Shown: positions 1 to 34,944 of the stretch, one piece after another | How positions within the stretch are numbered: the first letter of the stretch is position 1 | Layout: every line of letters starts with the position of its first letter | IMG/VR virus record: IMGVR_UViG_3300031576_001289 | Span: 1 to 34,944 of that record | DNA: 34,944 bases | From: a virus | Taxonomy: Duplodnaviria > Caudoviricetes | Direction: 5' to 3' (one strand) | Notes under the pieces: model-generated | The model's input: the letters and a program-made list of their open reading frames with translations, nothing else | Database searches by the model: none | What the model was told of the DNA's origin: nothing | Made by a program: the position numbers and the translations under genes

Positions 1-150
1 CCACCCGGCCTTGATGCCCGCTCCGGCCTCGATGCCCCACCCGGCCTTGATGCCCGCTCCGGCCTCGATGCCCCACCCGGCCTCGATGCCCCACCCGGCC
101 TCGATGCCCGCTCCGGCCTCGATGCCCTCTCCGGCCTTGATGCCCGATCC
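1..150. repeat. 18-bp tandem repeat, about 8 copies, coding
   Basis: Unit GGCATC(G/A)AGGCCGG(G/A)NNG on the minus strand. Confidence 0.9.
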
Positions 151-315
151 GGTGAGCGCGACCACCCTGCCGCGTACCGCGATCGTCTTGCGGAACCTGA
201 CGTAGCCGAGACCAGCGGCGATCTCGATATGGCCGTCGTACACGCTGTCGAGCGCGGTACCGGTGTAGTAGCCGTCGCCGTCGAGGTCGGCCTTGGTGAT
301 CTTGAGCGTGTCCAT
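1..315 (-). CDS. Hexapeptide-repeat (GI[EK]AG[WAE]) protein, truncated at window edge
   Basis: ATG at 315 with upstream GGAGG; my translation MDTLKITKADLDGDGYY...GSGIKAGEGIEAGAGIEAGW...; absent from the ORF track because it has no stop in the window. Confidence 0.85.
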   Translation of the reverse strand, partial: MDTLKITKADLDGDGYYTGTALDSVYDGHIEIAAGLGYVRFRKTIAVRGRVVALTGSGIKAGEGIEAGAGIEAGWGIEAGWGIEAGAGIKAGWGIEAGAGIKAGW

Positions 316-513
316 CTACACTTGACCTCCAGTGCCCACGCCCGCGCTCGAGCCGTCCAAGTTCGAGCGGGCGTCGGCGGTCGATTCCTCATCAGCCGCA
401 GCCCACGTATGAGCCGCGCACAACACGCGCAGCGCGGGCGCGCCGCACAACCAGCAGCGCCACCGGAACTGCTCCGGCCGGTGGTCATGCCGCGGAAGCT
501 CCATGACGCTCAT
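316..513 (-). CDS. Small Cys/His (Zn-finger-like) protein
   Basis: CWLC...C..H; TAG abuts the next ATG. Confidence 0.6.
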   Translation of the reverse strand: MSVMELPRHDHRPEQFRWRCWLCGAPALRVLCAAHTWAAADEESTADARSNLDGSSAGVGTGGQV

Positions 514-584
514 CGGCGTCTCCGGCTGAGGGCCGCGTACAACCAGCCCGCCGCCAAGACAGTCGCCACGACCGTGCCCGTCAC
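510..584 (-). CDS. 24-aa membrane micropeptide (MTGTVVATVLAAGWLYAALSRRRR)
   Basis: GTGA and ATGA overlaps with both neighbours; upstream GGGAG; hydrophobic stretch plus basic tail. Confidence 0.55.
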   Translation of the reverse strand: MTGTVVATVLAAGWLYAALSRRRR

Positions 585-790
585 GCCGACAGCTCCCGCA
601 CCGTCAGATGCCGAACCCGCGAGCCGGGCGGGCGGCGGGCGTGCAGCGGCGCGACGCGTTCAGTCCCCGGGTAGCGCGACGCGGTTCGCGTCAGGTAATG
701 CGAGAGAGCGGACGCAGGCCCCGGCGCCGTGATCGCCAGCGACACGGTTCGGCCGGTGATCGCGTCAATGACCTCGAACCGCGGCATCAC
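581..790 (-). CDS. Hypothetical protein
   Basis: Coupled to neighbours by 4-nt overlaps. Confidence 0.6.
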   Translation of the reverse strand: MMPRFEVIDAITGRTVSLAITAPGPASALSHYLTRTASRYPGTERVAPLHARRPPGSRVRHLTVRELSA

Positions 791-1149
791 GCCGCTACCT
801 CGAGCACGAGTTGGGAGCTGCCGCCGGGGAGAGGATCAGCCAGGGGCGGCGGCTGCTCAGCGGAGAGGACGCCCTCCCTCATGCGATGGTGACTGACGTC
901 CCCTCCGCTCAACAGCCCCGTAGCGGTGTCGCAACAGCCCGCGCTGCCCTCGATCCGGTACGCATAGGCCCCCGGGCCGGACACGCCCGGCGTGCGCTCA
1001 CAAACGATCTGAACACCGCGCGCACGCAACTCGGCAGCGCGGCTGTTCAATCTGCATGGGCCGATCAGCCAGTGGATTTCCGGCACCGAATGCCAGCCGC
1101 CGTCCGCGAGCACGGCAAGGAGACGATCGCACTGAGACGGGACGGTCAC
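787..1149 (-). CDS. Winged helix-turn-helix protein
   Basis: QCDRLLAVLADGGWHSVPEI...RLNSRAAELRARGVQI, a typical phage HTH pattern. Confidence 0.75.
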   Translation of the reverse strand: MTVPSQCDRLLAVLADGGWHSVPEIHWLIGPCRLNSRAAELRARGVQIVCERTPGVSGPGAYAYRIEGSAGCCDTATGLLSGGDVSHHRMREGVLSAEQPPPLADPLPGGSSQLVLEVAA

Positions 1150-1214
1150 GGCCGCAGCTCCTCGCGGGCCTTGTCCTTGGCGGCCTGCAACGCGTCGATG
1201 AGCACGTCGAGCAT
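1146..1214 (-). CDS. 22-aa peptide MLDVLIDALQAAKDKAREELRP
   Basis: ATG at 1214 just after the cro stop; GTGA overlap with the next gene; GC3-rich codons. Confidence 0.45.
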   Translation of the reverse strand: MLDVLIDALQAAKDKAREELRP

Positions 1215-1224
1215 CTCCGCTGCC

Positions 1225-1515
1225 TCAGGACGCTTCCGGAAAGGGATTCGGCTCCCCGGCCTCCTCGACCAGGAAATACTCGACCGGCTTGCCCGTCGCC
1301 TCGGCGATGCTCGCGAGCAGCACGGCACCGGGCCGGTGCCACGCCTTCTCCAGCTTGATCAGGTGCGACCGGGACGTTCCGACCTGAGCCGCGAGCTTGT
1401 CGTGCGACAGCTCCGCCGACCGCCGCGCCTGCCGGATCCTGCTCCCGATGAGCCTGCCGGGCGCGAGCCGAATCCGCTCCTGCAACCCGTTGAGATCCTG
1501 CAGCGCTTGCGTCAC
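1225..1515 (-). CDS. Cro-like XRE HTH regulator (leaderless GTG start at 1515)
   Basis: IRQARRSAELSHDKLAAQVGTSRSHLIKLEKA; divergent from the repressor. Confidence 0.85.
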   Translation of the reverse strand: MTQALQDLNGLQERIRLAPGRLIGSRIRQARRSAELSHDKLAAQVGTSRSHLIKLEKAWHRPGAVLLASIAEATGKPVEYFLVEEAGEPNPFPEAS

Positions 1516-1548
1516 GTGTCGATCATACGACACGTTGCGAAGCGTGTC
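1514..1548. promoter_or_regulatory. Candidate repressor operators
   Basis: Inverted repeats ACGTGTCG-n6-CGACACGT (1514-1535) and GACACG-n8-CGTGTC (1529-1548); another CGTGTC at 1593-1598. Confidence 0.65.
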
Positions 1549-1550
1549 AA
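1522..1550 (-). promoter_or_regulatory. Consensus housekeeping-sigma promoter for the early lytic operon
   Basis: TTGACA (1550-1545), 17 bp, TATGAT (1527-1522), 6 bp, then GTG. Confidence 0.85.
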
Positions 1551-1598
1551 GTCCCCGACTCGTGGCACAGGCGCGGGCGTTCGTCCACGCTACGTGTC

Positions 1599-1988
1599 GT
1601 GGCGACGACCGGCGACAACATCGAGAAGGGCAGGCGGATCCGCGAAGCCCGCATAGCCAAGGGGCTGAATCAGAAGGAGGTCGCGGAGCAAATCGGCGCG
1701 AACCCCGCGACGATCAGCAACATCGAGAAGGGACGGATGGGGGTGACGCGCGAGCGCGCGGAGGCCCTCGGCCCGGTGCTCGACGTCGACCCCGATGACC
1801 TCGCCGAGGTCGTCTCGCTGAGTCTTCTCAGGCGACTGGAGTCGATCGAGTTCCTGCTCGGTCTACTCGTCCCCCGGGGATTACTCGAAGATGACGCCGC
1901 GCTTGCACAGGCGGAGAGGATGGTGGCGGAGGCTCAGGCACTTCTTCAGCGGCGAGCGCAAGACGAGACTCCCGAATCAGGATCATGA
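1599..1988 (+). CDS. CI-like XRE immunity repressor
   Basis: IREARIAKGLNQKEVAEQIGANPATISNIEKG; no S24 peptidase domain. Confidence 0.85.
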   Translation: MATTGDNIEKGRRIREARIAKGLNQKEVAEQIGANPATISNIEKGRMGVTRERAEALGPVLDVDPDDLAEVVSLSLLRRLESIEFLLGLLVPRGLLEDDAALAQAERMVAEAQALLQRRAQDETPESGS

Positions 1989-2049
1989 CTCCCGCCAGGA
2001 TCGCATCGAGCGCCGCCCGATCATGCGGGTCGCTGATGTTGAGCAGCAC
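1828..2049 (-). CDS. Possible 73-aa protein antisense to the repressor 3' end
   Basis: GGGGGAGG upstream of GTG 2049; helical N-terminus; HLRVIPGG motif. Confidence 0.35.
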   Translation of the reverse strand: MLLNISDPHDRAALDAILAGVMILIRESRLALAAEEVPEPPPPSSPPVQARRHLRVIPGGRVDRAGTRSTPVA

Positions 2050-2113
2050 GGCCGCAGACCTCCCCCCGTCCGATGGCACTGCGATCGTCCCACACGGGCA
2101 CAGAGGAGTCGAG

Positions 2114-2521
2114 ATGCCCAGACCGATCATGCCCCGAATAGCCCTGGCCGTTCTCGCCTCGACCATCGTCGCCGCGCTCGCCGGCTGTGGCGACAACGGG
2201 CAACGTGTCGAGGAAACGCTTACGACCCCGACCGAGGAAACCTCCCCCGTCACGACATCCGCGCCGCCCCAGACCAGCACGTTCGTGAGGGACGTGCGGG
2301 AGAACTATGGAACGCCGGGGTACGAGGTGTCGTGGTGGCAGCATGTGCAGGAAGTCAAGGTGGCGCTCGGCTCCGGTCAAATCTGGACGGAGATCTACCC
2401 CGATGAGGAAGGCCGAGCGCTGGGACGGACCATCTGCCTGGGCGCCTTCAACCTCGGAAGCGGCGTCGACCATGTGCAGGTACTCGGCTCGGATGGCGGG
2501 CCGCTCGCGACCTGCCCGTGA
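2114..2521 (+). CDS. Lipoprotein, superinfection-exclusion candidate
   Basis: AGAGGAG SD before ATG 2114; signal peptide with LAGC lipobox; T/P-rich linker. Confidence 0.8.
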   Translation: MPRPIMPRIALAVLASTIVAALAGCGDNGQRVEETLTTPTEETSPVTTSAPPQTSTFVRDVRENYGTPGYEVSWWQHVQEVKVALGSGQIWTEIYPDEEGRALGRTICLGAFNLGSGVDHVQVLGSDGGPLATCP

Positions 2522-2793
2522 GCTTCGGTGCGGGCGACGCGATCCGCCGCGCGTTGGAGCGACTGGTTGGCCCGCTTCCCGTTGACCCCGCGCGGCCGCT
2601 CACCTGGGATGACGTCGACACGGGCTGGGAGATCATCACCGACGGCTGCTGCCCCGCCTGCGACATGCTGCACGGGCGCGTGTTCGCCACCCAGGCCGCG
2701 CTTGAGCGGGTGATGCCGTTGGGCGGGCCCAACCCGGCGTGCGAACTGGGGGGCGGCTGCGTCTGCAGGACGATGCCGATCCGAGCGGGCTAG
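2518..2793 (+). CDS. Stand-alone MuF-like Cys-rich domain protein
   Basis: GTGA overlap with the lipoprotein; 21/43 ungapped identities to the MuF domain encoded at 23577-23705. Confidence 0.8.
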   Translation: MSFGAGDAIRRALERLVGPLPVDPARPLTWDDVDTGWEIITDGCCPACDMLHGRVFATQAALERVMPLGGPNPACELGGGCVCRTMPIRAG

Positions 2794-3035
2794 CCGGGCG
2801 GTTCGATGAAGCTGGCGGAGTCGCGGTTGCCGCCAGCGGGCTTCGCGGCGACAGCGGTGAGGAAGCTGAGCAGCCCGGCCGCAGCGCCGGCCTTCCAGCA
2901 CGTCGACCAGTTGATCGCGTCCCAGCCGCCCTCGCCGATGATCCCCGTCAGGTACAGCAGGATCGCTCCGGCGGCTGCCTGGACGGTTGTGCGAACGGTC
3001 CGCTCGACAGTGTCAAGCCAGAATCCCCAGGTCAT
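2790..3035 (-). CDS. Holin, r1t-like
   Basis: FWLDTVERTVRTTVQ plus two TM segments; AAAGGAG SD before ATG 3035. Confidence 0.85.
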   Translation of the reverse strand: MTWGFWLDTVERTVRTTVQAAAGAILLYLTGIIGEGGWDAINWSTCWKAGAAAGLLSFLTAVAAKPAGGNRDSASFIEPPG

Positions 3036-3280
3036 TGTGTGTCTCCTTTCGCGCATCTGTTTTCGCCGAGGCCGGCCAGGATCAGGTTGAAGCGGGCGCG
3101 GAAGATGGCGGCCGACGGATCATCGGTTTCCTCGCGGATCCGCACCGACTCGCACACGAACAGGATCAGCGCGTCCCGCTCCCGCTCCGCCTCGCCGGTG
3201 GCCCCGACGATCGAGACTGCGGCGACCGCGAGCGCGGCAGCCATCACAAGCGCGGCGGCGATCACGGCGGCGTACCTCAC
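3032..3280 (-). CDS. Membrane protein of the lysis cassette
   Basis: N-terminal TM, two Cys; GTGA/ATGA overlaps. Confidence 0.7.
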   Translation of the reverse strand: MRYAAVIAAALVMAAALAVAAVSIVGATGEAERERDALILFVCESVRIREETDDPSAAIFRARFNLILAGLGENRCAKGDTQ

Positions 3281-3504
3281 ACCGGCACCGCCGTCAGCTG
3301 AAACATCGCGACCGCCAACCCAACCGAGGCGCCGACGACGACGACGACGAGCGCCCAGAACGCGAACTTCATCTGCCGCATCTCGGCCCTCATCGAGCTC
3401 ACGCGTTCGGCCAACACTTCGGGTTTCAAGTCCTCGATCTCCCTCTGCCACTGCTCCAGGCGAAGGACGCGGTAGGCGATCGTGCCGTTCGGCGGCTCAT
3501 TCAC
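3277..3504 (-). CDS. Coiled-coil plus C-terminal TM protein (lysis accessory)
   Basis: AGAGGAG SD before GTG 3504; FAFWALVVVVVGASVGLAVAMF. Confidence 0.75.
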   Translation of the reverse strand: MNEPPNGTIAYRVLRLEQWQREIEDLKPEVLAERVSSMRAEMRQMKFAFWALVVVVVGASVGLAVAMFQLTAVPV

Positions 3505-3526
3505 TAGGTCTCCTCTCTGACGGCGG

Positions 3527-4216
3527 TCACCACGCTTCGACCCGGTCGACGGGGTACACGCTCCACGCGGCAGGCAGCGGCCCGTAGTCCGCGATCGACA
3601 TCCGCGAGCGGCCCTGGACGGGGTAGACGCCGACGGTGACATTCACCCTCGCGGCCCGCACCCGCGCTTCCGTGTACGCGCCCAACGCGGTCTTCGACGG
3701 GTACTCGTTGGCGAACGCCTGAGGCATCACCACGAACGCGTTGAGCCGCTCCCACGAGACGTTGTGGTAGAGCGGCGACTCGGTTGAGAGGCCGAACTCG
3801 ACGCCCTCCGAGCGGAGATCATCGGTTTCCGCAAGCAGCCCGGCGGCGGTGACCGCGCCTGCGTCGAGTTCCTTCTCGCAGTTGACGACGCAGACGGTGC
3901 GACCGTACTCGGCTGTCAGACGGCACAGTTTGCGTATGTCGTCTGGCGTGTAGCAGCGTGCCCACCAGCCCCACGGGATCCCCTGCCGTTCCAATTCGGT
4001 GCGCCACACGGGCCAGTCGCGGACGTCGGTGGCGCCGTCGAACGCGTTGAGGACGCAGGCGGTGAAGCGCCGCGCCTTCATGCCTGCGGCGTGCTCGACG
4101 GGGCCGAGCGGCCCCCCGTCGGCCTGCACCGCCATCCCCACGGGGCCGGCGAACACGCCGAGGCTCGCGGGCTGGCGTGGCGTCGGCCAGTCGGCCACGT
4201 CGACGTGCGGGCTCAC
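3527..4216 (-). CDS. Putative TIM-barrel glycoside hydrolase (second lysin)
   Basis: GIPWGWW, VVNCEKE, FGLST, VMPQAF beta/alpha pattern; position in lysis cassette; GTGA overlap. Confidence 0.55.
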   Translation of the reverse strand: MSPHVDVADWPTPRQPASLGVFAGPVGMAVQADGGPLGPVEHAAGMKARRFTACVLNAFDGATDVRDWPVWRTELERQGIPWGWWARCYTPDDIRKLCRLTAEYGRTVCVVNCEKELDAGAVTAAGLLAETDDLRSEGVEFGLSTESPLYHNVSWERLNAFVVMPQAFANEYPSKTALGAYTEARVRAARVNVTVGVYPVQGRSRMSIADYGPLPAAWSVYPVDRVEAW

Positions 4217-4413
4217 GCCTTCACCTCGCGGACGGTGAGGCCCGGGTACATGCGGCGCGCCCCCCGCTTCGCGTTCCATTTCGTCCGGTAGCCCTCGCTG
4301 ACGGCGAGCACCTGCCCGTTCGACGCGACGAGACGGACATACCAGGGTTGGCGTCCGCCGCCCTTGAAGATCTGGACGACGTTCACGTCAGTCTGTGAGG
4401 TCGTCGCGGACAC
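4213..4413 (-). CDS. DUF1508/YegP-family protein (start uncertain)
   Basis: WYVRLVASNGQVLAVSEGYRTKWNAKR. Confidence 0.85.
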   Translation of the reverse strand: MSATTSQTDVNVVQIFKGGGRQPWYVRLVASNGQVLAVSEGYRTKWNAKRGARRMYPGLTVREVKA

Positions 4414-4906
4414 GGATGAACGTACAGCGGCGGGCCGAGCGGGCGCGGCGCATCACCTTGCCGCCGTTCGCGTCGTCGCCGTAGGCGGTATTTCCTTCGA
4501 TCGTCAGGATCGTCCCGAATCGAGTCCACGGAACGGTCAGCCGCCGCTCGACGATGCCGATGTGGTCGGGCCAGTCGTCCGAGTCGAAGCGGTAGCAGAC
4601 GAGATCGCCCTTCCACGGCCGCGGGACGATCGCCCCGACCTTCTCCGCCCACGCCTCGAGGAACCCGACGGACGCCCGTCTGGGCTCGGGGATGTAGGCG
4701 CCGACGTCCTCGAACATGGCGCACACGAACGCTGAGCACCACGGGTAGCCGACGAGGCCGTTGGCGCGTCGGCACCAGTCGTCGATGCCGCCCTTCCTGA
4801 CCGGGTCGTAGGGGCCGCGGTTCGAGTTCGGCGGCTGCTCCTTCACACCGAGGAACAGCTTGGCGCGCTCGAGTGCTCGGATCCGTGCTGGCTTGACTGA
4901 AGGCAT
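4388..4906 (-). CDS. CHAP-domain endolysin, catalytic domain only
   Basis: PWCSAFV, GDLVCY, DHIGIVE, TIEGNT. Confidence 0.9.
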   Translation of the reverse strand: MPSVKPARIRALERAKLFLGVKEQPPNSNRGPYDPVRKGGIDDWCRRANGLVGYPWCSAFVCAMFEDVGAYIPEPRRASVGFLEAWAEKVGAIVPRPWKGDLVCYRFDSDDWPDHIGIVERRLTVPWTRFGTILTIEGNTAYGDDANGGKVMRRARSARRCTFIRVRDDLTD

Positions 4907-4919
4907 GGCCTACTATCGG
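4907..4919 (-). promoter_or_regulatory. Late motif copy 1
   Basis: CCGATAGTAGGCC immediately before ATG 4906; also supplies the stop of the upstream gene. Confidence 0.8.
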
Positions 4920-5416
4920 CCGGCCGCGTCCTCGCCCTCGTCGCGGCCGAGTTGCAGTGTGCGTTCCGCGATCGCCGCCTCGTCGGCGAGCAGCGCGAGC
5001 TTCTCCGCCTCCGCCTCGTCGGCGCCATCGCCGGTGGCGTCGTCGACCTGCACGTAGATGTTGTGCACGCCGTGCCCTGAGATCACGTACACGGTCGGCG
5101 TCGCGCGCGCGACCGCGAGAGCGCGCTCGTGGAACTCGAGTCGGGCGCCCAGCTGGCCGCTGAAGCCGCGCTCGGCCTGTGCTGACGCGCGCGTCACGAT
5201 GTGGCCGAGCTCGGCGCCGGTGACGCCCTGCGTCATCGCCTGCTTCAGCACCTCCGCCGCGACCTTCTCGACGAGGCCGGCGACCTGCTCCGGCTGCGCG
5301 TTCGCGCGCGCCTGCTCCAACGCTTCCTCCTCCGCTGCGACGGAGCCGTGCGCGACACCGACCGTGTACCCGAGTTCGGCGAGCGCGGCCAGCCGCGCCG
5401 GCAGGTCAGGCGTCAT
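4913..5416 (-). CDS. Hypothetical protein at the end of the tail module
   Basis: GC3-biased ORF overlapping the upstream gene. Confidence 0.75.
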   Translation of the reverse strand: MTPDLPARLAALAELGYTVGVAHGSVAAEEEALEQARANAQPEQVAGLVEKVAAEVLKQAMTQGVTGAELGHIVTRASAQAERGFSGQLGARLEFHERALAVARATPTVYVISGHGVHNIYVQVDDATGDGADEAEAEKLALLADEAAIAERTLQLGRDEGEDAAGR

Positions 5417-6029
5417 GTCGGATCCTGACCGGGGTGACAGCCATGAACCGGTCCGCGAACGCCTGCGTGCCCGAGGTCACCCTGTACTTCGACGTCAGCG
5501 ACACAGCCCCCAGGCCGGTCTTGCGTCGGCGGCGGATCAGGCTCGACTCTTCTGTTTGGGAGAAGCAGGCGTCGGCGTCGACGGCTGCGGTGGCGCCGAT
5601 GTCGTAGCTGTGCCGCATATCGCCCGTGTTCGTCGTCGCCCGGTAGCCATGCTGCACGTCGTAGTCGCCCGACTTCGGCAGCGCCACCGTCGGCCCGGCC
5701 GTCGTCAGCCCCACGTATGTGGTCGACGCGGTCGACTCGGCCGCGGTCACCTCCGACCACAGCGGCGGCCCGCCCAGGAACCGCCACTTATACGTCGCCT
5801 CCGACGCTTCGAAGACGAGATGCCAGAGCAGCCCGTTGGCCGAATCGACCTCGACGTACGCCTCGTCGCCGTCCTCGAGCCCGGTCAAAGCGGCGAACTG
5901 CGCCACCGTCAGCGTGCGGTGGCCGCGGTCGAGCAGCTTGTTGATGTTGTCGCGGAGGTAAAGATCCCACATGCTCTCGGTGAAGATGTCTCCGGGAGCC
6001 TTGTCGGGAATAGGCACGTTGACTGTCAC
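5406..6029 (-). CDS. Minor tail / fibre protein
   Basis: N-terminal PGDIFTESMWDLYLRDN resembling actinophage tail proteins; beta-rich C-terminus. Confidence 0.7.
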   Translation of the reverse strand: MTVNVPIPDKAPGDIFTESMWDLYLRDNINKLLDRGHRTLTVAQFAALTGLEDGDEAYVEVDSANGLLWHLVFEASEATYKWRFLGGPPLWSEVTAAESTASTTYVGLTTAGPTVALPKSGDYDVQHGYRATTNTGDMRHSYDIGATAAVDADACFSQTEESSLIRRRRKTGLGAVSLTSKYRVTSGTQAFADRFMAVTPVRIRHDA

Positions 6030-6042
6030 GGCCTACTATCGG
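6030..6042 (-). promoter_or_regulatory. Late motif copy 2
   Basis: CCGATAGTAGGCC immediately before GTG 6029. Confidence 0.8.
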
Positions 6043-6058
6043 CCGCGCCCGGCTGCGT

Positions 6059-7342
6059 CTAGTAGACGAGCTGGGGGCCGACGGTGGCGCCGTTAGCGGC
6101 GATCTGGGAGGTGCCGATCACCATCGGCGTGTACGCCGGCTTCTTCGACAGCACCCAGCCGGTGGAGTGTCGTCGGCCGCGTTGCGCGATCTCGTGGCGG
6201 ACGCGCTCGATGTGGTAGACGCCGGCGGTGCCGCCCTCGGCTTCGCTGACGGAGACGACGTCGGAGAGGTCGCGGCCGAGCGCCTGCCGCAGCGTCGAGG
6301 GGAGCCGGTTGTCGATCTGGAAGTCGCGCAGCGGCCGGCGTGGTTTCGCGGTCTGGGAGAGGACGTAGTTGGCGAGCGCGTCGGTCTGCGAGTCGGAGAT
6401 CAGGTAGGGGGTTTCGAGGTTGAGGCCTTCGTGGTAGCCGAACTTGTTGATCGAGTCGCCGTCGGTGGCGGTCGCCTGGTAGCCGGTCTGAGTGCGCTTC
6501 ACGCGGACGACGTTCTCGATCAGCCGGTGGTCGATCGTGGGGCTGACGCGGGTCATGTCGTCGGTGATTGTGGCGGCGACGGGGCGCAACGCACGGCTTT
6601 GGCGGCTTTCGAAGGTGGCGACGCCGGCGGCGGAGATGTAGAAGACGCCGCGTTCGGCGTCGAGGAGGTCGCGGGCGATCTGCAGCCCGGTTTTGGTGCC
6701 GTCGGCTGAGAAGCCGGGGAGGTTGTCGCCGGCGTCGAGGCTGCGGGCTTGCGGGTCAATCCAGCCGACCGCGTCGAGCAGCTTCCCTAGTGCGGCGCCG
6801 GTGCTGGTCGCGCCGGTCGCGGCGATGGTCGGCTTGACAGAGTCGAGCCAGTAGAAGAGGTCGACGGCGCGGATCTCGGCGACGGCTTTGCCGCGGCCCA
6901 ATGGCGTCCACGTGATGCTGTCGACGTGCCCGTAGAAGATCGGGTAGGTGACGCCCTGGTAGACGCCGCGCAGCCTGAGCGGCTGCTTGCGATATTCGAG
7001 CAGCCCGTAGAGGGGGCTTGAGGCGTTGTCTGGGTTGAGGAGGCCGTCGCGGTCTCGGACTGTGACGGTGCAGACGCCGGCCTGGGTGGTGTCGAGGTTG
7101 GTGGCGCGGCCGCGTTCGGCGACGCCATGCTGGAACCGTGCGGAGAGGTTGTCGTGGGGGCCGGTGAAGGCGGTGTCGAAGGGGCTGATGCCGAACCGGT
7201 CGGTGCCGCCGATGGTGGAGAAGCCGATCGTGAAGATGCCGGCCACGTACGCCTGCCACGCCACCTCGAGCGTGTAGGCGGCGAGCGCGACACGGTTGGA
7301 CGCGGCGGCGGTGCTGCGGCGGAGGAAGACGACGAGAGGCAT
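6059..7342 (-). CDS. Baseplate hub-like minor tail protein
   Basis: RGR...AGVCTVTVRDRDGLLNPDN, IFYGHV, ERGVFYISAAG..FESR, YHIERVRHEI. Confidence 0.75.
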   Translation of the reverse strand: MPLVVFLRRSTAAASNRVALAAYTLEVAWQAYVAGIFTIGFSTIGGTDRFGISPFDTAFTGPHDNLSARFQHGVAERGRATNLDTTQAGVCTVTVRDRDGLLNPDNASSPLYGLLEYRKQPLRLRGVYQGVTYPIFYGHVDSITWTPLGRGKAVAEIRAVDLFYWLDSVKPTIAATGATSTGAALGKLLDAVGWIDPQARSLDAGDNLPGFSADGTKTGLQIARDLLDAERGVFYISAAGVATFESRQSRALRPVAATITDDMTRVSPTIDHRLIENVVRVKRTQTGYQATATDGDSINKFGYHEGLNLETPYLISDSQTDALANYVLSQTAKPRRPLRDFQIDNRLPSTLRQALGRDLSDVVSVSEAEGGTAGVYHIERVRHEIAQRGRRHSTGWVLSKKPAYTPMVIGTSQIAANGATVGPQLVY

Positions 7343-7690
7343 CTACGTGTTGAGCTGGAAGCTGTCGCCGCGCCAGACCCCGGGCGCGGCCGACGTCAGC
7401 GGGCCGGGCACCGACACGACCAGGTCGAAGCCGTCGAAGGCCGGGCCCAGCTCGATCAGCGCAGGCTCGGTCTTCAGCGCCAGCCAGGCCGCCACATGGT
7501 GCGTCATGCGCCTACCGGGACGGGTCGCCAGCGTCGGACGCGGCCCCGTGCCGGCACGGTACGTCTGGAGCTTTGACCACTCGCCCGGGTTCTGCACCCG
7601 CCACGTCTCATCCTGGGAACGCTTCCCCGTCGGCCCCGTCGGCTGCATGAACTCAGCCCATTCGTTGTCGAGCTCGGTCAATGCGGTCAT
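7343..7690 (-). CDS. Hypothetical protein
   Basis: ATGA overlap at 7687-7690; TAG abuts the next ATG. Confidence 0.65.
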   Translation of the reverse strand: MTALTELDNEWAEFMQPTGPTGKRSQDETWRVQNPGEWSKLQTYRAGTGPRPTLATRPGRRMTHHVAAWLALKTEPALIELGPAFDGFDLVVSVPGPLTSAAPGVWRGDSFQLNT

Positions 7691-8427
7691 GGGAACGTCC
7701 CTTCGATCTGGAGCGTGTATGTCGTTGAGAGGTCGCCTTCGCCTTGCGGGTGCGTGAATTTGAGCCAAACCCCGATTGTCTCGCCTGGGGCGAGCGTCCC
7801 GGTCGGCACGACCTTTGCCGTGTCGTCGAACGTGAGCCCGGCGGGGGCGGTCGTCCGGTTGGTGACGGAGCCGCTGTCGCCTTTCGAGGTGGCGAGCGCG
7901 TGCGTGACACGGGCGGCCGGGTCGGCGCTCTGCGAGACGAGGGCGCTGTTGAGTGAGTCGGTCGCGTGGGTGTTCTTCCAGAACACCTTGTAGTAGCGGC
8001 TCGTCCCGGCCGTCGCGGAAGCCTGGAACTCGCGGTGGACGGCGAGGAAGCCGCGCTCACCGACCGGGATCGTGCCGACTGTGGTCCCGGCGACGCTGCG
8101 GCGGACGGTGACGACACCGGCGGCGTCCGCGCTCATCGAGACTTTGAGGACGCGGGCGACGACGCCGAGCGTGGACAGGATCACGGCGGTGGTGCCGTTC
8201 AGGGTGACCGTCTGCTCTGCGACTGTCCCGTCGAGCTTGCGGCCGCGGACGGTCACGCTCTGCGTCGTGTCGCCCGCGGCGGAGGAGACGACTTCGATGT
8301 CGTCGTCGGCGGCGAGCGGCGTAAACGCGACGCGCACGTCGGGGTCGATGGCGCCGCCGGAGGTGGCCGAGTCGTCGGCTGGCATGTTCGCCGAGGCGTA
8401 GCAGACGAGGTCGGTGATGGAGCCCAT
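7687..8427 (-). CDS. Beta-rich virion structural protein
   Basis: T/V/A-rich, within the tail region. Confidence 0.65.
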   Translation of the reverse strand: MGSITDLVCYASANMPADDSATSGGAIDPDVRVAFTPLAADDDIEVVSSAAGDTTQSVTVRGRKLDGTVAEQTVTLNGTTAVILSTLGVVARVLKVSMSADAAGVVTVRRSVAGTTVGTIPVGERGFLAVHREFQASATAGTSRYYKVFWKNTHATDSLNSALVSQSADPAARVTHALATSKGDSGSVTNRTTAPAGLTFDDTAKVVPTGTLAPGETIGVWLKFTHPQGEGDLSTTYTLQIEGTFP

Positions 8428-9855
8428 CTAGGACGTCACCTGCTTCCACACGGCGGCGCCGGCGGCCGCGGACACGCACCACCACACCTGCTGGTTGTAG
8501 TGCCAGGTGTCTCCGGCGCTGATGCCGTCGGCGGCGTCGTCGGTGCTGGTTGGGGCCGCGAGCCCGATCCAGACGCGGGATACTGACGCGGTGGTGAGCA
8601 GCTCCCCGAGCGTCTTCTGCGCGGCGCCGACGACCTCCCACGGCAGCGCCGCCACCTGCGCCACGGGGACGCTGAGGGTGGGGAACGCGACCTCTAAGGC
8701 GAGCCCGTTGAGACGGATCACGGGTGACGCGTCGGCGGTGAAGCCCCACCGGTACTTGAGCGCGTTCAAGGCGGCGGCGGTCCAGGCGCCGCCGGACGGC
8801 TTCGTTGTCAGCACCTTGCTCTTGAACGCTTCCGCGGTCGTGTTCGGGTCGAGCGCAGACTGCACGGTCGTCAGCGAGGTGCCGCCGTCGTCGGTGACCT
8901 TCGACGTGTACACGGAGCCGCCCGCCGTCGTGTCTTGCTGCACCGCTTCGACGACGCTGATCGCCACGGGCGTCTCCGACGTGTTGGGGAAGTCGTACTC
9001 GAGGTATTGGGCGGCGTTGGGGGCACCTGTGGCGTAGACGCGGTCTGTGGAGCCGCCGATCGGGACGTCGTCGATGCGTCCGGCGGAGACGGCGTCGGCG
9101 TTCGTGACAGCGACGCCAGTGGCGCCGTCATGCTCGAAGAAGAAGGCGGAGGGGGACGCGTCGAGGTTATGAGCGGCCGGAGCGGACGGCGAGAACAGCT
9201 GCACGTGGTGGTCGTCGAGGTAGGCGGTGACCGCTGTGGAGAACAGCAGGTCTTGGATGTCGTACACGTAGCCGGTATGGGTGGCGTTCGAGCCGATCTG
9301 CCGGTACTGAAGCTGGCGGGTGGCGACGGCCAATGAGATCGCGTCGCCGTTGACCCAGGAGCCGCCGTGCGGCTTCATCCGCCACGTGACCGCCCACGGG
9401 TTCGCGGACGTGTCGATCGAGACTTCGACGATGTACCAGGTGCCGTTGACGGGGACGGTGGCGTGGGTCTTCGTGTCGAGGGTGCCGGCGGAGTCTGCTC
9501 TCAGCTTGATCCGCTGCGACGCGGCCTCGCCGGTGTTGCGGCCGTCGACTCGGACCTCGACGAAGTGGGTGTTGGTGTTGTCGTAGATGTGCAGGATCGG
9601 CCGCTCGCCGCCGCCGGCGCCGATGCCGGCGAAGTCGGGTCGCCACGCGAACGGGACGACGACCTTGTTGACGGTCGGGTTGAAGTCCTTGACGAAGTGG
9701 CCTGGGCTGGCGAGGTTGACGTGCAGGTAGTAGCCGCCGGAGGCCGGCCGCGGCGTCGTTGAGATGACGGTGATGCCCGCGGTGGGGTTGATCGCGAACG
9801 GGCCGATCGCGGTGAGTGTCCCGTGCGCCGGGCCGATGATGTCGACGATCGCCAT
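8428..9855 (-). CDS. Putative receptor-binding/fibre protein (lectin-like beta sandwich)
   Basis: Beta-rich, TWYIVEVSID, KPSGGAWTAAALNAL; C-terminal APTSTDD...GDTW...AAVW module. Confidence 0.6.
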   Translation of the reverse strand: MAIVDIIGPAHGTLTAIGPFAINPTAGITVISTTPRPASGGYYLHVNLASPGHFVKDFNPTVNKVVVPFAWRPDFAGIGAGGGERPILHIYDNTNTHFVEVRVDGRNTGEAASQRIKLRADSAGTLDTKTHATVPVNGTWYIVEVSIDTSANPWAVTWRMKPHGGSWVNGDAISLAVATRQLQYRQIGSNATHTGYVYDIQDLLFSTAVTAYLDDHHVQLFSPSAPAAHNLDASPSAFFFEHDGATGVAVTNADAVSAGRIDDVPIGGSTDRVYATGAPNAAQYLEYDFPNTSETPVAISVVEAVQQDTTAGGSVYTSKVTDDGGTSLTTVQSALDPNTTAEAFKSKVLTTKPSGGAWTAAALNALKYRWGFTADASPVIRLNGLALEVAFPTLSVPVAQVAALPWEVVGAAQKTLGELLTTASVSRVWIGLAAPTSTDDAADGISAGDTWHYNQQVWWCVSAAAGAAVWKQVTS

Positions 9856-9858
9856 CGG

Positions 9859-11292
9859 CTACGCGCCGACGTACGAGTCGACGGCCGCGATGTTCGTGAA
9901 CGTGCGCGGCAGCCCCGTCACCGGGTCCGTGAACGTCGCCGACGCCGCCGCCGTGCGGCTCGTGTTGACGACCGCCCAGCCGCCCGTCCACCGCTGCGCG
10001 CGGATCGAGCCGCTGACCAGCTGCCCGCCGACCTTCGTGCCCCACGCGATCTTGTGCACGGCGTCGATCCAGCCGGGCGTGAAGAAGGCTGAGGATGCGT
10101 CGATGGCGCCGGACCCGGTTACACGCATCGACGCTGCCGCGTACCGGATGTTCGTGAGGTCGGTGAAAGCGCCGGCGCCGAACCCCATGCCGCACTGTCC
10201 CGCCGCGAGCGACGTCGCGTACAGGCCCGCCGTGTGCGGCAGCCACCAGTCGTACCAGGCGACGTCGTCGGTCGAGCGGCGGATCCCCTGCGACACGGTG
10301 GTGCAGTACTCGGCGATCATCATCGACACGTGCGGGCCCACCTGAGCCCACCACGCGTTCTCCGCCGCCCCCGTGTTCGAGGCGCCCTCCCCGGAGATGA
10401 ACCAGTGCGTGTTCGCGGCCACGTAGAAGCCGTCCGCGATCAGCTGCGCCGCGACCGCCTGCAGGCAGGCGACCGTCGCGGCAGCCCATGCCTGCGGCGT
10501 GCTGTACGCCACCACGAGCGCCCCGGACGAGTCCTTGCGGTAGTACGGCCAGCCGCCGTTCTGCGTCCCCGACGATACGAGGATGTTGTCGAAGAAGACG
10601 CCGTCCCAGCCCTGCGTCAGCATCTGCCCCTTCAGGTACTGGTAGGCGAGCGCCTGATACGACGCGGACGCGCCGTCGACGAGCCACGAGTTGAAGGGCG
10701 GGTAGTAGAGGGGGTTGCCGGCGGCGTCGTACAGCTGCCACCGGTCGGACGGGAAGTTCGCGTCGTGATACTTGACCTCCTCCGTGGGGACGGAGGTGCC
10801 GGCCGCGAACCGGTTCGTCTGCGGCACCGCGGCGGACGTCGCCACCGACGCGTACGTCTGCGTGCCGAACGCGGACTGCGCCTCGAGCAGCGTCTTGTAC
10901 ATCAGCAGGCGGCCCTTCGGCGGCGGCTGCGCGGCAGCCCACGCCTGCCACGCCTGCCGGTTCGCGTCCTGGTTCGGCGACAGCACCAGCCAGCCGACAT
11001 ACGGGTAGCGGCTCGTGTCGGTGAACACGTTGGCGCCGTAGTTGAAAACGAGCAGCCCTTCCGTCAGGAACGCGGAGACCGGCGGGGGCGACGTTGAGCC
11101 GACGACCTCAACCCAGACCGCGGCGCCGGCGGCGGCGCTGCCGCAGATCCACACGCGCTGCGTGATCGGGTTGGTCCAGTGTGCGCCGATCGTGTAGCCG
11201 GCCGCTGCGTCGTCGGTGACCGTGGGGGCGCGCGGCCTGACGAAGTTGAGCGCGACAACCGCGGGCGACGGGGTGGCTCCGACGACGCCCAT
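9859..11292 (-). CDS. Tail-associated putative glycoside hydrolase (GHL15-like TIM barrel)
   Basis: WLVDGAS..YQ, GWDGVFFDN, MIAEY, QRWTGGWAVVN; N-terminal fibre module. Confidence 0.6.
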   Translation of the reverse strand: MGVVGATPSPAVVALNFVRPRAPTVTDDAAAGYTIGAHWTNPITQRVWICGSAAAGAAVWVEVVGSTSPPPVSAFLTEGLLVFNYGANVFTDTSRYPYVGWLVLSPNQDANRQAWQAWAAAQPPPKGRLLMYKTLLEAQSAFGTQTYASVATSAAVPQTNRFAAGTSVPTEEVKYHDANFPSDRWQLYDAAGNPLYYPPFNSWLVDGASASYQALAYQYLKGQMLTQGWDGVFFDNILVSSGTQNGGWPYYRKDSSGALVVAYSTPQAWAAATVACLQAVAAQLIADGFYVAANTHWFISGEGASNTGAAENAWWAQVGPHVSMMIAEYCTTVSQGIRRSTDDVAWYDWWLPHTAGLYATSLAAGQCGMGFGAGAFTDLTNIRYAAASMRVTGSGAIDASSAFFTPGWIDAVHKIAWGTKVGGQLVSGSIRAQRWTGGWAVVNTSRTAAASATFTDPVTGLPRTFTNIAAVDSYVGA

Positions 11293-11582
11293 CAGGCCAC
11301 CCCTATGTCCTGCAGAAACGTGCCGAACACGTTCAGGGCCTCGTTTAGCGTGGTCGCGTCGACGTCGATCGTCCTGTCCGCGTTCACTCCTGTGACTGTG
11401 TAGGCGGGGAGGCCTCCGATGCGAACCGTGACGTCGACCTCGTCGCCTCCGGCGTCATCGGCGACCGTGAGCCCGATGCCGGAGCCTTCGATCAGGTTGA
11501 CGCGGGGACGCGTGCCGACGTCGGCGCCGGAGTTCTTCCGGAAGATGAGAGTGGCACCCCCTGGCGGCGGGTAGTAGGGCAT
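11292..11582 (-). CDS. Small virion protein
   Basis: TRPRVNLIEGSGIGLTVADD, a fibre-like beta motif. Confidence 0.65.
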   Translation of the reverse strand: MPYYPPPGGATLIFRKNSGADVGTRPRVNLIEGSGIGLTVADDAGGDEVDVTVRIGGLPAYTVTGVNADRTIDVDATTLNEALNVFGTFLQDIGVA

Positions 11583-12017
11583 CTAGAGCTCCGTGACGTA
11601 GGCGAAGCCGCCGGCGTCGGACGCCCAGGTGCCGCTCACGAGGCCCGTGTAGATGGGGTCGGCCATCTCGACGGTTCCGTAGGGGGCGAGCCGCCACGTG
11701 TACGACGTCGGCGAGGCGGCCGCCCCGTACTTGACGTAGAGGACGGCGGGGGAGTCGTTGACGATGATCAGCCCGGCGCGGCCCGCGTTCGGGCCGGCGA
11801 GCGTGACCGCAGACCCCGACACGTCGGGAACCTGGGTGACGGCCGCGGAGGCGACCTTGGGTGCGCGGACGGGCAGCGGGTTGGTGGCGCTGGCGTCGAC
11901 CGCCTGCCCGGTTTCGCCGTGCTCGACCTTCATGCGGACGTGCTCGACGCCGCTGATGGTGTCGGCGGCGAACGTCTTGTTCGGGACTGCGCCTTCCGCG
12001 TCGGTGGTGAAGCTCAC
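11583..12017 (-). CDS. Small beta-sandwich virion protein
   Basis: RAGLIIVNDSPAVLYVKYG. Confidence 0.7.
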   Translation of the reverse strand: MSFTTDAEGAVPNKTFAADTISGVEHVRMKVEHGETGQAVDASATNPLPVRAPKVASAAVTQVPDVSGSAVTLAGPNAGRAGLIIVNDSPAVLYVKYGAAASPTSYTWRLAPYGTVEMADPIYTGLVSGTWASDAGGFAYVTEL

Positions 12018-12030
12018 GGCCTACTATCGG
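12018..12030 (-). promoter_or_regulatory. Late motif copy 3
   Basis: CCGATAGTAGGCC immediately before GTG 12017. Confidence 0.8.
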
Positions 12031-12035
12031 CCGCG

Positions 12036-15000
12036 CTACAGGCTGATCACGCGGTCGAGCGCCGCCTTCAGCTCGGCCGCCCAGGCTTCGGCGATGCGGT
12101 AGTCGGGCTGGCCGATGAGATGGCCGATGTGCACCTGGACGCCGCCTGCGAGGCCGCGGCCGGCCGCGAGTTGCTCGAGCGCGCGGGTGAGGTGCCGGTC
12201 GATCACCGTCTCGCCCGGTGAGACCCTCGCGAGCATCGTGTCTTCGCGGCCCATCCACACACCGGGCACTTTGCCGCCGTGCGCGAACCCGATCGGGCCG
12301 CCGCCCTTCGTGGCGATGTTGCCCATGCCGGCGTTCACCGGCGGCCCGCCACCATCGGAGGTGTTGCCGGTGGCGTCCGCGAGGGCGGCGATCGCAGCCG
12401 CCAGCTCCGCGATCGCCTTGCGCACCTCGTCGAGGGACTGCTGGAACGCGGCCGCGAACATGGCGCCGATCAGCGCCCCCGCCTCCGCCAGGTCGAGGCC
12501 GTACTCGGCCAGCAAAGCAAGCAGCTGCGCCTGCGCCTCCTCGGCGGTCAGCTTCTCGGTCAGCAGCCCCTGCTGGATCTCGATCAGCCGCTGCTGGAAC
12601 TTCTCGCGCAGCAGCTCCCGCTCGACACGTATCCGCTCCCGCTCGGCCTCGAGCGCTTCGTCGGCTGCGCGGCGCTCCGCGTCCGCCTGTTTCTGCAACC
12701 CGGCTTCTGTCTCGTCGAGCATGAACTCCTGCAGGTCCTGCTGCGCCTGCGCGAGCTCCTCGAGGCGCCGCATCTGCTCTTCCGGCGTTTCCCCTGGCGG
12801 CGCCTGAGAGAGCTGCGCGATCCGCCGCTCGATCTCCGCGCGTCTGCGGGCGCGGCCGGCCGCGTCACGTCCTTCCCTGAACTCGCGCAGCCTGCGCTCG
12901 CCAGGTGTTTCCTCGCCAGCGCCGATCTCGAAGCCGAAGCGGGCGACCTTGGCGCGGGCGTTCCGGATCAGCCGGTCGGTTTGCGCGTCGAACACCCTGA
13001 GCGCCTTGTCGGTCAGCCGCTGGAACGCCTCCCCGAACGCGTCGCGTTTCGCGGCCACGTCGTCGCGGAGCCGATCGAGCGCTCGTTCTACGGTGTCGCG
13101 GACGCGGTCCATGTCGCGCTTGATCCTGTCGAGCTGCTTCTCGGTGACGACATGCCCGAGCTCCTCCTGCAGCCGCTTCAGCCTTGGCATCAGCTTTTCG
13201 CGGATCTCGTCGGGCAGGTTCGCGATCCGGTCGGCCAGCTGGCGTGCCATCCGTCTGGCGCCGGGCAGCTGGTCGCGGAGGCTCATGGCGTCAAACCACG
13301 CGTCCTGCAGCTTCGACAGCTTCTTGCGGAGCTTCGCGAGTTCCTTGTCGGTGTCGACGTTGCCGAGCTCGGCGAGCAGGGCGGCGAGCGCCTTGCGGAA
13401 CTTCGCCTTGAGCTCCGGCGACGCGAGCCGGCCGATCATCCGCTTCATCGCGTTGAGCGTCGCGCGAGGGCCTTTCAGCTCGTCACGATCGAACTTGTCG
13501 GTGTCCGTGCCTGTGCCTGGGCCGACGAGATCGGCCGCGTCACCGAAGGAGACGCCGGCGCCAGCCGCTCCGGTCTCGTACGCCGCTGGGCTCGGAGTGG
13601 GCGCTGTCTTGGTGGTGCCGCCGGTCTTGGCGAGGTCGACGGGGTTGCCGCGGTCGGTCGCGATGTGCACGTGCGTGCCGGCGCCGGCGTTGACAGCGAA
13701 GCCGATGATCGCGCCCTTGCCGAAGAACACGCCGGCGCGGCGCGCGGTCGACCGCATGTGCGTGATGAAGTAGGAGGTGCCGGACTTCCCCAGGTAGGTG
13801 ATCTGGTCGCCGAACACGATCTTCGTGCCGACCCTCGTCGGCGTCGCGGGGCCTTCCCTGAACTGGACGACCCGCATCGGCTCCGGGGCGAGCACCGGCG
13901 TGCCAGGCCGCACCTTCACGTCGACGGCGTTCCGTGACTGCCAGTCAGCCTGGTCGTGCGTGCCCTGGCCCGGCGTGCCGATGATGCCCTGGTTCTGGCC
14001 GGCCGGGATCGGCGCCGTCAGCCCGCCCGGCAACTGCGTCGCCGTAGCGTCCGGCTTCAGCCACCAGGCGTCGGGACCCGGCGCCTTCTTGAAGACGCTC
14101 TCCCAGACCGAGTTCCACTTCTTCCCGAAGCCGGTGTCGGAGAGCGCCCCCTTGAACGTGAAGCCGACGACGACGCTGATCGTCCACGGGTTGCGGCTCA
14201 ACGCCTTCAGCGCCCCGAGCAGACCTCCTGAGGCTCCCGCCGCGGCCGCGCCCCCGACCAGGCCGCCGCCGATCAGCGCCGCACGCAGCTTCGCGACCCG
14301 CGACAGCATCACGGCGCCGAACGCGAGCTCGCCCGCCTGCACCATGTCGATGCTGAGCGCGCCCGTCAGCGGCGAGAGAGCTTTCTTCACGTTGCCGATC
14401 GCCCTCGCGAAGCCCTGTGCGAACCCGGCCGCCGACCGGAACGCGTCCGCGAAGCCGTCACGATGCTCAACCAGCCAGCTGCCGAGGTTCCGCAGCGCCG
14501 GCACAGCGTGCTCCTCCAGCCACATCGAGAGCCGCTGCACGCCAGCGGCGAACTCCGGCTTCGACGACCAATCCACGATCGCCTGCATCCCCCGAGTGGC
14601 CAGTTTGAAGAACGGCTCCATCGCCGTGCCGGACGCCTGGTTGAAAGTGTCCTTGATCGTCGACAGCAGACCCGCGAACGAGTGCGACTGCGCCTCCGTC
14701 AGCCCCTTGAAGCGACGCTCCGTGTTCGACACGAACGCGGCCATGAACGCCTCCGAGGAGACGGCGCCCTTCGACACCAGCTCCATCGCCCGAGGTACCG
14801 ACACGCCGATCTCGCGCGCCAAGTCCCGCCAGGAGAAGGTGCCGGCCTCGTTCAGCTGCATCATCTCCTCGGCCATCACGCGGCCCTTCGACTGGATCTG
14901 CGTGATCGCGCGCACCGTCGACTCGAGCGCCTCCGGGCTGCCGCCCATCGCCGACACCGCCTCGCCGACCGCCCCCAGGATCGGAATGATCTTCTTCGCC

Positions 15001-15416
15001 TCGAACCCGACCGACAGCAGCCGCTGCGAGAGCGGGATCAGGTCCTTGAACTCGAACGGCGTCTTCGCCGCGAACGCCGCCAGCTCACCCAGGAACCGTC
15101 GGGCCTTCTCCCCCGACCCGAGCATCGTCTTGAACGCGATCTCGGCCCGCTGCTTCAAGTCGTTGAAGCGGAAGCCGGCGAAGACGATCGACCCGGCCAG
15201 CCCGGCAGCGCCGAGCCCGCCGATCGTGACCGCGGCCCTGGCCGCCACGCCCCCAATCGCAAGCAGGCTCGACCGTGCCGACCGGCCAAACGAGACGACG
15301 CGGCCCTCGTTGCGGCGCGCCGCAGTGCCGACCCGGTCGATCGCATGCTCCGTCTCCGCGCCCGCCCTGCGCGCGCCCCGCGACACTCCGTCGAATCTCA
15401 CCTCGACCCTAGACAT
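12036..15416 (-). CDS. Tape measure protein with internal M23-peptidase-like domain
   Basis: AFKTMLGS...FAAKTPFE...QIQSKGRVMAEEMMQL tape-measure domain; AVD...PGTPVLAP...THM...GTHVH; coiled coils. Confidence 0.95.
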   Translation of the reverse strand: MSRVEVRFDGVSRGARRAGAETEHAIDRVGTAARRNEGRVVSFGRSARSSLLAIGGVAARAAVTIGGLGAAGLAGSIVFAGFRFNDLKQRAEIAFKTMLGSGEKARRFLGELAAFAAKTPFEFKDLIPLSQRLLSVGFEAKKIIPILGAVGEAVSAMGGSPEALESTVRAITQIQSKGRVMAEEMMQLNEAGTFSWRDLAREIGVSVPRAMELVSKGAVSSEAFMAAFVSNTERRFKGLTEAQSHSFAGLLSTIKDTFNQASGTAMEPFFKLATRGMQAIVDWSSKPEFAAGVQRLSMWLEEHAVPALRNLGSWLVEHRDGFADAFRSAAGFAQGFARAIGNVKKALSPLTGALSIDMVQAGELAFGAVMLSRVAKLRAALIGGGLVGGAAAAGASGGLLGALKALSRNPWTISVVVGFTFKGALSDTGFGKKWNSVWESVFKKAPGPDAWWLKPDATATQLPGGLTAPIPAGQNQGIIGTPGQGTHDQADWQSRNAVDVKVRPGTPVLAPEPMRVVQFREGPATPTRVGTKIVFGDQITYLGKSGTSYFITHMRSTARRAGVFFGKGAIIGFAVNAGAGTHVHIATDRGNPVDLAKTGGTTKTAPTPSPAAYETGAAGAGVSFGDAADLVGPGTGTDTDKFDRDELKGPRATLNAMKRMIGRLASPELKAKFRKALAALLAELGNVDTDKELAKLRKKLSKLQDAWFDAMSLRDQLPGARRMARQLADRIANLPDEIREKLMPRLKRLQEELGHVVTEKQLDRIKRDMDRVRDTVERALDRLRDDVAAKRDAFGEAFQRLTDKALRVFDAQTDRLIRNARAKVARFGFEIGAGEETPGERRLREFREGRDAAGRARRRAEIERRIAQLSQAPPGETPEEQMRRLEELAQAQQDLQEFMLDETEAGLQKQADAERRAADEALEAERERIRVERELLREKFQQRLIEIQQGLLTEKLTAEEAQAQLLALLAEYGLDLAEAGALIGAMFAAAFQQSLDEVRKAIAELAAAIAALADATGNTSDGGGPPVNAGMGNIATKGGGPIGFAHGGKVPGVWMGREDTMLARVSPGETVIDRHLTRALEQLAAGRGLAGGVQVHIGHLIGQPDYRIAEAWAAELKAALDRVISL

Positions 15417-16137
15417 CAGGACTGCTCCCAGAGCTGCTCGAGCGGATCAGGGCCGTCGCCGCGCCACGGGATGCCGCGCAGCTCCCCGAGGTCGGGCATC
15501 GGGTACCCGTCAGGCTGGAAGACCGGGCCGCCTGCAGGTGCGCCACCGGCGGGCTCCTGCTCGGCTAGACGGGCGTAAGCGTCTCGAAGGTGGAGTCCGA
15601 AGGCTCCCCAGCTGACGTCTCGCCACCATTCGGGCCCCCACCGGTTGACCCGTCCGAGCCATAGGATGGCTTCTGCGAGTCCGTGGTCGAGCCGAAAGGG
15701 TCTTTCCCCTCTTCCTGCACCGCTGCGGCGCTTTGGTGTGTTGCAACACCGTCTGGGTGGTCTTCCGCGGCGGCGGGGGATGCGAGGGTGGCGGCGACGG
15801 CGGCGGAGGCGGATTCGTCTCCGGAGAGGAAGCCGATCGCGGCCAGCGTCTGATCCTGGTCGAGGTCGAGATCCGGGGCGTCCGGCGTCTTCTCGCGCAC
15901 GTAGCGCATGACGAGGCCGTAGGCGTCCTCGAGCACGTCGGCCATCTGCGCGGCGTCGCCCTCTGCGAAGGAGAGGTTGATGCGGGTCTCCATCCGCAGC
16001 AGCCCAACCATCTCCGGCACCGACAGGCTGCCGCGCACCGGGAACTCCCGCCGCTCCCGGCTGCCGTCGACGTTGACGGTTGATGCGAGGACGCGGTCGG
16101 CGGGGGCGAGCAGGTCGAGGTCGAGGACGTCCGCCAT
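15416..16137 (-). CDS. Tail assembly chaperone, long form via -1 frameshift
   Basis: In-frame slippery C CCT TTC at 15700-15694; the -1 frame ends in a TGATG overlap with the tape measure gene. Confidence 0.75.
15565..16137 (-). CDS. Tail assembly chaperone, short form
   Basis: Acidic protein between tail tube and tape measure. Confidence 0.8.
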   Translation of the reverse strand: MADVLDLDLLAPADRVLASTVNVDGSRERREFPVRGSLSVPEMVGLLRMETRINLSFAEGDAAQMADVLEDAYGLVMRYVREKTPDAPDLDLDQDQTLAAIGFLSGDESASAAVAATLASPAAAEDHPDGVATHQSAAAVQEEGKDPFGSTTDSQKPSYGSDGSTGGGPNGGETSAGEPSDSTFETLTPV

Positions 16138-16140
16138 CGC

Positions 16141-17382
16141 TTAGCCCTGCCCGTGCGGGGCGGAGATCGACGTCACGTCGTTGACGAGCGTGACCTTGAC
16201 GTCGTAGCCGGCGGTGGTGTCGTAGCCGGCGAAGAAGTCGAGAGAGTCCATGCCGAAGCGCCGCTTGTTGCCCATCTCCGCGGGGGCGCCCTCGACGTAC
16301 ATGCAGGCGGGCATCTCGACCCACATCGAGTACGTGTAGGCGGTGGCGCCGATCACCTTCGTTTCCTTCCACCTGGCCTTGGCGGAGAAGGTGGTGCCGG
16401 CCAGGAGTGCGACGAGGTCGTCGGTGTCGAGGATCCGCTTCGGGATCGACCCGGTGACGGCGACCTGGTCGTCGCCGTGCTCCATCGCGTCCGGGAAGAA
16501 GCTGGGCACGGTGAGCCCGAGCGTGTTGATGGCCGCGAGCGGGTTCGCGATCGCGAGCGTGAAGTCCTGGGTGCGGCCTGAGGAGGTGAGCCAGGTGAGG
16601 GTGAGGTCGCGGCGGCGGAACGGCGGGATCGTCAGCGCGATCGGCGCCGGCACCGTCGTCGTGTCGGCTGCGGCGCGGGCGAACACGAGGCCGAGCAGCT
16701 CGGCGGTGAGCTCGCCGGCGGCGTTCAGGCCGAGGCTTGAGAGGCCGACGCCGTTGGCGGTGACAAGGACGTCCTCGGTCGCGTAGTTGATCTTGACCTG
16801 CGCCGTCTTGGCGTCGATCGAGTCGCGCTTCGAGAACACCCAGCGGGAGGCGCCGGTCGGGACGTTGACGTTGATGGCCTCGCCACCCACCGTCGCGGGG
16901 TGGGCTGAGCAGCCCGTGAAGGAGGTCGCCGTCTTGCCCGTGTAGGTGACGGTTGTTGCGAGCATCACGAACGCGCCCGAGGCGGCGAAGAGAGTCGTGT
17001 CGGCGACGTTGACGGTCGTCGAGTCGAGTGCGTTTACGCCCGTCGCCGTCGTCGCGTCGGGGTCGGTGACGAGCGCGCCGCCGGCGGTGAACACGCCCTT
17101 GAACCCGGCCAGCGACAGCAGCCAGGCGAGGTCCTTCGGGTAGGCGCGGATCGAGAGCGACCCGGCGACCTGGAAGCCGTCGATCAGCCTGGGCGGCGAC
17201 CCGAGCACGCCGCGGAGCTCGTCGGAGCGGTCGAGGTACTGCGGGCCCGGCCGCAGCACGGCGGAGCGGGCGGGCAGGTACAGCTTGTCGGTCGAGATTT
17301 GGTATGGCGTCGCCGCCGTGTTCGCCCCTTCGTAGACGGGGGACTCCTCGATCGCCATCTCGACGAAGTCGACAGCCGGCAT
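16141..17382 (-). CDS. Major tail (tube) protein
   Basis: Position; AIEESPVY...VAGSLSIRAYP...FTLAIANPL...VTGSI...VTLVN pattern. Confidence 0.8.
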   Translation of the reverse strand: MPAVDFVEMAIEESPVYEGANTAATPYQISTDKLYLPARSAVLRPGPQYLDRSDELRGVLGSPPRLIDGFQVAGSLSIRAYPKDLAWLLSLAGFKGVFTAGGALVTDPDATTATGVNALDSTTVNVADTTLFAASGAFVMLATTVTYTGKTATSFTGCSAHPATVGGEAINVNVPTGASRWVFSKRDSIDAKTAQVKINYATEDVLVTANGVGLSSLGLNAAGELTAELLGLVFARAAADTTTVPAPIALTIPPFRRRDLTLTWLTSSGRTQDFTLAIANPLAAINTLGLTVPSFFPDAMEHGDDQVAVTGSIPKRILDTDDLVALLAGTTFSAKARWKETKVIGATAYTYSMWVEMPACMYVEGAPAEMGNKRRFGMDSLDFFAGYDTTAGYDVKVTLVNDVTSISAPHGQG

Positions 17383-17726
17383 CAGCCGTCAGCCCCTTCG
17401 CCGGCGGCGGGCTCCGTCTCATCCTCGGCAGGCTCGTCGCCGGCGTCGGGCTCCGCGACGGACACCTCGGCGAGGCCGGCCGGGACATGGTTGTCGGGCC
17501 ACACGACCGGCGCCGCGCCGGCGTTCACCTTGACCCGCTCGAGCGGCGCGTCCAGCTCGTCGACGAGGCCGAGCAGCTCCTCAGCGGTGATCCCCGCGAC
17601 CCTGGCGAGCTCGGCCACCTCGACCGGGACGCCCGGCACCCACTCGCCCGGCAGGCCGACAAGGTTCACCGGCGTCGAGCCGGCGGCCTCAGTCAGCACG
17701 AGCGCGTCAACCTTCGCCTTCGCCAT
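17382..17726 (-). CDS. Hypothetical acidic protein
   Basis: Motif-preceded ATG; TGATG overlap. Confidence 0.75.
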   Translation of the reverse strand: MAKAKVDALVLTEAAGSTPVNLVGLPGEWVPGVPVEVAELARVAGITAEELLGLVDELDAPLERVKVNAGAAPVVWPDNHVPAGLAEVSVAEPDAGDEPAEDETEPAAGEGADG

Positions 17727-17727
17727 C

Positions 17728-17740
17728 GGCCTACTATCGG
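17728..17740 (-). promoter_or_regulatory. Late motif copy 4
   Basis: CCGATAGTAGGCC-G-ATG. Confidence 0.8.
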
Positions 17741-17761
17741 AGCGGCCGGCAGGAACGCTGG

Positions 17762-18289
17762 CTACAGCGTCTGGCTCTTCGCGAACGACGGCGCCAGCTC
17801 GGCGGGCAGCGACAGGCGTTCCGCCTCCACCTGGGCTTCGGTGCCGAACTCCGGCTCGTCACCCCAGAACGCGCCGGCCGTCGACCCGCCCGTGGCTTCC
17901 AGCTGCGCGATCCCCGGGTGCGACCCCGTCGCGATCGTGCCGCGCTGGCCGGCGGTGGTGTTCGACGACGGGTCTCCCATCGCCTGCCCCCAGATGCGCT
18001 CCGCCCGCTTCAACAGCTCGCCGAGCTCCTTCGGCGAGTCCGGGATCCCGGCCAGCACCCGGGCCAGCGCGCCGTAGGCGGCGCAGTCGGCGAACGGTTC
18101 GCGCTGCGCCTCGGTTAGCCCGCCGGGGCTGTGGCCGCGGGAGCTGATCGCCGCGTCGATCATCGTCGACAGGTCGGCGAGCACCTGCTCGACGTCACCC
18201 TGGTTCGGATGGCTGCCAGCCTGCGAGTAGAGCGTCTGCCAGCGGCCGGCGCGGGCGAGGACGTCGGCGTGGGTGGCGTAGACCGCCAC
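17762..18289 (-). CDS. Head-tail adaptor (Mu gp36-like)
   Basis: YATHADV...STMIDAAISSRG; position after the capsid gene. Confidence 0.7.
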   Translation of the reverse strand: MAVYATHADVLARAGRWQTLYSQAGSHPNQGDVEQVLADLSTMIDAAISSRGHSPGGLTEAQREPFADCAAYGALARVLAGIPDSPKELGELLKRAERIWGQAMGDPSSNTTAGQRGTIATGSHPGIAQLEATGGSTAGAFWGDEPEFGTEAQVEAERLSLPAELAPSFAKSQTL

Positions 18290-18300
18290 TCAGCCGCCGC

Positions 18301-18579
18301 CTACTCGGACGTCTCTTCGGCCGGCTCTGCGGCCGGCTCTGCGGCGGGCTCGGGCGCGGCCGCTGCGGGCGCCTTCGGCTTCGGCAGAGTGCGGCGCTTG
18401 GCCTTCGGTTTGGCGGGCGCCTTCGGCACGACGGGCTCGAGCGCCCCGGTCTCCAGACCGCGTGCGACCGCTTCCGCTGGCAGGTCGTCGAAGACGTTGC
18501 CCTTGCCCTCCACCTCGCCGCGGGACCCGTCCTCCTGCACGAACCCGAGCACGTCGAAGAGCAGCTTGAACGAGGCCAT
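18301..18579 (-). CDS. Small head-associated protein with K/P/A-rich tail
   Basis: TGATG overlap with the capsid gene. Confidence 0.7.
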   Translation of the reverse strand: MASFKLLFDVLGFVQEDGSRGEVEGKGNVFDDLPAEAVARGLETGALEPVVPKAPAKPKAKRRTLPKPKAPAAAAPEPAAEPAAEPAEETSE

Positions 18580-19520
18580 CACGCCACCGCGGTGATGACG
18601 TACACGGCGTCGGGCTGCGGCAGCGCGATCGCCGGCCACCGGCCAGCAGAGATCCGCTGATGCACCGCCGGCTTGCCGTCAGCCTCGACCTTCACGTGGA
18701 TCGGCGCGAACCCCGGGCCCGGATCGTACGACGCCCAACCCTCGGACGGGTCGACGGCCTCGTCGGCGATCGTCCCAGCGATCCCCGTGTCGAGCACGAT
18801 CGCCTTCGTCTCGGTGATCTGCGGCGTGAAGATGATCTCCTTCAACCCCAGGAACGGCGCGACGAGGCCGGTCGAGATCTGCCCGTCGCGGACCTCGCGC
18901 GGCAAAGCGGCCCGCAGCACCGTGTTGTTGAGGAGGTCGTCGCGGCGCTTCGAGTGCAACACGAGCGTGGCGCCGGAGAAGCCGTCGTAGCCGTTGTCCT
19001 TCAGCTCGAGGCCTTCCTGCGCCTTCGCGATCTCGGCGATGATGTCGGTGCTGACGGTCGTCCACACGGCGGCGGAAGCACCGGTCTGGATCGCCGGGTA
19101 CGTGGTTGTGTCCTCGAGCGTCGCCATCGCCTTCGCGTCGATGAACTTCACGATCCGGTTCGCGAGCTTTCTGAGGGCACGGTCGACCATGTCGCGCTGG
19201 TTGCGGCGGATCGCCAGGTTTGTGATCCGCGCCGAGTAGCCGTACTGCTTCACGGCGGCGGTCTTCACGGCCTCCGACCAGTCGGTCAGCGGGAAGTCGG
19301 CGCCTTCGGCGATCTCGACGGGGTCGTCGTCGACGTAGATCGACTCGAGCTCCTGGTAGCGCATCGCGCCGCCGGCGACCTGGTCGGACGAGCCTCTGAC
19401 GAACAGCCGGTCGGCGACGAGCCGCTTGTTGACGAGGTTCACGAGCGCCCGGGAGAGGAGTTCCGGCTGCTTGAGCAGCACCTGGACGGTCAGCGTCGGC
19501 GATGAGGATGCGTAGGGCAT
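18579..19520 (-). CDS. Major capsid protein (HK97 fold)
   Basis: EIAEGADFP...VKQYGYSARIT...RRNQRD; 313 aa after scaffold and decoration genes. Confidence 0.9.
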   Translation of the reverse strand: MPYASSSPTLTVQVLLKQPELLSRALVNLVNKRLVADRLFVRGSSDQVAGGAMRYQELESIYVDDDPVEIAEGADFPLTDWSEAVKTAAVKQYGYSARITNLAIRRNQRDMVDRALRKLANRIVKFIDAKAMATLEDTTTYPAIQTGASAAVWTTVSTDIIAEIAKAQEGLELKDNGYDGFSGATLVLHSKRRDDLLNNTVLRAALPREVRDGQISTGLVAPFLGLKEIIFTPQITETKAIVLDTGIAGTIADEAVDPSEGWASYDPGPGFAPIHVKVEADGKPAVHQRISAGRWPAIALPQPDAVYVITAVA

Positions 19521-19958
19521 CTAGACCCTCACCAGCACCTTGCCGGTTGCCTCGTCGGCGATCCCCTCGAGCGCGACGCCGACGGCGCCGAGCCCAGCGT
19601 TGATCGCCGCCTCCACGGTCGTCTCGTTGACGGTCGCGGTGGTGTCGATGAGCAGGGTGGAGACGTGGCCTTCGTTGCCGGCGCCCGTTGCCGGGGTGAC
19701 GAGGTCGCCTGCGGTGACGGCGCCCTCGGCCTTGATCTTGAAAACGTAGCCGCTCAGCAGCACCGGGATCACGTCGCCGGATGCGGACGCGGTCTGGAGT
19801 GCGACGCCGACGACCTTCTTCGACCCGGCGGAGGCGGGGCCGACGGTGTTGTCGCCGGACACTTCGACGAGGGTGCCGGCGGTGACGGCGGCCGAGACGG
19901 CCATCGAGACGCGCATGCCGGGCGTGTAGAGCGGGTTGACACCACCGGAGACGGTCAT
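19521..19958 (-). CDS. Capsid decoration/cement protein (DUF2190-like)
   Basis: AAVTAGTLV...VVGVALQTA..GDVIPV...AEGAVTAGDLV. Confidence 0.8.
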   Translation of the reverse strand: MTVSGGVNPLYTPGMRVSMAVSAAVTAGTLVEVSGDNTVGPASAGSKKVVGVALQTASASGDVIPVLLSGYVFKIKAEGAVTAGDLVTPATGAGNEGHVSTLLIDTTATVNETTVEAAINAGLGAVGVALEGIADEATGKVLVRV

Positions 19959-20551
19959 CAGATGACGTCCTCCGCTGTGACGCCGGCCATGCGGGCGATG
20001 TCGGCCTCATAGGCCTTCGCCTGAGCGTCGGCGGCTTCGTCGTCGGCGGGCTCGTCGGCGGATCCGTACTCGCGGCCGAGCTCGTCGTTGGCCGGGGCCT
20101 CGTCGACGAACTTGCGTGCGGCGACAGCGTTCGAGTCGTACAGGGCTTCGAGCGTCTCGCGCTGGCCGGGCGTGACCTTGCCGGTCTTGAGCGCGGCTTC
20201 GACGAATGCGCGTCGGTGCTCGAGGCGAAGCTCTTCCTTCGTTTCGTTCGCGGTCTTCTCGGCGGCCTCGAGTCGGCGCTCGAGGGCCTTCGTGGCCTCG
20301 TCGCCGTCCCCGCCGCCCTCGTCGCCGTCTTCGGCGGCCTTCTTCGCGGCCTCGAGGAGCTTGGCGCCGGTGACCTCGCCTTCGACGTCGAGCGTCTTCG
20401 CGATCTCCTGAGCCTCAGCGTCCGACACGACCGGCGCAGGCTGCTCTCCGACGAGGCCCGCCTTGCCGAGCAGCTCGTCGGTGACCTTGACGGCCTCAAG
20501 GCCGGTGGCCTCCGCGAACTTGCGCCGCTGCTCGTCGGTGAACTTGGGCAT
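19958..20551 (-). CDS. Nested in-frame scaffolding protein (197 aa)
   Basis: Internal ATG (MPKFTDEQ) 4 nt after a late motif copy. Confidence 0.7.
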   Translation of the reverse strand: MPKFTDEQRRKFAEATGLEAVKVTDELLGKAGLVGEQPAPVVSDAEAQEIAKTLDVEGEVTGAKLLEAAKKAAEDGDEGGGDGDEATKALERRLEAAEKTANETKEELRLEHRRAFVEAALKTGKVTPGQRETLEALYDSNAVAARKFVDEAPANDELGREYGSADEPADDEAADAQAKAYEADIARMAGVTAEDVI

Positions 20552-21145
20552 TCCGGGCCTACTATCGGACGACGGATCCGAAACGCCGGGCGCCTCGCGT
20601 GCGGCCAACTCGACCAGGACGTCGAAGGCACGCTCCGCGAAGTCCTGCTTTTCGTCGGTCACGTCGACGAAGCGGCGCTCGATCCCGTCCCCGTCCTCGT
20701 AGAGCTTCACGACGTCATCGAGCGTGCTGACAGCCGGCAGCTTCGCCCCGAGCCAGGCGAGACCGGTGACCGCCCAGTCGTGCGTGCGCCCAGTCTTCTG
20801 CGACGTAACCCTCGACAACTCGACCGACCGATGACGCCACGCCCCACGGCCGACGAGGTCTGCGAACTTGCGCGGCACCTGCTTGATGTCGCTCAAGAGC
20901 TTCTGCCCGTCGTCTGAGACGCGAATGTTGGAGAGCCACCCGACCGCAGGATCCGACGATTTGCTGTGCCCGATCTTCGACGGCGGCTTGATCTCTTCGG
21001 CGAGATCAAGGTTCGCGTCCGCGATCTCGCGTAGCTGCTCGGGGGTCCAGTGATCGCCCTCCGGCGGCGACCCGACTCCGTGGATCGGCCCGCCCACGCT
21101 CAGGATCTCGACGCCCTCGAGGTCGACGGTCTCAAGCTCAGGCAT
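19958..21145 (-). CDS. Prohead protease-scaffold (Mu I-like)
   Basis: KIGH, PAVGW, WRHRSVEL, TGLAWLGAKLPAV; coiled-coil C-terminus. Confidence 0.85.
   Translation of the reverse strand: MPELETVDLEGVEILSVGGPIHGVGSPPEGDHWTPEQLREIADANLDLAEEIKPPSKIGHSKSSDPAVGWLSNIRVSDDGQKLLSDIKQVPRKFADLVGRGAWRHRSVELSRVTSQKTGRTHDWAVTGLAWLGAKLPAVSTLDDVVKLYEDGDGIERRFVDVTDEKQDFAERAFDVLVELAAREAPGVSDPSSDSRPGMPKFTDEQRRKFAEATGLEAVKVTDELLGKAGLVGEQPAPVVSDAEAQEIAKTLDVEGEVTGAKLLEAAKKAAEDGDEGGGDGDEATKALERRLEAAEKTANETKEELRLEHRRAFVEAALKTGKVTPGQRETLEALYDSNAVAARKFVDEAPANDELGREYGSADEPADDEAADAQAKAYEADIARMAGVTAEDVI
20556..20568 (-). promoter_or_regulatory. Late motif copy 5 (intragenic)
   Basis: CCGATAGTAGGCC-CGGA-ATG inside the protease gene. 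Confidence 0.75.
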
Positions 21146-21164
21146 CAGCGGCCCCCGGGACGAG

Positions 21165-21236
21165 TAGCGCCGCCCCGGATCGAACGGGGGACCTCCGGGT
21201 TATGGGCCCGGCGAGCTGCCACTGCTCCACGGCGCA
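21165..21236 (-). tRNA. Initiator tRNA-fMet (CAT), no encoded CCA
   Basis: 72-nt cloverleaf TGCGCCG TG GAGC AGTGGCA GCTC G CCGGG CCCATAA CCCGG AGGTC CCCCG TTCGATC CGGGG CGGCGCT A; 1:72 mismatch, A11:U24, three G:C anticodon-stem pairs. Confidence 0.9.
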
Positions 21237-21240
21237 TCGT

Positions 21241-21253
21241 GGCCTACTATCGG
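21241..21253 (-). promoter_or_regulatory. Late motif copy 6
   Basis: CCGATAGTAGGCC-ACGA then the tRNA 5' end. Confidence 0.8.
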
Positions 21254-21259
21254 AGCGGC

Positions 21260-21299
21260 TAGAATGATGGGGCGGCGCCGTTGCTACCCGGCCCGCCCC
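21260..21299 (+). promoter_or_regulatory. -10 box and leader hairpin of the HNH gene
   Basis: TAGAAT at 21260-21265; hairpin GGGGCGG-C-GCCG-n8-CGGC-CCGCCCC at 21269-21299. Confidence 0.5.
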
Positions 21300-21323
21300 G
21301 CGACACCGAGAAACGAGGTCTCG

Positions 21324-21839
21324 ATGCAAGAGCAGCGTACGCCTACCGGCCCCAACCCCTCCGGCTACTGCATGTGCGGATGCGGCCGGCTAGCACCGGT
21401 CCAGAAGTACACCGACATGCGCCGCGGTGTCCCCAGAGGACAGCCGCAACGGTTCATCCTCGGCCACGTCAACGGCGGCCGCGACTTCTCCGATGAGCAC
21501 AGGCGGAACATCGCCGAAGCTCGTCGCCGCCAAACGATCACGCCCGACACGCGTCGGAAAATCAGCATCGCGCTGGGTGGCACGGGAGAGCCTGGGTACG
21601 TCGCGATTCACAGCAGGCTCAGACGACAACACCCGAAGTCAGGCATCTGCGAGGAGTGCGGCACCGAGGGGTCGACCGAGTACGCGTTCCTGCGCCACCC
21701 CGAGCCTCACACGTCAGACCGCGAGGACTACAAGGAGCTGTGTGTACCTTGCCACCGGCGTTTGGACGGCTGGTTGCAGGCCCACCCGAACAAGGTGAAG
21801 CGCCTCAAGAGGAAAAGCGCTCCACAGTCTCCAACCTAA
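21324..21839 (+). CDS. HNH-like homing endonuclease with NUMOD3-like repeats
   Basis: CMCGCG, FSDEHRRNIA / TPDTRRKIS, YVAIH, CEEC, LCVPCHRRLD; GAGGT SD. Confidence 0.8.
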   Translation: MQEQRTPTGPNPSGYCMCGCGRLAPVQKYTDMRRGVPRGQPQRFILGHVNGGRDFSDEHRRNIAEARRRQTITPDTRRKISIALGGTGEPGYVAIHSRLRRQHPKSGICEECGTEGSTEYAFLRHPEPHTSDREDYKELCVPCHRRLDGWLQAHPNKVKRLKRKSAPQSPT

Positions 21840-22326
21840 AACGCAGGAAGGTGGGCACCCGCCACTTGCGGAACTCTCTGCCGTCGTCGGTGGGTTCGAA
21901 CGGGAGCACGTCGATCCTCCACGTGAGGCCGCCCTCCTGAGCGACCTCGACCTCCGCGCCGAACGCGTCCTTCACGAGCAGCACCTCGCAGACGGCACGC
22001 CGGTAGCCGAGCGCCATCTCATACGCCTGCGACACCTCGCCGGTGAGGCATTCCTGCCAGGCGACGACGTTGACGGCGACGTCGTGGTCGAACTCGGTGC
22101 GGTCGAGGTCGAAGGCGCCGGTGAGGCCGTCCATCGCGGCGACCTCGAGCTGCGGGAACGCGTTCGCTGAGAGCGAGTCGGTGCCGCCGAAGTGGATGAC
22201 GGCCGGCTCGAGCAGGTCGACTTGGTTGGCCGCCTCGGCGTTGAACACGGCGATCTGCGCGGGAAGGCCGGCCTGCAGGGAGGCGATCGCCTTGCGGATG
22301 AGCGGGGCGTCGCCGGCGAGCTTCAC
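21805..22326 (-). CDS. Putative tail terminator/completion protein
   Basis: FPQLEV pattern, size, adjacent to neck gene. Confidence 0.55.
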   Translation of the reverse strand: MKLAGDAPLIRKAIASLQAGLPAQIAVFNAEAANQVDLLEPAVIHFGGTDSLSANAFPQLEVAAMDGLTGAFDLDRTEFDHDVAVNVVAWQECLTGEVSQAYEMALGYRRAVCEVLLVKDAFGAEVEVAQEGGLTWRIDVLPFEPTDDGREFRKWRVPTFLRFRLETVERFSS

Positions 22327-22339
22327 GGTCTACTATCGC
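22327..22339 (-). promoter_or_regulatory. Late motif copy 7 (variant)
   Basis: GCGATAGTAGACC immediately before GTG 22326. Confidence 0.75.
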
Positions 22340-22410
22340 GGCCAGATACCCCGGTTCGAATCCGGGCGCGCTTCGACCGCGCGTGGCCGAGGGCCGTTGC
22401 ATCGCGGCCA
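22335..22410 (+). other. Circularly permuted tRNA-Cys-like element with 10-bp terminal direct repeats
   Basis: T-arm CCCGG TTCGAAT CCGGG, then CGCGC-n7-GCGCG, TGGCCGAG, GGCCG TTGCATCG CGGCC; ATCGCGGCCA at 22335 and 22401. Confidence 0.45.
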
Positions 22411-22421
22411 TGGAGTAGGCA

Positions 22422-22460
22422 GGGCGATACGGGCCGGGAGTGATGCCCCGGCCGTCGCCC
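22422..22460 (-). terminator. GC-rich hairpin after the neck gene stop (no U-tract)
   Basis: GGGCGA..GGCCGGG / CCCGGCC..TCGCCC inverted repeat. Confidence 0.45.
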
Positions 22461-22461
22461 C

Positions 22462-22941
22462 TCAGACGCGTCGCAGGAGGTCGCGGATGTAGTCGTCGGC
22501 TGCGTCCTGCAGCTGGACGGCCGCGAGCGGGGGAAGCGGGTCGCCGAACACGAGCGGCCGCTGCGGCACCCCGTCGCCGAACTGGTGGTACTGAAGCACC
22601 GGCCCATGGGCGGGGCCGGCGTCGTCGATCGTCATCGTCAGCGTGGTCGGCGTCTGGAACCGTTGCGGCCGCGACGCGGCCTGCTTCAGCTGGCCGGTCG
22701 CCTCAAGGATCCCCCGGCCCGGATGGTGCCGGGCCTTCCAGACGGCGTAGGCGGGTGAGAGTGGCCTCCATCGTTGCCCGGCGAACTCGCCTTCGGTCTC
22801 GAACTGGAGCTTCCACCAGCCTCTGACGAGGCGCGCGACGATCGGCCAGAACGGCCGCAGGTCGTTGAGGGCCGCGGAGAGGATGCGGATCCGGCGGCGG
22901 GCGTCGGCGTCGTCGACGGTGACAGACCAGTGATCGGGCAC
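22462..22941 (-). CDS. Phage virion morphogenesis protein (Mu gpG-like)
   Basis: FETEG...WRPLSPAY..WK...ILEATGQL...YHQFG..VPQRP. Confidence 0.85.
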   Translation of the reverse strand: MPDHWSVTVDDADARRRIRILSAALNDLRPFWPIVARLVRGWWKLQFETEGEFAGQRWRPLSPAYAVWKARHHPGRGILEATGQLKQAASRPQRFQTPTTLTMTIDDAGPAHGPVLQYHQFGDGVPQRPLVFGDPLPPLAAVQLQDAADDYIRDLLRRV

Positions 22942-22954
22942 GGCCTACTGTCGG
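22942..22954 (-). promoter_or_regulatory. Late motif copy 8 (variant)
   Basis: CCGACAGTAGGCC immediately before GTG 22941. Confidence 0.75.
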
Positions 22955-22960
22955 GCGCCG

Positions 22961-23056
22961 CTACTTCGGCGACGGGCTAGGCGGCTTCGGCCTCTTTACG
23001 AGTTCGCCGGGCTTCCAGGTGATCCGCTCACCCAGGGATGACTGTCGCGAAGACAT
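22961..23056 (-). CDS. 31-aa peptide MSSRQSSLGERITWKPGELVKRPKPPSPSPK, candidate ART immunity
   Basis: ATG overlaps the last codons of the ART gene; fills the gap up to the next motif. Confidence 0.5.
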   Translation of the reverse strand: MSSRQSSLGERITWKPGELVKRPKPPSPSPK

Positions 23057-24293
23057 ACCTAGTCACGATGCTAGCACGGCCCGGGTATGAGGTCACGCGT
23101 TCCTCGACGCGATCGATCCGCAACGCAACCCCGCGGCCGAGCAAGATCTCACGCTCATTACGCACAGTCGGCGCGCCGGCCGCGTTGAGATCTAGCGCCT
23201 TTGTGCCGGCCGGAAGTGTGATCTCCCACACGTCTCCGTACGGGCCCGCCCACGACTCGGGCAGTGCGTTTGTCGCGGATGTGCTCATGAACCCGAGGTC
23301 GTCGAACACGTCGCCTGCCTCCACTTCGACCGGGGTGGAGAAGGCGCGCCACACGAGCCGCTCGGAGCGCAGCGGCGACGCCTTGTCGATCGCTCGGTCG
23401 ACGCGGTCGACCACGTCATCGATGTCGGCGCGGGCGGTTGGGGAGAGCTGGAGCAGCTGACGCAGGTAGCCGTTGATCTGCTCGTATTCGGAGCTGGTGT
23501 ACCTGCCGATCGCCACTTTCTCTGAATCGGTTAGGTCAGCGGTCAGCCGCGCTCGAGGTTCAGCCGCGGCATTGACGGGGACGGCGCGGCAGCGGCAGCG
23601 GCCGCCGCCCAAGCATCGAGGGTTGGGCCCGAAGTTCGGCAGCACCCGGAACAGCTCCTCAAGCGTCGCGTAACGGGTGCCGTTCAGCGGGCGGCAGACG
23701 TCGCAGGTGCCTCCGTCCAGTATCGCCGTGTACTCCCACTCGGCGATCAAGTCGGAGACGGTGTCGAACGTCTCCGCAAGCCCGCCGATCAGCGCCGTCG
23801 ACACCATCCGCGAGGCGATGTCTCGCGCGCCGGGCACGGCAAGCGCCGCGCGCACGAGCGCGGACTGCGCGGCGCCGCCAACGTCGAGGAAGACGAGCTC
23901 GTCCTCGATCCGGATCTGCATGCCGGTGAGGCCGCGTCGCAGATAGTCGTCGAGATCGCCCGGCCCCGCCGGGCGCGAGTCGACGTACTGGCGGCCGGCG
24001 ACGTCATAGCCCAGCCGCTCAAGCTCGTTCCACCCCTCGACGCGGCCGAGCTCCGCCAGCTGCTCGAGCGGCTTGCGCATGGCGTCGGTCACGAGCAGCT
24101 CGAGCCGGTGCTGGGATCCGCGCGCGCGGATCCCACGGCTGATCTCGACATGGATCGCCCGCTCCAGCCTGTTCTTGGCGCCGGCGAGCGCCTGGTCGAG
24201 CAGCGCGACGTCGATCGCCTGCTCGGCTTCGCTGAGCTGCCGCCCGACGAGCCGCTCAACGTACGAGCGAGGCTCGGTGAGGGTGGCGGTCAC
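23028..24293 (-). CDS. MuF head morphogenesis protein fused to a VIP2/C3-like ADP-ribosyltransferase
   Basis: GTGA-coupled start 24293; MuF DGGTCDVC...CRCR; ART YT...Y..INGYLR, VWR, FMSTS, ERE. Confidence 0.9.
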   Translation of the reverse strand: MTATLTEPRSYVERLVGRQLSEAEQAIDVALLDQALAGAKNRLERAIHVEISRGIRARGSQHRLELLVTDAMRKPLEQLAELGRVEGWNELERLGYDVAGRQYVDSRPAGPGDLDDYLRRGLTGMQIRIEDELVFLDVGGAAQSALVRAALAVPGARDIASRMVSTALIGGLAETFDTVSDLIAEWEYTAILDGGTCDVCRPLNGTRYATLEELFRVLPNFGPNPRCLGGGRCRCRAVPVNAAAEPRARLTADLTDSEKVAIGRYTSSEYEQINGYLRQLLQLSPTARADIDDVVDRVDRAIDKASPLRSERLVWRAFSTPVEVEAGDVFDDLGFMSTSATNALPESWAGPYGDVWEITLPAGTKALDLNAAGAPTVRNEREILLGRGVALRIDRVEERVTSYPGRASIVTRYVFATVIPG

Positions 24294-24904
24294 GCGAGGG
24301 TGACATCGGCGAGCACACTGATGCGTCCCCGCCCGACCGTCGTCTTGGTGCCGTCGGGCTCCTCGAGCTGCACGTCGCACTCCAGCCGCGACGTCTCGGT
24401 GAGCGCGGCGGTGTCAGCCGGGTTGACGACGACGGTGGCGAAGCTCTTCCCCGTCGAGGCGGGGCTGTTGAGGGTGATCCCGCCGGGGCCGCCGCCGACG
24501 CCCGCGGTCTTCGCGATCACGGCCGCGGCGTCCGTGTCGGCGAGCGAGCGTTTCGCGGTCAGCCACATCTTCACGTTCGCGAGTGACAGGTCGATGTTGC
24601 GGATTGGCACCAGCCTCCCGGTCGCCCCGCCGGCTGTGGTGCCGGCGGAGCCGAGCAGCGTCACCCGCGTCGTCGAGGGGACCGACTGCACGACCCATTC
24701 GCCGTTCGCCTGCGCGTTGCCCTGATGGGCGTCGACGCGGCAGCGGTCTCCCACCAGGAGGCCGTGGGCGGCGGCGGTCGTGATCTCGATCGGCGTTGCG
24801 GCCGTGGACGAGGAGATCTCGAGCGACGGGTATTCGCGCATGACCGGGCCGACCTCGATCGTGGCGCGGTCGCCGCGGACTAGTTCGATGTCGACAACGT
24901 TCAT
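24290..24904 (-). CDS. Virion structural protein (BppU-like with inserted beta domain)
   Basis: IELVRGD...VVVNPADT...CDVQL...GRISV, with an ITTAAAHGLLVGD...NGEWVV insert. Confidence 0.65.
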   Translation of the reverse strand: MNVVDIELVRGDRATIEVGPVMREYPSLEISSSTAATPIEITTAAAHGLLVGDRCRVDAHQGNAQANGEWVVQSVPSTTRVTLLGSAGTTAGGATGRLVPIRNIDLSLANVKMWLTAKRSLADTDAAAVIAKTAGVGGGPGGITLNSPASTGKSFATVVVNPADTAALTETSRLECDVQLEEPDGTKTTVGRGRISVLADVTLA

Positions 24905-26304
24905 CTCAGCTCGGCTCCCGCTCTACTGTCGGCGTGCCTGACCTGGGCGCGGCCGGCGTGCATCCTGAATGAGACGGCCACGATCTCGCCGTCGCCGGCC
25001 TGGTAGCCGCCGAGGATGTCGCCGGCGGTCGTGATCGTGAACGTCCCGGTGAGCGACGTCGAGCCGAACGTCGTGCGCAGCCCAGCCGTCTGCGCGGCGA
25101 ACGTCGCGGTGAGAGACGTGGAGCCGAACGTCTTACGCGTCCCGACTGTCGCGGTGGTGACGGTGACGGTGACGGAGCTGGCCCCGAACGTCTTACGCGT
25201 CCCCGCAGTCGTGACGGCGGCGGTCTCGGTGAGCGACGCAGCCCCGAAGGTCGAGCGTGTCCCGGCCGTTGCTGCGGCCACGGTGACGGTGAGGCTGGCG
25301 GCGCCGAACACCTGGCGAGCCCCGGCCGTGACGATGCCGACGGCCGTCGTCAGGCTCGCCGCGCCGAAGGTGGTGCGGGTGCCGGCCGTCTGGATCCCGG
25401 CCGCCGTCGTCCGCGACACCTGCCCGAACGTTGCCCGGGTGCCAGCCGTCGTGACCTGCGCCGTCGTCGTCAACGACGTGGCGGCGGTGGCAGTCCGTAT
25501 CCCGTTCGTGGTGATCTGCGCCGTCACCGTCAGCGACGTCGCACCGAACACCTTGCGCACGCCCGCGGTCGTGATCGAGGCCGTGGTTGTCTGCGACGCC
25601 TGCCCGAAGGTGGTGCGTGTCCCGGCCACGGTGATGCCCGCCGTCGTCGTCCGTGACACGACACCCGTGAACGTCTCCACTTCCGACACGCACAGCGCGA
25701 CGAACGCGAGGTCGTCGGAGGTGAGCGTCGACCAGCCGATCGTGTGATCCGCAGAGTCGACGGTTGTCTCCCGGCATGTCTGCGCGTAGAACGCGCCCAG
25801 GTCCTCGGTGGGGCCGAGCGTGTTCCCGGTGGCGAGGGTGCCGCCTGGCGCGCCCCCGCCTCCGTACATGGCGCACAGCGAGATGCCGGTGCGGTCGCCC
25901 TTCTGCAAGGTCACCGTCGGGTTGGCCGCGTTCTCGCTGATCGAGTCGAAGTCGATCACTTTCGTGTTGTCGGCGGCGGTGAGCGTCGTGGACACGCCCT
26001 GCAGGTCGTCGGTTGTGGCCGACGCCAGGTCGACGCTGACGGTCTGCGCCCCGCTGGGGATGCCGGCCCCGAGGAACCACAGCTCGGCGGCGCCCGGCTC
26101 GGTCGCGGTATCGGTGGCGCGTACAATCCGGGTCATCGCGACGGCGCCGTAGGTGACCGAGACGACATGGTCGGTTGACGACGTGCCGTGGACGATCGAG
26201 ACGATCACGGCGCGGGGGGTGCCGGCCGGCGTGTGCGTCCACGTCCACGGGTCGGAGGTGCCGATGCGGACGTTCTCGACTTCGGCGTCGAAAGCAACGG
26301 CCAC
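24901..26304 (-). CDS. Fibre-like protein with Thr-rich 20-aa repeats
   Basis: About 10 copies of AGTRxTFGxxSLTxTxxxTT. Confidence 0.75.
   Translation of the reverse strand: MAVAFDAEVENVRIGTSDPWTWTHTPAGTPRAVIVSIVHGTSSTDHVVSVTYGAVAMTRIVRATDTATEPGAAELWFLGAGIPSGAQTVSVDLASATTDDLQGVSTTLTAADNTKVIDFDSISENAANPTVTLQKGDRTGISLCAMYGGGGAPGGTLATGNTLGPTEDLGAFYAQTCRETTVDSADHTIGWSTLTSDDLAFVALCVSEVETFTGVVSRTTTAGITVAGTRTTFGQASQTTTASITTAGVRKVFGATSLTVTAQITTNGIRTATAATSLTTTAQVTTAGTRATFGQVSRTTAAGIQTAGTRTTFGAASLTTAVGIVTAGARQVFGAASLTVTVAAATAGTRSTFGAASLTETAAVTTAGTRKTFGASSVTVTVTTATVGTRKTFGSTSLTATFAAQTAGLRTTFGSTSLTGTFTITTAGDILGGYQAGDGEIVAVSFRMHAGRAQVRHADSRAGAELR
24920..24932 (-). promoter_or_regulatory. Late motif copy 9 (variant, leadered)
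   Basis: CCGACAGTAGAGC followed by GGGAG SD and ATG 24904. Confidence 0.6.
25020..25670 (-). repeat. Degenerate 60-bp coding repeat
   Basis: 20-aa periodicity in the translation. Confidence 0.75.
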
Positions 26305-26316
26305 CGGGCCGCCCCC

Positions 26317-26709
26317 CTACGCCGCTACGGGCGTCAGGTTGAGGTCGAGGTCGCCGATCGCGATCGAGAAGTTGTCGCCCACAGCGACCGTCCTCGCGAC
26401 CGCCAGGTCGTCGGAGCCGAGGAACGTGCCAGCCGTCGACGCATCCCAGAACGACACGTGCGAATACGTCTCCGCGTTCGGCACGTTCGTCCAATCCAGA
26501 GCCGCCGAGTTCGTGATCGCCCCGGCCGAGGCGGCCGACATCGTCGCCTGCTTCCGCGTCGTGTTCGCCGCAGCCGCCGTGGTCCCAGCCGCCCCCGGAT
26601 CCGCGGTGTGCAGCTTGACCCAGAACGCGGCCGGCTGCGTCCACGCCACGTTGCGGCACAACGCGTCCAAGATCGAGTTGCAGATTGCCGATGCGAGTCC
26701 GACTGCCAT
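26317..26709 (-). CDS. Small virion fibre-base protein
   Basis: FWVKLHTADPGAAGT...SHVSFWDASTAGTFL. Confidence 0.8.
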   Translation of the reverse strand: MAVGLASAICNSILDALCRNVAWTQPAAFWVKLHTADPGAAGTTAAAANTTRKQATMSAASAGAITNSAALDWTNVPNAETYSHVSFWDASTAGTFLGSDDLAVARTVAVGDNFSIAIGDLDLNLTPVAA

Positions 26710-26712
26710 CCG

Positions 26713-26725
26713 CGCCTACTATCGG
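26713..26725 (-). promoter_or_regulatory. Late motif copy 10
   Basis: CCGATAGTAGGCG-CGG-ATG; also supplies the stop of the upstream 59-aa ORF. Confidence 0.75.
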
Positions 26726-26898
26726 ACGGCTGCGTCGTCTTGCTCCGCTCGGAACTCCCGCTCCGCCATCCGAGCAAGCCACAGCCTCCGCATCAGCGAC
26801 CGGCCGCGTGTGCGGAGCCGATGGCGGTTGCGGTTGCGGTTCACGTTCACTGGGTGCCGCCAGCCGCTCCGCTTGGCGTGGCCGCGCGAGCGCCTCAT
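26719..26898 (-). CDS. 59-aa Arg-rich peptide
   Basis: ATGA overlap with the portal stop; ends at the TAG inside the motif. Confidence 0.45.
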   Translation of the reverse strand: MRRSRGHAKRSGWRHPVNVNRNRNRHRLRTRGRSLMRRLWLARMAEREFRAEQDDAAVR

Positions 26899-28358
26899 TC
26901 GGCGAGGCCGTCGCCTTCGCGGCCCACCCGGTTGCGTGCCACCCCGACGTCGTCGGGCAGCGCGTTCACCACCAGGGCGAGCGTCTCCTCGTCGAGGCCC
27001 GCCTGGGCGAGCAGCTGCCGGAGCCGCTCCCGGTCGACACCCATCGAGTCGAGGTCGTTCGGCAACTTGCCGAGGCCGAGCTCCTCGCGCACGTCGTCCT
27101 GCGCGGCGCGGTCGTTGAGCATGAACCCGGCGGCGTCGAGGATCCCGACCGCCTTCGCGACCGTGTCGATGTCACGCGGCTTGATCTTCGACACCCTCAG
27201 CACCGGGCAGCGGCGCTCGGCCGCTTCCACACCGAAGTTGACTTGGACGATGCGGCGGATCACCTGCCGCATCCGCTCATACCGCAGATCCTCGGCCAAC
27301 GCCTCGCAGGCGAGGTAGAACGGGTTCGCCTGCGTCTCCGCCGTCGCCCGCGCCCCAGTCTGACCGAGCCCCTGACGGGAGAAGTGCTGCAACCCGGCCT
27401 CCGCGATCTGCTCCGAACACCACCGAAGGAGCGGCACCGGATCCGCCAGCGACGCGGCGGCCGACATGATCTCGGCGTCCCACTCCGAGTCTTCCTTGCC
27501 GCCGCCGGGCGGCACCGGGAACCGCAGGTAGGCGCGCTGGTGGCCTCGCAACGAACGGCCGATCTCCTTCGCCACCTCCACCCCTTCGGGCGTGTCCGGG
27601 TGGAACAGCTTCGGGATCCCCATCGCGAACCGGTCCCAACCGATGCCGGCATGAATGATCAGGAACTTCTTCAGCGTCCACGCCCCCCACGCCGGCCGCA
27701 GCAGCGAGACGCCGTCCCAGTGGTTGCCCTCCCGCTCGAACGTCATGTAGCTGACCTTGTCGCCGGGCATCGGCTTCACGTTCGGCAGGTTCTGCGTCAC
27801 CCGCTTCGGGGTGCCGTCGTCGGCCCACTCGAACCGGTCGATCGACACCGTCGGCCGCAAAGCGAGCTTCGCGAGCGGGCGCACGAGATGCTCGTCGCCG
27901 TCTGCGTCCCGCCAGACGCGGGCGTCGCCCCACACGAGCTCCTCGACGCAGGCGCCGAACGGCAGCATCGACAGCCCCTGCTCGAGCTGCTTCGGCCAGC
28001 TGAGGTTGAGCCAGCCGAGGTGCCCGCCCAACCCGAGGTTCTCGGCCACGAGATCGCGGATCGCTTTCGACACCGGGTCGCGTTCGTCGGCGGGGTCGAG
28101 CAACCAGCGGGCCGAGCGGACGGTCAGGGTGGGCATGAACAGCAGGCTCTTCACGGTCGCGTCCGTCTTGCGCATTTCGTCGTAGACGCGATGCTTGGCG
28201 CGGCCTGTCAGCTCCGGGTTGATGTCGGGGCCGCCGCCGAGCAGCCCCTTCAGCCACTCCTCGCCGTCGGCTCCGGCCTCACCGCGGTCGGGGCCGGTGA
28301 GATCGCCGACCGGCAGGCTGGCGTAGGAGCGGTCGAACAGGGTGGCTCGGAACCTCAC
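26895..28358 (-). CDS. Portal protein (Mu gp29/DUF935-like)
   Basis: YDEMRKTDATV, MLPFGACVEELVW, GVSLLRPAW..W..K, DRFAMGIP. Confidence 0.9.
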   Translation of the reverse strand: MRFRATLFDRSYASLPVGDLTGPDRGEAGADGEEWLKGLLGGGPDINPELTGRAKHRVYDEMRKTDATVKSLLFMPTLTVRSARWLLDPADERDPVSKAIRDLVAENLGLGGHLGWLNLSWPKQLEQGLSMLPFGACVEELVWGDARVWRDADGDEHLVRPLAKLALRPTVSIDRFEWADDGTPKRVTQNLPNVKPMPGDKVSYMTFEREGNHWDGVSLLRPAWGAWTLKKFLIIHAGIGWDRFAMGIPKLFHPDTPEGVEVAKEIGRSLRGHQRAYLRFPVPPGGGKEDSEWDAEIMSAAASLADPVPLLRWCSEQIAEAGLQHFSRQGLGQTGARATAETQANPFYLACEALAEDLRYERMRQVIRRIVQVNFGVEAAERRCPVLRVSKIKPRDIDTVAKAVGILDAAGFMLNDRAAQDDVREELGLGKLPNDLDSMGVDRERLRQLLAQAGLDEETLALVVNALPDDVGVARNRVGREGDGLAE

Positions 28359-28371
28359 GGCCTACTATCGC
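28359..28371 (-). promoter_or_regulatory. Late motif copy 11
   Basis: GCGATAGTAGGCC immediately before GTG 28358. Confidence 0.8.
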
Positions 28372-28387
28372 GGCGCCCGCGGCCGCC

Positions 28388-30202
28388 TCAGAGGACGCCG
28401 CCCGACAGCGGCGCCATCTCGTCGTCACCCGAGAACGCCGCGCGCGCCAGCTGCCGCCGGCGGGTGAGCGGATGCTGCTCAGGGTCGGGCGCATCCGGGG
28501 AAGGCCAGCCGTGGGTGCGCTCGTCCGGCGGCGGAAACGTCGCCACCGCCCAATAGGCGAACGCGCGGCAGGCGTGGTTGTGCACGTCGTCCTCCAAGTC
28601 CATCCCCTTGCCGTAGCGGACCTCGCCGGTGGCGCTCGAGCGCCACCGGTTCGACGCCAGGTGCGTCGCGAACTCGGCCGCATTGACGCCGCAGACCCGA
28701 AGCGGCTTCGGCGACCCGACGAGCAGCCGCTTCACGCAGTCGATCGTCACCTTGACGGTGCGCAGGCGGCCCGGCGGCCGACCGATGTTGAAGCCCTGCA
28801 TCCGGTACTGCGACACGATCGGGCGGCCCGTTGTGAGCGACCTGTCGTGGCCGGAGGGGTCGCCGACACAGCGCAGATGCCGCGTAACGTCAGGCTTCGT
28901 CTCGACCGCGCTCAAGCCGAGCTGCATCAGGTACAGACGAAGCTCGGCGGCGACATGCTCGGGCACCCCCGACATGTTGTGCTGCGACCCCATCTCCAGC
29001 AGCCCGACAATCCTGACCTCGTCGACGGCGTTCTGGATCACGACGACCGAGGTGGTGTCGAGGCCGTAGTCCCAGGCGAGCTCGACCGGCGTCAAAGGCG
29101 ACCCGGCCTCCGACATCACGATCTCGATGCCGTCGGCGACGACGTGCACAGCGGGGTCGAACTCGGTGAACACCCGGCCGGGCAAAGATCCGTGCCGGTC
29201 GATGTCGAGCTCGGCCGCGACCTGCTCGTCGGTCTTCTCGAGCACCTCCTGGTCGTACCACGGTGATGTCAGCTTGCCGCGGTAGCGGTGCGCCCGCGGG
29301 TTCGACGGATCCCACCGCACGCCGTCACGGACGCCGTCGCACATGCTGCAGCCCTCAAGCTCACCGGCGACGTGGGCGCCGAGCCCGTAGACGGGATGGC
29401 CCGACCAGTGCAGCCGCAGATACGTCCACCCGAGCGGCTTCTGATCGGCGAGACGGGCATGCATGTTCGTCGACCCCCGCGGCGTCGACAGGTACGCCTT
29501 CCCCGTCGGGCACGCCGACGACAGCGACGCATGCACGAGCTCGCCGTGTTGCACGCGGGCGGCCTCGTCGACGACAGCGAAGTCCAATGACTGGCCTCGG
29601 CCGGGGTCGTCTCCCTGCCCCTCCCCGTAGACGACGGCGCCGTTCGAGGGGTTCTCGATCTTCGACGGCTTCTGCTTGAACGTGAGCGGCCCGGCAAGGT
29701 AGGCGAGCCGGTCGCGGGGGAGCCGCTGGTCGATGTAGCGCACCTTCCCGAACAGGCTCTTCGGCGTGTTCGCTGCGCCGCCGTCGTCTATCTCGGCCAG
29801 GTCGACGTGCATGCACAGGCCCGCTACCGGATGGTGGTGGACGAGCCACGCGATGACGGCTGCGAACAGCCACGTCTCGCCGATCTGCCGGCTCTTCTCG
29901 ATCACCAGGTTGGAGAAGAAGCGAAGCTGGCCGGTTAGTGCGAGGTGGTCGAGGTCGATCCAGCCGCGGATCGTCTGCTGCTGGTCGGGGAACAGCCGCA
30001 TCTTGACGTTGCGGACCTGCTGGCGGTCGTACCCCTCCGAGGGCAGGAAGCTGGCGATCCAGACGTGGTCGTCGATCCAGCCGAAAGGGTCGCGGGCGTA
30101 CGTCTCAGCCTGGGTGAGCTCGACCTGGCGTTCGTCGCGGCGGGCCCGCCGCAGCTCCAGGCCCCTGACGGAGCCGCCGGCCAGCTCCTCGAGCGCGCTC
30201 AT
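28388..30202 (-). CDS. terL: Terminase large subunit
   Basis: EKSRQIGETW (Walker A), VVDEAA (Walker B), YLSTP, AWDYG and GDPSG nuclease motifs. Confidence 0.93.
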   Translation of the reverse strand: MSALEELAGGSVRGLELRRARRDERQVELTQAETYARDPFGWIDDHVWIASFLPSEGYDRQQVRNVKMRLFPDQQQTIRGWIDLDHLALTGQLRFFSNLVIEKSRQIGETWLFAAVIAWLVHHHPVAGLCMHVDLAEIDDGGAANTPKSLFGKVRYIDQRLPRDRLAYLAGPLTFKQKPSKIENPSNGAVVYGEGQGDDPGRGQSLDFAVVDEAARVQHGELVHASLSSACPTGKAYLSTPRGSTNMHARLADQKPLGWTYLRLHWSGHPVYGLGAHVAGELEGCSMCDGVRDGVRWDPSNPRAHRYRGKLTSPWYDQEVLEKTDEQVAAELDIDRHGSLPGRVFTEFDPAVHVVADGIEIVMSEAGSPLTPVELAWDYGLDTTSVVVIQNAVDEVRIVGLLEMGSQHNMSGVPEHVAAELRLYLMQLGLSAVETKPDVTRHLRCVGDPSGHDRSLTTGRPIVSQYRMQGFNIGRPPGRLRTVKVTIDCVKRLLVGSPKPLRVCGVNAAEFATHLASNRWRSSATGEVRYGKGMDLEDDVHNHACRAFAYWAVATFPPPDERTHGWPSPDAPDPEQHPLTRRRQLARAAFSGDDEMAPLSGGVL

Positions 30203-30324
30203 CGCCGTCGGCGCGGACGCTTTTGCTTGCGTGCCCTGCGGAGCCTGCGCCGATCTTTCTCGAGCTCGCGGACGTCCTTGCCGAGCCGCTCGAGCGCCGC
30301 CGTCATACCCGGCACGCGCGCCAT
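30199..30324 (-). CDS. 41-aa basic peptide MARVPGMTAALERLGKDVRELEKDRRRLRRARKQKRPRRRR
   Basis: TGATG and ATGA overlaps on both sides. Confidence 0.6.
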   Translation of the reverse strand: MARVPGMTAALERLGKDVRELEKDRRRLRRARKQKRPRRRR

Positions 30325-30599
30325 CAGCTGCCGTCGGCCGGGTCGGGCATGCGGCCGCGCCGCAGCGGCCCGAGCTTGCCGTCCCGTTCGACGAGCGTCC
30401 CCGCTGGGTACTCCGGCTCGGCGGGCCTGTCGACGGTGGGGGACGCTTCGACGGTCAGCAGCAGCGCCACGACGGGGCCGCCGACTGCGGCAACCACGGC
30501 GATCGCCCAGGCGACGTACAGGCCAACGAGGCAGAGCGCGACCACGTAGGCGGTGGCGCCGGCGAGCAGCGCGAGCCGGCGGAAGACGTCAGCGGTCAC
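30324..30599 (-). CDS. Small membrane protein
   Basis: Long hydrophobic stretch; GTGA overlap at 30596-30599. Confidence 0.7.
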   Translation of the reverse strand: MTADVFRRLALLAGATAYVVALCLVGLYVAWAIAVVAAVGGPVVALLLTVEASPTVDRPAEPEYPAGTLVERDGKLGPLRRGRMPDPADGS

Positions 30600-30960
30600 A
30601 GCTCGGCTCCGCAGGGGCAGCGGTCGGGGAGTGTCCAGCCGGGCTTGCCGTTGGGGGCGCAGGCGTAGGTTCGCCATCCGCAACCTGCGCAGTCCGCGAA
30701 CGCTCGATTTCGGAGCGTGCCTCCTCGACCCTGCGTCTCAGACCCTCCGACAGCTCCCGGGCGCCTGCGGCCGCCTGCAGGATCAGCTCTCTGCGCAGCA
30801 GCTGCACCCTGGTCGCGACCCAGTCCTCTGACCGGCCCGTCTCGACCGCGATCCTCCGGTAGCTCAACCCAGCCGCGAGGAAAGACCCGCAGATCCGGAT
30901 CGTCTCGGCCGCCTCTACGGTCAGCTGCCCCGGGTCGATCACCTGCAGGATCTCCGTCAT
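30589..30960 (-). CDS. Sigma70 region-4-like HTH protein nested in the +1 frame (alternative start GTG 31020)
   Basis: GLSYRRIAVETGRSEDWVATRVQLLRREL; strong GC3 bias in this frame from 30960 to about 30700. Confidence 0.7.
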   Translation of the reverse strand: MTEILQVIDPGQLTVEAAETIRICGSFLAAGLSYRRIAVETGRSEDWVATRVQLLRRELILQAAAGARELSEGLRRRVEEARSEIERSRTAQVADGEPTPAPPTASPAGHSPTAAPAEPSCDR

Positions 30961-31333
30961 CGACGCCGCCGTCCCGGAACGCCTGCTCGAAGGCCCGCTC
31001 GTCAACGACCCGCTTCTCACCGGCCCTCCCGTTGTACGACCGCCAGTAGTCGATCAGCGCCCACACGAGCTGCTGGTACAGCCAGGGGCCGAACTCGATC
31101 CCGGGCTTCGGCGTGAACCTGCCGGAGCGGATCCAGGCCTCGCCGATCAGGAACGTAAGATCCTCGTCGTAGTCGCGCTCCGACAGCCGCGTCGGCAGCC
31201 TCGACGTGAGCCGGTTCAGCACGCCACGGCACAGACCCTCCACGCCGCCTGCGCCGACGTCGCCCTGCGAGAGTTCCAGGATCACGGGCAGCATCCCGCC
31301 CGCATGCTGGTTCGCGACGGCTGCAACGGTCAC
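30596..31333 (-). CDS. Sigma70 region-2-like protein with C-terminal Zn ribbon
   Basis: DYDEDLTFLIGEAWIRSGRFTPKPGIEFGPWLYQQLVWALIDYWRS; CAGC...CPCG; GTGA overlaps at both ends. Confidence 0.7.
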   Translation of the reverse strand: MTVAAVANQHAGGMLPVILELSQGDVGAGGVEGLCRGVLNRLTSRLPTRLSERDYDEDLTFLIGEAWIRSGRFTPKPGIEFGPWLYQQLVWALIDYWRSYNGRAGEKRVVDERAFEQAFRDGGVDDGDPAGDRPGAADRRGGRDDPDLRVFPRGWVELPEDRGRDGPVRGLGRDQGAAAAQRADPAGGRRRPGAVGGSETQGRGGTLRNRAFADCAGCGWRTYACAPNGKPGWTLPDRCPCGAEL

Positions 31334-31587
31334 GCGGCACCCGTCTGGATCTCCTCCGCCCACGCCGCGAGCGCAGCCTTGGCCGTCTCCGTCAGCCGCA
31401 CCATGCCGCCGACCCGCGCCACGTACCGCTCCCGCTCCAACGCCCGCAACGCCGCCCTCACAACGTGCTCGGGCTGACCGAGCTCCGCCTCCAACTGGGC
31501 GACCGAACGCTCGCCGCCGTGCATGTCCAGCACCGGCGGGATCACCGCCGCGACCGCTGCGACCCGGCGGCGAAACCGGTCGTTCAC
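31330..31587 (-). CDS. Winged-HTH protein
   Basis: RSVAQLEAELGQPEHVVRAALRALERERYV. Confidence 0.75.
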   Translation of the reverse strand: MNDRFRRRVAAVAAVIPPVLDMHGGERSVAQLEAELGQPEHVVRAALRALERERYVARVGGMVRLTETAKAALAAWAEEIQTGAA

Positions 31588-32165
31588 GCCGGCACCTCGC
31601 GGCTATCACGTGCTGCCGCCGCCACCGCCCGCAGCGTCTCGTCCAGCGTCTCCACCACCATCTTGGCCCCCCCAGCGTCCACCCGAGCGGCCAGCTCCTC
31701 GAGCGCGACCACGGCGTCGTTGTAGGCGTCGATCAGCGGCCGGATCTCCGCCACCTCCACCCGGTTTGTTGCCTCACCAGCGTACAGCTGCTCGAGATGC
31801 GCCAACCTCGGCAGCACCCGCAACGCCACGCTCGGGTCAAGCTCGACGGCCGGGTCGAGCACCGTGTCACGGCACTTGTTCGCGACCAGAATGTTCTGCC
31901 GCTGCCGCTGCTCGATCGAGCGCACTGCCTCCCGCTCGAGCCTCACCGCGACCTGCGCCTCCAGCTTCGCCAGCCGCTCGCTCCACCCCTCCCTGTTGCC
32001 GACCCTGCGAACAGCGCCTTCGCTGACGCCGAAGTGTCTGGCGACCTGCGCGTAGCTGCGGCTGTGCCCTTGGTCGATGTAGAGCGCGAATGCTGCGTCG
32101 TAGTCGAAGCGTCTCCGTCCGCTGCGGAGCGGGGGTTTGCGGCGGCTAGCGGCGGGGGCGGTCAT
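31584..32165 (-). CDS. Terminase small subunit-like HTH protein
   Basis: AFALYIDQGHSRSYAQVARHFGVS...EGWSER followed by helices. Confidence 0.65.
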   Translation of the reverse strand: MTAPAASRRKPPLRSGRRRFDYDAAFALYIDQGHSRSYAQVARHFGVSEGAVRRVGNREGWSERLAKLEAQVAVRLEREAVRSIEQRQRQNILVANKCRDTVLDPAVELDPSVALRVLPRLAHLEQLYAGEATNRVEVAEIRPLIDAYNDAVVALEELAARVDAGGAKMVVETLDETLRAVAAAARDSREVPA

Positions 32166-32208
32166 TGCGGCTGGTTGGTGATGGTAGCGGTCAGTTGCGG
32201 ATGGTGTG

Positions 32209-33108
32209 TTATGCGGGTTGCGGTTCGGGGTCGTCGTCGAGCTGGCCGCGGAGTGGGGTGAGCTGGGCGGGGGGTGGGGCTCCGACGCCTGTGCGGTGCT
32301 CGGCGTCGATGTGGTCCTCGCGTTCGGTGTAGGACGCGAGGACGAGGTCGCATTCGGGGCAACGGTGGACGAGGGGTTTCGTGGTGGAGCGGCTGCCGGT
32401 GGCTCCGGGGGCGACGGTCGACTGTGGTTCGGCGGGCCAGTCGGCGCCGGAGGCGTAGTTCTGCCAGGCGAGCGCTCCGGGGGTGTGGCAGGTCGGGTCG
32501 TTGAGGGCGTGTTTGAGCCAGGCGATGGCTCGGTCTGGGTCTTCGGCTGCGGCGGTCTGTTGCTTGGGGCTGCGCCAGCCGGCGTGGCGGAGGCGTTCGA
32601 GGCGGGGGTCTTGCTCTTGGTCGTGGTCGGCAGCAGCAGCGTGGGGCGCGGCGTCTAGGTCCACGTTTGCTGCTGGTGTAGTACTTGGTTTAGTACTTGG
32701 GGTGGGGTTGGGGACGGGACGCGCGCGCGCGGCTGCGCGCGTAGCGGCGTTCCCGGCGTTCCTTTCTCCGTTCCCCTCCCGTTCCTCGTCCGTTCCTTCG
32801 TCGTTACCGTGGCGTTCCTTGAAGCGTCGTTTGCGTTCGGCGCTGGTGGGGTCGACGGGGTTGTAGACGGCCCAGTCATTGACTGTGTAGACGTCGTCTG
32901 CGGTTTCGAGGAGCGCAAGCTCGAGGAGACGGCCGCGCAGGCGCGCGTCGATGCCCACCTCCGTCAGGGCCTCTTGTGTGATGCGTCCGCGGGTGCGGTA
33001 GCGGGCGCAGTAGAGGAGGACGCGTGTCCAGCGCCAGCGTTGCTGTTCGGGCAGGCTGAGCAGCTTGGGGTGAGTATCGTACCCGTCGTCGAGGCGGAGC
33101 CAGGCCAT
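32209..33108 (-). CDS. Phage replication initiator with C-terminal C2H2 finger
   Basis: MAWLRLDDGYDTHPK, VNDWAVYNP, AERKRRFKER; CPEC...H...H; internal iterons. Confidence 0.75.
   Translation of the reverse strand: MAWLRLDDGYDTHPKLLSLPEQQRWRWTRVLLYCARYRTRGRITQEALTEVGIDARLRGRLLELALLETADDVYTVNDWAVYNPVDPTSAERKRRFKERHGNDEGTDEEREGNGERNAGNAATRAAARARPVPNPTPSTKPSTTPAANVDLDAAPHAAAADHDQEQDPRLERLRHAGWRSPKQQTAAAEDPDRAIAWLKHALNDPTCHTPGALAWQNYASGADWPAEPQSTVAPGATGSRSTTKPLVHRCPECDLVLASYTEREDHIDAEHRTGVGAPPPAQLTPLRGQLDDDPEPQPA
32748..32818. repeat. Iteron-like array (candidate origin)
   Basis: CGTT(C/A)C at 32748, 32757, 32769, 32780, 32791, 32802, 32813. Confidence 0.65.
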
Positions 33109-33111
33109 CCG

Positions 33112-33444
33112 CTACGCGGTCTCCTTTTTGAGGTCGGGGATCAGCACCCGGTCGATGCTGCCGTCAGCCCAGTCGGTCGGGGTCCAGAGGTGGTACTCCT
33201 GGCCTGCGTGTTCGAGCGCGGCCCGCCACTCAGCCTGCCGCTCGGTGAGCCTGCCGCGGACGGCTTTGAGTTCGGCGTAGACGGCGCGGTCGCGGACGAG
33301 GACGAGGTCGGGGAAGCCGGCGCCGTCGGCTTGGACGGGGGTGCGCCAGCCGTGGGCGGTCAGGGCGGGGCGGAAGTGGGCAACTTTCCAACGGAAGACG
33401 CGGGCGAGGTCGATCACGGCCTGCTGTAGCTCGCGTTCGGTCAT
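33112..33444 (-). CDS. VRR-NUC (PD-(D/E)XK) nuclease
   Basis: GFPDLVLVR...AELK...GRLTERQAEW. Confidence 0.9.
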   Translation of the reverse strand: MTERELQQAVIDLARVFRWKVAHFRPALTAHGWRTPVQADGAGFPDLVLVRDRAVYAELKAVRGRLTERQAEWRAALEHAGQEYHLWTPTDWADGSIDRVLIPDLKKETA

Positions 33445-33926
33445 GCGGCGTCCTCCGGCTGCGGCTCGGGGTCCAACTTTCGCCCGCGCTGGGCGTAGTA
33501 CTCACCTGCATCGATCCCCAGCTCGCGCCGCAGACGCACGATCCGATGCGTCCATACGCCGTAGACCCGGGCGATCTCGCTGCTCGGGATCCGCTCAAGG
33601 ATCAGGCCTTTGATCTGCTCGTCGGTCAGACCGGATGTTGTGGCGTGTGTCTTCGTGTGCTCGGACGCCGTAAGAATCTCGAGGTTCCCGGGGCGGTTGT
33701 CCCACTTGAGGCCGTTCTTGTGGTGGACATGCTCATCGCCTCGTATGGGCCTGCCAACGAGTCTCTCTGCGACGATCCGGTGCTCGCGGTCCCCTCCTCT
33801 CCAGATGTAGCCGTTCGCTGCGCGGCGGCGCGCGTGACCGTGTGCGTGCATGCAGGGTCGGCAGCGCGTGGCCCGCGCCGCCTTCAATGATCCGCAGTCG
33901 GGACAGGGTGTGAGTGGGCTAGGCAT
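33441..33926 (-). CDS. HNH endonuclease
   Basis: EHRIVAE...HVHHKNGLKWDNRPGNL. Confidence 0.9.
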   Translation of the reverse strand: MPSPLTPCPDCGSLKAARATRCRPCMHAHGHARRRAANGYIWRGGDREHRIVAERLVGRPIRGDEHVHHKNGLKWDNRPGNLEILTASEHTKTHATTSGLTDEQIKGLILERIPSSEIARVYGVWTHRIVRLRRELGIDAGEYYAQRGRKLDPEPQPEDAA

Positions 33927-34119
33927 TGGTCTCCGCTGGCGGCTTTGGCTCTGGATCGCAGAGACAAATTCCGCACACGTAGGAGCCCGGCTGGAGGAAC
34001 CGGCGGGGGATCTCGTACACGTCGACGGCGGCGCCGCAGCAGGTGCAGGTGAGGGTGCGGGCTCGGCCTGCGGTGGCGGGCAGGTCGGGGATCGCGAACA
34101 GGCTGCCGGGGCAGCTCAT
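33919..34119 (-). CDS. Small Zn-finger protein
   Basis: CTCC...CGIC. Confidence 0.6.
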   Translation of the reverse strand: MSCPGSLFAIPDLPATAGRARTLTCTCCGAAVDVYEIPRRFLQPGSYVCGICLCDPEPKPPAETNA

Positions 34120-34463
34120 CAGTAGTTCTCCGGCAGGTCGCCCTGCGCGCCGCGGTCTGCTAGCGGAGGCTGTGCTAGCAGTTGGCCGGCGAGCGCCCAG
34201 CCTTCGCGGGATCGTCGGACGAGCCCCTTCCGTGCGAGCGCCTGGGCTGCGTGGAGGCCGTCCTCACCGCAGTAGCCGCAGCGTGTGTCGGCGTCATGCC
34301 CGTAGCCGCCCTCGATGCGGCGGCGCCAGTGCAGGAACGCGCCCAGCACGTCGGACGCGGCGGGCTGATGCTGGCTGATGAACTCGAGCGCGGCCTGCTG
34401 CCGGATTGTCAGGCGCACGCCTGCGGGGTGTTCGGAGCCGCCCAGGTCAAGCTGCTGACTCAC
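34119..34463 (-). CDS. Winged-helix-like protein
   Basis: GTGA-coupled start; LTIRQQAALEFI...CGYC...ALARKGLVRR. Confidence 0.7.
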   Translation of the reverse strand: MSQQLDLGGSEHPAGVRLTIRQQAALEFISQHQPAASDVLGAFLHWRRRIEGGYGHDADTRCGYCGEDGLHAAQALARKGLVRRSREGWALAGQLLAQPPLADRGAQGDLPENY

Positions 34464-34711
34464 GCGGCAGCCCTCCCGCGTCGGCGGCTGTGGTGTCTGG
34501 CGTGGCAGGAGCGGCAGCCTGCGGTTTCGTTTTCGTACTGGCAGCCGCAGCCGCGGCAGACGTTTTGGCGCGGGCTGGCGTCTTTGAGCGTGCGGTCCTC
34601 GACGCCGTGGACGCAGCGGCAGCAGGCGGCGCTGCAGAACTCGTCGCCGGCGAGCCGCGCGCTCGGCGGGACGGGCGTGGAGCAGCCGCGGCGGGCGCAG
34701 ACGACGCTCAC
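34460..34711 (-). CDS. Cys-rich Zn-finger protein
   Basis: CARRGC, FCSAAC, CRGC, CRSC. Confidence 0.7.
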   Translation of the reverse strand: MSVVCARRGCSTPVPPSARLAGDEFCSAACCRCVHGVEDRTLKDASPRQNVCRGCGCQYENETAGCRSCHARHHSRRRGRAAA

Positions 34712-34944
34712 GGCTGCGCCTCGTCGGCTTCGACCTCGACCGCGTACCAGCCCACCCTCGGCCCGTACGCTCGCTCGAGCCCTGTGATGTGCGCGGGCCT
34801 GGGGAGGCGTTCGCCGCGCTCCAACTGTGAGAGGGTGCCGCGGTGGATGTAGGCCCGGTCGGCGAGCTCGGCGATGGTGGCGTCGCCGCGCAGCTCGCGC
34901 AGCCGGCAGACGACACGGAGGTTGATCGTCGGCCCGCGCCTCAC
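34708..34944 (-). CDS. XRE HTH protein (start at window edge)
   Basis: LRELRGDATIAELADRAYIHRGTLSQLERGERLP. Confidence 0.8.
   Translation of the reverse strand: MRRGPTINLRVVCRLRELRGDATIAELADRAYIHRGTLSQLERGERLPRPAHITGLERAYGPRVGWYAVEVEADEAQP

Follow-up and report, generated by a model that had tools for sequence, protein, structure and literature searches.

The window, the whole stretch of 34,944 nucleotides analysed here, is a provirus record of 34.9 kb that is 38% complete and has a GC content of 69.6%. Its minus strand carries the late genes (terminase, portal, MuF-ART, capsid, tape measure and lysis genes), the last of which encodes a holin (2790..3056, minus strand; Pfam Phage_r1t_holin, E 2.7e-9). 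Facing this late operon is a short plus-strand block, consisting of a helix-turn-helix (HTH) gene, a gene for a predicted lipoprotein (2114..2521, with an LAGC lipobox read from the sequence) and a gene for a 91-residue protein (2518..2793), here called mini-MuF, which was recognised from its open reading frame (ORF), its homology and its codon use. The TGA stop codon of the lipoprotein gene overlaps the GTG start codon of mini-MuF, and the holin gene converges on mini-MuF with an overlap of 4 nt. The preliminary description of this DNA had placed the gene on the repressor strand, coupled to the lipoprotein, and both points hold for the strand of the putative repressor.

We infer that the genes beside this block form a switch of the cro/cI type, with the plus-strand HTH protein as the repressor. 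This XRE-type protein (1599..1988; Pfam HTH_3, E 2e-11) matches PHROG repressor families, and its putative role as a cI-like lysogeny repressor is read from the divergent layout, in which a second HTH gene, putatively cro-like, occupies the minus strand (1225..1533). Between the two HTH genes lies an operator-like inverted repeat with 8-nt arms and a 6-nt spacer (1514..1535), a third half-site of which is found at the start of the repressor gene (1592-1599), and the identical inverted-repeat layout is present in a Gaiella occulta prophage (G001; L003 6502-6525 and 6578-6586). A near-consensus promoter-like site (11/12; 1522..1550, minus strand) faces the cro-like gene, with one such site found against 0.1 expected in shuffles, and the promoter search found none on the repressor strand. 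The listed start of the cro-like gene at 1533 falls within the promoter-like site, and the GTG at 1515, probably the true start, sits 7 nt past the -10 box, which suggests a leaderless transcript. At 1-316 (minus strand), a gene running off the left end of the window encodes tandem hexapeptide repeats with a weak Pfam Collagen match, and in the related phage G014 a protein built on another short repeat is encoded at the corresponding side of the switch (L017 ~6700-7430).

The full-length MuF head protein of the phage (MuF-ART, 421 aa, 23028..24293, minus strand) carries a C-terminal ADP-ribosyltransferase (ART) domain (PF03496, E 1.9e-21) with R-S-ExE residues, which we take to be the ART motif, in place, and matches the MuF models below their cut-offs (PF04233, E 0.0017; TIGR01641, E 4e-5). 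Portal, the known partner of MuF-type proteins, is encoded at 26895..28358 (minus strand; Pfam Portal_Mu, E 1.5e-32). Three genes lie between portal and muf (24290-26709, minus strand), including one for a 467-residue Thr/Ala-rich repeat protein, and in other relatives portal and muf are likewise several kb apart. Elsewhere in the late region, a Cys/His-rich HNH-like gene runs counter to the operon inside the head module (21264-21839, plus strand; PHROG 25114, E 1e-4), and part of the interior of the tape measure (12036-15416, minus strand) resembles an M23 peptidase, with a match below cut-off (E 5e-5).

Mini-MuF is composed of a short helix, a Trp-acidic turn and a Cys module (CxxC...P..GP...C....CxC), and, judging by the Cys pattern, probably binds zinc. 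The stretch of MuF-ART to which it had been aligned in the preliminary description (23577..23705, minus strand) is, given the MuF start at 24293, correctly placed and corresponds to the paralogous MuF Cys module; the ungapped alignment has 21 identities in 43 positions, including five common Cys, compared to a maximum of 14 and a mean of 10.3 in 300 shuffles. A pairwise BLASTP comparison of the two proteins gave 28/66 identities (E 6e-13), and hhalign aligned mini-MuF with the MuF of the phage group at 98.9% (E 2e-17) over the C-terminal ~100 residues of the MuF domain, the profile alignment making the entire mini protein homologous to MuF residues ~135-243. At the DNA level, the two genes are identical in 107 of 216 columns (~50%), as expected for an old paralogue rather than a recent copy. 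A pentapeptide, ERLVG, does occur near both N-termini, as had been reported, and a common 5-mer in these positions arose in 0.34% of 5000 shuffles. However, homologues lack it, the profile alignment sets the mini N-terminus on MuF residues ~133-160 and not on the MuF N-terminus, and the third positions of all five codons differ between the two genes, so that the ERLVG match is best read as a coincidence and not as a sign of homology. Searches of Pfam, PHROG, NCBIfam and PADLOC gave zero matches for the protein itself, in agreement with the earlier statement that it has no toxin domain; PADLOC (library of 2023, E 0.1) gave no match for three minis, and a comparison with 50,697 annotated phage records did not yield a counterpart of mini-MuF. 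Neither a signal peptide nor a membrane segment is predicted. DNA mimicry was considered and rejected: the minis are acidic (pI 4.05-6.1), but the net charge of their core is like that of MuF (-3.9 vs -3.2).

The gene recurs in the identical slot of related phages, so that solo homologues near lysogeny genes, the key test proposed in the preliminary description, do exist. The slot is the final one on the repressor strand and faces the lysis genes, and among the eight records that include the lysis-side junction it holds a mini gene in four (the window, G001, G014 and G1015), while the mini is absent at an intact junction in G003, G008, G011 and G1016; G013 was left out of this count, as no repressor cassette was seen in the 14 kb inspected. 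The upstream neighbour is unrelated in each carrier, although the mini start lies 0-33 nt from its stop throughout. In G001, the mini follows an HsdR-N-like gene and a different lipoprotein gene, in G014 it follows Excalibur-domain and SNase genes, and in G1015, which was recovered via a scan anchored on an unrelated tail gene and bears a second mini subfamily, it follows a predicted membrane-anchored gene, the contig ending before the repressor. In all four carriers, the full muf gene is ~17-21 kb away on the opposite strand; the window mini is ~24 kb from the portal gene, and the minis of G001, G014 and G1015 are far from the head genes too. G011 and G1015 have visibly similar MuFs, yet only G1015 has a mini, which indicates that the mini behaves as an accessory gene, and the cassettes also contain an HsdR-N-like gene, a nuclease and secreted proteins, as in accessory slots. 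Position and patchy presence fit an accessory gene in a cassette that is probably expressed in the lysogen; a look through the sequencing runs for RNA gave none.

The nearest named carrier is Gaiella occulta, a named species with one of the carriers as its prophage. Host genomes were sampled in sets of 301, 401 and 401, with few candidates scored per genome, and minis were found only in the G001 host and on G014 prophage contigs. Single-protein locus scans gave no new loci, scans with the second subfamily gave nothing or G1015 again only, and a metagenome scan returned the window's own contig only. The genomic context was read for three of the 15 other minis, and some members lie on contigs of 1-3 kb. 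In the G. occulta cassette, the HsdR-N-like gene (L003 7167-7967, plus strand) encodes a predicted nuclease domain, with matches below cut-offs, and is a candidate defence gene.

When 1.84 billion representatives were searched with the mini query, 32 matches were obtained, of which, with the query itself set aside, the top five were proteins of 66-130 aa that outscored the phage's own MuF; a profile search added five members. The stand-alone family comprises 15 other members of 66-132 aa, including two genes read from loci, the loci numbering at least those counted here. Two proteins, P0017 (a repeat protein) and P0036 (which clusters with a 294-aa MuF), were excluded from the minis. When 15 minis and 41 MuFs were placed in one tree, the minis fell on one side of a branch (support 99/98, with the bootstrap short of convergence), and a core-only tree of 50 columns and 14 minis agreed (SH-aLRT 95). 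L006 and L010 were dropped from the trees as duplicates, P0058 is absent from the core-only tree and the column counts, and the G1015 mini was left out of every tree and omega estimate. The minis thus appear to be an old family with one ancient origin. Since the family is old and set apart from all MuFs in the tree, the gene is not, as the preliminary description had it, a copy of the phage's own MuF, and the separate clade together with the DNA identity of ~50% likewise led us to reject the ideas that the gene arose by duplication in recent times or serves muf as a recombination cassette.

The two groups also differ in their conserved residues. An R-C-R-C-R pattern is present in 41/41 MuFs, including all 22 that were retrieved with the mini query, and its first two Arg occur in none of the 14 mini representatives, an exception being the cluster member P0043, which has an Arg between the last two Cys. 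The minis have kept Trp, Gly, Pro and most of the Cys positions, and are missing a Gly, present in all 41 MuFs, that lies two positions beyond the third Cys. The loop bearing the invariant Asp of MuF is shortened in the minis, the retention of the Asp itself depending on the alignment; one mini subfamily has an extra Cys and another has lost one. Mini-MuF has no counterpart of MuF residues 1-~135, to which the invariant N-terminal motif belongs, and several minis lack even the N-terminal helix, indicating that the conserved unit is a module of ~60 residues. PF04233 matches three of the 15 family members weakly (best E 0.0027), and mini-MuF itself has no HMM match. The G001 mini seems to start at a CTG that overlaps the upstream TGA (L003 8313-8316), in which case its public 86-aa annotation is probably ~12 residues short.

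Mini-MuF is under purifying selection. Its frame has a GC3 of 0.90 and the top codon score of the six frames, this score being 0.07, compared to 0.12-0.39 for 16 of the 17 training ORFs (the 17th had been entered out of frame). Over the mini genes of the window, G001 and G014, omega was 0.14 (GY) and 0.24 (MGK), with 2dlnL values of 47.9 and 30.5 against omega = 1; for three divergent GC-rich genes these values are rough, though all are below 1, and the neutral dN/dS that had been named as grounds for abandoning a function was not found. The corresponding MuF region gave 0.05 and 0.13 and terS 0.18 and 0.29 (GY and MGK), so that the mini omega is about twice that of the MuF region, and simple pairwise counting gave 0.50-0.63 for the mini genes.

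The AlphaFold model of mini-MuF (pLDDT 82) has the strand-helix-strand order of the MuF module and is without the long helices of MuF, those of residues 11-135 being absent. The nearest predicted viral structures were mostly MuF or minor capsid proteins, all with E >= 0.06. Among solved structures, no match to the mini was found by sequence, Foldseek or VIA-align (best Z 3.1), nor, by Foldseek, to the MuF model, the ART half of which is of low confidence. In the ESM Atlas, several clusters of 70-110 aa, mostly viral, have similar features, some of them with PF04233 on 11-20% of their members, a lead suggesting that small MuF-like proteins may be widespread. A complex prediction of mini-MuF, the MuF core and zinc scored 0.00 against a mark of 0.32, and is uninformative in either direction.

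Mini-MuF is therefore a real, selected and undescribed family in a conserved slot. The preliminary description knew of no comparable system, and our literature search, mostly of open-access text, concurs: no description of stand-alone muf genes in repressor cassettes was found in the open full-text literature, and short solo genes might appear in the supplementary MuF tables of PMC5576092. According to the accessible text of Jamet et al. 2017 (PMC5576092), MuF is encoded by about one third of tailed phages and the function of the domain was unknown to these authors. Mini-MuF shares a homologous C-terminal Cys module with minor head (ejection) proteins such as MuF, SPP1 gp7 and 80alpha gp44. 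In contrast to these proteins, the minis have 66-132 aa, lack the helical N-terminal part and the invariant arginines, coexist with a full-length muf gene, and lie on the opposite strand behind the repressor instead of in the packaging module near portal and terminase.

From these features a decoy role of mini-MuF is plausible, and the explanation that we tentatively prefer is that it is made in the lysogen to disable the MuF of superinfecting relatives. As the last gene of the putative repressor cassette, mini-MuF would likely be produced in the lysogen, and, having kept the fold, it could engage the incoming MuF or the partner of MuF and yet be unable to perform the job of MuF. With the basic conserved residues and the helical body missing, the simplest action would be competition with the incoming MuF, which may leave the incoming DNA less protected and poorly circularised. 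The prophage itself would be spared on induction if the cassette is then shut off and the late MuF is in excess. The model for this is the MuF-type protein gp44 of 80alpha, which is described as dimeric, as entering the cell together with the injected genome, and as binding blunt DNA ends and protecting them (PMC7290940); its loading needs the portal crown (PMC12889711). Fragments of gp44 fail to complement, and in the portions of that study available to us wild-type phage was never plated on fragment-expressing strains (PMC7290940). As the window MuF matches PF04233 and TIGR01641 below cut-off only, the gp44 role is transferred to it by inference. A further point against the transfer is that the DNA-binding part of gp44 is a basic C-terminal tail (PMC7290940). 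The broader proposition is that, in temperate phages, pieces of the injected head protein have more than once been converted into dominant-negative decoys, made by the lysogen, against the MuF pilot protein of incoming relatives, whatever its cargo. This would be a repressor-independent superinfection exclusion acting at genome-end protection, and seems to us less likely than not.

If superinfection is indeed blocked, this would be a phage-versus-phage defence made from a structural gene of the phage itself, and a decoy would offer a way into the function of the MuF Cys module. In either case, the stand-alone fragment is a ready tool for finding the partner of this module, and as a natural fragment with the Cys scaffold and without the invariant arginines it indicates residues that matter. 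A small lysogen-expressed prophage gene acting against a virion-related step has a precedent in Tab of a Pseudomonas prophage, which acts on the assembly of tails and is opposed by a dedicated counter-defence, anti-Tab (PMC10884400); no homology to the mini is implied, and no counter-gene to the mini was identified. The minis share their genomic slot, their patchy presence and the lipoprotein neighbour with another class of genes. These are the superinfection-exclusion morons found in repressor operons, for example those for Ltp-type lipoproteins, from which mini-MuF differs in having no signal peptide or membrane segment and in deriving from the phage's own structural gene family. If it acts at all, mini-MuF would act in the manner of a prophage defence moron.

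A first alternative, which we regard as unlikely, is that mini-MuF is a decoy that serves its own prophage by engaging a host protein that would otherwise recognise the MuF Cys module, be it a sensor, a nuclease or a recombination factor. The prophage would thereby be protected when induced, or its choice between lysis and lysogeny would be tuned. Its placement with the switch genes and its patchy presence would suit this, as would the delivery of MuF into the host cytoplasm and its proposed influence on the lysogeny decision (PMC5576092). However, a noisy literature search turned up no host defence system that senses MuF, and in the experiments covered by the accessible text on gp44 this protein did not bind CI (PMC7290940). 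Similarly improbable, in our view, is that the MuF module was borrowed as a scaffold for a metal-binding protein with a function unrelated to the partners of MuF. The lost MuF-invariant Arg and Gly and the shortened loop, the single ancient origin and the gain and loss of Cys in different subfamilies speak for such a protein, and the loss of invariant surface residues would fit an unrelated new function as well as it fits a decoy, but the slot behind the repressor has been maintained in both subfamilies.

Less likely again is an assembly-stage poison comparable to Tab, which would block the place of MuF on the portal while a relative replicates, leaving its progeny without MuF and poorly infectious. 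SPP1 gp7 is reported to bind portal (PMC5576092), gp44 loading requires the portal crown (PMC12889711) and Tab illustrates the use of assembly blocks by prophages (PMC10884400). Against this, gp44 without its first 32 residues fails to complement (PMC7290940) and mini-MuF has none of MuF residues 1-~135, the invariant N-terminal motif included; the lack of the long helical part of MuF makes a poisoning of portal-based head assembly somewhat less likely.

The preliminary description had also considered neutralisation of MuF-ART. The window MuF-ART is an ordinary member of the MuF polymorphic toxins (PMC5576092; Bxa, Bsi and BAH in PMC11699363), and relatives swap the cargo; the gap of 86 nt after its gene is too little for a usual immunity gene, which could suggest that mini-MuF is an immunity protein against a MuF cargo, cognate or generic. 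A link between the mini and cargo-bearing MuFs was suggested by the first six records, and such MuFs are present in three of the four carriers compared to none of the three non-carriers with a known MuF, but this split has a p value of about 0.11 and is confounded by kinship, and the link failed in G1015, its sole independent test, with a 260-aa MuF without cargo. The cargo is an ART in the window, a peptidase-like domain with a HEAGH motif in G001 and DUF6883 in G014. Since the other three carriers have another cargo or none, the idea of cognate neutralisation is not supported, and the target, if any, would be the core function of MuF. Moreover, G001 and G014 have a small ORF (63-65 aa) of their own directly behind muf, where the known MuF immunity genes adjoin the toxin, the characterised ones acting on the toxin domain or its product, according to the accessible parts of PMC5576092 and PMC11699363. 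The mini, by comparison, is not directly downstream of the muf toxin gene (20 kb distant, on the other strand), has its homology with the carrier domain and occurs regardless of the cargo, and we consider immunity very improbable.

A decaying duplicate or a functionless shadow ORF, for which the codon score below that of the core genes and the higher omega might be invoked, is largely refuted by the intact frames and starts in four divergent phages, the omega well below 1 and the conserved Cys, Trp, Gly and Pro.

A few minor features of these loci were also recorded. In the window, a 31-codon ORF (22961-23056, minus strand) overlaps the end of the MuF-ART gene and may be a minimal immunity peptide or a chance ORF. 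A gene of 72-78 aa adjoins the holin gene at L003 8763-8981, L017 10192-10410 and L055 8829-9065 (all minus strand), with 60% identity between G001 and G014, a similar-looking version in G003 and no Pfam match; it was not detected in the window. In G1015, two related genes with an HxK motif (L061 13895-14533 and L065 620-1477, both plus strand), which we take to be phospholipase D-like, are positioned one before muf and one after the holin gene.

Follow-up and report, generated by a model that had tools for sequence, protein, structure and literature searches.

Nested reading frames for the two halves of a putative sigma factor in a family of phages

Two overlapping genes between the terminase genes

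The window, that is the whole analysed stretch of 34,944 nt, is a siphovirus-like genome with 70% GC that carries terminase, Mu-like portal, protease, capsid and tape measure genes. A longer contig of the same DNA (L013) continues into host-like genes, so the window is likely a prophage. Positions 1-6400 of L013, beyond the window, hold geranylgeranyl-reductase-like, PD40 plus lysyl-oxidase domain and pilin-like genes, and mark the likely prophage end. The MuF head-morphogenesis protein of the window (23028-24380, minus strand) carries an ADP-ribosyltransferase domain at its C-terminus (PF03496, E 2e-21; Alt-like PHROG 802), which makes it a candidate for a virion-delivered enzyme modifying the host. 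The locus studied here has the following features:

31584..32165, minus strand: terminase small subunit-like HTH gene, upstream of A (PHROG 6299, E 9e-7)
31330..31587, minus strand: small winged-helix gene, its own stop overlapping the start of A
30596..31333, minus strand: gene A, 245 aa; sigma region-2 domain, then a disordered tail, then a Zn ribbon, with a GTGA overlap at each end
31019..31243, minus strand: region-2 three-helix domain, A residues 31-105; nearest to sigma28/WhiG/sigmaK, AF2 pLDDT 84-94
31054..31056, minus strand: TGA that closes frame B upstream
31018..31030, minus strand: SD-like GGGAGG (31030-31025) and GTG 31020, a candidate upstream start of B
30961..31030, minus strand: conserved GRxG[EQ][KH]R motif of A with the acidic spacer, where frame B is already open
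30589..30960, minus strand: gene B, 123 aa, nested within A in the +1 frame; HTH resembling region 4, followed by a long helix; the conserved N-terminal site is an ATG
30869..30871, minus strand: Trp155 of frame A, which depends on a rare T as third base of a B codon
30784..30870, minus strand: HTH core, B residues 31-59; Pfam Sigma70_r4_2 E 0.024-0.037, below the cut-off (best family member 4.5e-5)
30599..30694, minus strand: Zn ribbon DCxxCGWR-x-PNG-x-W-x-C-x1/2-C at the C-terminus of A, without its own frame-A start codon in the window
28388..30202, minus strand: terminase large subunit, downstream of A/B (PHROG 2, E 2.6e-9)

A preliminary description of this DNA had reported frame A from 31333 to 30596, a +1 frame opening after a TGA, GGGAGG before GTG 31020, ATG 30960 and GTGA overlaps at the two ends of A, and we found all of them. 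The +1 frame is open from 31053 to 30589. Since the TGA at 31056-31054 closes it upstream, entry into B must be downstream of this stop. Both reported switches of GC3 were seen in 90-nt windows: the value in frame A was 0.83-1.00 over region 2, that of the +1 frame was 0.90-0.93 for windows starting at 31010-30860, and frame A again gave 0.83-0.87 over the Zn ribbon.

The same description had placed a sigma region 2 in A and a region-4-like HTH in B. Pfam Sigma70_r2 and Sigma70_r4_2 fall at these positions, both below cut-off (Sigma70_r2 on A residues 66-100, E 0.071, 13.3 bits against a cut-off of 24). AlphaFold predicted three confident helices in A (residues 31-105), a disordered stretch (residues 123-209) and an ordered Zn ribbon. 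When the model was searched with VIA, sigma factors took all top 7 rows (Z 7.9-6.8, rmsd 1.9-3.4, 68-83 residues), with pro-sigmaK (Z 7.9), WhiG (7.6) and sigmaB (7.5) among them, all below the tool's Z 8 caution line. Foldseek placed WhiG at the top (prob 0.91, rmsd 1.9 over 68 columns, E 0.91; no row at E <= 0.001), and FliA and WhiG were among the 6 best matches of an A profile to PDB sequences (E 0.08-0.55). The ESM Atlas gave sigma-like neighbours of A at 0.93-0.94, which is a lead only. Gly102 and Arg103 of A are invariant in 22/22 aligned rows.

In the predicted structure of B, an HTH is preceded by one helix and followed by a long one. Region 4 of SigL was its top Foldseek match (prob 1.00, E 0.064; no row at E <= 0.001), and in VIA the LuxR/NarL-type HTHs tie with sigma region 4 in Z. 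The models thereby suggest a sigma-like fold in each frame. No PHROG was matched by A or B, and a homology of A to B was compared and rejected. No single match is significant for the A or B of the window; sequence, fold, order and fused relatives agree.

A sequencing error had been considered an insufficient explanation for the two switches, and it is ruled out by the gapless X1 run (possibly the source) and by eleven other loci that keep the layout. A 209-base contig from another study (X2; weak, depth 2.9) spans 30801-31003, across the start of B, with 8 substitutions and no indel. Elsewhere in the X2 run, over window positions 30598-31407, a close relative has 1290 other letters replacing these 808 between near-identical flanks, which suggests that the A/B cassette was exchanged or diverged there.

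An open frame A over B is not surprising in a single genome. Its chance in 70% GC DNA is about 40% per genome, so one window cannot show a selected overlap, but relatives can. After synonymous recoding of B, A remained open in 36-63% of trials per locus. Frame A is open over the first 66 B codons in 11/12 loci against 5.5 expected (P about 1e-3 if independent) and in 4/5 of the terminase-found subset (P 0.15, not significant); the loci are related, so every P value overstates the significance. The exception, L030, has the A stop inside B. Over the B core, the 12 loci hold 14 Trp codons in frame A where 2.4 were expected, and in most of them the A stop overlaps the next gene's start as NTGA. 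We attribute the open tail of A to the selected Trp, to the Zn ribbon in some lineages and to the stop of A, through which the next gene is coupled. A double frameshift from A to B and back to A is unnecessary, since A itself is open.

Split and fused relatives

With the first half of A as a query we obtained a protein 44% identical along the whole of A, the low-complexity middle included, and full-length homologues of A share 31-51% identity. The DNA motif scan by itself led to a provirus (G001) in which A (40%) and B (44%) have the same phase. The cultured bacterium Gaiella occulta has a protein, Gocc_2895, that is identical to the A of this provirus. Scans with the A alignment gave five further loci. 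The terminase scan, which is blind to A/B, gave 11 loci, six of them new, and region 2 and the HTH stood in +1 phase in 5/5 of those with enough upstream DNA. The two-frame layout is thus kept by the relatives: B lies in the +1 frame inside A in 12/12 independent DNA loci, none of which is fused, and the loci are 23-51% identical. The GC3 of B is 0.78-0.95 across all 12. Left out of this count were L013 (identical to the window), L018, L020 and L036 (cut off; 100% match to L017 over the part present), the repeat copies L011, L019, L021, L034, L035, L037 and L038, and L039 (region 2 cut off; it has the Zn ribbon and the motif).

Viral contigs scanned with A or B as single proteins gave no matches. 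Two short-pattern scans of GTDB genome contigs also gave none, by a method that missed G. occulta, so absence is not implied. Among INPHARED phages there was no match to A, and the terminase gave distant matches only.

The profile search with A returned 826 clusters at E <= 0.001 and 255 at 1e-10 (clusters at 50% identity). For the 150 best protein relatives, which came without DNA, we tested the tails for a B-like HTH one base over, at a score of 70 or more. Layout-compatible tails were found in 83, the HTH was in frame in 10, 51 were unclassified and 6 were too short, while the controls gave 0/143 shuffled tails and 0/143 in the +2 phase. The nested layout is thus predicted for 83 proteins from their tails, with the reservation that the profile contained the tail, favouring such matches. 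In P0094, P0120 and P0127 the tail starts like an off-frame A tail and ends with a helix like the last one of B; they are possible intermediates, mosaic as if from two compensating shifts.

The layout might also be an artefact of assembly, or the remnant of a sigma gene that decayed and gained two frameshifts compensating each other; loci that are mostly metagenome contigs and the intact fused relatives would be compatible with this. It hardly deserves belief in view of the same phase in 12/12 loci at 23-51% identity, one of them with an A identical to an NCBI protein of G. occulta, the codon bias of B, the conservation of its HTH and the independent run without indel.

The ten in-frame proteins, one of them a 108-aa fragment, hold region 2 and the B-like HTH in one frame, and P0140 (27.8 bits) and P0145 (26.3 bits) exceed the Pfam Sigma70_r2 cut-off of 24 bits. 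Such fused relatives indicate that one sigma is divided between A and B. In a region-2 tree of 50 rows (10 fused and 40 split, chosen by us), the fused proteins fall within well-supported split clades, and grouping nine of them together was rejected (AU p 0.0008; the fused group was set before the tree, the AU test was run after the tree was seen and the bootstrap had not settled). As the fused forms are scattered among the split ones, the two states have interchanged more than once, and this is the strongest argument for A and B as parts of one sigma. A tree of B did not recover the branching order. A single continuous ORF in relatives had been named as grounds for rejecting the layout. Fused forms do exist (10/150), but they are a scattered minority, and the layout stands. 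Shifting an ordinary region 2-region 4 gene by one base within its linker could have created it, and lineages would then have moved between fused and split several times.

The Zn ribbon reported for A is present in the window, but it is not a core element. It occurs in 7/12 DNA loci and in 42 of the best 150 protein relatives, and it is missing from 5/5 terminase-found loci with complete A, 44/83 layout-compatible proteins and 10/10 fused proteins. Since so many relatives lack it, we regard it as an optional accessory. The ribbon as a separate gene was ruled out for the window, L010, L015 and L017, where the tail has no frame-A start; in L012, L014 and L016, GTG codons lie within the frame-A tail. 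The YDSRSH clade (L012, L031, L032, L033; P0007, P0008, P0010, P0014) has an additional N-terminal Cys/His finger on A, FCxCGH...C.H...CxC. In L033 and L040 the A stop is coupled to a similar gene (...W...G..L...G....WW.GDW...), and the window has a membrane-protein gene there.

Production of B

Two routes to B had been proposed, separate initiation and frameshifting. The first is now better supported, though not proven, and the second less so. At the aligned N-terminal codon of B the 12 loci have ATG (5), TTG (2), GTG (1), CTG (2), ACG (1, L040) and TGG (1, L014), so that NTG stands there in 10/12, compared to 2.8% of +1 codons in ordinary genes. By eye, an SD 4-mer lies 4-10 nt ahead of a frame-B ATG, GTG or TTG in the spacer of 7/12 loci, and the same combination occurred in 4.7% of the 1482 control windows of 25 codons. 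In L014 and L040 the conserved site offers no usable start, but an SD with a start codon lies upstream in each; of the five loci without SD plus start, three have ATG at the conserved site. L033 has CTG/TTG only and no SD. The fused P0071 has Leu at the position of B's start site, and the site may merely require a hydrophobic residue.

No canonical slippery site had been noticed in the window, and this held for the set of 12 loci: 12/12 spacers lack an XXXYYYZ heptamer, and they share no shift word beyond A codons, although +1 sites of a non-canonical kind could be present. Taken together, the conserved NTG, the enrichment of SD plus start and the missing slippery site make an own start of B most likely. 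We also considered whether B might be coupled to an ORF in the third frame that stops at the NTGA, and rejected it for the window, where this frame is open for only 14 codons ahead of the NTGA and has no start, and for L010 and L012, which have no conserved ORF there.

Alternatively, programmed +1 recoding in the GRxG-spacer could join region 2 and region 4 into one fused sigma, with or without free B at its side, while unshifted ribosomes would make A with its tail, so that one mRNA would give alternative sigma forms. In-frame fusions do recur among the split forms, the phase is +1 and the spacer is open in frame B in 12/12 loci, and the distance from region 2 to the HTH in a hypothetical +1 fusion is 38-63 (47-63 in 9/12), compared to 46-61 in 8/9 natural fusions. 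The G-R codons include the rare AGG/AGA in 5/12 loci, along with SD-like runs, which can also stimulate frameshifts. We had tried linker length as an argument against fusion and it mostly failed, only 3/12 hypothetical fusions (38, 42 and 44) being shorter than any natural one. Against recoding, apart from these three and the missing heptamer and shift word, stand the frame-B start codons and SD sites far above chance and a frame A without a stop near the switch; besides, GGC-AGA, GGC-CGC and similar codons permit no +1 re-pairing. Since the spacing fits a fused product, we keep recoding as a possible, if rather unlikely, route. Somewhat doubtful, too, is a combination of both routes, in which +1 recoding plus internal initiation would give three sigma products from one mRNA: the fusion, region 4 on its own, and region 2 with the tail, whether or not this includes the Zn ribbon. 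If this were true, their ratio would be a switch on late transcription, and the family would toggle between fused and split by one base.

A late motif and its putative reader

Downstream of A/B, the 13-mer CCGATAGTAGGCC was matched 10 times when up to 2 mismatches were allowed, where 0.41 matches were expected. All are on the minus strand:

28359..28371, minus strand: ahead of the portal gene
26713..26725, minus strand: ahead of a head-associated gene (Gp80-like)
22942..22954, minus strand: CGACAGT variant, ahead of a neck/tail-completion gene
22327..22339, minus strand: ahead of a 173-aa gene
21241..21253, minus strand: ahead of a tRNA-Met gene
21164..21236, minus strand: tRNA-Met(CAT), 4 nt behind the 13-mer (ARAGORN on L013, 20098-20170, mapped)
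20556..20568, minus strand: within the protease ORF, ahead of an in-frame ATG
17728..17740, minus strand: ahead of a 114-aa gene
12018..12030, minus strand: behind the tape measure gene
6030..6042, minus strand: ahead of a 207-aa gene
4907..4919, minus strand: ahead of a CHAP-domain (lysin-like) gene

The motif has the core CGA-N3-T and comes in five variants, each uniform within one phage. CGATAGT is found in the window (9 copies) and in G001 (8), CGATACT in four loci (10, 8, 5 and 1 copies), CGAAYCT in all four DNA loci of the YDSRSH clade (5, 10, 6 and 8 copies), CGACACT once in L014 and, by eye, CGACATT three times in L040. There were no opposite-strand copies of the four counted variants, and L015, which ends within the terminase gene, shows no motif. 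In six of the nine motif-scan loci (L004-L009; four searched as whole records, L007 and L008 as flanks only) we found isolated copies and no A/B, and we treated them as chance.

The distance from the motif to the start codon is exactly 5 nt in 26/33 sites, which had been selected for a start within 4-8 nt. The same 33 sites gave no -35 signal: from -50 to -2 no column exceeds 0.23 bits, and the TAAA of sigma28 is missing. In G001 a tRNA-Met(CAT) gene likewise follows the motif (L022, 16336-16408, ARAGORN), and in both phages it lies amid head genes. A motif ahead of a tRNA gene argues for a promoter rather than a translation signal, and the CGA-N3-T sites are likely leaderless late promoters. 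The ATG behind the motif in the protease ORF would then likely be the start of a separately promoted scaffold, nested in frame. A tRNA-Met among mostly GTG leaderless starts may matter for initiation. At 14099 of L026 (G007) a motif copy has neither a start codon nor an ARAGORN tRNA behind it, possibly marking a small RNA.

The preliminary description had taken the A/B pair for the best candidate reader of the motif. The core resembles the sigma28 -10 element, GCCGATAA, with a match in the CCGATA part. This element and the occurrence of WhiG homologues in Thermoleophilia are given in PMC8325347. The motif might therefore be read by a sigma of the host, either WhiG/sigma28 or, on leaderless promoters, the primary one; or it might be a translation signal, with A/B acting elsewhere. 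The element shared by the Thermoleophilia homologues would fit, and so would a motif type that is confounded with phage lineage and possibly with host. We nevertheless consider this very improbable, since sigma28's TAAA is missing at -35, the five variants are each nearly invariant per phage and a translation signal would hardly be expected ahead of a tRNA gene.

A test of whether the motif covaries with region 2 had been suggested. The type does change by lineage, but the terminase tree tracks it equally well; as the variants follow both trees alike, covariation is inseparable from descent. The window and G001 have the same motif despite a greatly different region 2.4. The residues after GRxG are E-K where the base following the motif T is A, and Q-H where it is C, in the window, G001, L014, L016 and L017, a pattern broken by L030 (E-K with C) and by the YDSRSH clade (Q-H with A).

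We lean towards a model in which early transcription of the terminase operon would give A and an internally started B, and the resulting split-sigma holoenzyme would open CGATAGT and produce leaderless late mRNAs. A, with region 2 and its acidic linker, would bind the beta-prime clamp helices and open CGATAGT, which would serve as the -10 element some 5 nt ahead of the start codon, and B would dock on the beta flap like region 4. Since there is no -35 signal, B would probably act through protein-protein contact, in the manner of T4 gp33. Judged from the sequences, A and B together are likely to read the CGA-N3-T motif and switch on the virus-particle genes.

A could also be a late sigma alone, with region 2 only and a -10-only promoter like T4 gp55, and B a modulator, an anti-sigma or an unrelated HTH regulator. 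The 33 sites without -35 information are in line with this, as are the recognition helix of B, which is variable and often acidic, the LuxR/NarL HTHs that match B at the Z of region 4 and certain relatives that consist of region 2 with merely a short tail. Still, a B-like HTH has repeatedly been fused in frame to region 2 (10/150), and B and its GC3 have been retained in 12/12 loci, which renders this account improbable.

Two-subunit sigmas as such are established: SigO-RsoA in B. subtilis, Sig7-Sig8 of Tn916, gp55/gp33 of T4 and gp33/34 of SPO1, and SigO-RsoA and Sig7-8 are described as reading -10 and -35, whereas we see no -35 signal, and Sig7-8 as serving the mobile element's own promoter, like the system here (bioRxiv 10.64898/2026.10.01.756105; PMC7826278). 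What we propose shares with SigO-RsoA and Sig7-Sig8 the placement of region 2 and region 4 on two polypeptides. The subunit genes of those pairs are adjacent, whereas here region 4 is nested +1 in the region-2 gene, in a sigma28-like lineage with an alternation of fused and split forms within the family. The likeness to T4 gp55+gp33 and SPO1 gp33+gp34 is phage late transcription by a split sigma. The T4 late promoter is -10 only and the T4 late sigma is coupled to the sliding clamp; T4 and SPO1 are lytic phages with the sigma subunits in separate genes, in contrast to the temperate phages, the nested genes and the likely leaderless promoter ahead of nearly every late gene here. We found no sequence link of A/B to the T4 or SPO1 late sigma pairs.

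The group 3 sigmas sigma28/FliA/WhiG are the best sequence and fold neighbours of A, and their -10 GCCGATAA resembles CCGATAGT. Unlike them, the system here has no region 3 (A 123-209 is predicted to be disordered), a region 4 that is off-chain and no -35 TAAA. The ECF-type (group 4) sigmas, including fused members of the A/B family, P0093, P0098, P0100, P0107, P0140 and P0145, have the same order of region 2, acidic linker and HTH. However, region 2 and region 4 on one polypeptide occur in 0/12 DNA loci, which use two frames, and in 10/150 proteins, all without the Zn ribbon. By its sequence A/B is a candidate for the two-subunit sigmas and would work like them, and by defining features it is neither sigma28 nor ECF. 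The late activators RinA/ArpU and P2 Ogr are also encoded just before the terminase and have a region-4-like HTH or a Cys4 zinc module, with no known region-2 partner. The start-associated sequences of cluster K are a 13-bp motif just before start codons, whereas the motif here also stands ahead of a tRNA gene.

The main texts of the open-access literature that we searched describe no nested or dual-frame sigma; supplements of phage-sigma surveys may list such proteins. Split sigmas are already known, and the nested dual-frame encoding is real, conserved and apparently new. If the proposed function is true, this is a split sigma with superimposed subunit genes, in a family that also holds fused forms. 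Gene callers report one frame only, so the annotation is a hypothetical protein. The family is sizeable (the 255 clusters at E <= 1e-10), with region 2 mostly below the Pfam cut-off. According to a recent study, single-domain sigma proteins are common in phages, and the A/B family is a natural series on the question of sigma domain split and fusion posed there (bioRxiv 10.64898/2026.10.08.757525). The five promoter variants are possible orthogonal -10-only leaderless promoter/sigma pairs for actinobacteria, and G. occulta, with Gocc_2895, is a cultured lysogen in which each step is testable.
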